The translations under genes were made by a program, and so were the position numbers. Below the pieces are notes generated by a model. It worked only from the letters and a program-made list of their open reading frames with translations, was not told where the DNA came from and searched no databases. A DNA stretch of 64,000 nt from Escherichia coli O157:H7 (lineage in GTDB: Bacteria > Pseudomonadota > Gammaproteobacteria > Enterobacterales > Enterobacteriaceae), in assembly GCF_013167455.1 (NCBI RefSeq), contig NZ_CP038328.1. One strand, given 5' to 3'. Positions 1 to 64,000 of this stretch are shown here, in pieces. Numbering within the stretch: position 1 is the first letter of the stretch; each line of letters opens with the position of its first letter.

Positions 1-8128: not shown

Positions 8129-10097
8129 ATCCTGGTTCAGGATGCAAGCTGGGGGGCCGGGTGACGCGGATATTTATATTTATGACGAGATTGGTTTCTG
8201 GGGAGTTACCGCGAAGCAGTTTGTCAGCGAACTGAATGCACTGGGTGATATCACCCACATTAATCTCCATATCAATTCACCGGGTGGCGATGTCTTTGAA
8301 GGCATCGCCATTTTTAATGCCCTGAAAAATCAGGGGGCGACCATTACCGTGTATGTGGATGGCGTTGCCGCCTCGATGGCATCTGTGATTGCGATGGCCG
8401 GTGATACGGTCATTATGCCGGAAAATGCCTTCATGATGATCCATAAGCCATGGGGATTCAGTGGCGGGGATGCTGAGGATATGCGCAGTTATGCCGATTT
8501 GCTGGATAAAGTCGAATCGGTACTGTTGCCAGCCTATGCGCAGAAAACCGGAAAAACCACCGATGAAATTGCCGCCATGCTGGCGGATGAAACCTGGATG
8601 TCCGGTGCCGAATGTCTGGCACACGGATTTGCTGACCAGGTGACACCCGCTGTTGAGGCAATGGCATGTATTCAGTCAAAACGTACAGAGGAATTTAAAA
8701 AGATGCCGGAATCCATCCGAAACATGATTACTCCGCCACGCAACAGTGCCCCGCGTGATACCACAGTGACAATCCCTGCACCGGCGGTAACAGAACCATC
8801 ACCGGTACCGGCAGTGTCTGATGAGGCGACCATTCGCGCCCGCGTTATGGCTGAGCAGAAAGCCCGCATGTCAGGCATTAACGATCTGTTTGCCATGTTC
8901 GGCGGTCGCTATCAGACGCTTCAGGCACAGTGCGTGGCTGATCCTGACTGTTCGCTGGAAATGGCCCGTGAACGTCTGCTGAATGAAATGGGCAAGGAGT
9001 CCTCGCCGACCAACAAAAATACACCGGCCCATATTTATGCCGGAAACGGCAATTTTGTGGGGGACGGGATCCGCCAGGCGATGCTGGCCCGTGCCGGATT
9101 TGAAAATGTCGAGAAGGATAACGCCTATAACGGGATGACCCTGCGTGAATGGGCTCGCATGTCACTGACGGAGCGCGGTATTGGGGTGGCCAGTTATAAC
9201 CCCATGCAGATGGTCGGGCTGGCGCTGACGCACAGCACCTCTGATTTTGGCAATATTCTGCTGGATGTGTCGAACAAGGGGCTGATCCAGGGCTGGGAGG
9301 AATCAGAAGAAACCTTCCAGAAGTGGACCCGTAAGGGACGCCTGTCAGACTTCAAAACAGCGTATCGCGTGGGGATGGGCGGTTTTGGTTCTCTGCGCCA
9401 GGTTCGTGAGGGGGCGGAGTATAAATACATCACCACCTCAGATCGCAAGGAGACCATTGCACTGGCCACTTACGGGGAGATTTTCTCCATCACCCGCCAG
9501 GCCATTATCAATGATGATCTGAATATGCTGGTGGACGTGCCGATGAAGATGGGGCGTGCGGCGAAGGCAACGATTGGTGACCTGGTCTACAAGGTGCTGA
9601 CGGATAACCCGAAACTGTCCGACGGTAAGGCGCTGTTCCATGCCGATCACAAAAATATTGCCACCGGGGGGATCTCCGTTTCCGGACTGGATGCGGCCCG
9701 TCAGATGATGCGCCTGCAGAAAGAAGGCGATCGTGCCCTGAATATCCGTCCGGCCTTTATGCTGGTACCGGTGGCACTGGAGACGGTGGCGAACCAGACC
9801 ATCAAATCGGCCAGTGTGAAAGGGGCGGATGCAAACGCCGGTGTCATTAACCCTATCCAGAACTTTGCTGAGGTGATTGCAGAAGCGCGTCTTGATGCGG
9901 CAGACCCGAAAACCTGGTATCTGGCGGCGGCACAGGGCACTGACACCATTGAAGTGGCCTGGCTGGATGGTGTGGACACGCCATACATTGATCAGCAGGA
10001 AGGTTTCACCACTGACGGCATTGCCACAAAAATCCGTATTGATGCCGGAGTGGCACCACTTGACTGGCGCGGGCTGGTGCGTTCGTCGGTGGCCTGA
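8073..10097 (+). CDS. Fused prohead protease (ClpP/S49-like) and HK97-fold major capsid protein in a single ORF
   Basis: N-terminal ClpP-like peptidase motifs (HINSPGGDV..., AASMASVIAMAGD), C-terminal half with major-capsid-like sequence; GTG 8073 follows AGGAGG at 8062-8067 (alternative ATG at 8118); track ORF 7926..10097. Confidence 0.8.
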   Translation: MPELNDSISATPKASMKNKSWFRMQAGGPGDADIYIYDEIGFWGVTAKQFVSELNALGDITHINLHINSPGGDVFEGIAIFNALKNQGATITVYVDGVAASMASVIAMAGDTVIMPENAFMMIHKPWGFSGGDAEDMRSYADLLDKVESVLLPAYAQKTGKTTDEIAAMLADETWMSGAECLAHGFADQVTPAVEAMACIQSKRTEEFKKMPESIRNMITPPRNSAPRDTTVTIPAPAVTEPSPVPAVSDEATIRARVMAEQKARMSGINDLFAMFGGRYQTLQAQCVADPDCSLEMARERLLNEMGKESSPTNKNTPAHIYAGNGNFVGDGIRQAMLARAGFENVEKDNAYNGMTLREWARMSLTERGIGVASYNPMQMVGLALTHSTSDFGNILLDVSNKGLIQGWEESEETFQKWTRKGRLSDFKTAYRVGMGGFGSLRQVREGAEYKYITTSDRKETIALATYGEIFSITRQAIINDDLNMLVDVPMKMGRAAKATIGDLVYKVLTDNPKLSDGKALFHADHKNIATGGISVSGLDAARQMMRLQKEGDRALNIRPAFMLVPVALETVANQTIKSASVKGADANAGVINPIQNFAEVIAEARLDAADPKTWYLAAAQGTDTIEVAWLDGVDTPYIDQQEGFTTDGIATKIRIDAGVAPLDWRGLVRSSVA

Positions 10098-10184
10098 TAA
10101 CCGCGTTATCACAATCACTGCCCGAAAGGGCTTTTTTTATGCCTGAAAAACAGCCCCACAGGGGCTGTCCGGAGAAACAGCATT

Positions 10185-10511
10185 ATGGCGAAAAATTTTG
10201 TACAGGACGGTACCACCATTGAACTGGTGAATGCCGGAGATCAGACCATCCTGAGCGGTGCTGCGGTGGTGGTCGGCAGTATGGTGGCCGTGGCCATTAC
10301 CGATATTCCTGCCGGTGAGGCCGGTGACGGTTTTGCCGAAGGCGTGTTCCTGCTGCCCAAACAGTCTGCTGACGACATTCAGTCCGGCGCGGTGGTTTAT
10401 CTGAAGGACGGGGTTGTGCAGCTGGCTGCAGACGGTGCGGTGGCAGCGGGGGTAGCCTGGGAAAATGCCCCTGCAAACAGCGCCACTGTGGCGGTAAAAA
10501 TCAATGTCTGA
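10185..10511 (+). CDS. Putative head decoration/cement protein (small Gly/Ala/Val-rich beta protein)
   Basis: 108-aa ORF immediately after the capsid gene; composition typical of capsid accessory proteins; family not verified. Confidence 0.5.
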   Translation: MAKNFVQDGTTIELVNAGDQTILSGAAVVVGSMVAVAITDIPAGEAGDGFAEGVFLLPKQSADDIQSGAVVYLKDGVVQLAADGAVAAGVAWENAPANSATVAVKINV

Positions 10512-10785
10512 TCTGTTTACGCGAATGTGTTGCCGGATGGACGTGGCGACCGTTCGGGTGATGGGCAAACAGGCGGAGATTAACGGCGTCGTGTACGACG
10601 TGATGCCGGAGGAAGAGTCCGCGGAGATGGGGGCGCTTTCGGGCAGCCAGTTGTCACTGGTGGTGTTTTCAGCCCGGTACCGTCCGGCCCGTCATGATGT
10701 TGTTGTGTTTGCGGGGCGCACACTGACGGTGACCCGTTATGACACGTACAACGGTAAACCCCGGATTTTTGTCGAACAGGAATGA
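10504..10785 (+). CDS. Head-tail connector protein (lambda FII-like)
   Basis: 93 aa; weak pattern similarity to lambda FII; position between head and tail-completion genes; true start may be downstream. Confidence 0.5.
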   Translation: MSDLFTRMCCRMDVATVRVMGKQAEINGVVYDVMPEEESAEMGALSGSQLSLVVFSARYRPARHDVVVFAGRTLTVTRYDTYNGKPRIFVEQE

Positions 10786-11411
10786 GTATGGCAATAAAAG
10801 GTCTGGCGCAGGCCATGAAAAATCTGGATGCAATTGATCGCCGTGCCGTTCCCCGGGCCTCTGCCACGACACTGAACCGAGTGGCGGGGGCCATTATTGC
10901 GAAAACGGCCTCTTCAGTTGCCAGGGAGCTGGCCGTTCCCCGTCGTCTTATCCGTGCCCGCATCCGGTTAAGTCCGGCACGACCGGATAAGGTTTACGCA
11001 AAGGTTTACATCAATACCGGCAACCTGCCCGCCATCAAACTGGGGGAGGCCCGCGTTCGACTTTCCCGCAGAAAACGGAGAAAGAAAGGACAGCGTGCGG
11101 CCCTGAAAGGGGGCGGCAGTGTGCTGATTGTGGGGAAAAGACGGATCCCGGACGCCTTTATCACCCGGCTGGCTAACGGACGCTGGCATGTGATGCAGCG
11201 TATGCCGTGGGCATCATCATCCACCGGCGCGGACAGCAAAGGGAGGCCGAAACGCCACCGTCTGCCGATCGAAGTGGTGAAGATTACGACTGCCGGACCG
11301 CTGGCAGAAACCTTTGAACGTGAACGGGACCGGATGTACCGGGAAAAATTACCGGCGCAGATGATGAAAGCCATGACGCATCAGTTACGCCTGGTGCTGA
11401 AAAGAAAATGA
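10782..11411 (+). CDS. Z: Minor tail / tail completion protein Z
   Basis: Strong similarity to lambda Z (MAIKGL..., GGGSVL.VG.RRIP.AFI..L.NGRWHVMQR); alternative start at ATG 10788. Confidence 0.85.
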   Translation: MSMAIKGLAQAMKNLDAIDRRAVPRASATTLNRVAGAIIAKTASSVARELAVPRRLIRARIRLSPARPDKVYAKVYINTGNLPAIKLGEARVRLSRRKRRKKGQRAALKGGGSVLIVGKRRIPDAFITRLANGRWHVMQRMPWASSSTGADSKGRPKRHRLPIEVVKITTAGPLAETFERERDRMYREKLPAQMMKAMTHQLRLVLKRK

Positions 11412-11423
11412 CTGGGAGGGTGT

Positions 11424-11822
11424 ATGAAACACCGTGAAATACGGGCGGCAGTTCTGTCTGCCCTGAAAGAAAATATTTCTGAGAGGGTGAGCTGGTTTGA
11501 CGGTCGCCCGGTTTTTATTGATGAACAGGAACTGCCTGCTGTTGCTGTTTACCTGACAGATGCGTCTGCTGCTGACGAGTTCGTTGATGAGGGAACCTGG
11601 GAGGCGACACTGCATATTGAGGTTTTTCTCAGGGCAAAAGAACCGGACTCGGCACTGGATATGTGGATGGAAGAAAAAATTCTTCCTGCGCTGGAGGCAG
11701 TTCCCGGGCTCAGTGCATTACTGCTGAAGATGAATCTTCAGGGGTATGACTACCGCCGGGATGATGAGTTTATGATGTGGGGATCGGCAGATCTCCTGTG
11801 GAAAATTACCTACGAGATGTGA
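11424..11822 (+). CDS. U: Tail terminator protein U
   Basis: 132 aa; strong similarity to lambda U (MKH.E.RAAVL..., [13 protein letters not shown] end). Confidence 0.9.
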
Positions 11823-11829
11823 GGACGAT

Positions 11830-12582
11830 ATGGCAACACCAAATCCCCTTGAGCCGGTAAAAGGTGCCGGTACCACTCTGTGGGTTTACAACGGCAAGGG
11901 TGATGCTTATGCAAACCCGTTGTCAGACGATGACTGGCAGCGACTGGCTAAGGTGAAGGATCTGACGCCGGGCGAGATGACGGCAGAACCCTACGATGAT
12001 AACTACCTGGATGATGAAGACGCGGACTGGACCGCGACCGGGCAGGGGCAGAAGTCTGCAGGAGATACCAGTTTTACGCTGGCCTGGAAACCGGGAGAAG
12101 AAGGTCAGAAAGGGCTTATAGGCTGGTTTGAAAGCGGGGATGTGCGGGCCTATAAAATCCGTTTCCCAAATGGCACGGTGGATGTGTTCCGTGGCTGGGT
12201 CAGCAGTATCGGTAAGGCCGTGACGGCGAAAGAAGTGATCACCCGCACGGTGAAAGTCACTAACGTGGGCAAACCTTCCGTGGCGGAAGAACGCAGCGAA
12301 ATTACGCCGGCCACTGCAATTAAGGTGACACCGACATCCGGTACGGTGGCAAAAGGGAAAACAACCACCCTGACGGTTTCTTTTGAGCCGGAAAGTGCAA
12401 CCGACAAGACGTTCAGAGCGGTTTCCGCCGATCCGTCGAAAGCCACCATTAGTGTGAAAGATATGACAATTACGGTAAACGGCGTGGCGACAGGTAAGGT
12501 GCAGATCCCTGTGGTGAGCGGAAATGGTCAGTTCGCCGCAGTGGCTGAAGTCACCGTTACTGAAGCGGGCGCTGCAGGGTAA
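11830..12582 (+). CDS. V: Major tail protein V with C-terminal Ig-like (Big_2) domain
   Basis: 250 aa; near-identical stretches to lambda V ([47 protein letters not shown]). Confidence 0.9.
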
Positions 12583-12595
12583 ACGGAGGTAATAC

Positions 12596-13018
12596 ATGTT
12601 TCTGAAAACAGAACAATTTGAATATAACGGTGTGTCCGTCACGCTTTCCGAATTGTCTGCGCTGCAGCGGTTTGATTATATAAAGTTTGTTTCAGACGCA
12701 GAACAACAGGAGACAACGAAGCATGATGTCGTGCACATTAACCAGCGATATCTGGAAACGGCATCCCTGCTTGTGGCGATGTCGCTATGGCATTCCCATT
12801 CCCTCAAAGGCACTCTGGCCTCTCCGGAGACAGAGATGCAGCAGATCCGCCGTGAAGTGATGCTGGGATGGCCTGCTGATGCACTGAATCAGGCAACGAA
12901 CCGGGTGCTTTATCTTTCAGGTATGCTGGATAACCGGCACGATGCCGATCCTGAACAAACCGGTAAAGCAGAAGCGACTGAGTCGGTAACATCAAAAAAG
13001 CATTCGAAGGCGAGCTGA
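12596..13018 (+). CDS. G: Tail assembly chaperone G
   Basis: 140 aa; similarity to lambda G (MFLKTE.FE.NGV.VTLSELSALQR, LVAMSLWH). Confidence 0.9.
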   Translation: MFLKTEQFEYNGVSVTLSELSALQRFDYIKFVSDAEQQETTKHDVVHINQRYLETASLLVAMSLWHSHSLKGTLASPETEMQQIRREVMLGWPADALNQATNRVLYLSGMLDNRHDADPEQTGKAEATESVTSKKHSKAS

Positions 13019-13353
13019 ACTTTGTCCTGAAACTGGCGCGAGAGATGGGGAGACCCGACTGGCGCGCCATGCTTGCCGGGATGACATCCACCGAATATGC
13101 CGACTGGCGACGTTTTTACTGCACGCATTATTTTCAGGATACCCAACTGGACGCTCATTTTTCCGGGCTGATGTACGCCGTACTCAGCCTGTTTTTTGGC
13201 GATCCGGATATGCATCCGGCGGATTTCAGTCTGCTTGCTCCAGCGTGTGAGGAAGAGCAGACGGAGATGCCGGACGAGGAAGAAATGCTGATGCAGAAAG
13301 CGACAGGAGTTGCCGGTGGAGTCCGTTTCGGGGAGGAGGGAAGGAGGTTGTGA
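12596..13353 (+). CDS. T: Tail assembly chaperone G-T fusion produced by -1 programmed ribosomal frameshift at slippery heptamer A AAA AAG (12994-13000)
   Basis: Reading the -1 frame after the heptamer gives KKAFEGELNFVLKLAREMGRPDWRAM..., matching the lambda G-T junction and T sequence; the T-frame ORF runs to 13353. Confidence 0.75.
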
Positions 13354-13396
13354 CAGTTATTGATGGTATCAGAGGACATTTCAGGAGGTGACCACG

Positions 13397-16042
13397 ATGG
13401 CAGGTAATTTTGCCGATCTGACAGCCGTGCTGACACTGGATTCTGCCCGTTTTTCTGAAGAGGCAGCGCGGGTAAAAAAAGAGCTGGGTGAAACCAGTGC
13501 GCTTGCTGATTTGATGTCCGGGAAAGTCAGTCAGTCTTTCAGAAAACAGGCTGATGCTGCTGAGCAGAGTCTGAGCCGACAGGCGCTGGCTGCACAAAAA
13601 GCCGGGATATCAGTCGGACAGTATAAGGCTGCCATGCGCACACTGCCCGCACAGTTCACGGATATTGTCACTCAGCTTGCCGGTGGTCAGAATCCCTTCC
13701 TTATCATGCTGCAGCAGGGGGGGCAGATCAGCGATTCATTCGGTGGACCGCTCAGCCTGCTTACCCTGCTGAAGGAGGAACTTCTCGGGATCAGGGATGC
13801 CTCTGAATCATCAGAGGAGTCGCTGTCAGATACGGCAAATGCACTGGCTGAAAATGCCCGGAATGCCGGTGAGCTGGGACGATTTATGTCGGTGGCCCGT
13901 GTGGCGGCCGGTGGCGGGGTTGCCGTACTGGCCGCGCTTGCTGCCGCCGCCTGGCAGGCAGAGCAGGCTGACCGGGCCTTATTGCGTTCACTGATCCTGA
14001 CCGGAGGGGCGGCTGCCACCACAACGGCAGAATTGTGGAAAATGGCCGGGGTGATCAGCGATGAAGCCGGTGGTGGTATCAGACAGGCGGCAGAAAATCT
14101 GGCCCGTCTGGCAGAAAGCGGGAAATATACCGCCGGGCAGCTACGGATCATGGGGGAAACCTCTCAGAGATGGCTGCAGACGGTGGGGGACGATGCCGGG
14201 AAGGTGGAAAAAGCCTTTGAAGGGATTGCAGCAGATCCGGTGAAGGCGCTGGCCTCCCTGAATCAGCAGTATAACTTCCTGAGCGTTTCCCAGTTACGCC
14301 ATATTGATGAGCTTGAGCGCACGAAAGGTAAACAGGTTGCGGTGACGGAGGCGATGTCCCTGTTTGCGGATGTCATGAATGCACGTCTGGAGCAACTTGA
14401 TAAAGCGGCCACGCCGGTGGAAAAAATCTGGGACGATGTTAAAACCTGGACTTCTGACGCATGGGCATGGATAGGTGATCATACACTGGGGGCACTCAGT
14501 CTGATCACTGACGTGGTGGCCGGAACCGTTGAACAAGTGAAGCTGCTGCTTGTGCAGGGGGATCTGGCGCTGGCTGAATTTATTCAGTCAGCCTGGGAAA
14601 CGACAAAGAATGTGCCCGGCGTTGGTGCGTTGTTTGGTGAACTGGCAGAAGAGAACCGCGTATTTATTGAGAAAACAAAACGCGATGAACTGGCGCTGAG
14701 AAAATCCATTGCGGAACGGGATGCGCGTATACGCCAGGGGGAAATGGGGTACATCAACCGCTCGCGTGCAACAGGCGTCAGCAAAGGTCCGGGGCAGCAG
14801 GAAGCCGTCAGCCGTCTGGCTGAAGAGCTGACAGGTAAAAAGCATACATCACCGAAAACGCGCTCTGCCGGGGAGAGGGAAGAGGAGCAGGCAAGAGAGG
14901 CTCTGCTTGCCCTTGAAGCTGAGCTCAGGACGCTGGAAAAACACAGCGGTGCGAATGAGAAAATCAGCCGGCAGCGCCGTGATTTATGGAAGGCGGAAAG
15001 TCAGTATGCGGTCCTGAAAGAGGCTGCCACGAAACGACAGTTATCTGAGCAGGAAAAATCCCTGCTGGCGCATAAAGACGAGACGCTGGAGTACAAACGC
15101 CAGCTGGCTGAGCTGGGCGACAAGGTTGAATACCAGAAACGCCTGAATGAGCTGGCACAGCAGGCGGTGCGGTTTGAAGAGCAGCAGAGCGCGAAGCAGG
15201 CCGCCATCAGCGCAAAAGCCCGCGGTCTCACTGACCGTCAGGCGCAGCGGGAGTCTGAAGCGCAGCGTCTTCGGGACGTGTACGGTGATAATCCGGCTGC
15301 GCTGGCGAAGGCCACATCGGCACTGAAGAACACCAGGTCTGCGGAGGAGCAGCTTCGTGGAAGCTGGATGGCCGGGCTGAAGTCCGGCTGGGGCGAGTGG
15401 GCGGAAAGTGCGACGGACAGTTTTTCGCAGGTTAAAAGTGCTGCCACGCAGACCTTTGACGGTATTGCACAGAATATGGCGGCGATGCTGACCGGTGCAG
15501 AGGCAGACTGGCGGGGATTCACCCGTTCGGTGCTGTCCATGATGACAGAAATCCTGCTTAAACAGGCCATGGTGGGCATTGTCGGGCGTATCGGCAGCGC
15601 CATTGGCGGTGCTTTCGGTGGTGGTGCATCTGCTTCCTCGGGGACGGCCATTCAGGCTGCGGCGGCGAACTTCCATTTCGCGACCGGAGGATTTACGGGG
15701 ACGGGCGGCAAATATGAGCCTGCGGGGATAGTTCACCGCGGGGAGTTTGTTTTCACGAAAGAGGCAACCAGCCGGATAGGTGTGGGGAATCTTTACCGTC
15801 TGATGCGCGGCTATGCGGAAGGTGGTTATGTGGGTGGTGCCGGAAGTCCGGCGCAGATGCGGCGGGCGGAAGGTATTAATTTTAATCAGAACAATCACGT
15901 GGTGATTCAGAACGACGGCACCAACGGACAGGCGGGGCCGCAGCTGATGAAGGCGGTGTATGACATGGCCCGCAAGGGGGCGCAGGATGAGCTCCGGCTG
16001 CAGTTGCGTGATGGCGGTATGTTATCGGGGAGCGGGCGATGA
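13397..16042 (+). CDS. H: Tail tape measure protein H
   Basis: About 880 aa; long stretches near-identical to lambda H (SLSRQALAAQKAGISVGQYKAAMR..., HAGANEKIS.QRRDLWKAESQ..., C-terminal GGFTGTGGKYEPAGIVHRGEFVFTKEATSRIGVGNLYRLMRGYA); ATG 13397 follows AGGAGG at 13383-13388; track starts at GTG 13388. Confidence 0.9.
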   Translation: MAGNFADLTAVLTLDSARFSEEAARVKKELGETSALADLMSGKVSQSFRKQADAAEQSLSRQALAAQKAGISVGQYKAAMRTLPAQFTDIVTQLAGGQNPFLIMLQQGGQISDSFGGPLSLLTLLKEELLGIRDASESSEESLSDTANALAENARNAGELGRFMSVARVAAGGGVAVLAALAAAAWQAEQADRALLRSLILTGGAAATTTAELWKMAGVISDEAGGGIRQAAENLARLAESGKYTAGQLRIMGETSQRWLQTVGDDAGKVEKAFEGIAADPVKALASLNQQYNFLSVSQLRHIDELERTKGKQVAVTEAMSLFADVMNARLEQLDKAATPVEKIWDDVKTWTSDAWAWIGDHTLGALSLITDVVAGTVEQVKLLLVQGDLALAEFIQSAWETTKNVPGVGALFGELAEENRVFIEKTKRDELALRKSIAERDARIRQGEMGYINRSRATGVSKGPGQQEAVSRLAEELTGKKHTSPKTRSAGEREEEQAREALLALEAELRTLEKHSGANEKISRQRRDLWKAESQYAVLKEAATKRQLSEQEKSLLAHKDETLEYKRQLAELGDKVEYQKRLNELAQQAVRFEEQQSAKQAAISAKARGLTDRQAQRESEAQRLRDVYGDNPAALAKATSALKNTRSAEEQLRGSWMAGLKSGWGEWAESATDSFSQVKSAATQTFDGIAQNMAAMLTGAEADWRGFTRSVLSMMTEILLKQAMVGIVGRIGSAIGGAFGGGASASSGTAIQAAAANFHFATGGFTGTGGKYEPAGIVHRGEFVFTKEATSRIGVGNLYRLMRGYAEGGYVGGAGSPAQMRRAEGINFNQNNHVVIQNDGTNGQAGPQLMKAVYDMARKGAQDELRLQLRDGGMLSGSGR

Positions 16043-16368
16043 AAACCTTTCGCTGGAAAGTGAAGCCGGATATGGAGGTGAACTCGCAGCCATCGGTGCG
16101 TGAAGTGCGTTTTGGTGACGGGTACTCACAGCGTATGGCGGCAGGGCTGAATGCTGACCTGAAAACATACCGTGTGACGCTTTCCGTGACCCGGGAGGAG
16201 GCCCGGCATCTGGAAGCGTTCCTGGCAGAGCACGGAGGCTGGAAGGCATTTTTGTGGAAGCCACCCTATGCATACCGGCAGATAAAGGTGACCTGTGCCG
16301 GGTGGTCTGCGCGGGTCGGGATGTTGCGCGTTGAGTTCAGCGCGGAGTTTAAGCAGGTGGTGAACTGA
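16039..16368 (+). CDS. M: Minor tail protein M
   Basis: 109 aa; position and similarity to lambda M. Confidence 0.9.
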   Translation: MKTFRWKVKPDMEVNSQPSVREVRFGDGYSQRMAAGLNADLKTYRVTLSVTREEARHLEAFLAEHGGWKAFLWKPPYAYRQIKVTCAGWSARVGMLRVEFSAEFKQVVN

Positions 16369-17066
16369 TGCAGGATATTCACGAAGAAAGTCTGAACGAG
16401 TCGGTTAAATCAGAGCAGTCACCGCGGGTGGTGCTCTGGGAAATCGACCTGACGGTGCAGGGTGGTGAGCGGTATTTTTTCTGCAATGAGCTGAATGAAA
16501 AAGGGGAGGCGGTTACCTGGCAGGGGCGGGAATATCAGGCATACCCGATTGACGGCAGCGGTTTTGAGATGAACGGGAAGGGCAGCAGTGCCCGCCCGTC
16601 GCTGACGGTGTCGAATCTGTTCGGTCTGGTCACCGGAATGGCGGAGGACCTGCAGAGCCTGGTGGGGGCCACGGTGGTCCGCCGCCGGGTGTATGCCCGT
16701 TTTCTGGATGCGGTGAATTTTGTGGCGGGCAATCCGGAAGCGGACCCGGAGCAGGAGCTGAGCGACCGCTGGGTGGTGGAGCAGATGTCAGAGCTGACGG
16801 CCATGACAGCCTCGTTTGTGCTGGCAACACCGACGGAGACGGACGGAGCGCTGTTTCCCGGTCGCATTATGCTGGCGAATACCTGTATGTGGGATTACCG
16901 GGGAGATGAATGCGGGTATAACGGTCCTGCGGTGGCGGATGAGTTCGACAACCCCACCACGGATATCCGTAAGGACAGATGCAGCAAGTGCATGCGCGGG
17001 TGTGAGATGCGCAGCATGGTGGCTAATTTTGGCGGTTTCCTTTCCATCAATAAACTTTCGCAGTAA
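16368..17066 (+). CDS. L: Minor tail protein L
   Basis: 232 aa; position and similarity to lambda L; C-terminal Cys cluster. Confidence 0.9.
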   Translation: MQDIHEESLNESVKSEQSPRVVLWEIDLTVQGGERYFFCNELNEKGEAVTWQGREYQAYPIDGSGFEMNGKGSSARPSLTVSNLFGLVTGMAEDLQSLVGATVVRRRVYARFLDAVNFVAGNPEADPEQELSDRWVVEQMSELTAMTASFVLATPTETDGALFPGRIMLANTCMWDYRGDECGYNGPAVADEFDNPTTDIRKDRCSKCMRGCEMRSMVANFGGFLSINKLSQ

Positions 17067-17076
17067 ATCCTGTTTT

Positions 17077-17820
17077 ATGACACAGACTGAATCAGCGATT
17101 CTGGTGCATGCCCGGCGGTGTGCGCCTGCGGAGTCGTGCGGCTTCGTGATAGGCACCCCGGAGGGCGAACGGTACCAGCCCTGCGTGAATATCTCCGCAG
17201 AGCCGGAGGCGTATTTTCGTATTGCGCCGGAAGACTGGCTGCAGGCAGAGATGCAGGGGGAGATTGTGGCGCTGGTTCACAGCCACCCTGGTGGTCTGCC
17301 CTGGCTGAGCGAGGCCGACCGGCGGCTGCAGATAAAGAGTGCCCTGCCCTGGTGGCTGGTCTGCCGGGGGGAAATTCATAAATTCCGCTGTGTGCCGCAC
17401 CTGACCGGGCGTCGTTTTGAGCACGGGGTGACGGACTGTTACACCCTGTTCCGGGATGCATACCATCTGGCGGGGATAACGCTGCCGGATTTTGAGCGTG
17501 AGGATGACTGGTGGCGCAACGGTCAGAACCTTTACCTGGACAATATGGCGGCGACTGGTTTTTACCGGGTGCCCCTGTCCTCTGCACAGGCGGGCGATAT
17601 CCTGCTGTGCTGCTTTGGCGCATCGGTGGCCAATCATGCCGCCATATACTGCGGCAACGGTGAACTGCTTCACCATCTGCCTGAACAACTGAGTAAACGG
17701 GAGAGGTATTCTGAAAAATGGCAACGACGAACGCATTCTGTCTGGCGTCACCGCCACTGGCACGCATCTGCCTTCACGGGGATTTGCAACGATTTGGCCG
17801 CCGCCTCAGCCTGTACGTGA
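17077..17820 (+). CDS. K: Tail assembly protein K (NlpC/P60-JAB-like)
   Basis: Starts MTQTESAIL.HARRCAPAESCGFV, as lambda K; track ORF 16816..17820 begins upstream at an alternative start. Confidence 0.9.
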   Translation: MTQTESAILVHARRCAPAESCGFVIGTPEGERYQPCVNISAEPEAYFRIAPEDWLQAEMQGEIVALVHSHPGGLPWLSEADRRLQIKSALPWWLVCRGEIHKFRCVPHLTGRRFEHGVTDCYTLFRDAYHLAGITLPDFEREDDWWRNGQNLYLDNMAATGFYRVPLSSAQAGDILLCCFGASVANHAAIYCGNGELLHHLPEQLSKRERYSEKWQRRTHSVWRHRHWHASAFTGICNDLAAASACT

Positions 17821-18395
17821 ACACGGCAGCGGAAGCCATCCGTGCCCTGTCGCTGCAGATGCCGGGATTCCGCCGTCAGATGAACGAAGGCTGGTACCAG
17901 ATACGTATTCGCGGTGAGGACACGGCACCGGAGGCGGTGTACGCCCGTCTTCACGAACCTCTGGGTGAGGGGGCGGTCATCCATATTGTGCCGCGACTGG
18001 CCGGGGCCGGAAAGGGTGGACTGCAGATTGTGCTGGGGGCGGCAGCCATCGTGGGCTCTTTCTTCACGGCCGGGGCATCAATGGCGTTATGGGGTTCAGC
18101 CCTGGCAGCCGGTGGTTTTTCTGCCACCACGATGCTGTTCTCACTGGGTGCCAGCATGATACTGGGCGGTGTGGCCCAGATGCTGGCACCGAAGGCAAAA
18201 ACACCGGAGTACAGGGCGACGGATAACGGTAAACAGAACACGTATTTTTCGTCACTGGATAACATGATTGCCCAGGGGAACCCGATGCCGGTGCCTTATG
18301 GTGAAATGCTGGTTGGTTCACGACGGATATCCCAGGACATCAGCACCCGTGATGAGGGCGGAGACGGGAAAGTGGTGGTTATCGGGCGGGGATGA
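17718..18395 (+). CDS. I: Tail assembly protein I
   Basis: 225 aa; similarity to lambda I (ARICL.GDLQRFGRR, QNTYFSSLDNM.AQGN); overlaps the K 3' end as in lambda. Confidence 0.9.
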   Translation: MATTNAFCLASPPLARICLHGDLQRFGRRLSLYVNTAAEAIRALSLQMPGFRRQMNEGWYQIRIRGEDTAPEAVYARLHEPLGEGAVIHIVPRLAGAGKGGLQIVLGAAAIVGSFFTAGASMALWGSALAAGGFSATTMLFSLGASMILGGVAQMLAPKAKTPEYRATDNGKQNTYFSSLDNMIAQGNPMPVPYGEMLVGSRRISQDISTRDEGGDGKVVVIGRG

Positions 18396-37228: not shown

Positions 37229-40200
37229 TTAATGGAAAATGACGTCAGGTGCGCTTAACGCCTCACTCAAATTAAACACATCAAGTTCGGCAAAAGTGAC
37301 GGATTTATTGTCACGGTACACTCGAAGAGAACGGAAGCTCATTAACGCTTTGCTATCAACATTGTAGTGGTTAAAACCGGGTGAAAACTTAAGGACCAGC
37401 CGGTACTCACCCAGGTCATAGACAAATGCGTCCTCATAACCTGACTCCCAGCCTTTGTATCGCATTCCCATAAGTTGCCCAACGGTAGCGGATTTACCTT
37501 CCCAGCGAGTCAGGCTGTTACTGGTTGACTCATCAGGTGTGAGCAGCACCGTGCGGCGCGCCAACTGGCGAAAAGGCGGCATAATTTCGTAATCGGCAAA
37601 AAGCTGTGCAAATTCACTGCGCATTTCTGCTGTCATTTCTAACGGGTGGGCAATGCCAATCAGAGCGTCCGCAGGCAGGTCAATTGGCTCATCTTGCGCA
37701 TTGCAGAACCCCCCCTCTGCGGCCACACGAAAGGCGTTGAGTAAACGACGCGGTTCATTTGCCGGATAAACCCCCCATATTAATCGCTGGGTAACCAGAC
37801 GGGTAAAGGGATGATTAACAAACAGAGAATGAAAATCTGCCAGCGACCAGCGTCGGGTGGTACGTAGGGCAGCTTCAAGACGCGGGAGCAGGTTTTTGCT
37901 CACCTGAGTAGCATCTTTTTTTAGCCCTTTTAGTCGGGCCAGTGCCTCGGGCGCTTTCAGTTGATCGTCATCGGCGCGCAACCGGGGAACGCTTTTCTGG
38001 CGAACGTTTTGCTGATCAAAGATAACCGGGTTGAGGTTTTCATCGAAGCGAACGGTAAACTGCCGGGGACCAAAATCAAAACTCAACGCCTGCGGATCAT
38101 CAAGGCCCAGGGTTGGGACTAATCTGTCCGCTAGCTCTTCCTGGCTTAGCCCGCGATTTTCTGCGACTACCTGAAGAAATTCCGCCGCGTTATCACGTAA
38201 GGGGCGGGATTTAGCCCGTTGCGATATATGATGCAGCTGTATCAGCGCCATATCATTATTCATCAGGGTAAGGATGTTCAGGCCGCTGACAGCACGGGCA
38301 GATTTGCCTTGTGGCCAGGCGAGGATCTGTGTTGTTAGATCCCGTGCCGTGCTTTCGTCACCAAAGAGACTTAACGCCAGAAATGCCCAGTTGTCTTTTG
38401 CGGGGGCACCAGCTTGTTGCCACGCAGTGAAGAGATCCCAGGCAAAAGCTGCCAGCGTTTGTGGCTGGCAGAACGTTTTCAGTTGTTCCAGCCCGCTATA
38501 AAAACGTCCCCCCTGGGTAAAGCGCAGCATTTCGCCGATAATTTCCAGAGCGTCATCGGTAACAGGTTGATTATTAGTGATAAGGCGCGGCCTGGACCAC
38601 ATTTGCGGATGCCAGAAATCAGGGGCTTTTGGAATGCGTGCCGGGTAAATTTCCATGGGACCCTGTTTCAGTAAATGCTCCAGGGCAGGCCATACATCTG
38701 TACGCTGCCAACGATTGGCTACAGTTTGTAGCAATTCGCCATGCCCATGTTCGTAAAGTAAACGCAGGGCAAGTAATGCAGCTTCGCTTTTATCGCTAGA
38801 TTTGGTGAAGACAAGAGGGATAAGTGCAGTAGCCGTATGTTCCGGCCATTGTAAAATCCACTGGCGAGCCAGATCACGCTGCGCCGCGAAACGTCGCCAG
38901 ACGCGGGCAACGGGCAGGGCCAGTTCTGTTGCGCCGAAATTTAAAATTAACGGAAATGTTTCTTTTGGACGATGTGAAAAAGCCAACAGCAGACCTGGTA
39001 GCGCATCCAATCCGAGGATACTGAGAAAATAGTCCTCTCCCGCGAACAGATGCTTTTTCTCATTGATACGCAGCCAGAAAGTCAAAGCCATCTCACGCGG
39101 CAACTGTGCCAATAAATACAGGTTCCAGACACTCTTTTCCGGACGATAACGTGAGTAGTTGTCATTTTCCCATATGTTAATTAACGCTTCTATGTGACCG
39201 CTGCGGAGCGCCTGTTCTGCTAATTGTGCTTCCGGGGAGTTCCAGCCATTCAGGATCTCTTCAACCCGCCCCTGGTAGTAATGCCACTGAACAATGAGTG
39301 AATTGCGTGCAGCATCCAGTTTTCCAGGGAGTATATAATTCAAAAACAGCCATACATCATCCCCAAAACCCAGTTCCTGTAATACAACTCGCCCACTTTT
39401 TTGTTCCATGCGTTGCGCAAGAGATTCCGTGCTGAAATAACGGGCAGACTCAGTGGCGGCAAGCCTCTCTCGTTCGCCTGGTTGCCAGTAAACTTGCGGA
39501 GTTAATTCGAGCCGTGCCAAATCAAGACGTGGAGCTGTCATTTTTTTCTTACTACGCCACGGTGGTGAAACGAGGATTTCAGGCAGATTGCTGTTATCGG
39601 TGCCATCAATAACCGGTTTTGGCAGTGCCGATAAATAACTCTTCAGCACTGCCCTGGCTTGAGTACTTAACCACGACATCACTTCTGCTGCCAGTTGTGG
39701 CTGCGATGCCATCAGCGTTTGTAACAGCGTACGCCAGTATTCTTCTCGAGCTTTTTGCTGTGCAGGCAGCTTTTTGTCTTCGATGATTGGATAACCAGGG
39801 CGGGCTGGTGGTTCTTTTAACGCCAGCAGTTCTGCCAGTGCGGCGAGCGTCGCATGGGGGAAGTTTTTACTGTATTTAGCCACACGTTGCAGGCTGGGTT
39901 TGTTTTTATCAGCAACTAACAGCAAGGTGCGGATGACTTGCGGATGGTTAATTTGTACCAGCAGACTGCCGCAATCTTCTTTATGAGCATACATTGCCAG
40001 GCGCGGAACGGCTGCCAGTCCTTGTTCGCGCAAAAGGGAGGCGCAGGCCGCGTAGCCGAAGCGGTTTTCTTGTGACATGTAGCTGGCTTCGCGATCGCTA
40101 AATACGTCCAGGCCCCAGTATCGTTCGAGTTTTTTTACCGCCGTATTATCAGTAGCAACGACCTTTAACCACTCCTTTGAATGGAGACTTGACCGGGAGC

Positions 40201-40858
40201 TTTCAAGACTGGCGAGTTCATTGGCTATTTCAGGTTTTTCCGGGAGGATCAGCGCAATAAAAGGACGGCGAATTTTGGGTATTCCTGGCAGTGCGGCAAT
40301 GAGTTTATCGGCACAACGCTGCCAGCAACTTTCCTCTGCCAGCGACAGATGCTTACGCAAACGGAGATCGAAATCGTTATAGGTCGCGGAGCCATAACCG
40401 TAGCCATAGTCCTCGTCCTGATACTGCAAAGTGACGACCAGTGAGTCACTCTCATAACGCCGCGCAATGCACTGACGCGATATCACTACATCCGTCGCAT
40501 ATTCCAGCCCCTCTTGTTGCACGATTTCATCAAGTAACTGCTGGCTGTCATTTTGCGCGATACAGATCAGAGCCGCCATGGTAAGGGCTGGGATTGACGG
40601 TTTATGCTCGCCAGTCAAATTGATTGCCTGCTGGATGGCGGACTGCCACTCCAGTGAGCATTTATCATAATTCCAGGTGATATTTTCCTTCTGGCCTGCT
40701 TGTTGTAGTAATTCATCTCCCAATGTCTGGATGAGACTTCCAGTGATAACGGACACTGGTTCGCCCGGCCAGCGACGATGACTGAGCGGCGTTTTGCCTT
40801 TTTTATATTTCAGTTCCAGTTGGGCGTTATCCGCCAGCCACGGTAATTCCTTGTCCAT
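37229..40858 (-). CDS. yehI: YehI: large DUF4132-family protein (1209 aa), intact, lacking the N-terminal WGR module present in the neighbouring paralogs
   Basis: Single long ORF; paralogous to the two upstream split ORF pairs across most of its length. Confidence 0.85.
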   Translation of the reverse strand: MDKELPWLADNAQLELKYKKGKTPLSHRRWPGEPVSVITGSLIQTLGDELLQQAGQKENITWNYDKCSLEWQSAIQQAINLTGEHKPSIPALTMAALICIAQNDSQQLLDEIVQQEGLEYATDVVISRQCIARRYESDSLVVTLQYQDEDYGYGYGSATYNDFDLRLRKHLSLAEESCWQRCADKLIAALPGIPKIRRPFIALILPEKPEIANELASLESSRSSLHSKEWLKVVATDNTAVKKLERYWGLDVFSDREASYMSQENRFGYAACASLLREQGLAAVPRLAMYAHKEDCGSLLVQINHPQVIRTLLLVADKNKPSLQRVAKYSKNFPHATLAALAELLALKEPPARPGYPIIEDKKLPAQQKAREEYWRTLLQTLMASQPQLAAEVMSWLSTQARAVLKSYLSALPKPVIDGTDNSNLPEILVSPPWRSKKKMTAPRLDLARLELTPQVYWQPGERERLAATESARYFSTESLAQRMEQKSGRVVLQELGFGDDVWLFLNYILPGKLDAARNSLIVQWHYYQGRVEEILNGWNSPEAQLAEQALRSGHIEALINIWENDNYSRYRPEKSVWNLYLLAQLPREMALTFWLRINEKKHLFAGEDYFLSILGLDALPGLLLAFSHRPKETFPLILNFGATELALPVARVWRRFAAQRDLARQWILQWPEHTATALIPLVFTKSSDKSEAALLALRLLYEHGHGELLQTVANRWQRTDVWPALEHLLKQGPMEIYPARIPKAPDFWHPQMWSRPRLITNNQPVTDDALEIIGEMLRFTQGGRFYSGLEQLKTFCQPQTLAAFAWDLFTAWQQAGAPAKDNWAFLALSLFGDESTARDLTTQILAWPQGKSARAVSGLNILTLMNNDMALIQLHHISQRAKSRPLRDNAAEFLQVVAENRGLSQEELADRLVPTLGLDDPQALSFDFGPRQFTVRFDENLNPVIFDQQNVRQKSVPRLRADDDQLKAPEALARLKGLKKDATQVSKNLLPRLEAALRTTRRWSLADFHSLFVNHPFTRLVTQRLIWGVYPANEPRRLLNAFRVAAEGGFCNAQDEPIDLPADALIGIAHPLEMTAEMRSEFAQLFADYEIMPPFRQLARRTVLLTPDESTSNSLTRWEGKSATVGQLMGMRYKGWESGYEDAFVYDLGEYRLVLKFSPGFNHYNVDSKALMSFRSLRVYRDNKSVTFAELDVFNLSEALSAPDVIFH

Positions 40859-40867
40859 GCTCTTTCC

Positions 40868-43853
40868 TTATTCAAACAGGGCTTCAATATCGTTAATTAG
40901 CTCGCTGGCGGTGATGGCATCGAGTACGGAGAACTGCGCTTCCTGTGTTGAATTACTCCCCCAGCCATAGCTTTCTGCGTTGCCTTCCCATAGCCACAGC
41001 TTGCTTAAGATTTGCTCGGCACTCAGTTCGGCTGGCGACATGCCTACCGCAAAACCTTCATCGATTTCCATGATTAACGACCAGCGGCCCAGAGGTTTGA
41101 TCATCCAGCCGATCCAGCCTCCATCCTGCGGGGTGCCCTTTATCCAGCCTTTATTCGCCAGCCCCATGACCCGACCGCTCGGGCATTTTCTGCCTGCCCA
41201 GCGGGTCAGTTCGCTGGCGTTGCGCTCGGCTTCTGTCAGGGCGTAACTGTTACGGTCAAGCTGACGGAACGGTGGTAGCAGTTCATAGTCGGCAAAAAGC
41301 TGACCAAAGGCGGTAGCATCCGTCGGTGATATTTCCAGAACGTGAGGAATGCCAACAGAGATATCGCCTTCCGGCAGGGTGAAAAGATCATCGTCAGCGG
41401 TGCTGTAGCTGTTATCTTCCGCCACGCGGAAGCACGTCAGTAGCTGGTTTTCGGTGCTATAAACGCCCCAAATCAGACGGCGGGTTAAGTGGCGTACCAG
41501 TGGATGTTCAACCAGGAAGAGCTGAAAGTTTTCTGGCGACCAGCGGCGACGCAGGCACATGGCGGATTCCAACCTTGCTACCTGCTGGGCGGCGACGGTA
41601 CGCGCATCTTTTTTCAGCAGTTTGTAGCGGTTAACAGCATCGTTCGCCTGTGATTCATCATCGCTTTTGTTTGGTTTGGGCAGGTCTTTCAGACGGCTGC
41701 CAGAAACATCACGCACAAACGGTTTTAAGGTTTCATCAAAGCTGACGGTGAACTGGCGTGAGCCGAAATCCAGCAGCAACGAACCGTTATCATCCAGACC
41801 GAGATCCGGTGCTAACCGATCTTCAAGCTCTGCCACCGTGAGTTCGCGGCTTTCGGCAATGCCGGCAATTTTTTCTTTTGCCCGCTCCTGTAATGCTTTG
41901 AATTTCAGTTTCTGGGCAATACCGTTAAGCTGCATCAGGGCGATATCACTACCGATAGCGGCGAGAATATCCAACCCAACGGTGGCGCGTTTATGCTGGG
42001 ATTCACCAGGCCAGGCGCGTATTAATGGCGTCAGTTTGCGGGCGGTGTCATCGTTACCAAGAACGCCTAACGCAGTGAACGCCCAACTCTCTTTCGACGG
42101 TGCGCCCGCAGTCAGCCAGGCGGTAAACAGATCCCAGGCAAATTCAGCCAGTGAGTCGGCGGTACAGGCATCTTTCACCTGCAATAATCCCGGATACAGG
42201 GCCTCTTCCTGAGGGAAGCGGAGCATTTCACCGAGGTGCTGGAGTGCGCTATCTGGCAGTACCTTGCTGCTATTTTTGAGTTTCGGGCGAGTCCATAATG
42301 GAGGTTGATAAAACAACGGTAAAGGGGGGATTTTCGCCGGGTATTTACCCACAGGACTGTTGTCGTTATTTTTATTTTGAGTTTCCCAGGGCGGCGAGAC
42401 TAGTACCATTGGTAGAATTTCTGAGTTTGCAAAATCTTCATTGCGACTATTCAGCAATTGCTGACATTGTTGCAATAAATTTGCCGCTTGCGACGATAAT
42501 CCGATGACTAATTTTTCGACAAATAAAGGATTTGCATTAAGTAATGAAACCAGCAATGTATGTTTGCGTTTATCATCTTTTTTTACCAATGCTTCGGCTA
42601 ATGCCACTATCGTTGCAGAAGGAAAATTTTCGGCACTTTTTATTCGTAATGGCCAACGGATGATTAATACATTTCAGTACGTCACCGCAATTATCTTCTT
42701 CAGCATAGGGAGTCAGGCGAGCCAGTGCCGCTATACCTTGCTCCCGTAATACCGTAGCTGACCAACTGGCACCATAGGTGTTAAATACATCAATGTATTG
42801 ATAGTTCTCCAGTATTTCGAGCGTGAATGGATCTGTCGCTACCAGTTTCAACATTTCAAGTTGTGGAACATCTGCGACCTGGTGTAAACGATGTACGATC
42901 TCATGGGCCACTTCGGGTATTTCTGGCATTAAAATGGCAATTAACGGTTGGCGATAGAGTGATATATCTGGTAACGCAACGAGTAATTTTGCAATGCAAT
43001 TTTGCCATACTTCTTCTTCTGCTAGTGATAAATGTTTACGCAGACGTAAACTAAATTTGTCGTTATTCCTTCTATAACTGTCCTTGCTGCTATCTGCATA
43101 ATTAATAAAGAAAGTCAAATGTTCATCTTTATAGTCAAAATCGAAATCAATTTGCCACCAGAAGATGACAGTTTCAGTTGCGTATTCGATACCGAAGGTG
43201 CTTACAATTTCATCCAGCAACTCGGATGAGGTTTCATCATTCCAGCCCTGACAAAAACATATTTCCAGAAAAGTAAGTACCGCCATAGTACGCGCGGGTA
43301 TCTCAGTCTTTTGGGCCTTAATTAAGCTGATTGCCTGGCTAATCGCATCAGCCCATTCATCAGAGCATGAGCTGTAATCGAAAGTCAGATTTTTATAATA
43401 ATGATAAGTACGATTTGCCAATCGGGAAATTAAATTTTGTTTCTCGGGTTTGGTTGGTTTTTTTACTGGCTCTCCCGGCCAAAGGCGGTGGCTGAGGGCA
43501 TGGCGGGCAATATTCGGGGGAAGAATAATGGGATCGTTGTCTGCCAGCCAGGGTAAACCATTAGTTGCTGCCTGGCGATTTATTGAGGCTTTTTCCTCTG
43601 TGACCAGGACTTTCTTTGCTGAGGCATCATGTGAGTGAGCGTTAGCGTCTACTTGCTCCACATACCCCTTCTTCACCTTCTCCGCAATCAGCTTCAGTGC
43701 TGCTTTTTCCGCCGCCGCAGTATCTGCAAAGCTTTTTACCTGACTTTGCCCGTTGGTACCGACTTTACCCCAGTTAATATGCAGCTCGTTTCCCTGCTGC
43801 TCCACCGCCCAGAATTTATGTGATTTTTCGTCCTGATAAATATAGGTTTTCAT
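40868..43853 (-). pseudogene. WGR + DUF4132 paralog (molR/yehH-like), disrupted: frameshift at about 42573-42607 and apparent internal deletion of about 330 codons relative to yehI
   Basis: Track ORFs 42573..43853 (426 aa, WGR N-terminus MKTYIYQDEKSHKFWAVEQQG...) and 40868..42607 (579 aa) overlap by 35 nt in different frames; the 579-aa part jumps from the LVSPPW region to the YPAKIP region of the yehI alignment. Confidence 0.6.
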
Positions 43854-43865
43854 TGTTAAATCCTT

Positions 43866-46800
43866 TTAATCAAACAGTGATTCAATGTCGTTAATCAGCT
43901 CGCTGGCGGTGATGTCGTCGAGCATGGAGAAAGTGAGTGAGGATTGTTTACCGTAGCGATCATCTGGCGAGGTGATTTTTACGCTTTCAACCGGGTGCTG
44001 GTCGCCATACCCCGTTTCACCATAAATTAATGAAAAAGGTTCCGTTTCAAGTTCGAGATCGCCATGAGGGGTTGTTTTGCGCATCGCATAAACGCTGCCG
44101 CTTTCTTCCAGACGTTGCCAGCCTCTGCGTTCCAGCCCGACAATGCGTCCGGCCTGGCAAAGCCGTCCTTGCCAGCGTGTCAGTTCGTGAGTATTACGTT
44201 CATTATCAGCAAGGTGATAGCTACCTCGCTCGAGCTGTTGGAAAGGGGGAAGCAGTTCGTAATCAGCGTAAATTTGCCTGAATGCAGCGGCGGATTCAGG
44301 GGATATTTCCAGCACATGCGGAATACCGATGTTTCCTGCTGGCAGCGTGAATAACTCATCCTGCGCATCGCTGTAAGTGCTGTCTTCTGCCACGCGAAAA
44401 CAGGTGATAAGGGCGTTTTCATCGTTATAAACCCCCCATAACAGCCGTCGGGTTAAGTGACGTACCAGCGGATGCTCCACCAGAAACAGGCGGAACTGCT
44501 CTGCCGTCCAGCGTCTGCGCTGGCACATAGCCTGTTCCAGACGATCAATCTGCTGGCTGGCTATGGCGCGTACATCTTTTTTCAACTGTTTGAAGAGATT
44601 AACCGCGTCAGTTGCCTGAGTTTTTTCATCGCTCTGGTTTGGCTTAGGTAAATCTTTCAGGACTTTGCCGTTTGCATCGCACACTACAGGTTTTAAGGTT
44701 TCGTCAAAACCAACGGTGAATTTGCGGGGGCCGAAATCCAGTATCAGCGAGCCACTGCTATCAAGCCCTAAATCTGGAGCCAGGCGGTCTTCCAGTTCAG
44801 CCATAGTCAGCCCACGGTTTTCAGCAACTATGTTGATTTTCTCGCGGGCATGTTCCTGTAATGCTTTGAATTTAATTTTTCGCGCGATGCCATTAAGCAG
44901 CATTAGCGCAACATCGCTGCCAATATCAGCTAATACATCCAGCCCGGACACCGCCCGTTTATGCTGGGATTCCCCAGGCCAGGCGCGGATAAGCGGGGTT
45001 AATTTACGCGCGGTGTCGTCATTGCCTAAAATCCCAAGCGAAGTAAATGCCCAGTTTTCTTTTGCGGGTGCGCCAGCTTCTGTCCAGGCGGGATACAGAT
45101 CCCAGCCAAATTCAGCCAGTGATTCGCGGGTGAAGATTTCTCTAATGATATCCAGCCCAGCGTAGGCGGTAATGTCGCGAGGAAAGCTCAGCATAGTGCC
45201 GAGGTGGCGCATAGCGTCATCTGACAGAGGCAGGTTGTTACTTTTAAGCCGTGGTCTGCGCCACAAGGTGAACTGATAAAAGCCGGGCAGTGGGGCGATT
45301 TTAGCGGGATATTCTTCCAGTGGGTCGCTATCGAACAATGTTGCCAGCGCAGCTAAAACATCAGGTTGATTATATCCTTGCGCGATTTCCTCAATCGTTT
45401 CTCGCTGGTTTAAATTCACCAGCAGACGAAGCGCCTGGCGGGCACAATCACGATCTTTTCCTTTTTTGCCCAGGGCCACAGGAAGCAGCCCGGCGGCGGC
45501 ATGGCGTGGATAATCAGTTAGCCAGTTTCGCGCATCTTCATAAGACATTTTTTTCTGTAATTGTTGCGCCATCGGTAAGGCCAGTTCACTGACACCGAGG
45601 AAAAAGGGGAAGAAGCACAGACGTCGTGGATCACGTTGCAGGCAGGCCATAAATGCAGGTATGGCGGCGCTACCAAAAATTGCCAGAATATTTCCCTCAC
45701 CAGAGTAGTTATCTTCTTTGACTATCTGGTTAAGAAAAGAAATGGCCTGTTGACCAGGCAGGTAACAGAGGGCAATGAGATTCCAGCTTTTGTATGCATT
45801 GTTATGATAATGCACAAATTCAGCATTGAGTGCTGGAAAATCGAAGCGTAGCAGGGCATCAACGGCGCTTTGTGGCGCCGGAATTTTTTCGTATATTTTT
45901 TCTCCGCTCTCCCGCCATTTTTCAAAACCAAGATGCCACAGTATTTGTTGCTCCGGTGTAAGCGGTATTAAGTGTTTCTCCCAGCTTGCTTTTTTGATCG
46001 GCGGCAGGTCGGTAAACAATGTTTGTTTTGTCGCCTGCTGTTGGGCTATTTGCTGGAAGTGGGTGACAAGGTAAGTACGGGTCAGTTTTTTGGTAATCTC
46101 TGGAGTGACATCAGAAACAGAAGGAACTGGAAGCACTGGAAGATCAAACACAGGCGTATTTTTCTTTTTCTCTTTGGTCATCCAGGGCGGCGAAACAAGC
46201 AGCTCCGGCAACATATCCACAGTGGCATATTCACATTCTTCAGCGACTGACTGCGGACGACATTCAGATAAGATGCCTGCCGCTTTAGCATTAACCCAGG
46301 GAATGACGTCGCATACTAACTCTGGCGTGGCGGTAATCAGTTTGACAAGCGCTTTACGCCACTCTTTATCTTCATGTATTGCCAGCAAAGTAGCATAAGC
46401 CGCAATAGCCGCAGCGGGATGCTTTTGACTGGCCTTGCTTAAGTATTCCAGGTGCTTTTTCTTACCAATTACACCGAGGATCAGAATTTGAATCGCATCC
46501 GGGTGATTCGTTTTCCATAGCCATTTGACAAGATTTTCAGTCTCGCTGATGCGTTCGAAGAGATAAGTGGGATTGTCAGAATGGTCTTCCGTAAACTCAA
46601 GAAGTATCCGGCTTACACCGCGCACCCCATTATTTGCCAACAACATTGCCAGATAAGCGCGAAAATTACGAAAATCACGATACAACGGTGGGAAGTCGTA
46701 TTTTTCCACTGTACTCAGAGCAGTATCATCGGTTATCACCAGTCTTAACCAGGTCATCGCCGGGACGTTTTGGTCTGCATAGCGTAGATCTATAGCATGG

Positions 46801-47675
46801 GCGATATCCGGGCGTTCAGGGAGCAGTAACGCCGCAAAAGGTTGCCGTGCGGGGGATAGCGTCGGAATGGCGGTGAGTACTTTATCTACACAGCGTTGCC
46901 ACTCATCTTCTGAAGCGAGTGAAAGATGATGACATAGACGTTGATGCTAACTAGGTAGCGATTCTGCTTCGTGATTAGGTGGAATGATGGTGGTTACTGC
47001 GCCTTTTACTGGTTTATATTTGAGTTGAAGGGCAAAAAGGACGATTTCAACGGCGCTTTCCAGACCACAGCGAATGACTAAGTCATCGACCAGTTCATCT
47101 GCAGAGTAAGAGTTCCAAAAACTCCAGAGCAATGCTGCATCAGATTGCGCACTCCCTGTCTGTTGATTATCCAGAATTCGCCTTTGTAACTCAGCAAAAG
47201 CCTGCTGCCAGTTTTCAGGATAAGAGCGGTAATTGTTGTCGGGATCATATGCCCTGGTGTTATCTGCAATACGCTTCCATATCTCACCGTCTTTGCGCAG
47301 ATAATTGATCTCTCTGGGGCGAGAGCGATGAGGAAAAGCAAATCGGTTAATATCGTCAGTTACCGGAATAACTGCATCATCAGCCAGCCACGGGCGTTGG
47401 TTTTTACTCTCAGGGGAAGTTTCAACTTCAGGAGTGGCTTTGGTGATGGGGGGGATATGCACGTTTGCTGAAGCATTTTCCACATAGCCTTTTTTCGTTT
47501 TCTCCGCGATAAGCTTCAGTTTCGCTTTTTCCGCTGCTGCAACATCCGCAAAACTTTTTATCTGGCTTTGCCCGTTAGTGCCGACTTTGCCCCAGTTGAT
47601 ATGCAGCTCGTTTCCCTGCTGCTCAACCGCCCAGAATTTATGTGATTTTTCGTCCTGATAGATAAAGTGTCTCAT
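43866..47675 (-). pseudogene. molR: molR-like WGR + DUF4132 paralog, split into a 242-aa WGR-containing ORF and a 963-aa body ORF by a frame disruption around 46760-46950
   Basis: Track ORFs 46947..47675 and 43866..46757; the 963-aa frame continues homologous upstream of its first Met until an in-frame stop; K-12 molR is annotated as an interrupted pseudogene at this position after metG. Confidence 0.6.
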
Positions 47676-47815
47676 TCTGCATCCCTGTAATTTTATCCAG
47701 TTGAATGCAGATGCTACCAGTATTTATACGGGTTAGAGAGAGACAAAATCGTAAGAAAACAACTTTAGGAATTTATAAAGAAAAGGCGCTGTCGATGCAG
47801 CGCCTTGAAGGGGGA

Positions 47816-49849
47816 TTATTTCACCTGATGACCCGGTTTAGCACCGGCATCCGGGCTTAGCAGGAAAATATCTTTCCCGCCAGGACCGGCAGCCATCACC
47901 ATGCCTTCAGAGATACCGAAGCGCATTTTACGTGGTGCCAGGTTAGCCACCATAATGGTGTGACGACCAATCAGTGCCTGCGGATCTGGGTAAGCAGAAC
48001 GAATGCCGGAGAAGACATTGCGTTTTTCACCGCCGAGATCCAGCGTCAGGCGTAGCAGTTTGTCAGAACCTTCAACAAACTCTGCGTTTTCAATCAGCGC
48101 CACGCGCAGGTCAACTTTGGCGAAGTCGTCAAAGGTGATGGTTTCCTGAATCGGATCATCTGCCAGTGGGCCAGTAACTGGCGCGGCAGCTGCTTTCACT
48201 TCTTCTTTAGACGCTTCCACCAGTGCTTCAACCTGCTTCATATCGATGCGGTTATACAGCGCCTTGAACGGATTCACTTTGTGGCCCAGCAGCGGTTGCT
48301 GGATACCATCCCAGGTCAGTTCTGTATTGAGAAATGCTTCTGCGCGCTCGGTCAGTTTCGGCAGTACCGGCTTCAGGTAAGTCATCAGCACGCGGAACAG
48401 GTTGATGCCCATTGAGCAAATCGCCTGCAGGTCAGCATCGCGGCCTTCCTGTTTTGCCACCACCCACGGAGCCTGTTCATCGACATAGCGGTTAGCCAGA
48501 TCAGCCAGCGCCATGATTTCGCGCACTGCTTTACCAAATTCGCGGCTTTCCCACGCTTCACCAATCACTTCAGCGGCATCAGTGAAGGTTTTGTACAACT
48601 GCGGGTCAGCCAGTTCGCTTGCCAGCACGCCGTCAAAACGCTTGTTGATAAAGCCCGCATTACGAGAGGCCAGGTTAACCACTTTGTTAACGATATCGGC
48701 ATTCACGCGCTGAACGAAATCTTCCAGGTTGAGATCGATATCATCAATGCGCGAAGAGAGTTTCGCAGTGTAGTAGTAACGCAGGCTGTCGGCGTCAAAA
48801 TGATTCAGCCAGGTGCTGGCTTTAATAAAGGTACCGCGAGACTTAGACATCTTCGCGCCGTTCACCGTCACATAGCCATGAACAAACAGGTTGGTCGGCT
48901 TGCGGAAGTTGCTGCCTTCCAGCATTGCTGGCCAGAACAGACTGTGGAAGTAAACAATATCTTTACCGATGAAGTGGTACAGCTCGGCGGTGGAGTCTTT
49001 CTTCCAGTATTCATCGAAGCTTACGCTGTCGCCGCGCTTGTCGCACAGATTCTTGAAAGAACCCATATAGCCAATCGGCGCATCCAGCCAGACGTAGAAA
49101 TATTTACCCGGCGCGTTCGGAATTTCAAAACCGAAGTACGGCGCGTCGCGGGAGATATCCCACTGTTGCAGACCGGATTCAAACCACTCCTGCATTTTAT
49201 TTGCCACCTGCTCCTGCAACGCACCGCTGCGGGTCCATGCCTGCAACATTTCGCTGAAAGAGGGCAGATCAAAGAAGAAGTGTTCAGAATCACGCATTAC
49301 CGGGGTAGCGCCAGAAACCACCGATTTCGGCTCGATCAGTTCAGTCGGGCTGTAGGTCGCGCCGCAGACTTCGCAGTTATCGCCGTATTGATCCGGGGAT
49401 TTACATTTCGGGCAGGTGCCTTTCACAAAACGGTCCGGCAGGAACATGCCTTTTTCCGGATCGTACAGCTGAGAGATGGTGCGGTTTTTAATAAAACCGT
49501 TTTCTTTCAAGCGAGTATAGATAAGCTCAGACAACTGGCGGTTCTCTTCGCTGTGCGTCGAGTGATAGTTGTCATAGCTGATGTTAAAGCCTGCGAAATC
49601 AGTCTGATGCTCCTGACTCATTTCGCCAATCATCTGCTCCGGGGTGATACCAAGCTGCTGAGCTTTCAGCATGATCGGTGTACCGTGGGCATCGTCGGCG
49701 CAGATGAAGTTGACCTCGTGGCCGCGCATTCGCTGGTAACGGACCCAGACATCAGCCTGGATGTGCTCCAGCATATGGCCGAGGTGGATTGAGCCGTTAG
49801 CGTACGGCAGTGCGCACGTCACCAGAATTTTCTTCGCGACTTGAGTCAT
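47816..49849 (-). CDS. metG: Methionine--tRNA ligase
   Basis: 677 aa from [39 protein letters not shown] and KMSKS motifs seen. Confidence 0.95.
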
Positions 49850-49980
49850 AGTAGGCATTACTTCTTAATAGTGAAAAGGGGTTAGATAGTACCAAATGGG
49901 AAAATGTTAAGTAAGTACTTCTCTATATTCTTCAGGTAAACTATCAGCTGATGGTTTATCTATACAAAAAAGGAGTCGGG

Positions 49981-51090
49981 ATGAACGAACAATCCCAGGC
50001 CAAATCACCAGAAGCCTTGCGCGCAATGGTCGCCGGGACACTGGCCAATTTTCAGCACCCAACCCTGAAGCATAACCTCACCACGCTGAAAGCGTTGCAC
50101 CATGTCGCCTGGATGGACGACACGTTGCATGTGGAACTGGTTATGCCATTCGTCTGGCATAGCGCGTTTGAAGAGTTAAAAGAGCAATGTAGCGCCGAAC
50201 TGCTGCGTATCACCGGGGCGAAAGCTATCGACTGGAAACTGTCGCACAATATCGCCACCTTAAAACGCGTGAAGAATCAGCCGGGTATTAATGGCGTGAA
50301 GAACATCATTGCGGTCAGTTCCGGTAAAGGCGGCGTGGGTAAATCCTCCACGGCGGTAAACCTGGCGCTGGCACTGGCGGCGGAAGGGGCGAAAGTCGGC
50401 ATTCTGGACGCCGATATCTACGGCCCATCAATTCCCACCATGCTGGGCGCAGAAAATCAGCGTCCAACTTCGCCGGACGGTACCCATATGGCACCGATTA
50501 TGTCTCATGGCCTGGCAACCAATTCAATTGGTTATCTGGTCACTGACGACAATGCGATGGTGTGGCGTGGACCGATGGCGAGCAAGGCGTTAATGCAGAT
50601 GTTGCAGGAAACCTTGTGGCCGGATCTCGACTATCTGGTGCTTGATATGCCGCCAGGCACCGGTGACATTCAATTGACGCTGGCGCAAAACATTCCAGTA
50701 ACTGGTGCAGTCGTGGTCACCACCCCGCAGGACATCGCGTTGATCGATGCGAAAAAAGGCATTGTGATGTTCGAGAAAGTCGAGGTTCCGGTGCTCGGTA
50801 TTGTCGAGAACATGAGTGTGCATATTTGCAGTAACTGTGGTCACCATGAACCGATTTTCGGTACCGGTGGTGCAGAGAAACTGGCTGAAAAATACCATAC
50901 ACAGCTGCTGGGGCAGATGCCGTTACACATCTCCTTACGTGAGGATCTCGATAAAGGCACGCCAACGGTTATCAGCCGTCCGGAGAGCGAATTTACCGCT
51001 ATCTACCGCCAGCTGGCTGACCGCGTTGCAGCTCAGCTCTACTGGCAGGGTGAAGTCATTCCAGGCGAGATTTCCTTCCGCGCGGTCTAA
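49981..51090 (+). CDS. apbC: Fe-S cluster carrier ATPase ApbC (Mrp)
   Basis: 369 aa from MNEQSQAKSPEAL...; P-loop SGKGGVGKSS; CxxC (CSNC) motif; divergent from metG. Confidence 0.9.
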   Translation: MNEQSQAKSPEALRAMVAGTLANFQHPTLKHNLTTLKALHHVAWMDDTLHVELVMPFVWHSAFEELKEQCSAELLRITGAKAIDWKLSHNIATLKRVKNQPGINGVKNIIAVSSGKGGVGKSSTAVNLALALAAEGAKVGILDADIYGPSIPTMLGAENQRPTSPDGTHMAPIMSHGLATNSIGYLVTDDNAMVWRGPMASKALMQMLQETLWPDLDYLVLDMPPGTGDIQLTLAQNIPVTGAVVVTTPQDIALIDAKKGIVMFEKVEVPVLGIVENMSVHICSNCGHHEPIFGTGGAEKLAEKYHTQLLGQMPLHISLREDLDKGTPTVISRPESEFTAIYRQLADRVAAQLYWQGEVIPGEISFRAV

Positions 51091-51351
51091 CGCCTATTAA
51101 CCATTCTGGTTATTCTTCATACACCGCAGAGATGTTATATTGATGCGGTGTATTTGTTTTTGCCGCATTAATGAACACTTATTTAATACTGCGAATATTC
51201 AGTGGATCTTAGTCCGAAACTGTACAAAGGCGATTGATTGTGCAACCACTGTCTCTTTATCATCCCTCGTGGCTGTGTAGCGGATGTACAGCTATAGTGT
51301 GTTATGCACTCAATCTACCCGGCATAACCTTTACTACAGGGATAACGTTCA

Positions 51352-51633
51352 ATGAATAAGTATTGGTTGTCAGGAGCTGTTTTTCTTGCTTATGGACTAG
51401 CATCACCCGCGTTCTCTTCTGATACTACAACATTAACCATCAATGGCAGAATTAGTTCCCCTACATGCAGTATGGATGTTGTTAATAATCATCTTCAGCA
51501 ACGTTGTGGGCAGTTGTTACAACGAGTTGAAACCAACTATCGTGCTTCTTCTACTGCAAAAGGCGTTACGACAGAAGTGGTAGCTGTGGGTAATAACGAC
51601 AAACGCAAAATCGTGTTAAATCGCTACGATTAA
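51352..51633 (+). CDS. yehE: YehE (93 aa, secreted, unknown function)
   Basis: Signal peptide; size and synteny next to the yeh fimbrial genes. Confidence 0.75.
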   Translation: MNKYWLSGAVFLAYGLASPAFSSDTTTLTINGRISSPTCSMDVVNNHLQQRCGQLLQRVETNYRASSTAKGVTTEVVAVGNNDKRKIVLNRYD

Positions 51634-51924
51634 TTTGCCAACACCGTTTTAAGCATATTTAAAAAGCCAAAATCATTCCTATGAATGATTTCGGCTTTTT
51701 TATTCATCCCATAAATGTTATTTACGGTAATTTACGGTAATTAATCAGTTTCAAAAATGTTTGTTATAGCGAATTATTTGTTGTATTTATATTGCATTAG
51801 TTAATTTGTTTTAAATCAACAAAACAATATGTTTACATTGCGGCAACCTTTTTGATGTGAGAAATTTGTTTCCAAGAGATACAGACTCTTAACAAAACAA
51901 AATAAACTTATTAAGGAATGCATC

Positions 51925-52467
51925 ATGAAACATTCAATTATTGCTGTCGCTGTCTTATCTTCTGTATTTATGAGTGCTGGTATTTTCGCTGCTGAAGTAG
52001 ATACCGGAACTTTAACCATTAAAGGTAATATTGCAGAATCACCATGTACATTTGTCGCTGGCGGTGATTCAGTCAGTATTAATATGCCGACTGTACCCAC
52101 CACTGTATTTGATGGTAAAGCGAAATATTCAACTTATGATGGCGCGGTTGGTGTAACCAGCAGTATGCTGAAAATTACTTGTCCGAAGACTATTGATGGC
52201 GTAAAACTTTCGTTGATCACCAACGAGAAAATTCTTGGTAATGATAAGGCAATATCCAGTAGTAATGACACAGTTGGATACTATCTCTATTTGGGAGATA
52301 GCAGTGACGTACTGGATATTTCCGCACCATTTAATATTGAAAGTTATAAAACTGCTGATGGACAATATGCAATACCGTTTAAGGCAAAATATCTGAAGTT
52401 GACTGACAGTGGTGTTGCATCTGGTACAGTTAACTCTTCATTGGTTATGCGTGTTGCCCAGGATTAA
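51925..52467 (+). CDS. yehD: Fimbrial major subunit-like protein YehD
   Basis: 180 aa with signal peptide; type 1 fimbrial subunit-like; synteny. Confidence 0.85.
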   Translation: MKHSIIAVAVLSSVFMSAGIFAAEVDTGTLTIKGNIAESPCTFVAGGDSVSINMPTVPTTVFDGKAKYSTYDGAVGVTSSMLKITCPKTIDGVKLSLITNEKILGNDKAISSSNDTVGYYLYLGDSSDVLDISAPFNIESYKTADGQYAIPFKAKYLKLTDSGVASGTVNSSLVMRVAQD

Positions 52468-52554
52468 ATATTTAAAATAATCATCTTGTTTTTTCAGTAA
52501 GTTAAAATGGCCGCCATATTCATGGCGGCCAGCATAAATATAAGAGGCATTAAG

Positions 52555-53229
52555 ATGAAAGGGTTATTATCTTTACTCATCTCTTCTATGATATTCCCCG
52601 TGCATGCCGGAATGGTTATTTTCGGGACCCGTATCATTTACCCGGCAGAGCAGAAAGAGGTCATGGTACAACTGATGAATCAGGGAAACCGCTCTTCGCT
52701 GATGCAGGCGTGGATTGATGATGGCGACACGTCTCTGCCGCCAGAAAAGATTCAGGTTCCTTTCATGTTAACGCCACCAGTAGTGAAAGTAGCGGCCAAT
52801 TCTGGGCAACAAATAAAAATTAAAATCATGCCTAATAAATTACCCAGTAATAAGGAAAGTATTTTTTATCTTAATGTTCTGGATATTCCACCGAATAGCC
52901 CAGAAGATGAAGGAAAGAATGCGTTAAAATTTGCCATGCAAAACAGAATCAAGTTGTTTTACCGACCTGCTGGTATTGCTCCGGTAAATAAAACGACTTT
53001 TAAAAAATTACGAGTGAGTCGTAGCGGTAATAACGTAGTCATAAAAAATGACTCGCCAAATTGGGTAACGATTTCTGATGTTAAGGCTAATAACGTCAAA
53101 GTGAATTATGAAACAATCATGATTGCACCACAAGAAAGTCAGAATGTTAGTGAAAAAAATAATAATGCGAATGGCTGGCAACTGACCATTATCGATGATC
53201 ACGGCAACTATATTAGTGACAAAATTTAA
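52555..53229 (+). CDS. yehC: Periplasmic fimbrial chaperone YehC (PapD-like)
   Basis: Start at ATG 52555 gives signal peptide MKGLLSLLISSMIFPVHA after an AAGAGG RBS; an upstream ATG (52507) lies inside a hairpin and is less likely. Confidence 0.8.
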   Translation: MKGLLSLLISSMIFPVHAGMVIFGTRIIYPAEQKEVMVQLMNQGNRSSLMQAWIDDGDTSLPPEKIQVPFMLTPPVVKVAANSGQQIKIKIMPNKLPSNKESIFYLNVLDIPPNSPEDEGKNALKFAMQNRIKLFYRPAGIAPVNKTTFKKLRVSRSGNNVVIKNDSPNWVTISDVKANNVKVNYETIMIAPQESQNVSEKNNNANGWQLTIIDDHGNYISDKI

Positions 53230-53244
53230 TTGCAGGAGCTGCCT

Positions 53245-55725
53245 ATGTTGAGAATGACCCCGCTTGCATCAGCAATAGTCGCGTTATTGCTCGGCATTGA
53301 AGCACATGCAGCAGAAGAAACCTTTGACACCCATTTTATGATGGGAGGAATGAAAGGTGAGCAAGTAACAAATTTGCGTCTTGATGATAATCAGCCTTTA
53401 CCTGGGCAGTACGACATTGATATTTATGTCAATAAACAATGGCGTGGAAAATATGAGATTATCGTCAAAGATAACCCACATGAAACTTGCCTGACGCGTG
53501 AAATTGTAAAGCGGTTAGGTATAAATAGCGATAATTTTGCACGCGAAAATCAGTGTTTAACATTTGAGCAACTTGTTCAGGGCGGAAGCTACTCCTGGGA
53601 TATTGGGATTTTTCGTTTGGATCTCGCTGTTCCGCAAGCCTGGGTTGAAGAGCTGGAAAATGGTTACGTTCCGCCAGAAAACTGGGAGCGGGGAATCAAT
53701 GCGTTTTATACGTCTTATTACGTAAGTCAGTATTACAGTGACTATAAAGCCTCGGGCAATAGTAAGAGCACTTATGTGCGTTTTAACAGTGGGCTAAATT
53801 TGCTGGGATGGCAGCTGCATTCAGATGCCAGTTTTAGCAAAACGGATAATAATCCTGGTGAGTGGAAAAGCAACACGCTGTATCTGGAGCATGGATTTTC
53901 TCAAATTCTCGGTACGCTGCGTATTGGTGATATGTACACCTCAGCCGATATATTTGATTCCGTTCGCTTCACCGGGGTTCGGTTATTTCGTGATATGCAG
54001 ATGTTGCCAAACTCGAAGCAAAATTTTACCCCACGGGTACAGGGGATTGCCCAGAGTAACGCGTTGGTAACTATTGAACAGAACGGTTTTGTCGTTTATC
54101 AGAAAGAGGTTCCACCAGGTCCGTTTTCGATTAGTGATTTGCAGTTAGCGGGCGGAGGGGCGGATCTTGATGTTAGTGTTAAGGAAGCCGATGGTTCTGT
54201 GACTACGTATCTGGTGCCTTATGCGGCAGTACCTAATATGCTGCAACCTGGTGTATCAAAATATGATTTTGCGGCAGGCCGTAGTCATATTGAAGGTGCG
54301 AGCAAGCAAAGTGATTTTGTCCAGGCGGGTTATCAGTATGGTTTTAATAATTTATTGACGCTGTATGGCGGCACGATGGTTGCTAATAATTACTATGCCT
54401 TTACCCTCGGAACAGGTTGGAACACGCGTATTGGCGCAATTTCAGTCGATGCAACTAAATCGCACAGTAAGCAAGACAATGGTGATGTGTTTGACGGACA
54501 AAGTTATCAAATTGCCTATAACAAATTTTTGAGCCAAACATCAACACGTTTTGGTCTGGCGGCCTGGCGTTATTCGTCGCGTGATTACCGCACATTTAAC
54601 GATTATGTGTGGGCAAATAATAAAGATAATTATCGTCGTGATAAAAACGATGTCTATGATATTGCCGATTATTACCAGAATGATTTTGGTCGCAAAAATA
54701 GCTTTTCCGCCAATATGAGTCAGTCATTGCCAGAAGGCTGGGGATCTGTGTCATTAAGTACTTTATGGCGTGATTACTGGGGGCGAAGCGGCAGTAGTAA
54801 AGATTATCAACTGAGTTATTCCAATAACTGGCGGCGGATAAGCTATACCCTCGCGGCAAGCCAGGCGTATGACGAGAACCACGCCGAAGAGAAACGCTTT
54901 AATATTTTTATATCGATTCCCTTTGACTGGGGCGATGACGTTACGACGCCGCGACGGCAAATATATATGTCTAACTCAACGACCTTTGATGATCAGGGTT
55001 TTGCTTCAAACAATACCGGATTATCGGGAACCGTTGGGAACCGCGATCAGTTTAACTATGGTATCAACTTGAGCCATCAACATCAGGGAAATGAAACGAC
55101 AGCTGGGGCCAATTTGACCTGGACCGCACCGGCCGCAACAGTGAATGGCAGCTATAGTCAGTCGAGTACTTATCGACAGGTCGGAGCCAGTGTTTCAGGG
55201 GGACTGGTTGCCTGGTCTGGTGGCGTTAATCTGGCGAACCGTCTTTCCGAAACGTTTGCTGTGATGCATGCGCCGGGAATCAAAGATGCTTATGTCAATG
55301 GGCAAAAATATCGTACAACAAACTGTAATGGTGTGGTGGTGTACGACGGACTGACACCTTATCGGGAAAATCACCTGATGATGGATGTGTCGCAAAGCGA
55401 TAGCGAAACAGAATTACGCGGGAACCGTAAAATGACCGCCCCTTATCGCGGCGCGGTCGTTCTGGTTGATTTTGATACCGATCAGCGTAAGCCCTGGTTT
55501 ATAAAAGCATTAAGATCCGATGGACAGCCATTAACGTTTGGTTATGAAGTCAATGATATGCATGGTCATAACATTGGTGTTGTCGGCCAGGGCAGTCAGA
55601 TATTTATTCGCACCAATGAAATACCGCCAGCGGTTAATGTGGCAATTGATAAGCAACAAGGGCTTTCATGCACAATCACCTTCGGTAAAGAGATTGATGA
55701 AAGTAAAAATTATATCTGTCGGTGA
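53245..55725 (+). CDS. yehB: Outer membrane fimbrial usher YehB
   Basis: 826 aa from MLRMTPLASAIVALLLG...; usher-size beta-barrel protein; synteny. Confidence 0.9.
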   Translation: MLRMTPLASAIVALLLGIEAHAAEETFDTHFMMGGMKGEQVTNLRLDDNQPLPGQYDIDIYVNKQWRGKYEIIVKDNPHETCLTREIVKRLGINSDNFARENQCLTFEQLVQGGSYSWDIGIFRLDLAVPQAWVEELENGYVPPENWERGINAFYTSYYVSQYYSDYKASGNSKSTYVRFNSGLNLLGWQLHSDASFSKTDNNPGEWKSNTLYLEHGFSQILGTLRIGDMYTSADIFDSVRFTGVRLFRDMQMLPNSKQNFTPRVQGIAQSNALVTIEQNGFVVYQKEVPPGPFSISDLQLAGGGADLDVSVKEADGSVTTYLVPYAAVPNMLQPGVSKYDFAAGRSHIEGASKQSDFVQAGYQYGFNNLLTLYGGTMVANNYYAFTLGTGWNTRIGAISVDATKSHSKQDNGDVFDGQSYQIAYNKFLSQTSTRFGLAAWRYSSRDYRTFNDYVWANNKDNYRRDKNDVYDIADYYQNDFGRKNSFSANMSQSLPEGWGSVSLSTLWRDYWGRSGSSKDYQLSYSNNWRRISYTLAASQAYDENHAEEKRFNIFISIPFDWGDDVTTPRRQIYMSNSTTFDDQGFASNNTGLSGTVGNRDQFNYGINLSHQHQGNETTAGANLTWTAPAATVNGSYSQSSTYRQVGASVSGGLVAWSGGVNLANRLSETFAVMHAPGIKDAYVNGQKYRTTNCNGVVVYDGLTPYRENHLMMDVSQSDSETELRGNRKMTAPYRGAVVLVDFDTDQRKPWFIKALRSDGQPLTFGYEVNDMHGHNIGVVGQGSQIFIRTNEIPPAVNVAIDKQQGLSCTITFGKEIDESKNYICR

Positions 55726-55735
55726 GAGGTGAAAT

Positions 55736-56770
55736 ATGATGTTCAGAAATAGAATATTACTAATATTTATATTGTGGGCTAATTTTACCTGGGCTGGGTG
55801 TCGTACTACTGCATCATTAAATATTACAGATGGTATTAATGTTGGGGAGATTTTAGCGAATGAAACTTCCTTTAGTAAAAGTGTCGTGTTTACTGGGATA
55901 TCTTGTGATACGAGCACGGATAAAATAGTTTATAAAAATATCCAAAGTGATTGGGTTGAAGTTGGGCCTTTTGGTAATGGCGAAAAATTAAAGGTTAAAA
56001 TAGAGTCTTTAGGTAAAACCAGCGACACAATTGGGAAATCCAGCAATGCGCAGGCAGTATTACCTTATGTGGTTAAAATAGCCAGAGGCACACCTGATTT
56101 TACTGGAGAAAGAAAATCTACCTGGTTTATTTCAGATACCGTGATTGCAAATATTGGCGGTGAGTCATCGTCATCCATCGATTTTTGGTTGGGTATTTGT
56201 AAGGCATTGAAGTTTAACTGGTGTGTGAATTATCTCACCAGCAAACTGGCGGGGGATACATTTACGCTTGGGTTAAATATTTCCTATTATCCTAAAAATA
56301 CGACCTGTAAGCCTGAAAACACCGTTATAAAAGTAGATGATATCGCCTTGTTCCAGCTCAGAAATCAGGGAAAGATTGCGGCGAACAGTAAGGAAGGAAC
56401 AATTACGTTGAAATGTGATAATCTTTTCGGCGACAAAAAACAAGCATCGCGGAATATGGTTGTATATCTTTCTAGCAGTGACTTAGTTAAAGGAAGTAAT
56501 ACTATTTTGCGTGGTAAAACAGATAATGGTGTAGGGTTTGTGTTGGATCTAACAGAACCACCAAAAGGGACTGAGGCTGCCATTAAAATTTCGGCCAACG
56601 GCGATCAGGGCGCGGCGACATCATTATGGAAAACAGATAAACCAGGAGTTTCATTAAATAGCAACATTATTAATATACCAGTCATGGCCAGTTACTATGT
56701 ATATGATGAAAAAAAAGTTAAATCTGGCGCACTGGAAGCAACCGCATTAATCAACGTGAAATACGATTAA
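55736..56770 (+). CDS. yehA: Fimbrial adhesin-like protein YehA
   Basis: 344 aa with signal peptide; last gene of the chaperone-usher operon. Confidence 0.8.
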   Translation: MMFRNRILLIFILWANFTWAGCRTTASLNITDGINVGEILANETSFSKSVVFTGISCDTSTDKIVYKNIQSDWVEVGPFGNGEKLKVKIESLGKTSDTIGKSSNAQAVLPYVVKIARGTPDFTGERKSTWFISDTVIANIGGESSSSIDFWLGICKALKFNWCVNYLTSKLAGDTFTLGLNISYYPKNTTCKPENTVIKVDDIALFQLRNQGKIAANSKEGTITLKCDNLFGDKKQASRNMVVYLSSSDLVKGSNTILRGKTDNGVGFVLDLTEPPKGTEAAIKISANGDQGAATSLWKTDKPGVSLNSNIINIPVMASYYVYDEKKVKSGALEATALINVKYD

Positions 56771-56826
56771 TAACAAGCAAGATGAGCAAGTGGCTAATAA
56801 TAAGAAATAATAAGGTGTCTGCATTT

Positions 56827-56853
56827 CCCCCTCTCTCCGAGGGGGCTTTTTTT
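56827..56853 (+). terminator. Rho-independent terminator after yehA (CCCCCTC-tctcc-GAGGGGG then T7)
   Basis: Seen in sequence. Confidence 0.6.
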
Positions 56854-57190
56854 AGCGATGATAAAAAATCTCACCGTCGTAGGCTTTAATGATTTTACCG
56901 TCGGTGTCGCTGATCAACACGTACGCGCCACCCATATAGGTCCAGTGCGTCCCGGCATCCGGCGCGGGCAGGTTACGCAACTGCCACTGCTTAATGTTGT
57001 ACTCATCGGTACGGTACATCTCTGGTACGGTGTCCCCTGGTTTGTAATGCTTAAAGTCAGCAATGAAACTGCTTAACTCATACTTAGAAATTCCCGAGGT
57101 ATTGGTCGAACCCGCGGTGGCTGGTGCGGCCCAGGCGGCACTGGTAACCAGCAAAAGCGCACCCAGCAACATCTTATTTTTAATGGTCAT
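56852..57190 (-). CDS. rcnB: Periplasmic nickel/cobalt homeostasis protein RcnB (YohN)
   Basis: 112 aa from MTIKNKMLLGALLLVTSAAWA; synteny with rcnA. Confidence 0.85.
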   Translation of the reverse strand: MTIKNKMLLGALLLVTSAAWAAPATAGSTNTSGISKYELSSFIADFKHYKPGDTVPEMYRTDEYNIKQWQLRNLPAPDAGTHWTYMGGAYVLISDTDGKIIKAYDGEIFYHR

Positions 57191-57407
57191 AAACTCTCCA
57201 CTTTGGGGATCTGTAATATCAGTCGCATATCTTTCCTGCCATACAATATAACTGACAAGCGATATTTTGTTAGTGATCCCATGATTTCGTAAAAAGTGTA
57301 AATGAAAGGATGTAGCAAAAGCATCCTCATTGAGCGAGAAGTGAGCGGAATAAGCTGATTTAAGAATCATCCTGGGCTAAAAGGATAGCGAAGCCCAGGT
57401 GATTGTT

Positions 57408-58259
<852 letters not shown>

Positions 58260-58296
58260 GATAATAATTCTTAGTATTAATTCGGCAATCTGATTC

Positions 58297-58351
58297 TACT
58301 CCCCCCCAGTACCTGATACTACCCCCCAGTACCTGATACTACCCCCCAGTA
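58297..58351. promoter_or_regulatory. Three tandem RcnR operator-type sites (TACT-C6/7-AGTA on the plus strand, i.e. TACT-G6-N-AGTA on the rcnA strand) at 20-bp spacing in the rcnA-rcnR intergenic region
   Basis: Sites at 58297-58311, 58317-58331 and 58337-58351; the last two are exact copies of a 20-bp unit. Confidence 0.7.
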
Positions 58352-58399
58352 GATTAATAGTGCTATGATTTTTCATGTTCTTGTTAACCAGGTGTTGCC

Positions 58400-58672
58400 A
58401 TGTCTCATACAATCCGTGATAAACAGAAACTGAAAGCGCGTGCCAGTAAGATTCAGGGCCAGGTCGTGGCGCTCAAGAAAATGCTCGACGAGCCGCACGA
58501 ATGCGCTGCAGTTTTACAACAGATTGCTGCTATCCGTGGCGCGGTAAACGGTCTGATGCGGGAAGTGATTAAAGGTCATCTAACGGAACATATCGTTCAC
58601 CAGGGGGATGAGCTAAAACGTGAAGAAGATCTGGATGTTGTTCTGAAGGTGCTGGATTCTTATATCAAATGA
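58400..58672 (+). CDS. rcnR: Nickel/cobalt-responsive repressor RcnR (CsoR/RcnR family)
   Basis: 90-aa helical protein; synteny divergent from rcnA. Confidence 0.9.
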
Positions 58673-58781
58673 AAGTGCCTAATATGGCCGTAGTTGAGGC
58701 AATAAATAGAGGGACAAGTGACGTTAAGCTGAATTAGAGTAAATGGCGTGAGGACACACGCCATTCGAGGTTATAGTTTGA

Positions 58782-59096
58782 TTAATTTTCGAAAAATTGC
58801 TTCACAGCCCAGCCACCATGACCACCTGGAGTTATGAATGAAACAAAACCTTTGTCATCTACGCTCTGGATTTCTACCGTCATTGATTCATCTAACACGC
58901 GACATTTATTGGATGTAATGAGACTCAGCATAGCCTGTTGGTCATTGTCCTGGATGTAACTGATCATCTCGTAAAAGTCAGTTAACTTTTTACAGTTAAA
59001 TGTACCTTCTTTAAGTGTTGCGCTGTCTCCGTGACTTAGTGCGAATGCATTTGGCATCATTGCCACAAAGATGACGGTAACGAGTAGTTTTTTCAT
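58782..59096 (-). CDS. Hypothetical secreted protein (104 aa, signal peptide, two Cys) in an AT-rich islet
   Basis: ORF with N-terminal signal peptide MKKLLVTVIFVAMMPNAFA; low-GC context. Confidence 0.5.
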   Translation of the reverse strand: MKKLLVTVIFVAMMPNAFALSHGDSATLKEGTFNCKKLTDFYEMISYIQDNDQQAMLSLITSNKCRVLDESMTVEIQSVDDKGFVSFITPGGHGGWAVKQFFEN

Positions 59097-59105
59097 TTTA
59101 GCCTC

Positions 59106-59453
59106 TTATAATTCAGAACATTCACTGATGTTGTAAGTGCCTTTTCTACCATCATCGTTTACGAGATGTAGCACGAAGATGATGGGATTGGCATCAATGA
59201 AAGATACAGAGACGTTCCCGCTTTCGGTGCTATACATCTTTGCAATCTGTTTTTCACCAATATATGAGAGATCCCAACTCACTCCGTTCAAGCTAAAATG
59301 CATCTGTTTGCCGTCAATATCGATGGAGGATTGTGCCGTAACGGTTTTCCCATTGCTGCCAATTTGACCCTGCTGAAGAGCATCACATTTATAGGAGCTT
59401 GCATAAGTAGATAGAGGTAGTAGCAGAAGTGCAGCAAAAATTTTACTCTTCAT
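59106..59453 (-). CDS. Hypothetical secreted protein (115 aa, signal peptide, two Cys) in an AT-rich islet
   Basis: ORF with signal peptide MKSKIFAALLLLPLSTYA; adjacent and co-oriented with the 104-aa ORF. Confidence 0.5.
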   Translation of the reverse strand: MKSKIFAALLLLPLSTYASSYKCDALQQGQIGSNGKTVTAQSSIDIDGKQMHFSLNGVSWDLSYIGEKQIAKMYSTESGNVSVSFIDANPIIFVLHLVNDDGRKGTYNISECSEL

Positions 59454-60503
59454 ATTTTCCCTTTGCTTGGATTTGGGTTACCTATTTTGGGGTAGTCATT
59501 ATAAAACTATTAATTAGTAAAACGAACAAGTTTTCATTTGTTTAGCAATGGTATTGTTTAGGTTTGAAATTATTACGTATTTTCATAGCAATAGGTTGGA
59601 TAAACAGCAGTTCAGGGAACAAGTTGCACTATCTACATACTTTTCCGCTTTCCATTGCATGTTAGGTAATAGATAGCCTTTGCCCGTAAGACTAAAAATA
59701 TTAGAAATGACTCATTCGAATACCTTCTATTCACCTTAATATAGGTTTGATTATTGTAATCGTTTAATGTGTCTTATGATTTTTTCCTACTTTTCATTTG
59801 CATAATATAGGGGGCACAGCATGCTCTTGAAATTAATTATTAAAATATTTAAATTTTACAGCACACAACTACTTTTCGTTGTCTTATGTGTTGAACGTAC
59901 TTCGAGTATAGGTAGGGTTGTATATATATTGCGTGGGTAGAGTTAGAATAGAGGAAGCATCATTTATAGAATATTCAAGAACGTTAGCCTGTGATCAATA
60001 AATAAAAATATCAAATGGTGTTCAAACATATTTTTCTATGAAAAATCCAGCCATCTATGATGAATTTTTAGATCCATTTTAATTAAAGTATGATTATGAA
60101 CCAAGATTTAGCCAAGAATGGGGGTATAGCGCGTATCCAATGACACCGGAAAACGCATCTATGAAGTCCTTATTTATCTCTATAAGAGGAAATCAACACT
60201 AATAAAATGTAGTGATGTAACATATCGAGCAGGTTGCTCTGATGCTGGTCTTCAACTGTGGCTTAAACAGCTATCAAACTTCGGTGTTATTGAGATGAAA
60301 GAATTATCATTCTCAACTATCAATCTCAAAAAGCTAGAGAAAATAGACCTTAATTATTCCACTCTCTAAATTTATCTATTTATTTAAAGTAAAAATGAAA
60401 ATATTATGGTATCAGCTACGTGGTGGTAACTGGTTTTTATGATCATAGGTACATATACAGGGAACCCTGGAAAACGAAAGTAATATATTGATGATTTCGT
60501 TTG

Positions 60504-60761
60504 TTATAACTTCGTGGTATCAAGTCCGGCGGCTTTGAGTCGCTCGGTAAGATTTCTCATTTTGCTGAACTCTGTAGCAAAGCTGGCTTTAAGTCCTACA
60601 CCTTCGCAAAACTCTTTTGCCGTGACGTTTTTCAGATGGTCAGCGTATTTGATCATCTGGAGGTGCATTTCCATCGTTTGGCTATTTCGTGGTGCGCTGC
60701 TAATGGCTTGCTTAATGTTCTCGTAGATCTGGGTTTCTGTCATTTTTATCTCACCTATCAA
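60504..60761 (-). CDS. Hypothetical small protein (85 aa), possibly HTH-like, divergent from thiM
   Basis: ORF only; family not recognised. Confidence 0.4.
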   Translation of the reverse strand: MIGEIKMTETQIYENIKQAISSAPRNSQTMEMHLQMIKYADHLKNVTAKEFCEGVGLKASFATEFSKMRNLTERLKAAGLDTTKL

Positions 60762-60947
60762 ATTTAGATAAATAATATAAATTAGCTAATTAAGATAGTC
60801 TACAGTTTTTACCACCTGAATGATGGGTGTGAATTGTTTCTTTTTCATTACTGATATGGGGTACACAGTGAAGACGTAATGAATGGAGGCGAGCTTGCAT
60901 CTGCAAGCCTCTTCCCCTAAGCTGGCACAAAATATAGAGATTCAACC

Positions 60948-61070
60948 AAACGACTCGGGGTGCCCTTCTGCGTGAAGGCTGAGAAATACCCGTATCACCT
61001 GATCTGGATAATGCCAGCGTAGGGAAGTCACGGACCACCAGGTCATTGCTTCTTCACGTTATGGCAGGAG
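60948..61070 (+). promoter_or_regulatory. TPP riboswitch (THI element) in the thiM leader
   Basis: Sequence ACGACTCGGGGTGCCCTTCTGCGTGAAGGCTGAGAAATACCCGTATCACCTGATCTGGATAATGCCAGCGTAGGGAAGTC matches the recalled E. coli thiM riboswitch aptamer; immediately upstream of the thiM RBS. Confidence 0.8.
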
Positions 61071-61076
61071 CAAACT

Positions 61077-64000: not shown

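What the first reader, a model, noticed from the sequence alone, without database searches (positions are those of the whole stretch)
40868..47675. Tandem DUF4132 paralogs in different states of decay, with near-identical 5' segments
The paralog at 43866-47675 is split between its WGR module and body; the paralog at 40868-43853 has a 35-nt frame overlap plus what looks like an internal deletion of about 330 codons; yehI is intact but lacks WGR. The first roughly 200 bp of the two WGR-containing copies (about 47480-47675 and 43660-43853) are almost identical, so unequal recombination or gene conversion is plausible. K-12 is recalled as having only one interrupted molR copy upstream of yehI; if so, this window carries an extra paralog unit of about 3 kb.
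Basis: partly seen in the sequence, partly recalled or inferred. Interest (0 to 1): 0.5.

Follow-up and report, generated by a model that had tools for sequence, protein, structure and literature searches.

The report
Decayed WGR-DUF4132 gene array, O157
E. coli O157:H7 keeps an old three-gene array of large, highly variable proteins of unknown function next to metG, has knocked out two of them and a partner gene, and K-12 lost one whole gene of the array by recombination, so this is ordinary gene decay in an uncharacterised locus.

Summary
The window is E. coli O157:H7. The observation mostly holds. There are three tandem DUF4132 genes on the minus strand.

- **P1** (43866-47675) has one amber codon, TGG to TAG at codon 243.
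- **P2** (40868-43853) has a 47-nt deletion that shifts the frame.
- **yehI** is intact and has no WGR domain.
- All lesions are real. Each is present in about 300 O157 genomes, as is an amber codon in the downstream gene yehM.

Three details are wrong.

- The "330-codon deletion" is a natural short allele. It is an intact 1010-aa protein in strain ES5, Escherichia sp. E1V33 and E. marmotae.
- The 5' segments are 85% identical, not near-identical.
- The paralogs are ancient, at 33-50% amino-acid identity.

The three-gene array is ancestral: Klebsiella oxytoca and E. whittamii carry it, and E. albertii and E. fergusonii have P1. About 70% of E. coli, K-12 included, lack one 3.8-kb unit. Their single molR gene is a P1::P2 chimera with its crossover inside the 198-nt WGR segment. 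Unequal recombination is therefore supported, but as a loss in K-12, not a gain in O157.

The array sits upstream of the conserved yehLMPQ genes in many phyla. Its function is unknown. Interest is modest.

The parts
47683..47702 (-). LexA-type box AACTGGATAAAATTACAGGG (CTG-N10-CAG), 8 nt upstream of the P1 start codon, within the metG-P1 intergenic promoter region (47676-47815)
   Evidence: Read directly from the sequence. It is identical upstream of K-12 molR, and the CTG-N10-CAG core is unchanged in K. oxytoca. molR is listed in the SOS regulon (PMC6590174), and its promoter is activated by BglJ-RcsB (PMC3950696). LexA binding was not tested here.
43866..47675 (-). P1, the metG-proximal WGR + DUF4132 paralog. 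It is a pseudogene: a 1269-codon frame with one amber codon at codon 243.
   Evidence: The closest intact allele is in strain ES5: 1267 aa, 96% nucleotide identity, Pfam WGR at residues 6-69 and DUF4132 at 1001-1184. The P1 body is present in 1629 of 5426 complete E. coli genomes.
46947..46949 (-). P1 lesion: TGG (Trp243) changed to TAG
   Evidence: A 45-mer spanning the lesion is found in 298 genomes, all in the O157:H7 group.
47479..47676 (-). 5' WGR-coding segment of P1, one copy of the 198-nt direct repeat
   Evidence: 85% identity to 43657-43854.
43657..43854 (-). 5' WGR-coding segment of P2, the other copy of the 198-nt direct repeat. It is the recombination substrate.
40868..43853 (-). 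P2, the middle WGR + DUF4132 paralog and the ortholog of K-12 molR (yehF/yehH). It is the short allele class, frameshifted in O157. The resulting ORFs are 42573-43853 (426 aa) and 40868-42607 (579 aa).
   Evidence: The intact 1010-aa version in ES5 has WGR at residues 7-69 and DUF4132 at 734-919.
42644..42645 (-). P2 lesion: junction of a 47-nt deletion relative to the intact short allele. This deletion causes the 35-nt ORF overlap.
   Evidence: The junction 46-mer is found in 299 genomes.
37229..40858 (-). yehI, the third paralog. It is intact (1209 aa), has no WGR domain, and has DUF4132 at residues 953-1137.
36850..37167 (-). yehK, a small gene (105 aa) found only in the Escherichia loci
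34521..35609 (-). yehL, a MoxR-type AAA+ ATPase, intact
   Evidence: Annotation. Homologs lie next to DUF4132 genes in 46 of 74 loci from other species.
32231..34510 (-). yehM (DUF5682). It is a pseudogene in O157: CAG changed to TAG at codon 510, window 32981-32983.
   Evidence: A 45-mer spanning the lesion is found in 301 genomes.
29102..32238 (-). yehP (VWA domain, 31102-32238) and yehQ (SWIM zinc finger, 29102-31105), both intact
   Evidence: They are conserved downstream of DUF4132 genes across phyla.

Best explanation
The region is the variable front end of a conserved locus. That locus is an array of large WGR-helical repeat-DUF4132 proteins followed by yehL (MoxR-type AAA+ ATPase), yehM (DUF5682), yehP (VWA) and yehQ (SWIM).

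O157:H7 keeps the ancestral enterobacterial array of three anciently diverged paralogs, P1, P2 and YehI. In the O157:H7 lineage the system has been inactivated piece by piece. P1 acquired Trp243 to amber. P2, which belongs to a naturally short allele class, lost 47 nt and is frameshifted. yehM acquired Gln510 to amber. All three lesions are fixed in the clade.

The 198-nt, 85%-identical 5' segments encode the WGR domain. They have been kept alike by occasional exchange between paralogs. The same segment has served as the crossover site for unequal homologous recombination that removed one 3.8-kb unit. That produced the two-gene arrangement seen in K-12 and about 70% of E. coli. In those strains the single molR gene is a P1::P2 chimera behind the P1 promoter with its LexA-type box.

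Shown: the lesions, the clade-wide fixation, the ancient paralogy, the chimeras and the conserved linkage to yehLMPQ. Inferred: that the lesions mean loss of function of the whole system. Also inferred: that the paralogs are alternative subunits of one YehLMPQ machine, with the PARP-like WGR domain sensing nucleic acid, the variable helical-repeat middle setting specificity, and the conserved DUF4132 end docking to the machine.
For: **Identity and lesions.** The window is 100% identical to O157 strain FDAARGOS_293, which carries the pseudogene annotations. They are found in 298, 299 and 301 genomes.

**Short allele.** It is intact in ES5, in E1V33 (90.6% identity over its full length) and in E. 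marmotae.

**Ancient paralogy.** Amino-acid identity is 33-50%. K. oxytoca, K. spallanzanii, E. whittamii and E1V33 each have P1-P2-YehI. P1 is intact in E. albertii and E. fergusonii.

**Copy number.** The P1 body is in 1629 of 5426 genomes. The junction of the P1 end with the P2-type start is in 1630 of 5426.

**Chimeras.** All 7 two-copy strains sampled switch from P1-type to P2-type bases within nt 15-168. There are at least two breakpoints, and the P1-derived parts resemble different P1 alleles.

**Exchange in the 5' segment.** See dS and the genus-level pattern.

**System context.** 46 of 74 loci have a YehL homolog next to the DUF4132 gene, 36 have the full L-M-P-Q set, and 19 loci have 2-4 full-length tandem copies. 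Massilia aquatica has 4 full-length copies plus further partial ones.

**Conservation profile.** In every array examined the WGR and DUF4132 ends are conserved and the middle is variable.

**Promoter.** The LexA-type box is conserved as far as Klebsiella.
Against: - No experiment shows that these proteins act together with YehLMPQ. No function is known for DUF4132, and I found no functional study.
- Only seven two-copy strains were inspected base by base for the crossover.
- Later allelic recombination, rather than independent deletions, could explain why the P1-derived parts differ among two-copy strains.
- yehI, yehL, yehP and yehQ remain intact in O157, so 'whole-system decay' is an inference.
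- Part of the similarity in the WGR segment must reflect purifying selection on the domain (dN/dS about 0.1).
Confidence: 0.8

Rival explanations
1. O157 gained an extra paralog unit by a recent tandem duplication or unequal crossover, and K-12 shows the original two-gene state.
For: K-12 and most E. coli have one gene fewer. A direct repeat spaced 3822 nt apart flanks the unit.
Against: P1 and P2 share only 46-50% amino-acid identity and have saturated synonymous divergence outside the WGR segment. P1 orthologs occur in Klebsiella, E. whittamii, E. albertii and E. fergusonii. Genes in two-copy strains are P1::P2 chimeras, which is the product expected from a deletion.
Confidence: 0.03
2. The interruptions are not simple decay. 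Truncation just after the WGR domain and the N-terminal subdomain is selected, or the stop is read through. O157 would then still make a stand-alone WGR fragment (242 aa) and possibly a restarted C-terminal protein with some function.
For: Four independent nonsense mutations in the promoter-proximal gene fall in codons 237-306 of about 1265: ETEC4079 TAA237, O157 TAG243, K-12 and N61 TGA275, and O26 TGA306. That stretch holds only 5-7% of the single-step routes to a stop codon. Many N-terminal WGR fragments of 235-416 aa exist in public proteomes, some with hundreds of member sequences. The model has a domain boundary near residues 250-270. RefSeq annotates K-12 YehF as a protein.
Against: The sample is only four events, and the window was chosen after seeing them. 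The protein search was biased toward short proteins. Other lineages carry lesions elsewhere: a frameshift at nt 2846 in K-12, and truncated genes in N61 and Ec-FL1-1X. O157 also has a broken P2 and a broken yehM, which fits plain loss of the system.
Confidence: 0.12
3. The similarity of the 5' segments reflects only strong purifying selection on the WGR domain, with no exchange between paralogs.
For: The segment encodes the WGR domain and has dN/dS of 0.08-0.17. The same high-low-high conservation profile is seen in Massilia arrays.
Against: Synonymous divergence is also 3-4 times lower in this segment than in the equally constrained DUF4132 domain. Paralogs within a genus are more alike than orthologs between genera in this segment only. 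Direct P1::P2 recombinants exist.
Confidence: 0.05

Closest known systems
E. coli K-12 molR (yehF + yehH pseudogene, formerly molR_1-3) and yehI
   Same: Same locus between metG and yehK-yehL. Same protein family (WGR + DUF4132). Same promoter with a LexA-type box. Also interrupted, by TGA at codon 275 plus a 1-nt insertion.
   Different: K-12 has two genes, not three. Its molR is a P1::P2 chimera of the long P2 allele class. O157 has separate P1 and P2 genes, different lesions, and the short P2 allele.
MoxR AAA+ ATPase / VWA-protein pairs (for example RavA-ViaA), YehL subfamily
   Same: The downstream genes yehL (annotated as a MoxR-family AAA+ ATPase) and yehP (VWA) form the usual MoxR-VWA pair. 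They are linked to DUF4132 genes across phyla.
   Different: The client or purpose of the YehL system is unknown. The extra DUF5682 and SWIM proteins, and the upstream array of WGR-DUF4132 paralogs, are not part of the characterised MoxR systems. No physical interaction has been tested.
WGR domain of PARP1-3, which contacts DNA breaks
   Different: There is no PARP catalytic domain. The WGR domain is fused to helical repeats and DUF4132. DNA binding has not been tested.
Copy-number change and concerted evolution in tandem bacterial gene families through unequal homologous recombination
   Same: A conserved segment shared by neighbouring paralogs acts as the crossover site. The product is a chimeric gene and the loss of one unit.
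   Different: Here the paralogs are otherwise too diverged to recombine, so exchange is confined to a segment of about 200 nt.

Membership tests
DUF4132 (Pfam PF13569) proteins | Significant match to the DUF4132 profile in the C-terminal third of the protein | tested here: met
   ES5 P2 residues 734-919, E 8.6e-52. O157 YehI residues 953-1137, E 1.2e-46. ES5 P1 residues 1001-1184, E 5.4e-52.
WGR domain (Pfam PF05406) proteins | N-terminal WGR profile match and WGR fold | tested here: met
   Met for P1 and P2, with fold matches to 2ra8 and to PARP3 and PARP1 WGR domains. Not met for YehI, which has no WGR match and starts about 100 alignment columns later.
Pseudogene (lineage-fixed loss-of-function allele) | A disabling lesion relative to an intact close allele, reproducible across independent assemblies | tested here: met
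   P1 TAG243 against TGG in ES5. P2 47-nt deletion against ES5. yehM TAG510 against CAG in K-12. Found in 298, 299 and 301 genomes. Absence of the full-length proteins was not tested.
SOS (LexA) regulon | A LexA box (CTG-N10-CAG palindrome-like site) at the promoter and DNA-damage induction | tested here: inconclusive
   The box is present and conserved, and molR is listed as an SOS gene (PMC6590174). LexA binding and induction in O157 cannot be tested with these tools.
MoxR-VWA system (YehL subfamily) | An adjacent MoxR-type AAA+ ATPase gene and a VWA-domain gene in one operon | tested here: met
   yehL and yehP are annotated. Homologs lie next to DUF4132 genes in 46 of 74 loci, and 36 loci have the L-M-P-Q set. 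NCBIfam gives only weak sub-threshold hits, to GvpN and a cobaltochelatase family. That the DUF4132 proteins belong to this system functionally rests on gene linkage alone.
Known anti-phage defence systems (PADLOC-DB v2) | A match of any component to a defence-system protein model | tested here: not met
   No hits at E of 0.01 or better for P1, P2, YehI, YehK, YehL, YehM, YehP or YehQ.
Recent tandem duplicates | High identity along the whole length of the neighbouring copies | tested here: not met
   Amino-acid identity is 33-50% overall. Nucleotide similarity is detectable only at nt 1-197, about nt 2550-3449 and the last 66 nt.

The most novel reading that the evidence does not exclude
The WGR-helical repeat-DUF4132 array together with YehLMPQ is an uncharacterised, DNA-damage-inducible conflict or surveillance system. 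On this reading, several hypervariable tandem paralogs act as interchangeable nucleic-acid sensors feeding one MoxR-VWA-SWIM machine. Their diversity would be maintained by long-term diversifying selection, seen as allele classes shared across Escherichia species. The system would be repeatedly lost or remodelled, including a favoured truncation after the WGR module.
Probability: 0.2. Interest if true: 0.75.

Novelty: new member of a known kind. Interest (0 to 1): 0.38.

Why it matters
For O157:H7 itself the result is ordinary. Three clade-fixed disabling mutations sit in a dispensable locus, and RefSeq already flags them as pseudogenes.

The wider picture is more useful.

- **K-12 molR.** The long-puzzling 'molR' gene of K-12 is the recombinant remnant of a three-gene array.
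- **Allelic diversity.** The array genes are far more diverse among strains (87-96% nucleotide identity for P1) than the flanking metG (96-99%). Long and short allele classes are shared across Escherichia species.
- **Conserved linkage.** The same architecture recurs from enterobacteria to myxobacteria and actinomycetes: one to several variable WGR-DUF4132 genes in front of a conserved MoxR/DUF5682/VWA/SWIM gene set. In enterobacteria it sits behind a conserved LexA-type box.

Together these make a tractable candidate for assigning a function to DUF4132 and DUF5682. Natural knock-outs (O157, K-12) and intact versions (ES5, ST131) are available within one species.

Tried and rejected
- **Assembly error.** Rejected. 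Each lesion is present in about 300 independent complete genomes.
- **A 330-codon deletion as decay.** Rejected. The short form is an intact allele class. Natural proteins of about 1010 aa also occur in Myxococcales.
- **Recent duplication in O157.** Rejected.
- **Known defence system.** PADLOC gave no hits.
- **Phage origin.** The PHROG hits are an artefact. The matching profiles have exactly the lengths of the O157 pseudogene fragments: 242, 426 and 947 aa, and 509 and 243 aa for yehM. They were therefore evidently built from an O157 'prophage' call that included this chromosomal region.
- **NCBIfam.** It gave only a WGR-level partial match to a Leptospira family, far below its cut-off, and weak hits for YehL and YehP.
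- **Solved structures.** Only the WGR domain has relatives. Nothing matches the DUF4132 domain. AFDB50 returned only family members.
- **Literature.** Searches for DUF4132, DUF5682, YehI, YehL+MoxR and 'molybdate metabolism regulator' found no functional study. They found promoter regulation, the neighbouring zor-orz locus and a transposon insertion site in ST131.
- **Lesion-position distribution.** An attempt to read it from fragment lengths in the protein database failed. One search returned only short proteins and the other listed only full-length ones.
- **Stop-prone codon composition.** Rejected as the cause of the clustered nonsense mutations.
Full report
**Source and layout**

The window is E. 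coli O157:H7. The stretch 36500-48500 is 100% identical to strain FDAARGOS_293. The genes below are all on the minus strand; positions for metG to yehK are, and those for yehL to yehQ are derived from the record coordinates.

| Gene | Window position | State |
|---|---|---|
| metG | 47816-49858 | intact |
| P1 | 43866-47675 | pseudogene, 'internal stop' |
| P2 | 40868-43853 | pseudogene, 'frameshifted' |
| yehI | 37229-40858 | intact |
| yehK | 36850-37167 | intact |
| yehL | 34521-35609 | intact |
| yehM | 32231-34510 | pseudogene, 'internal stop' |
| yehP | 31102-32238 | intact |
| yehQ | 29102-31105 | intact |

**The lesions**

- P1 is one open frame of 1269 codons, broken only by TAG at codon 243 (window 46947-46949). 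The closest intact allele is in strain ES5, at 96% nucleotide identity, and has TGG there.
- P2 differs from an intact 1010-aa gene in ES5 by 82 substitutions and one 47-nt deletion, between window 42645 and 42644.
- yehM carries CAG to TAG at codon 510.
- Short exact queries spanning each lesion find 298, 299 and 301 of 5426 complete genomes; every listed hit but one (strain PAR, yehM query) is 100% identical and all rows with a serotype label are O157. The lesions are therefore real and fixed in the clade.

The 'internal deletion of about 330 codons' is not decay.

- The short P2 form is about 254 codons shorter than the long alleles. It is an intact ORF in ES5, in Escherichia sp. E1V33 and in E. 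marmotae.
- Its N-terminal half is only 30-60% identical in protein to the long P2 alleles of other E. coli strains. Its C-terminal half is 93-100% identical.
- The O157 short allele is 90.6% identical in nucleotides, over its full length, to the E1V33 short allele. So long and short allele classes are shared across species.

The 5' segments are a 198-nt direct repeat at 85% identity. They are anomalously similar, but not near-identical.

**The paralogs are ancient**

- Amino-acid identity is 46-50% for P1/P2, 40-43% for P2/YehI and 33% for P1/YehI.
- Only the WGR domain (first 66 codons or so, 80-90% identity) and the DUF4132 region (about 70-80%) are conserved between P1 and P2.
- A scan of one genome per species found the array P1-P2-YehI in K. 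oxytoca, K. spallanzanii, E. whittamii and E1V33; where the held DNA reaches upstream (K. oxytoca, E1V33) metG lies directly before P1.
- Intact P1 orthologs exist in E. albertii and E. fergusonii.
- The three-gene array is therefore ancestral.

**K-12 lost a unit**

- The P1 body is present in 1629 of 5426 genomes.
- The junction 'P1 stop, spacer, P2-type start' is present in 1630 of 5426.
- In the remaining 70% or so, only the first 197-201 nt of P1 match.
- Base-by-base inspection used nine sites that distinguish P1 from P2 in three-copy strains. All seven two-copy strains examined begin with P1-type bases and end with P2-type bases. These strains were K-12, HS, O26 RM8426, Nissle, Ec-042-T5, S1-SRL-01-C and ETEC4079.
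- The switch lies between nt 141 and 168 in six strains, and between nt 15 and 123 in ETEC4079. The P1-derived parts resemble different P1 alleles.
- This is the product expected from unequal homologous recombination between the two WGR-coding segments, deleting one 3822-nt unit. It probably happened more than once.
- The upstream promoter region is the same in O157 (before P1) and in K-12 (before molR).

**Exchange within the 5' segment**

- Synonymous divergence between P1 and P2 is 0.55-0.82 in the WGR segment. It is above 1.8, or saturated, across the main body of the gene, including the strongly constrained DUF4132 domain; the C-terminal tail is at 1.2-2.1.
- In this segment alone, Escherichia P1 against P2 is 83-88% and K. 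oxytoca P1 against P2 is 80%. Orthologs between Escherichia and Klebsiella are 73-78%.
- This is the signature of concerted evolution. It is not recent, because within Escherichia the P1 and P2 segments still form separate groups.

**Wider context**

- DUF4132 genes occur in Gamma- and Betaproteobacteria, Myxococcales, Actinomycetes and Planctomycetota.
- In 46 of 74 loci a YehL homolog lies next to them. In 36 loci the full YehL-M-P-Q set follows. Nineteen loci have 2-4 full-length tandem copies, and Massilia aquatica has 4 full-length copies plus further partial ones.
- Every array examined shows the same profile: conserved WGR and DUF4132 ends and a variable middle.
- Within E. coli these genes are unusually diverse. 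P1 is 87-96% identical between strains and yehI 92-95%, against 96-99% for metG and yehL.
- An AlphaFold2 model of the short allele (pLDDT 88.9, pTM 0.72) shows four parts: a WGR domain, a disordered linker at residues 71-98, a long helical-repeat region, and an alpha/beta C-terminal domain.
- Structure searches match only PARP-type WGR domains and HEAT/ARM repeat proteins. Nothing resembles the DUF4132 domain.
- A LexA-type box, AACTGGATAAAATTACAGGG, sits 8 nt before the P1 start codon. Its CTG-N10-CAG core is unchanged in K. oxytoca.
- molR is listed as an SOS gene and is activated by BglJ-RcsB.
- No component matches a known defence system.
- I found no functional study of the family.

**Interpretation**

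Shown:
- O157:H7 retains the ancestral array.
- It carries three clade-fixed disabling mutations in P1, P2 and yehM.
- K-12-type strains carry a recombinant single gene.

Inferred:
- The array genes and yehLMPQ form one system, and that system is decaying in O157.
- The paralogs are alternative sensor or adaptor subunits. In this model the WGR domain senses nucleic acid, the helical middle sets specificity, and the DUF4132 end docks onto a MoxR-VWA-SWIM machine.
- The diversity, the cross-species allele classes, the tandem expansion and the frequent loss are what one sees in conflict systems. That reading remains speculative, and I put it at about 0.2.

**An unexplained point**

Four independent nonsense mutations in the promoter-proximal gene fall within codons 237-306: ETEC4079 at 237, O157 at 243, K-12 and N61 at 275, and O26 at 306. 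This stretch is not enriched in stop-prone codons. It lies near a domain boundary in the model. The sample is small and the window was chosen after the fact. I could not obtain an unbiased distribution of lesion positions.

**Verdict**

The recombination idea is right, but the direction of change is reversed. One of the 'decay' features is an allele class, not a lesion. For O157 this is ordinary gene decay that is already annotated. The locus as a whole is an interesting uncharacterised system.

Noticed in passing
window 32981-32983 (yehM codon 510); L013 about 14725-14727: The yehM amber mutation (CAG to TAG, context LIA*ENQ) that is fixed in O157:H7 is also present at the same codon in Escherichia sp. 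MOD1-EC7003, a different Escherichia lineage. It is probably also present in E. coli strain PAR. This could be a shared old allele spread by recombination, or a recurrent mutation. I could not tell which.
   Followed up: partly
window 35690-36691, between yehK and yehL: The tandem zor-orz type I toxin-antitoxin locus. Two OrzO-P antitoxin RNAs lie at 35721-35796 and 36332-36405 (Rfam, 99.9 and 88.8 bits), inside a duplication of about 610 nt. This explains why the intergenic region is 1.2 kb here against 0.3 kb in K-12. It is already described in PMC2887945.
   Followed up: yes
codons 237-306 of the first WGR-DUF4132 gene: window 46947-46949 for O157; L089, L090 and L004 for the other strains: Four independent nonsense mutations in four lineages cluster in a 70-codon stretch just after the WGR domain and the N-terminal subdomain: TAA237, TAG243, TGA275 and TGA306. 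The stretch holds only 5-7% of the single-step routes to a stop codon.
   Followed up: partly
PHROG families 28101, 36602, 20839, 30700, 33984, 36295, 31592 and 29006: These viral protein families have profile lengths equal to the O157 pseudogene fragments of P1, P2 and yehM, and to O157 YehK, YehP and YehQ. They were evidently built from a prophage prediction that swallowed this chromosomal region. They are a database artefact, not evidence of phage origin.
   Followed up: yes
L002 (strain RIVM_C036569), L091 (Ec-FL1-1X), L092 (N61): Other lineages carry different combinations of lesions in the same system. RIVM_C036569 has all three array genes intact, but yehL is frameshifted and yehM has an internal stop. 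Ec-FL1-1X has a truncated P2. N61 shares the K-12 TGA275 and also has a truncation.
   Followed up: partly
L007 (strain R32_14_1F) yehI, alignment columns 601-720: yehI also has mosaic alleles. One block of about 120 residues is only 30% identical to the O157 allele, while the rest of the protein is 80-100% identical.
   Followed up: no
L018, L026-L028 and L031 (Massilia species): Arrays of five or six tandem DUF4132 ORFs, counting partial ones (up to four full-length per locus), stand in front of a single yehLMPQ-like gene set.
   Followed up: partly

What the first reader, a model, noticed from the sequence alone, without database searches (positions are those of the whole stretch)
52508..52554. 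Stable hairpin between the fimbrial major-subunit gene yehD and the likely true start of chaperone yehC
A 9-bp stem (GGCCGCCAT / ATGGCGGCC, about 52509-52530) overlaps the first ATG of the long yehC ORF, while a better start with RBS and signal peptide is at 52555. The hairpin is more likely an intercistronic attenuator or stabiliser, as in other chaperone-usher operons, than coding sequence.
Basis: seen in the sequence. Interest (0 to 1): 0.25.

Follow-up and report, generated by a model that had tools for sequence, protein, structure and literature searches.

The report
Conserved RNA hairpin after fimbrial subunit gene
A strong, evolutionarily maintained RNA hairpin sits in the untranslated gap between the fimbrial major-subunit gene (yehD) and the chaperone gene (yehC) of an E. 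coli O157-type yeh operon; it is an ordinary operon-internal element of a kind long known from other fimbrial operons, and the chaperone starts at the downstream ATG, as RefSeq already annotates.

Summary
A perfect 10-bp stem (52508-52517 / 52522-52531, loop ATTC, -19.4 kcal/mol) lies in the 87-nt gap between yehD (stop 52467) and yehC. Shuffles of the 64-kb window give about 0.33 such hairpins.

The hairpin is non-coding. RefSeq starts yehC at 52555. That ATG has a good Shine-Dalgarno (AAGAGG, -5.8 kcal/mol against -0.9 for 52507), an 18-aa signal peptide and an N-terminus shared by all 31 homologous loci. ATG52507 becomes CTG or TTG in sister species, and the in-frame extension is missing in two other E. 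coli-type alleles and in every non-Escherichia locus.

All 29 distinct subunit-chaperone gaps examined carry a GC-rich hairpin of differing sequence (median z -3.2). Compensatory changes occur, and G·U pairs favour the + strand RNA.

The K-12 allele has the same hairpin followed by UUUUAAUUU, a canonical intrinsic terminator. The window's allele (O157, E. albertii, E. whittamii) has no U tract on the + strand.

Most likely the hairpin marks the 3' boundary of the yehD message and raises yehD mRNA over yehCBA. In this allele it would act mainly as an exonuclease barrier and at most a weak terminator. It is a new member of a known kind, of low interest.

The parts
51925..52467 (+). yehD-type fimbrial major-subunit gene (180 aa), the cistron upstream of the hairpin
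   Evidence: ORF; Pfam Fimbrial PF00419; annotated 'fimbrial protein' in the identical RefSeq genome
52468..52554 (+). 87-nt AT-rich (32% GC) yehD-yehC intercistronic region
   Evidence: MFE -22.9 against -11.7 in shuffles, z -4.3
52504..52507 (+). AAAA directly 5' of the stem; it reads as a T tract after the hairpin on the - strand
   Evidence: the - strand terminator-like hit; an A tract is present in all five window-type alleles
52508..52517 (+). 5' arm of the hairpin, TGGCCGCCAT
52518..52521 (+). tetraloop ATTC
52522..52531 (+). 3' arm of the hairpin, ATGGCGGCCA
   Evidence: compensatory changes at alignment pairs 27-52, 30-49 and 33-46
52532..52541 (+). tail GCATAAATAT, where a terminator's U tract would lie; only 2 T in the first 8 nt. 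The K-12 allele has TTTTAATTT here.
52507..52554 (+). 16-codon in-frame extension of the long ORF (MAAIFMAASINIRGIK); judged not translated
52542..52547 (+). Shine-Dalgarno AAGAGG of yehC, 7 nt before the ATG; invariant in all Escherichia alleles
52555..53229 (+). yehC-type periplasmic chaperone CDS (224 aa) as annotated by RefSeq. The signal peptide MKGLLSLLISSMIFPVHA is encoded by 52555-52608.
53245..55725 (+). yehB-type usher gene (context: downstream cistron)
55736..56770 (+). yehA-type last gene of the operon (344 aa)
56827..56853 (+). canonical operon-end terminator CCCCCTC-TCTCC-GAGGGGG-C-TTTTTTT

Best explanation
The element is a non-coding stem-loop formed by the + strand transcript of a yehDCBA-type chaperone-usher fimbrial operon (O157:H7-type allele). 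It lies 40 nt after the stop of the major-subunit gene yehD and 23 nt before the real start of the chaperone gene yehC (52555).

Its most likely role is to define a protected 3' end for the yehD part of the message. That would let the major subunit, needed in large excess, have more mRNA than the chaperone, usher and tip protein.

In the common K-12-type allele the homologous hairpin is followed by UUUUAAUUU and should act as a partial intrinsic terminator, as the papA-papH terminator does. The allele in this window has no U tract. Here the hairpin is expected to terminate poorly. It would work mainly as a barrier to 3'->5' exonucleases after downstream cleavage or termination, in the manner of malE-malF.

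Shown here: the existence, stability, non-coding status, conservation and covariation of the hairpin, and its strand preference in relatives. Inferred: that it changes the yehD:yehCBA mRNA ratio, and by which route.
For: Structure and chance.

Non-coding status and true start.

Conservation:
- All 31 Enterobacteriaceae yeh/stc-like loci have a GC-rich hairpin (6-13 bp, -11 to -23 kcal/mol) in a gap of 47-114 nt, with unrelated stem sequences.
- All 29 distinct gaps fold better than their shuffles, with median z -3.2.
- Several distant loci (Canicola, Luteibacter, Bordetella, Collimonas) have one as well.

Covariation:
- In the Escherichia alignment 94% of cells are paired. Three pairs change on both sides, against none or one in the slid controls.
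- In the Citrobacter/Salmonella group 97.5% are paired, with one compensatory pair.

Strand: 12 G·U cells are compatible only with the + strand RNA. Three A·C cells lie at helix ends.

Operon context: this is the strongest local hairpin in 51.1-58.9 kb and the only strong intergenic one inside yehDCBA. A canonical terminator follows yehA.

The K-12 allele has a U tract. Its terminator score d is +8, against -38 for the window (the formula was recalled from memory).

Precedents:
- A partial terminator lies between papA and papH (PMC6524683).
- fimA mRNA is about 8-fold above fimI and about 12-fold above fimC (PMC10673952).
- 3' protective structures reshape operon stoichiometry, as in malEFG and papBA (PMC5927463).
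Against: There are no transcript, 3'-end or half-life data for yeh in any strain. The operon is H-NS-silenced in the laboratory, and yehD is absent from the 3'-end tables that could be searched.

The window allele lacks the U tract on the + strand, so the terminator reading fails for this allele. Its T tract is on the - strand instead.

The covariation sample is small and the sequences are related by descent. The window-type stems contain no G·U pair, so for this allele itself the transcribed strand is not discriminated.
Confidence: 0.6

Rival explanations
1. Partial intrinsic terminator (attenuator) on the + strand in this allele too. RNA polymerase would stop at the hairpin despite the poor U tract, lowering transcription of yehCBA.
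For: The stem is strong and GC-rich. The homologous K-12 element is canonical. About half of the related loci have at least 4 T in the first 8 nt after the stem. There is the pap precedent.
Against: The tail GCAUAAAUAU has 2 U in 8. Its T-tract score is 0.23 against 3.3 in K-12, and d is -38. The + strand scan did not call it. E. coli intrinsic terminators depend on the U tract (established knowledge; PMC6407284 abstract).
Confidence: 0.15
2. Terminator for the - strand. In this allele the hairpin plus TTTTAACT would stop antisense transcripts that arise inside AT-rich yehCBA before they enter yehD and its promoter region.
For: The scan calls it a - strand terminator. d(-) is +13 for the window and -1 to +19 in all five window-type alleles, while d(+) is -38 to -46. 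The A tract 5' of the stem is kept in E. albertii, E. whittamii and two Escherichia sp..
Against: No gene converges on the site. Promoter-like sites on the - strand occur no more often than chance (8 found against 9.5 expected). In relatives the G·U pairs fit the + strand only, and their - strand scores are strongly negative. The gap is AT-rich, so a short A run is weak evidence, and the five alleles are not independent.
Confidence: 0.08
3. 5' protective structure or ribosome-binding-site insulator for yehCBA. RNase E would cut in the AU-rich stretch 52468-52507, and the hairpin would then cap the 5' end of the downstream message (as in papBA) or keep the Shine-Dalgarno free of upstream pairing.
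For: The distance from the hairpin to the chaperone ATG is nearly constant (19-29 nt in 29 of 31 loci). The distance from the stop codon to the hairpin varies from 2 to 44 nt. The papBA model of a 5' hairpin downstream of an RNase E cut is described in PMC5927463.
Against: The constant distance is also what a compact hairpin + U tract + SD + spacer arrangement gives. Many loci place the hairpin 2-7 nt after the stop, which leaves no room for a cut between the stop and the hairpin. This role would stabilise the low-demand cistrons, which runs against the stoichiometric need.
Confidence: 0.08
4. Coding sequence: translation of YehC starts at ATG52507 (240 aa), and the palindrome is incidental.
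For: The frame is open from 52507. The K-12 allele also keeps an in-frame ATG 15 codons upstream. Older GenBank records and Swiss-Prot YEHC_ECOLI use the long form.
Against: - There is no SD (-0.9 kcal/mol).
- The start codon and codons 2-8 sit in a -19 kcal/mol stem.
- The ATG is CTG in E. whittamii and TTG in E. albertii.
- There is no in-frame start in E. coli-type alleles L005 and L006 or in any of the 23 non-Escherichia loci.
- The extension's amino acids differ between alleles (IFMAASINI against IPWRPFNL), whereas base pairing is kept.
- RefSeq uses 52555.
Confidence: 0.03
5. Functionless palindrome: a decaying relic of a K-12-type terminator, or a chance or mobile palindrome.
For: The U tract is absent. 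No experimental data exist.
Against: The stem is perfect, and compensatory changes maintain it within the lineage that lacks the U tract (whittamii GGCC->GACC with GGCC->GGTC; MOD1-EC7003 CGCC->CACC with GGCG->GGTG). It is not repeated: one copy in the window and a median of one place per genome. Chance expectation is about 5e-4 for this gap.
Confidence: 0.06

Closest known systems
papA-papH partial transcription terminator of the P-pilus operon (Baga et al. 1985, as summarised in PMC6524683)
   Same: A stem-loop lies directly after the major pilin gene of a chaperone-usher operon, ahead of the low-abundance assembly genes. It is thought to give excess major-subunit mRNA. The K-12 yeh allele has the full hairpin-plus-U-tract anatomy.
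   Different: The window's allele has no U tract on the + strand. No transcript mapping exists for yeh. The gene after the hairpin is the chaperone, not a minor pilin.
Intercistronic 3' protective hairpins (malE-malF REP, puf decay terminator; genome-wide in PMC5927463)
   Same: A stable stem-loop lies 3' of the cistron needed in excess, inside a polycistronic message. It does not need a U tract. Conservation is of structure rather than sequence.
   Different: It is not a REP element (single copy, no REP consensus). The protection has not been tested. Most protective structures found by Dar and Sorek lie inside the downstream coding region, whereas this one is intergenic.
Canonical Rho-independent terminator
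   Same: It has a GC-rich 10-bp stem, a tetraloop and a position downstream of a stop codon. On the - strand it is followed by TTTTAACT.
   Different: On the strand that carries the genes the tail is GCAUAAAUAU, so the defining U tract is missing.

Membership tests
Intrinsic (Rho-independent) terminator, + strand | GC-rich stem-loop of about 5-14 bp with a short loop | tested here: met
   10 bp, 7 GC pairs, loop of 4, -19.4 kcal/mol
Intrinsic (Rho-independent) terminator, + strand | U-rich tract of about 7-9 nt immediately 3' of the stem | tested here: not met
   The tail GCATAAATAT has 2 T in 8, and the + strand scan made no call. The feature is met in the K-12-type allele (TTTTAATTT).
Intrinsic (Rho-independent) terminator, + strand | RNA 3' ends at the U tract in vivo or in vitro | not testable with these tools
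   yehD is not in the 3'-end tables that could be searched. Other supplements are not held.
Intrinsic terminator, - strand | Hairpin followed by a T tract on the - strand, plus transcription entering from that side | tested here: inconclusive
   The hairpin and TTTTAACT are present. There is no convergent gene and no excess of - strand promoter-like sites.
Intercistronic 3' protective (decay-terminator) hairpin | Stable, conserved stem-loop 3' of the cistron required in excess, within one transcription unit | tested here: met
   The stoichiometric need of the major subunit follows from established chaperone-usher biology and from PMC10673952.
Intercistronic 3' protective (decay-terminator) hairpin | Longer half-life or higher level of the upstream segment, with 3' ends at the base of the hairpin | not testable with these tools
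   No expression data are available.
REP/BIME repetitive extragenic palindromes | Many dispersed copies per genome sharing a consensus | tested here: not met
   One copy in the 64-kb window at up to 3 mismatches, apart from one weak chance-level hit. The surrounding 451 nt occur a median of once per genome.
Protein-coding N-terminal extension of YehC | Conserved start codon with SD, and amino-acid conservation of the extension | tested here: not met
Any curated Rfam family | Covariance-model match at or near the gathering score | tested here: not met
   Only chance-level hits (E > 1) in 51000-54000

The most novel reading that the evidence does not exclude
The two E. coli yeh alleles differ in how the same conserved hairpin is wired. 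In the K-12 type it is a + strand attenuator. In the O157/E. albertii type the U tract sits on the opposite strand. The + strand would then read through fully into yehCBA, with the hairpin only stabilising yehD mRNA, while antisense transcription from the H-NS-silenced AT-rich assembly genes is blocked before it reaches yehD. This would be an allele-specific switch in operon polarity and subunit:assembly-machinery stoichiometry, at a locus now linked to gut and plant-pectin adherence.
Probability: 0.1. Interest if true: 0.35.

Novelty: new member of a known kind. Interest (0 to 1): 0.15.

Why it matters
The finding settles a start-codon disagreement. The GenBank MG1655 record, Swiss-Prot YEHC_ECOLI and older O157 records carry a 15-16 residue N-terminal extension that is really an RNA hairpin; RefSeq is right.

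It also shows that the Yeh/Stc (gamma-4) fimbrial operons share the architecture described for pap and fim: major-subunit gene, then hairpin, then assembly genes.

The difference between the K-12-type allele (with U tract) and the O157-type allele (without) gives a simple, testable handle on how much termination and how much RNA protection each contribute to subunit stoichiometry. Beyond that it is an ordinary operon feature.

Tried and rejected
- Rfam scan of 51000-54000 at E<=10 gave only chance hits.
- The repeat finder with a 6-nt seed did not report the hairpin at all, so it was verified by reading and folding instead.
- The MFE fold of the 111-nt context suggested a long-range helix, 52481-52488 with 52551-52558, that would bury the yehC AUG. 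I rejected it because the 5' strand is not conserved even in E. whittamii (ATCAATTTT against ATCATCTTG) or in K-12.
- Searches for experimental 3' ends found nothing. Adams et al. 2021 supplements have no yehD, yehC or yehE. Supplements of Dar and Sorek 2018 and of the EHEC Term-seq paper are not held.
- Literature searches for yehD with terminator, sRNA or Term-seq found nothing specific. The riboswitch-entropy paper lists regions upstream and downstream of the operon, not this gap.
- A metagenome scan with the window-type tail plus SD pattern gave 6 loci, all identical to the window or to E. albertii, so no new covariation.
- A palindromic protein-binding site was rejected because stems in orthologous loci share complementarity but not sequence.
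- A REP or mobile palindrome was rejected because the element is single-copy.

Full report
**What is there**

The window carries a yehE-yehDCBA-type chaperone-usher fimbrial locus next to apbC and metG. The genes are:
- yehD-type major subunit, 51925-52467 (Pfam Fimbrial)
- chaperone, with PapD_N and PapD_C domains
- usher, 53245-55725
- yehA-type last gene, 55736-56770

Between the yehD stop and the chaperone lies an 87-nt gap of 32% GC. It contains TGGCCGCCAT-ATTC-ATGGCGGCCA at 52508-52531. This is a perfect 10-bp stem with 7 GC pairs and a tetraloop. Alone it folds at -19.4 kcal/mol. In its 111-nt context the fold has z = -5.75 against dinucleotide shuffles.

Hairpins of this quality (at least 10 bp perfect, loop 3-8, at least 5 GC) occur 4 times in the 64-kb window. 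Shuffles give 0.33. The element is single-copy in the window, and the surrounding 451 nt occur once per E. coli genome.

**Where the window comes from**

- The 451 nt around the site are at least 99% identical in 367 of 5426 complete E. coli genomes. They are only 60-80% identical in 4902 others, K-12 included.
- The exact long ORF product occurs in O157:H7 records.
- The window also carries the tandem OrzO-P antitoxin RNAs.

So this is the O157-type allele of the yeh locus. It is about 78% identical in DNA to the K-12 allele.

**Coding or not**

Several lines point to 52555 as the start.
- RefSeq/PGAP starts the chaperone at the position equivalent to 52555 in an identical genome, and at the homologous ATG in K-12 (224 aa).
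- The long form survives in the GenBank MG1655 record, in Swiss-Prot YEHC_ECOLI (239 aa) and in a few O157 records (240 aa). The short form is on at least 1000 contigs.
- ATG52555 has AAGAGG 7 nt upstream. Its anti-SD duplex is -5.8 kcal/mol, against -0.9 for ATG52507 and -1.5 for the in-frame ATG52522. Both of those ATGs lie in the stem.
- The short product begins with an 18-aa signal peptide, MKGLLSLLISSMIFPVHA. The PapD_N domain starts immediately after it, at residue 35 of the long ORF.
- All 31 homologous loci from Escherichia, Salmonella, Citrobacter, Klebsiella, Superficieibacter and others start MK... at the aligned ATG, with a Shine-Dalgarno sequence.
- An in-frame upstream ATG exists only in some Escherichia alleles. 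It is absent from two other E. coli-type alleles (L005, L006), where loop indels shift the frame, and from all non-Escherichia loci.
- ATG52507 is CTG in E. whittamii and TTG in E. albertii. In both cases the change adds a base pair to the stem.
- The extension's amino acids differ between alleles (IFMAASINI against IPWRPFNL), while the pairing is kept.

The extension is therefore an artefact of a palindrome that contains ATGG/CCAT.

**Is the hairpin selected**

The evidence says yes.
- Every one of the 31 Enterobacteriaceae loci has a GC-rich hairpin in the subunit-chaperone gap. Stems are 6-13 bp and energies -11 to -23 kcal/mol. The stem sequences are unrelated, for example GGCCGCCAT, ACCGGCAGTA, TCGGCGGC and ATGCCGGCAACC.
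- All 29 distinct gaps fold better than their shuffles. The median z is -3.2, and 16 of 29 have z at or below -3.
- Several distant loci (Canicola, Luteibacter, Bordetella, Collimonas) show the same feature.
- In the alignable Escherichia set, an 11-pair helix is 94% paired. Three pairs change on both sides (GC->AU at two positions, CG/UA at the outer pair). The slid controls show none, or one in a single case.
- A second alignable group (Citrobacter, S. diarizonae, second Escherichia locus) is 97.5% paired, with one compensatory pair.
- Non-Watson-Crick cells are mostly G·U as read on the + strand (12 cells). Only 3 A·C cells would be G·U on the - strand, and these lie at helix ends.

This favours a structure in the + strand RNA over a DNA cruciform or a - strand RNA. 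The window-type stems themselves contain no wobble pair. The samples are small and related by descent, so these counts are supportive, not proof.

**Terminator or not**

- The K-12-type allele reads GGCCGCUAU-CCC-AUGGCGGCC-UUUUAAUUU, a textbook intrinsic terminator.
- The window-type allele is shared with E. albertii, E. whittamii and two Escherichia sp. It reads ...GGCCA-GCAUAAAUAU, with 2 U in the first 8 nt. It has AAAA before the stem.
- A d'Aubenton-Carafa-style score (formula recalled from memory, so indicative only) gives the following:

| Allele | d, + strand | d, - strand |
|---|---|---|
| K-12 | +8 | -43 |
| window | -38 | +13 |

- The simple consensus scan likewise calls the site only on the - strand.
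- Across the family, roughly half of the loci have a U-rich tail and half do not.
- The hairpin is kept, with compensatory changes, inside the lineage that lacks the U tract.

The conserved property is therefore the stem-loop itself. A U tract is an optional addition.

**Operon context**

- Scanning 51.1-58.9 kb with 36-nt windows, this is the strongest local hairpin on the + strand apart from one inside a downstream gene on the other strand. It is the only strong intergenic one inside yehDCBA.
- yehE has its own hairpin with flanking A and T tracts (51661-51700).
- yehA is followed by a canonical terminator (56827-56853).

The transcription unit yehDCBA thus has exactly one internal structured element, placed right after the gene whose product is needed in excess.

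**Most likely mechanism**

The following is inferred. The hairpin defines a protected 3' end for the yehD segment.
- In K-12-type alleles this would happen by partial intrinsic termination. The terminator between papA and papH does this (Baga 1985, as summarised in PMC6524683).
- In the window's allele it would happen mainly by blocking 3'->5' exonucleases after downstream cleavage or Rho-dependent termination. The malE-malF structure and many others work this way (PMC5927463).
- The expected outcome is a yehD mRNA excess. The type 1 pilus operon shows an 8-12-fold fimA excess (PMC10673952).

Nothing about yeh transcripts could be found. The operon is silent in laboratory K-12, and yehD is absent from the accessible 3'-end tables.

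**Rivals**

In order of weight:
- weak + strand termination despite the missing U tract
- a - strand terminator against antisense transcription (anatomy fits, but there is no evidence of such transcription)
- a 5' cap or RBS insulator for the yehCBA message. This was suggested by the nearly constant 19-29 nt from hairpin to ATG, but a compact hairpin/U-tract/SD layout explains that equally well.
- a functionless relic
- coding sequence

A sequence-specific protein site and a REP element were excluded.

**Verdict**

The start-codon point is already settled in RefSeq. A hairpin after the major-pilin gene is a long-known design, although I found no paper describing it for yeh. It is a new member of a known kind, of low interest. 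The modest new point is the allele difference in U-tract placement.

Noticed in passing
window 35690-36691: A tandem duplication of about 610 nt carries two matches to the OrzO-P antitoxin RNA family on the - strand (35721-35796, 99.9 bits; 36332-36405, 88.8 bits). This is the zorO/orzO-type type I toxin-antitoxin pair typical of O157:H7. Each copy ends near a perfect 9-bp hairpin AAGGGGGAA...TTCCCCCTT (36153-36176 and 36762-36785).
   Followed up: partly
window 28484-28509: A perfect 10-bp hairpin GGCGGCCATG-CGCAAA-CATGGCCGCC lies between convergent ORFs 27947-28474 (+) and 28516-28989 (-). It is built from the same 9-mers as the yehD/yehC hairpin arms but in swapped order. No T tract lies on either side.
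   Followed up: no
window 51661-51700: The DUF2574 gene yehE (51352-51633) is followed by its own long hairpin, flanked by AAAAA and TTTTTT (bidirectional-terminator anatomy). This implies that yehD has a separate promoter in the 291-nt gap 51634-51924.
   Followed up: partly
window 56827-56853: A canonical terminator CCCCCTC-TCTCC-GAGGGGG-C-TTTTTTT follows the yehA stop. It is shared with the convergent ORF 56852-57370 on the - strand.
   Followed up: partly
window 52507-52554; L002 2701-2745: Databases disagree on YehC length. GenBank MG1655 (AAC75171.1) and Swiss-Prot YEHC_ECOLI carry 239 aa, and some O157 records carry 240 aa. RefSeq WP_ proteins have 224 aa.
   Followed up: yes
L023 2957-2978; L025 2958-2979: E. 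whittamii and Escherichia sp. E1V33 each carry a second yeh-like operon (chaperone 53-54% identical) with its own subunit-chaperone hairpin. It may be the 'Yhl' pilus described in PMC12778044. Between the two, the hairpin shows a compensatory GC->AU change.
   Followed up: partly
L008-L016 (e.g. L013 hairpin 2 nt after the stop): In many Salmonella and Citrobacter loci the hairpin starts only 2-7 nt after the major-subunit stop codon. A terminating ribosome would then cover its 5' arm, so translation of the subunit gene could modulate hairpin formation there. In Escherichia the distance is 36-44 nt.
   Followed up: no

What the first reader, a model, noticed from the sequence alone, without database searches (positions are those of the whole stretch)
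58297..58351. Three tandem RcnR operator-type sites in the rcnA-rcnR intergenic region
TACT-C6/7-AGTA occurs three times at exact 20-bp spacing, the last two as an exact 20-bp direct repeat. Two TACT-G6-N-AGTA sites are what I recall being described for K-12, so this looks like a duplicated operator, which could change repression strength or cooperativity of the nickel/cobalt efflux switch.
Basis: partly seen in the sequence, partly recalled or inferred. Interest (0 to 1): 0.4.

Follow-up and report, generated by a model that had tools for sequence, protein, structure and literature searches.

The report
Duplicated nickel/cobalt repressor binding site
This E. coli O157:H7 chromosome has a rare, recent 20-base tandem duplication that gives the nickel/cobalt efflux switch three repressor-binding sites instead of the usual two; it is real, but probably a minor and unstable variant of a well-known control region.

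Summary
TACT-N7-AGTA occurs three times (58297-58311, 58317-58331, 58337-58351) at exact 20-bp spacing, between divergent rcnA (57408-58259, -) and rcnR (58400-58672, +).

K-12 and EDL933 have two sites. The window is the two-site allele plus one exact 20-bp unit. The window is otherwise identical to O157:H7 EDL933 over 30.5 kb, apart from one SNP.

Among 5,363 complete E. coli genomes with this region:
- 5 have three sites: four with the same 20-bp duplication and one with a different 23-bp duplication.
- Each three-site allele sits on its own haplotype, and its nearest relatives have two sites.
- 9 records carry the reciprocal one-site deletion.

The duplication endpoints match mispairing between two CCCCCCAGTA repeats 20 bp apart.

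The two-site operator is almost invariant in 77 species. Eighteen of them have a native, non-identical third site on the rcnR side.

Mapped K-12 start sites show that the rcnR promoter and the main rcnA promoter keep their K-12 sequence for 50 and 46 nt upstream. The minor rcnA promoter is moved 20 nt upstream or loses its -35 context.

Verdict: a real, recurrent, short-lived copy-number variant of a known operator. Its functional effect is untested and probably small.

The parts
57408..58259 (-). rcnA, the Ni/Co efflux gene (283 aa here), whose promoter is controlled by the operator array
   Evidence: ORF. Annotated rcnA at the identical EDL933 position (L009 23909-24760).
58286..58298 (-). 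Main rcnA promoter P1: -10 hexamer TAGAAT (58298 down to 58293, overlapping the TA of site 1) and inferred start site at 58286 (27-nt leader)
   Evidence: K-12 start site with 25 reads and a 27-nt leader in Kim et al. 2012 Table S1. Mapped to the window, it is identical to K-12 for 46 nt upstream. ATTC precedes site 1 in 39 of 75 species.
58297..58311 (.). Site 1, TACT-C7-AGTA, the rcnA-proximal RcnR operator (same as K-12)
58317..58331 (.). Site 2, TACT-A-C6-AGTA, the middle operator. One of the two identical copies produced by the duplication.
58337..58351 (.). Site 3, TACT-A-C6-AGTA, the rcnR-proximal operator. It keeps the native downstream context of K-12 site 2.
58302..58351 (.). The repeat tract: 2.5 exact copies of the 20-bp unit CCCCCCAGTACCTGATACTA. 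K-12 has 1.5 copies. The net insertion is 20 bp.
   Evidence: Alignment with K-12 and EDL933.
58307..58341 (-). Two copies of the minor rcnA promoter P2: -10 TAGTAT at 58321-58316 and at 58341-58336, with predicted start sites at 58307 and 58327. Only the upstream copy (start 58327, 68-nt leader) keeps the full K-12 upstream context.
   Evidence: K-12 start site with 12 reads and a 48-nt leader. Context identity is 50 nt for the 58327 copy and 25 nt for the 58307 copy. Which copy fires is an inference.
58361..58377 (+). rcnR promoter: extended -10 TGcTATGAT (58361-58369) and inferred start site at 58377 (23-nt leader). The last site covers its -35 and spacer region.
   Evidence: K-12 start site with 11 reads and a 23-nt leader. 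The 50 nt upstream are identical to K-12. TGnTAnnnT lies 9 nt after site 2 in 40 of 75 species.
58400..58672 (+). rcnR, the Ni(II)/Co(II)-responsive repressor (90 aa), which regulates itself from the same operator array
   Evidence: ORF. Annotated as WP_000019944.1 in EDL933.
56852..57190 (-). rcnB, the accessory gene downstream of rcnA (regulatory output of the switch)
   Evidence: EDL933 annotation L009 23353-23691, which maps to window +33499.

Best explanation
The three sites are the known two-site RcnR operator of the rcnA-rcnR intergenic region with its 20-bp unit copied once more. The ancestral allele already has CCCCCCAGTA twice, 20 bp apart. Replication slippage or unequal exchange between these repeats adds one unit (three sites) or removes one (one site). 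In this O157:H7 chromosome the event is recent and private to the strain. The new site is a perfect copy of the rcnR-proximal site and stays in phase at 20 bp, so it is expected to bind a third apo-RcnR tetramer (inferred). The rcnR promoter keeps its K-12 sequence for 50 nt upstream of the start site and the main rcnA promoter P1 for 46 nt, so each keeps its own proximal operator. They are simply moved 20 bp apart. The minor rcnA promoter P2 is moved 20 nt further from rcnA, so its transcripts must cross two operators instead of one. The expected result is unchanged or slightly tighter repression in low Ni/Co, with normal metal induction (inferred). Population data suggest the variant is neutral to mildly disfavoured and is lost quickly.
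For: Structure:
- Three exact motif matches against 0.21 expected by chance; exact repeat of 2.5 units.
- K-12 and EDL933 have two sites in 120 bp; the window has 140 bp.
- Window 33500-64000 differs from EDL933 CP008957 by one SNP plus this 20-bp insertion. All top O157:H7 hits are exactly 20 bp shorter.

Slippage origin:
- The junction is exactly what mispairing of the two CCCCCCAGTA repeats would give.
- The reciprocal one-site allele is present in 9 records.
- The same duplication is found on unrelated haplotypes (16-72 SNP/kb apart), and in each case the nearest neighbours are 20 bp shorter.
- WW2 has a different 23-bp duplication bounded by CTGAT repeats.

Real rather than artefact:
- N47 and N39 share the allele.
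- The one-site strain 97-3250 shows the same allele in two separate assemblies.

Operator identity:
- The literature describes two TACT-G6-N-AGTA sites with one tetramer per site.

Promoters preserved:
- K-12 start sites mapped onto the window.

Constraint on two sites:
- 77 species carry an almost invariant C7 / A-C6 pair.
- 3-site alleles are 5 of 5,363 genomes and 0 of 66 E. coli-type metagenome contigs.

A third in-phase site is tolerated:
- 18 of 77 species have a native third site.
Against: - No binding or expression data exist for any three-site allele. Occupancy of the middle site and any effect on repression are inferences.
- If RcnR binds the sites independently, the extra site may do nothing.
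- Moving the divergent promoters 20 bp apart could raise expression by relieving interference between them, rather than lower it.
- The source genome of the window could not be identified and is not in the complete-genome set. An assembly error in this particular record is therefore not formally excluded.
- The promoter assignments rest on K-12 start-site data carried over by sequence identity. They were not measured in O157:H7.
Confidence: 0.72

Rival explanations
1. Sequencing or assembly artefact: the source strain really has two sites, and the third copy was introduced during assembly of this record.
For: No other O157:H7-type genome (at least 298) has the duplication. The resequenced EDL933 differs from the window by only one SNP over 30.5 kb yet lacks it. 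The source record is not in the current complete-genome set. Homopolymer-length differences at this locus in other assemblies look partly like sequencing noise.
Against: A 2-to-3 copy change in a 20-bp repeat spans only 55 bp, so single reads cover it easily. The identical change occurs in four other assemblies from different laboratories, including the pair N47 and N39. The reciprocal deletion was reproduced in two assemblies of strain 97-3250. The locus therefore does change copy number.
Confidence: 0.1
2. Adaptive regulatory allele or contingency switch: changes between 1, 2 and 3 copies of the operator unit are selected to retune the Ni/Co efflux threshold or rcnR autoregulation in particular niches.
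For: Gains (at least 4 events of 20 bp plus one of 23 bp) and losses (9 records) recur at the same unit. O111:H8 strain 8E has the duplication while the similarly named isolate 8B lacks it. Other genera have fixed a third site.
Against: About 99.7% of E. coli genomes keep two sites. The three-site alleles are singletons, or one pair, at the tips of their haplotypes. There is no enrichment by host or source: urine, CSF, STEC and sludge. The core promoters and their proximal operators are unchanged. With only 2-3 repeat units the expected switching rate is low compared with classic contingency loci (inference).
Confidence: 0.08
3. The duplication weakens control: it separates the overlapping divergent promoters by two helical turns, which removes interference between polymerases, or it disturbs RcnR-induced DNA wrapping, so rcnA and/or rcnR expression rises.
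For: In the two-site allele the -35 regions of rcnA P1 and the rcnR promoter abut within site 2. This geometry is derived from the start sites. The duplication moves them 20 bp apart. The two-site spacing is strongly conserved at 20-21 bp in 77 species.
Against: Each promoter still has a consensus operator over its spacer and -35 region. Native three-site arrays exist in 18 species. No expression data are available.
Confidence: 0.1

Closest known systems
E. coli K-12 rcnA-rcnR tandem operator: two type-1 CsoR/RcnR-family sites, TACT-G6-N-AGTA (Iwig & Chivers 2009 J Mol Biol; Blaha et al. 2011 Biochimie; as summarised in PMC7055735, PMC3902906 and PMC7105576)
   Same: Same genes, same motif, same C7 and A-C6 site sequences, same 5-nt spacer CCTGA, and same flanking promoters. 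The 50 nt upstream of the rcnR start site and the 46 nt upstream of the main rcnA start site are identical.
   Different: Three sites instead of two and a 140-bp instead of a 120-bp intergenic region. The A-C6 site is present twice. The minor rcnA promoter P2 is displaced by 20 nt.
Native three-site rcn operators found here in Enterobacter, Lelliottia, some Klebsiella, and Kosakonia (L021, L028, L043, L046, L049-L051, L055, L057-L059, L061, L062, L069, L070, L077, L082, L041)
   Same: A third TACT/AGTA-type site in helical phase with the conserved pair, between rcnA and rcnR.
   Different: The native third site is not a copy. Its tract is inverted (TACTC[A/C]GGGGGAGTA) or its half-sites are degenerate (AACT-C7-AGTT). 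It lies at 21-bp phase between site 2 and the rcnR -10, which sits 26-27 nt after site 2 instead of 9. It is fixed in those species rather than a rare allele.
One-site E. coli alleles (strains 90-3040, 97-3250, 2013C-3492, 00_3230, 10_253, YPE10, MS1657, VTB96929v)
   Same: The same 20-bp unit changes in copy number, and the breakpoints lie in the same register.
   Different: They are the reciprocal product, a deletion to a single TACT-C7-AGTA in a 100-bp intergenic region.
Other CsoR/RcnR-family operators (FrmR frmRA operator; CsoR type-2 sites)
   Same: G/C-tract pseudopalindromes with AT-rich inverted-repeat ends, placed over promoter elements and bound by tetramers.
   Different: Type-2 sites have interrupted tracts and bind two tetramers per site. 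They have different effectors. No tandem array created by a recent duplication is described for them in the papers read.

Membership tests
RcnR type-1 operator (E. coli rcnA-rcnR) | Sequence TACT-G6-N-AGTA (on this strand, TACT-N-C6-AGTA) | tested here: met
   All three sites match exactly. They are the only three matches in 64 kb, against 0.21 expected.
RcnR type-1 operator (E. coli rcnA-rcnR) | Located in the intergenic region between divergent rcnA and rcnR | tested here: met
   ORFs. RefSeq annotation of the identical EDL933 segment.
RcnR type-1 operator (E. coli rcnA-rcnR) | Sites overlap the promoter elements of rcnA and rcnR | tested here: met
   K-12 start sites mapped by sequence identity. 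The rcnA -10 abuts site 1, and the last site covers the rcnR -35 and spacer. Not measured in this strain.
RcnR type-1 operator (E. coli rcnA-rcnR) | Two sites per intergenic region (tandem pair) | tested here: not met
   There are three sites here. This is the point of difference from the described operator.
RcnR type-1 operator (E. coli rcnA-rcnR) | One apo-RcnR tetramer bound per site, released by Ni(II)/Co(II) | not testable with these tools
   Needs gel shift, calorimetry or footprinting. The stoichiometry for K-12 is taken from the literature.
Tandem duplication by slipped-strand mispairing or unequal exchange | The ancestral allele has short direct repeats at the spacing of the duplicated unit | tested here: met
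   CCCCCCAGTA occurs twice, 20 bp apart, in K-12 and EDL933. The window repeat is exact over 58302-58351.
Tandem duplication by slipped-strand mispairing or unequal exchange | The reciprocal deletion product exists | tested here: met
   Nine records have a single site and a 100-bp intergenic region.
Tandem duplication by slipped-strand mispairing or unequal exchange | Independent recurrence on unrelated backgrounds | tested here: met
   The window (O157:H7), EC26, N47/N39 and O111:H8 8E lie on haplotypes 16-72 SNP/kb apart. Each has nearest neighbours that are 20 bp shorter.
Phase-variable contingency locus (promoter repeat tract) | Alternative repeat numbers common in the population, or high-frequency reversible switching | tested here: not met
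   About 99.7% of 5,363 genomes have two units, 5 have three and 9 have one. The switching rate itself was not measurable.
Phase-variable contingency locus (promoter repeat tract) | Copy number changes expression of the adjacent gene | not testable with these tools
   Needs isogenic reporter fusions.
Native three-site rcn operators (Enterobacter/Klebsiella/Kosakonia type) | A diverged third site at 21-bp phase between site 2 and the rcnR -10 | tested here: not met
   The window's extra site is an exact copy at 20-bp phase, and the rcnR -10 stays 9 nt after the last site.

The most novel reading that the evidence does not exclude
The rcnA-rcnR operator is a small copy-number locus (1, 2 or 3 units, plus a length-variable C-tract in site 1) that E. 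coli lineages use as a reversible dial for the Ni/Co efflux set-point. On this reading the three-site O157:H7 allele is a selected, tighter-repressing state rather than a passing slippage product.
Probability: 0.08. Interest if true: 0.6.

Novelty: new variant of a known kind. Interest (0 to 1): 0.3.

Why it matters
RcnR is the founding Ni/Co sensor of the CsoR/RcnR family. No RcnR-DNA structure was reported in the papers read here. How the two operator sites work together, through cooperativity and DNA wrapping, is known only from K-12 in vitro work.

This analysis finds a ready-made natural series of one-, two- and three-site alleles with otherwise identical promoters, plus diverged native three-site arrays in other genera. 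These could be used directly to test whether site number sets repression strength.

For the O157:H7 strain itself the consequence is probably small. The finding does not point to a new mechanism.

Tried and rejected
- The simple sigma-70 scan gave two hits that place start sites at or inside the coding regions. I rejected them in favour of the experimentally mapped K-12 start sites.
- Scans for three same-orientation sites found nothing in 100,044 species genomes or in the metagenome collection. The two-site control scans worked, with 77 and 66 hits. Native third sites were found only after relaxing the motif in a script.
- Iwig & Chivers 2009 could not be retrieved. Its content is cited second-hand from PMC7055735, PMC3902906 and PMC7105576, or marked as my own knowledge.
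- Searches for any report of a duplication in this intergenic region found nothing relevant.
- I tried to identify the source genome. Sakai is in the collection, so it is not the source. The withdrawn EDL933 record NC_002655.2 is not held. The source remains unknown.
- I considered that the third site might create a new ORF or RNA element. I rejected this because the insertion lies upstream of both main start sites and only repeats operator sequence.
- PMC3046157, PMC11672702, PMC5709419 and PMC4528141 gave no information on rcn promoter positions.

Full report
**1. The observation**

The window reads ...ctgattc TACTCCCCCCCAGTA cctga TACTACCCCCCAGTA cctga TACTACCCCCCAGTA gattaatag.... A search for TACT-N7-AGTA finds exactly three matches in the 64 kb window, at 58297-58311, 58317-58331 and 58337-58351. 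Dinucleotide-preserving shuffles give 0.21 expected, and none of 100 shuffles reaches three. Tandem Repeats Finder reports a 20-bp period with 2.8 copies and 97% matches. The strictly exact repeat is 58302-58331 = 58322-58351. The array lies in the 140-bp gap between rcnA (57408-58259, minus strand) and rcnR (58400-58672, plus strand). Both genes are annotated as such in the identical EDL933 segment.

**2. Comparison with the reference**

K-12 MG1655 has TACTCCCCCCCAGTA-cctga-TACTACCCCCCAGTA in a 120-bp intergenic region. The window is the same sequence with one more 20-bp unit. Reviews and primary papers that cite Iwig & Chivers 2009 and Blaha et al. 2011 state the following:
- Apo-RcnR recognises TACT-G6-N-AGTA.
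- Two such sites lie in this intergenic region.
- One tetramer binds per type-1 site.

**3. The chromosome carrying it**

Window 33500-64000 aligns to O157:H7 EDL933 (CP008957). There is one mismatch (51692, C in the window against T) and one 20-base gap, which is this duplication. A 12-kb query around the locus matches at least 298 genomes at 99% or better. The best are O157:H7 strains at 99.8% identity, each exactly 20 bp shorter. The allele is therefore private to the source strain within a very uniform clone. The source record itself is not in the complete-genome collection, and I could not identify it.

**4. Frequency in E. coli**

Of 5,363 complete genomes with this region, five have a long allele:
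- EC26, N47, N39 and O111:H8 8E carry the same 20-bp duplication. 8E also has C6 in site 1.
- WW2 has a different 23-bp duplication, this time of site 1, bounded by CTGAT repeats.

BLAST ranking by coverage times identity places any three-site allele above all two-site alleles, so this count is complete for the collection.

The four backgrounds that carry the 20-bp duplication differ by 16-72 SNP/kb in the flanks. Only N47 and N39 are near-identical to each other. For EC26, for N47/N39 and for 8E, the closest other genomes are identical apart from being 20 bp shorter. For 8E these include the similarly named isolate 8B. So the 20-bp duplication arose at least four times independently (window, EC26, N47/N39, 8E), and each time it sits at a tip of the tree.

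**5. The reciprocal product**

A synthetic one-site query found nine records with a 100-bp intergenic region holding only TACTCCCCCCCAGTA. The strains are 90-3040, 97-3250 (two separate assemblies), 2013C-3492, 00_3230, 10_253, YPE10, MS1657 and VTB96929v. The three I retrieved (90-3040, YPE10, MS1657) have different RcnA protein alleles.

Gain and loss of the same unit in the same register is what replication slippage or unequal exchange between the two CCCCCCAGTA repeats of the ancestral allele would produce. That N47 and N39 share the gain, and that both 97-3250 assemblies show the loss, argues that copy-number change at this locus is real biology and not assembly noise.

**6. Conservation across species**

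An exact scan of one genome per species (100,044 species) for three same-orientation sites found none. The two-site control found 77 species of Enterobacterales, Vibrio, Shewanella and Chromobacterium. In these:
- The C7 / A-C6 asymmetry is almost invariant.
- The spacer is 5 nt in 61 species and 6 nt in 16.

Metagenome contigs gave 0 three-site hits against 66 E. coli-type two-site hits.

With a relaxed motif, 18 of the 77 species turn out to have a native third site on the rcnR side at 21-bp phase:
- TACTC[A/C]GGGGGAGTA in 13 species (Enterobacter, Lelliottia, three Klebsiella species).
- AACTCCCCCCCAGTT in 5 species (three Kosakonia genomes, one Enterobacteriaceae metagenome-assembled genome and one genome labelled Enterobacter sp.).

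In the loci checked, rcnA and rcnR flank the array as in E. coli. A third in-phase site is therefore tolerated, and fixed, in some genera. There, however, it is a diverged element and not a fresh copy.

**7. Promoters**

Genome-wide start-site data for K-12 (Kim et al. 2012, Table S1) give three start sites:
- An rcnR start with a 23-nt leader, preceded by the extended -10 TGcTATGAT.
- A main rcnA start (25 reads, 27-nt leader), preceded by TAGAAT, which abuts site 1.
- A minor rcnA start (12 reads, 48-nt leader), whose -10, TAGTAT, is formed by the AGTA of site 2.

Mapped onto the window:
- The rcnR start is at 58377, and all 50 upstream nucleotides are identical to K-12.
- The main rcnA start is at 58286, with 46 identical upstream nucleotides.
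- The minor promoter sequence now occurs twice. The copy with a start at 58327 keeps the full K-12 context (50 nt). The copy at the K-12-equivalent distance (58307) keeps only 25 nt.

The TGnTAnnnT element lies 9 nt after site 2 in 40 of 75 species, and 26-27 nt after it in the 21 species of the three-site type. This supports the rcnR -10 assignment.

**8. Likely mechanism and effect**

*Shown:*
- The extra unit is an exact, in-phase copy of a consensus operator.
- Both main core promoters, with their proximal operators, are unchanged.
- The two divergent promoters are 20 bp further apart.
- The minor rcnA promoter is either shifted 20 nt upstream or stripped of its -35 context.

*Inferred:*
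- A third apo-RcnR tetramer binds the middle site.
- Repression of the two main promoters is unchanged if binding is independent. It is somewhat tighter if neighbouring tetramers or RcnR-induced DNA wrapping cooperate. Wrapping over about 50 bp of flanking DNA is my recollection of Iwig & Chivers 2009, which I could not retrieve.
- Transcripts from the shifted minor promoter must pass two occupied operators.
- Induction by Ni/Co should remain intact, because rcnR is unaltered (the same protein, WP_000019944.1).

The strong conservation of two sites, together with the rarity and tip position of the one- and three-site alleles, suggests that departures from two are neutral to mildly deleterious and are removed or revert.

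**9. Rivals**

- *Assembly artefact in this record.* This cannot be excluded without reads. It is unlikely, given how short the repeat is and how often the same change recurs elsewhere.
- *Adaptive or contingency switching.* The recurrence and the 8E/8B pair point this way. The 99.7% dominance of two sites and the absence of any persistent three-site clade count against it.
- *Derepression.* This could come from relieved promoter interference or from disturbed wrapping. It is possible and untested.

**10. Novelty and score**

The operator, its regulator and its logic are well known. New here are:
- A rare natural three-site allele in O157:H7.
- Evidence that it recurs by slippage.
- The reciprocal one-site alleles.
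- The diverged native third sites in other genera.

I found no report of any of these in the searchable literature. This is a new variant of a known kind. It is of modest interest, mainly as a natural allelic series for testing how RcnR sites cooperate.

Noticed in passing
L159 (90-3040), L160 (YPE10), L161 (MS1657); equivalent to deleting window 58312-58351: Nine complete E. coli records carry the reciprocal one-site allele: a single TACTCCCCCCCAGTA in a 100-bp rcnA-rcnR intergenic region. The three retrieved (90-3040, YPE10, MS1657) have different RcnA protein alleles. A single operator would then serve both divergent promoters.
   Followed up: partly
window 58301-58307 (C-tract of site 1); L007, L008, L162, L163, L004: The C-tract of the rcnA-proximal site varies in length between assemblies: C5 (GB2005, which also has C5 in site 2), C6 (O157:H7 SS17, EC4115, O111 8E), C7 (most genomes), C8 (many, including several O121 strains), C9 (about 20 genomes, many from poultry) and C11 (21EVA, where rcnR is also annotated as frameshifted). 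Some of these are probably homopolymer sequencing errors. C8 in a coherent O121 group looks real. Length changes would alter the half-site spacing of site 1.
   Followed up: partly
L021, L028, L043, L046, L049, L051, L055, L057, L058, L069, L070, L077, L082 (inverted tract); L041, L050, L059, L061, L062 (AACT-C7-AGTT): Eighteen of 77 species representatives have a native third RcnR-type site at 21-bp phase between site 2 and the rcnR -10, and a correspondingly longer distance to the rcnR start codon (62-98 nt against 47-50 nt). I do not know whether this has been described.
   Followed up: partly
L006 / L158 (strain WW2), equivalent to window 58290-58316: WW2 has an independent 23-bp tandem duplication (TTCTACTCCCCCCCAGTACCTGA) that doubles site 1 instead of site 2. 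This gives three sites with 23-bp then 20-bp spacing, so the extra site is out of phase. In the same strain an integrase-bearing island follows the TPP riboswitch where thiM normally lies.
   Followed up: no
window 57692-57898 (inside rcnA): The His/Asp-rich loop of RcnA is a coding repeat that varies in length. RcnA is 283 aa here and in EDL933, and 274 aa in K-12. Other strains have rcnA genes of 810, 831, 846 and 858 nt (annotations; ORF).
   Followed up: no
window 58782-59096, 59106-59453 and on to about 60900: In this O157:H7 segment about 1.8 kb lies between rcnR and the thiM TPP riboswitch. It holds two small secreted-looking ORFs (annotated in EDL933 as an outer membrane protein and a hypothetical protein) and an HTH-like fragment. 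In K-12, EC26 and the others the riboswitch follows rcnR within about 90 bp.
   Followed up: no
window 51692: This is the only base substitution between window 33500-64000 and the resequenced EDL933 chromosome (C in the window, T in CP008957). It lies in a T-rich stretch.
   Followed up: no
window 58377: The base that corresponds to the mapped K-12 rcnR transcription start (A) is G in the window. EDL933 is identical to the window at this position, and SY3626 also has G there. The effect on start-site choice is unknown.
   Followed up: no

What the first reader, a model, noticed from the sequence alone, without database searches (positions are those of the whole stretch)
58782..60790. AT-rich islet between rcnR and the thiM riboswitch carrying two small secreted proteins, an HTH-like ORF and decayed coding remnants
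About 2 kb of visibly low-GC sequence holds two adjacent signal-peptide proteins of 104 and 115 aa with two Cys each, an 85-aa ORF, and 59460-60500, where short in-frame stretches in several frames look like remnants of a degraded gene. In K-12 rcnR and thiM are recalled as adjacent genes, so this looks like a horizontally acquired islet. Small periplasmic proteins in such islets are often orphan immunity proteins or enzyme inhibitors, but that is conjecture.
Basis: partly seen in the sequence, partly recalled or inferred. Interest (0 to 1): 0.5.

Follow-up and report, generated by a model that had tools for sequence, protein, structure and literature searches.

The report
Decayed island at the thiM riboswitch
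The AT-rich stretch between rcnR and thiM is the broken-down remnant of mobile defence islands that insert into the thiamine (TPP) riboswitch of thiM, leaving an orphan RptR-type repressor, two conserved small secreted proteins of unknown function and three dead gene fragments.

Summary
Window 58671-60942 (2,272 bp, 36.6% GC against 51% for the window) replaces the 88-bp rcnR-thiM spacer found in most E. coli. Only 339 of 5,426 complete genomes carry it, mainly O157:H7 and O55:H7.

It is not a simple insertion. It is an immobilised relic of integrative islands whose attachment site is an 82-nt block of the thiM TPP aptamer. Intact relatives in E. coli and Klebsiella are flanked by two aptamer copies, with a tyrosine integrase about 80 nt after the left copy. 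The window keeps only the right arm and right copy.

What remains:
- A 31-codon integrase tail, the end of a replication-initiator-like gene, and a frameshifted gene of about 82 aa.
- The "HTH-like ORF", which is 79 aa, not 85. It is about 70% identical to the RptR defence-island repressor (PDB 9r2z) and has RptR operators in its promoter, but no intact gene downstream.
- The 115/104-aa pair, which is real (dN/dS 0.04-0.10) and restricted to Enterobacteriaceae islands. The models give an MliC/PliC-like β-barrel and an SH3-like barrel. An inhibitor role is only weakly supported.

I found no paper describing a riboswitch as an integration site.

The parts
58400..58672 (+). rcnR, the left flanking core gene. 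The left junction of the islet falls on its stop codon (TAA in the empty-site allele, TGA here).
58671..58737 (.). Junction DNA of unknown origin. It has no homologue in the empty site or in the Klebsiella or Citrobacter islands, and is probably what a deletion left behind.
58742..58765 (-). Hairpin AATGGCGTG-aggaca-CACGCCATT just downstream of the 104-aa gene. It looks like a terminator and lies within the module conserved with Klebsiella and Citrobacter.
58782..59096 (-). 104-aa secreted protein (ECs2910; RefSeq calls it 'outer membrane protein'). It has a signal peptide and invariant Cys35 and Cys65. The model shows an SH3/Tudor-like small β-barrel plus a helical hairpin.
59106..59453 (-). 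115-aa secreted protein (ECs2909). It has a signal peptide, with Cys23 and Cys112 conserved. The model shows an 8-stranded β-barrel. It is the first gene of a likely two-gene operon.
59454..59539 (-). Upstream region of the pair, 71-76% identical to Klebsiella, Citrobacter and E. coli PEC389. It holds a perfect TATAAT at 59498-59503 on the - strand.
59591..59683 (+). Remnant of a tyrosine integrase C-terminus (residues 402-432 of 435, motif YLHTFPLS..VID) with an in-frame stop.
59942..60079 (+). Remnant of the C-terminus of a ~240-aa replication-initiator-like (O/DnaD-like) island protein, with an in-frame stop.
60090..60369 (+). Pseudogene of an 81-92-aa island protein, 73-76% aa identity over residues 16-92. 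A deletion of about 5 bp near codon 15 shifts the frame.
60504..60743 (-). RptR-family repressor (79 aa, Pfam HTH_73, ECs2908), intact. No intact gene lies downstream of it.
60765..60802 (-). rptR-like promoter and operators. The -35 is TAGACT (60802-60797) and the -10 is TATATT (60779-60774). RptR-type hexamers lie in 9-bp register: TAGATA at 60765, TAGCTA at 60783, and a degenerate AAGATA at 60792.
60744..60942 (+). Island right arm, conserved across E. coli, Klebsiella, Citrobacter and Pantoea islands. It has one GGGGTACA repeat (60858-60865; intact islands have 2-3), a hairpin at 60887-60912, and the block CTTCCCCTAAGCTGGCACAAAATATAGAGATTC (TATAGA at 60933-60938), which now lies where the native thiM promoter was.
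60943..61024 (+). 82-nt identity block (att core), covering most of the thiM TPP aptamer. It is duplicated at both ends of intact islands, but the window has a single copy.
60946..61042 (+). TPP riboswitch aptamer of thiM (RF00059, 71.2 bits).
61077..61865 (+). thiM, the right flanking core gene.

Best explanation
Window 58671-60942 is an immobilised relic, shaped by several deletions, of integrative genomic islands whose tyrosine integrase recombines within an ~82-nt block of the thiM TPP-riboswitch aptamer.

How intact islands are built (shown by comparison):
- The island carries its own copy of aptamer nucleotides 1-82, preceded by a conserved arm.
- After integration the host thiM promoter and aptamer copy 1 lie in front of the integrase.
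- The island arm and aptamer copy 2 are joined to the native 3' half of the riboswitch and to thiMD.

History in the O157:H7/O55:H7 lineage (inferred): two such islands accumulated in tandem. One was Klebsiella/PEC389-like and carried the 115/104 pair. The other was P19_598-like, with int ... rep, an 82-aa gene and rptR. At least three deletions then removed the left att copy, the native spacer up to the rcnR stop codon, most of both islands and nearly all of the integrase. The segment can no longer excise.

What is probably still functional (inferred):
1. The island arm in front of the aptamer. It now occupies the place of the native thiM promoter, so it must supply thiMD transcription.
2. 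An autoregulated but orphan RptR-type repressor.
3. A two-gene operon for small, disulfide-bonded periplasmic β-proteins kept under strong purifying selection. My best guess is that they bind or inhibit an incoming envelope-attacking enzyme, such as a phage or competitor peptidoglycan hydrolase. That step is conjecture.
For: Accessory status and exact limits:
- 339 of 5,426 genomes carry the interval, and most have only the 88-bp spacer.
- Homology to the empty site breaks at the rcnR stop codon and at the first aptamer base.

Intact relatives at the same site:
- E. coli P19_598 (L015) reads rcnR, K-12 spacer, TPP copy (61.3 bits), integrase, cargo, RptR-like gene, TPP copy (71.2 bits), thiM. 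The direct repeat is 82 nt and ends at GCGTAGGG.
- E. coli PEC389 (L021) has the same frame and carries the 104/115 pair plus McrX and an RptR-like gene.
- K. pneumoniae (L017) has a different left neighbour (a Usp gene), two TPP copies and a 78% identical integrase.

Spread:
- The attL junction sequence occurs in 10 GTDB species representative genomes. In 9 of them a same-family integrase (76-94% identity) starts about 80 nt after the aptamer.
- In E. coli, 168 genomes hold attL plus the integrase. The 82-nt core occurs at 5,701 places in 5,424 genomes, up to 3 per genome. The right arm is present in 570 genomes.

Remnants in the window:
- Integrase C-terminus (E=4e-6, and matched by three family members), replication-initiator-like C-terminus and a frameshifted 82-aa gene.
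- Erwinia typographi shows the same pattern: an integrase tail lying upstream of an intact island.

RptR identity:
- Pfam HTH_73, E=2.6e-30. PDB 9r2z, E=1.5e-31.
- All residues highlighted in PMC12255303 are present: E25, E58, S60, K61, L69, A72 and L74, read from the alignment.
- Operators TAGATA and TAGCTA lie 18 bp apart inside the predicted promoter.

The pair:
- dN/dS is 0.04-0.10 with saturated dS against the Klebsiella and Citrobacter orthologues.
- The mature parts are conserved while the signal peptides vary.
- The AF2 models reach pLDDT 83 and 79.5.
Against: - No experiment shows excision or integration. The att assignment rests on comparative anatomy only.
- The window has one att copy and only 31 codons of integrase, so its descent from these islands is inferred from homology of parts.
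- The tandem-array history is one of several deletion and rearrangement paths that fit the gene order.
- No strong sigma-70 consensus promoter was found in the arm in front of the aptamer. There is only a TATAGA with a poor -35, so the origin of thiMD transcription in this strain is not established.
- The function of the 104/115 pair is not established. There are no Pfam, NCBIfam or PADLOC hits, and the fold matches are generic.
Confidence: 0.85

Rival explanations
1. The interval is ancestral E. coli DNA that was deleted in K-12-like lineages, rather than being acquired.
For: The right arm upstream of the aptamer is also found next to thiM in Klebsiella, Citrobacter and Pantoea. That could suggest it is an old, native thiM upstream region.
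Against: - In island-bearing E. coli and Klebsiella, the arm lies at the island side of attR, while a different, species-specific sequence lies upstream of the attL aptamer copy. In E. coli that sequence is identical to the K-12 spacer.
- About 89% of E. coli genomes have the short spacer.
- The interval has 36.6% GC, an integrase remnant and pseudogenes.
Confidence: 0.03
2. A single island decayed in place through internal rearrangement and deletions. No tandem array of two islands was involved.
For: E. coli PEC389 shows one island frame holding both the pair and the McrX-RptR right end, so mosaic single islands do exist.
Against: - The integrase tail in the window lies to the right of the pair and points toward thiM. 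In every intact island the integrase is the leftmost gene.
- Up to three core copies per genome are seen in E. coli.
- An integrase tail lies upstream of an intact island in Erwinia, and right-arm motifs precede attL in four species. These show that tandem accretion happens.
Confidence: 0.15
3. The 115-aa protein, possibly together with the 104-aa protein, is a periplasmic inhibitor of peptidoglycan hydrolases. Its role would resemble that of MliC, PliC or T4 Spackle, protecting against phage tail lysozymes or competitor muramidases.
For: - It has a signal peptide, a conserved Cys pair and a mature size of about 97 aa.
- Eight of the top 34 AFDB50 hits are annotated as C-type lysozyme inhibitors.
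- The gene sits among defence cargo such as TIR-STAND, McrX and HNH proteins.
Against: - There is no Pfam MliC match even at E<=10, and I saw no MliC signature motif in the sequence.
- OMP barrels, avidins, lipocalins and Cap15 score equally well.
- Foldseek E-values are only 1e-4 to 1e-2.
- The 104-aa partner has a generic SH3/Tudor-like fold.
Confidence: 0.25
4. The pair are orphan immunity proteins against a periplasm-acting T6SS effector or bacteriocin.
For: - They are small periplasmic proteins in an accessory island, in a narrow and patchy family.
Against: - No cognate toxin or T6SS genes lie next to the pair in any of the loci examined.
- There is no sequence similarity to known immunity families.
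Confidence: 0.12
5. The small ORFs are chance ORFs in AT-rich junk DNA.
For: They have no family annotation, and the only hits are to full-length PHROG models of identical length with no assigned function.
Against: - dN/dS is 0.04-0.10 across genera, with dS above 1.5.
- The orthologues are conserved in length and keep the same gene order in Klebsiella, Citrobacter and Buttiauxella.
- The AF2 models are confident.
Confidence: 0.01

Closest known systems
tRNA/tmRNA-targeting integrative genomic islands with tyrosine integrases, such as P4-like islands and CP4-57 at ssrA
   Same: - A tyrosine integrase gene lies at one end, next to the target.
- Direct repeats flank the element and are made of part of a structured-RNA gene.
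- The island carries a replacement copy so the target stays functional.
- Cargo is variable and rich in defence genes.
- Tandem arrays and decayed relics occur.
   Different: - The target here is a cis-regulatory mRNA leader (the TPP aptamer of thiM), not a stable RNA gene.
- The duplicated block is the 5' part of the element.
- The island therefore has to bring an upstream arm or promoter for the host operon, and the host promoter ends up facing the integrase.
- I found no paper describing this among those searchable.
RptR (RMS-proximal transcriptional regulator) of the EPEC RRDM defence island; PDB 9r2z; PMC12255303
   Same: - It is a 79-aa HTH_73 protein, about 70% identical.
- All named DNA-binding and dimerisation residues are present.
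- Its own promoter holds TAGCTA/TAGATA hexamers at 9-bp spacing.
   Different: - No Type I R-M, DarTG2 or any other intact gene follows it in the window.
- In E. coli B and PEC389 the 94% identical homologue precedes the Type IV enzyme EcoBLMcrX. In the window it is an orphan next to the att arm.
The E. coli B genome island adjacent to thiM that carries ecoBLmcrX (PMC5487053)
   Same: - It occupies the same chromosomal site and has the same right arm and RptR-like gene (ECD_02033). Window 60490-61200 matches BL21 at 85%.
- That paper already notes that gene content at this site varies among isolates.
   Different: - The B island keeps McrX, and an IS1-associated deletion has removed rcnRAB. 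The O157 relic lacks McrX and keeps the 104/115 pair instead.
- The paper does not mention an integrase or the riboswitch as the att site (0 occurrences of 'integrase').
MliC/PliC/PhiA/ACP periplasmic lysozyme inhibitors
   Different: There is no sequence-level relationship, no signature motifs were seen, and the fold class is shared with many unrelated barrels.

Membership tests
Site-specific integrative island (tyrosine integrase, att = thiM TPP aptamer) | Element bounded by direct repeats (attL and attR) made of the target sequence | tested here: not met
   The window has a single aptamer copy. The feature is met in the intact relatives L015, L017, L021 and L023. The window element is therefore a relic, not an intact member.
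Site-specific integrative island (tyrosine integrase, att = thiM TPP aptamer) | Intact integrase gene adjacent to attL | tested here: not met
   Only residues ~402-432 survive, with an in-frame stop, at 59591-59683.
Site-specific integrative island (tyrosine integrase, att = thiM TPP aptamer) | Island-specific arm abutting the att core, homologous to the arms of intact islands | tested here: met
   Window 60744-60942 aligns with the attR arms of E. coli, Klebsiella, Citrobacter and Pantoea islands. The arm is present in 570 E. coli genomes.
Site-specific integrative island (tyrosine integrase, att = thiM TPP aptamer) | Empty-site alleles exist whose sequence equals the left flank plus one core plus the right flank | tested here: met
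   The K-12-like L004 is colinear with the L015 attL left flank and attR right flank.
Site-specific integrative island (tyrosine integrase, att = thiM TPP aptamer) | Demonstrated excision or integration (circular attP, restored attB) | not testable with these tools
   This needs PCR or long-read evidence, or an integrase assay.
RptR / Pfam HTH_73 | HTH_73 domain, ~79 aa, close similarity to the solved RptR structure | tested here: met
   PF24718, E=2.6e-30. PDB 9r2z, E=1.5e-31 over residues 1-77.
RptR / Pfam HTH_73 | Conserved residues E25, E58, K61, L69, A72 and L74 (PMC12255303) | tested here: met
   All are present in the window protein, read from the alignment against the list.
RptR / Pfam HTH_73 | At least two TAGCTA-type hexamers in its own promoter | tested here: met
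   TAGATA at 60765 and TAGCTA at 60783, in 9-bp register within the predicted promoter. The background rate is 0.39 sites per kb in the window.
RptR / Pfam HTH_73 | Controls a downstream defence module (R-M, DarTG2, McrX or similar) | tested here: not met
   No intact ORF lies downstream of 60504; the next feature is a convergent pseudogene. The homologues in BL21 and PEC389 do precede McrX.
MliC/PliC C-type lysozyme inhibitors | Pfam MliC domain or signature motifs | tested here: not met
   The 115-aa protein has no Pfam match even at E<=10.
MliC/PliC C-type lysozyme inhibitors | Periplasmic 8-stranded β-barrel fold | tested here: inconclusive
MliC/PliC C-type lysozyme inhibitors | Inhibits lysozyme | not testable with these tools
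   This needs a biochemical assay.

The most novel reading that the evidence does not exclude
The thiM TPP aptamer is the chromosomal attachment site of a widespread family of enterobacterial defence islands. Because integration places the host thiM promoter and an aptamer-containing leader in front of the integrase, island excision or maintenance could be coupled to thiM transcription or thiamine status. That leader has a conserved stem sequestering the integrase SD and AUG. In addition, the island-borne 115/104 pair could be a new periplasmic anti-phage or anti-hydrolase module. The first part, the aptamer as att site, is well supported here. The regulatory coupling and the function of the pair are speculative.
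Probability: 0.15. Interest if true: 0.75.

Novelty: new variant of a known kind. Interest (0 to 1): 0.5.

Why it matters
- **O157:H7 biology.** It explains a lineage-typical O-island (ECs2908-ECs2910). It also implies that thiMD, including thiD, which is needed for thiamine synthesis, is no longer transcribed from the native K-12 promoter but from island-derived DNA.
- **A riboswitch as an integration site.** Comparison with intact relatives indicates that a riboswitch aptamer can serve as the integration target of a mobile-island family, in the way tRNA and tmRNA genes do. The island repairs the 5' half of the regulatory element and swaps promoters. About 10% of complete E. coli genomes carry the island arm at this site, and the attL signature is present in at least 9 other enterobacterial species.
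- **New candidates for study.** It gives the recently described RptR repressor a new genomic setting: next to the att arm, in front of McrX in some strains and orphaned here. It also flags a tightly conserved but uncharacterised pair of periplasmic proteins as defence-island cargo worth testing.

Tried and rejected
- **Family scans of the 104- and 115-aa proteins.** NCBIfam gave no hits and PADLOC only a weak one (E=0.019). Pfam gave nothing significant. The PHROG hits are full-length models of identical length with no assigned function, so they add nothing.
- **PDB sequence searches with both family profiles.** Nothing below E=0.3.
- **Exhaustive phmmer of the 115-aa protein against 1.8 billion representatives.** About 7 real clusters were found. 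The three long repetitive proteins among the hits are repeat-inflated artefacts.
- **Is the attL aptamer copy a working riboswitch for the integrase?** The 3' strand of P1 is not conserved at attL. AGUC occurs only in E. coli P19_598. Classical TPP switching of the integrase is therefore unlikely. I kept it only as a low-probability idea.
- **Is the pair on an invertible segment controlled by the neighbouring serine recombinase?** There is an 18-nt, 78% inverted repeat flanking the pair in PEC389. It is weak, no hix-like full sites were found, and the window has no inverted repeats. Dropped.
- **Is the integrase phage- or plasmid-borne?** No match in 50,697 phage records, and the closest plasmid hit is 42% identical.
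- **Literature.** Searches for thiM or riboswitch combined with integrase, att, island or hotspot terms found no description of this att site. The locus tags ECs2908-2910 appear in no searchable main text. One search with Z-numbers was swamped by DOI matches.
Full report

Yes.
- GC drops to 30-42% across the interval, against about 50% on both sides. It is 36.6% for 58671-60942, 31.8% for 59454-60503 and 51.0% for the whole window.
- Rfam places a full-length TPP aptamer at 60946-61042 (71.2 bits), just upstream of thiM (61077-61865).
- Both small proteins start with a basic n-region, a hydrophobic core and an AXA-like cleavage site (AFA|LS, TYA|SS). Each has exactly two cysteines, and these are conserved in all or nearly all homologues.

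Three corrections are needed.
- The HTH ORF most likely starts at the ATG at 60743. That gives 79 aa, preceded by AGGTGA, as RefSeq annotates it.
- The accessory DNA extends from 58671 to 60942.
- The "decayed gene" is three separate gene fragments.

**2. Accessory or core?**

A megablast of 58300-61200 against 5,426 complete E. coli genomes finds the full interval in 339 genomes. These are mainly O157:H7 and O55:H7, plus a few others at 97.7-99.6% identity.

Most other genomes match only rcnR and the riboswitch-thiM end. In a K-12-like laboratory strain (L004) the rcnR stop and the riboswitch are about 90 bp apart. Nothing in the window resembles that spacer.

Homology with the empty site stops at the rcnR stop codon (TAA there, TGA here) and resumes at the first base of the aptamer block, 60943. 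The window therefore carries a 2,272-bp replacement of the native spacer, not a clean insertion.

**3. What kind of element?**

Other E. coli strains carry different DNA at the same site but share the right end.

Strain P19_598 (L015) is the key example. Its order is:
- rcnR, then the K-12-type spacer;
- TPP riboswitch copy 1;
- a tyrosine integrase, an HNH endonuclease, a 115-aa paralogue, an HTH regulator and a serine recombinase;
- three small genes and the HTH_73 gene;
- TPP riboswitch copy 2, then thiM. Rfam scores are 61.3 and 71.2 bits.

Alignment of both junctions with the empty site shows an identical 82-nt direct repeat, CAACCAAACGACTCGGGG...GCCAGCGTAGGG, which is most of the aptamer. 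The native promoter and spacer lie on the left of attL. Island DNA lies between the repeats. The native P1 3' strand, expression platform and thiM lie on the right of attR. This is the classical signature of site-specific integration.

The same architecture occurs in K. pneumoniae (L017), where the left neighbour is a Usp gene instead of rcnR. There, two TPP copies (61.4 and 71.5 bits) bracket the integrase, a 191-aa protein, a TIR-nSTAND protein, a resolvase, the 104- and 115-aa genes and further DNA up to thiM. Its integrase is 78% identical to the E. coli one, and the repeat ends at the same GCGTAGGG.

E. coli PEC389 (L021) combines that left half, including the 104/115 pair at 77% nucleotide identity, with an IS1, McrX (DUF6998) and the RptR-like gene at the right end.

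A scan of one genome per species for the attL junction (AATGCCAGCGTAGGGGGCC) returned 10 species. They include Enterobacter, Citrobacter, Silvania, Atlantibacter, Pantoea and Erwinia. In 9 of them a same-family integrase (76-94% identity) starts about 80 nt after the aptamer, always in the same orientation.

Counts in E. coli:
- 168 genomes hold attL plus this integrase.
- The 82-nt core occurs at 5,701 places in 5,424 genomes, up to three per genome.
- The island right arm is present in 570 genomes.

No phage record and no plasmid carries a close relative of the integrase.

**4. Anatomy of the relic in the window**

*Right side.*
- 60744-60942 is the conserved island arm.
- It keeps one GGGGTACA repeat. 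Intact islands have two or three at 12-bp spacing, and one more sits in the integrase leader, so these are candidate arm-type integrase sites.
- It also keeps a hairpin and the block CTTCCCCTAAGCTGGCACAAAATATAGAGATTC directly before the aptamer.

*Interior, + strand.* tblastn with proteins from the intact islands finds three fragments.
- Integrase residues 402-432 at 59591-59683: 55% identity, E=4e-6, an in-frame stop, and also hit by the Klebsiella and PEC389 integrases.
- The last 46 residues of a ~240-aa protein at 59942-60079, with an in-frame stop. PHROGs relates this protein to O-like/DnaD-like replication initiators.
- An 81-92-aa gene at 60090-60369, 73-76% identical over residues 16-92. 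A deletion of about 5 bp separates its start from the rest.

*Left side.*
- The 115/104 module, with its upstream region and terminator hairpin (58738-59539), is 76-77% identical to the Klebsiella and Citrobacter modules.
- It is followed by 65 bp of unassignable DNA up to the rcnR stop.

*Inferred history.* In all intact islands the integrase is the leftmost gene. Here its tail lies to the right of the pair. The simplest history is therefore two islands in tandem, followed by at least three deletions. Tandem and decayed arrays are seen elsewhere:
- Erwinia typographi has an integrase tail upstream of a complete island.
- Four species have a right-arm motif in front of the attL aptamer.
- E. 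coli genomes have up to three core copies.

**5. The HTH-like ORF**

It matches Pfam HTH_73 (E=2.6e-30). It also matches PDB 9r2z, "Transcription factor", at E=1.5e-31 and about 70% identity.

That structure is RptR, a repressor of an EPEC defence island. RptR binds TAGCTA-type hexamers arranged as 9-bp direct repeats in its own promoter (PMC12255303).

- The window protein has every residue that paper highlights: E25, E58, S60, K61, L69, A72 and L74.
- A sigma-70-like promoter is predicted just upstream on the minus strand, with TAGACT at 60802-60797 and TATATT at 60779-60774.
- Within and next to that promoter lie TAGATA (60765) and TAGCTA (60783), 18 bp apart. A non-site lies at 60774 and a one-mismatch AAGATA at 60792. 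This is the "site, spacer, site" arrangement the paper describes.
- In E. coli B the 94% identical gene (ECD_02033) lies upstream of ecoBLmcrX. Insertions in it abolish restriction by a polar effect (PMC5487053).
- In the window nothing intact follows it, so it is an orphan and presumably autoregulated repressor.

**6. The two secreted proteins**

Homologues are confined to Enterobacteriaceae and are at least 70% identical.

An exhaustive search of 1.8 billion cluster representatives finds only about 7 real clusters for the 115-aa family. These include 39-43% paralogues carried without the 104-aa partner in the P19_598 and C. koseri islands.

They are genuine genes:
- dN/dS is 0.04-0.10 with dS of 1.5-2.7 against the Klebsiella and Citrobacter orthologues.
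- The mature regions are far more conserved than the signal peptides.

Structure models:
- 115-aa protein: pLDDT 79.5, an eight-stranded up-and-down β-barrel whose first and last strands carry the two cysteines.
- There is no Pfam MliC match.

I therefore rate "periplasmic binder or inhibitor of an incoming hydrolase" as the leading but weakly supported idea (about 0.25). No paper in the searchable set mentions ECs2908-2910.

**7. How it works now**

*Shown:* the element lacks the integrase, attL and most arm repeats, so it cannot move by its own machinery.

*Inferred:*
- thiMD must be transcribed from island-derived DNA, because the native spacer is gone. However, only a weak sigma-70 match (TATAGA, poor -35) is visible.
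- RptR-like represses its own promoter.
- The 115/104 operon is expressed from a promoter with a perfect TATAAT (59498-59503, minus strand) and is exported.

**8. Comparison with what is known, and novelty**

Integrative islands at tRNA and tmRNA genes are the closest analogue.

The differences are the target, which is a riboswitch aptamer in an mRNA leader, and the geometry. The 5' part of the target is duplicated, the island supplies the upstream arm for the host operon, and the host promoter ends up facing the integrase.

The variable "island adjacent to thiM" was noted for E. coli B (PMC5487053), but without an integrase or att site. Ten literature searches and a check of the TIGER paper found no description of a riboswitch att site. 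Literature coverage is incomplete, so I call it apparently undescribed.

The window feature itself is an ordinary decayed island, so overall interest is moderate.

Noticed in passing
L015:250-330, L017:8289-8360 and the attL loci L021-L031 (outside the window): The integrase leader that follows the aptamer copy is conserved across genera. It has a hairpin GGCCGAAAUUCGGCC, with a compensatory GA/UC to AA/UU change in Atlantibacter. A long stem pairs CAUGAG..CUCUCUUUUUG with CAAAAAGGG..UUCAUG, which would sequester the integrase SD and AUG. Enterobacter ENT03 and Silvania show compensatory changes in that stem.
   Followed up: partly
window 60858-60865; L015:7797-7819; L017:18529-18563; L017:8334-8344: GGGGTACA-type repeats at 12-bp spacing. 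Klebsiella has three in the right arm, E. coli P19_598 has two, and the window has one because of a 12-bp deletion. One more lies in front of the integrase start. They are candidate arm-type integrase binding sites.
   Followed up: partly
L029 (Erwinia typographi) 2288-2698 and 6047-7505: An integrase C-terminal remnant lies about 3.4 kb upstream of an intact aptamer-plus-integrase junction whose aptamer is preceded by the island right-arm motif. This is an independent case of tandem accretion and decay.
   Followed up: partly
L015:2567-4207; L017:13714-15157; L021:11229-12674; L025:11866-12832: Genes of the 115-aa family always lie within about 1 kb of a serine recombinase (resolvase/invertase) gene. 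A weak inverted repeat flanks the pair in PEC389. An invertible-switch idea was not supported.
   Followed up: partly
protein P0044 (metagenomic or genomic cluster representative): A 103-aa protein that fuses the N-terminal 48 residues of the RptR-like protein to the C-terminus of the 115-aa paralogue. It looks like a deletion product within a P19_598-type island.
   Followed up: no
L014 (E. coli 2013C-3277, thrW-proA site) and L013: The rep-like and 82-92-aa gene module, whose remnants lie in window 59944-60456, also occurs at ~73% nucleotide identity in elements at other sites. One of these carries a major capsid protein and a baseplate gene, which suggests kinship with phage satellites.
   Followed up: no
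L027 (MAG labelled Flavobacterium psychrophilum, 6.5-kb contig): The contig carries an enterobacterial-type aptamer-integrase junction with a 94% identical integrase. It is probably a misbinned or contaminant contig.
   Followed up: no
window about 42600-47700 (from the annotation of the near-identical record, L016): DUF4132 and WGR genes upstream of yehI (the molR region) are annotated as pseudogenes, with an internal stop and a missing N-terminus, in the near-identical O157-type genome.
   Followed up: no
L003 (BL21) 1-910: In E. coli B an IS1 sits next to a truncated DUF2574 (yehE-like) gene. The rcnRAB-yehABCD segment is therefore missing to the left of the thiM island in that lineage.
   Followed up: no
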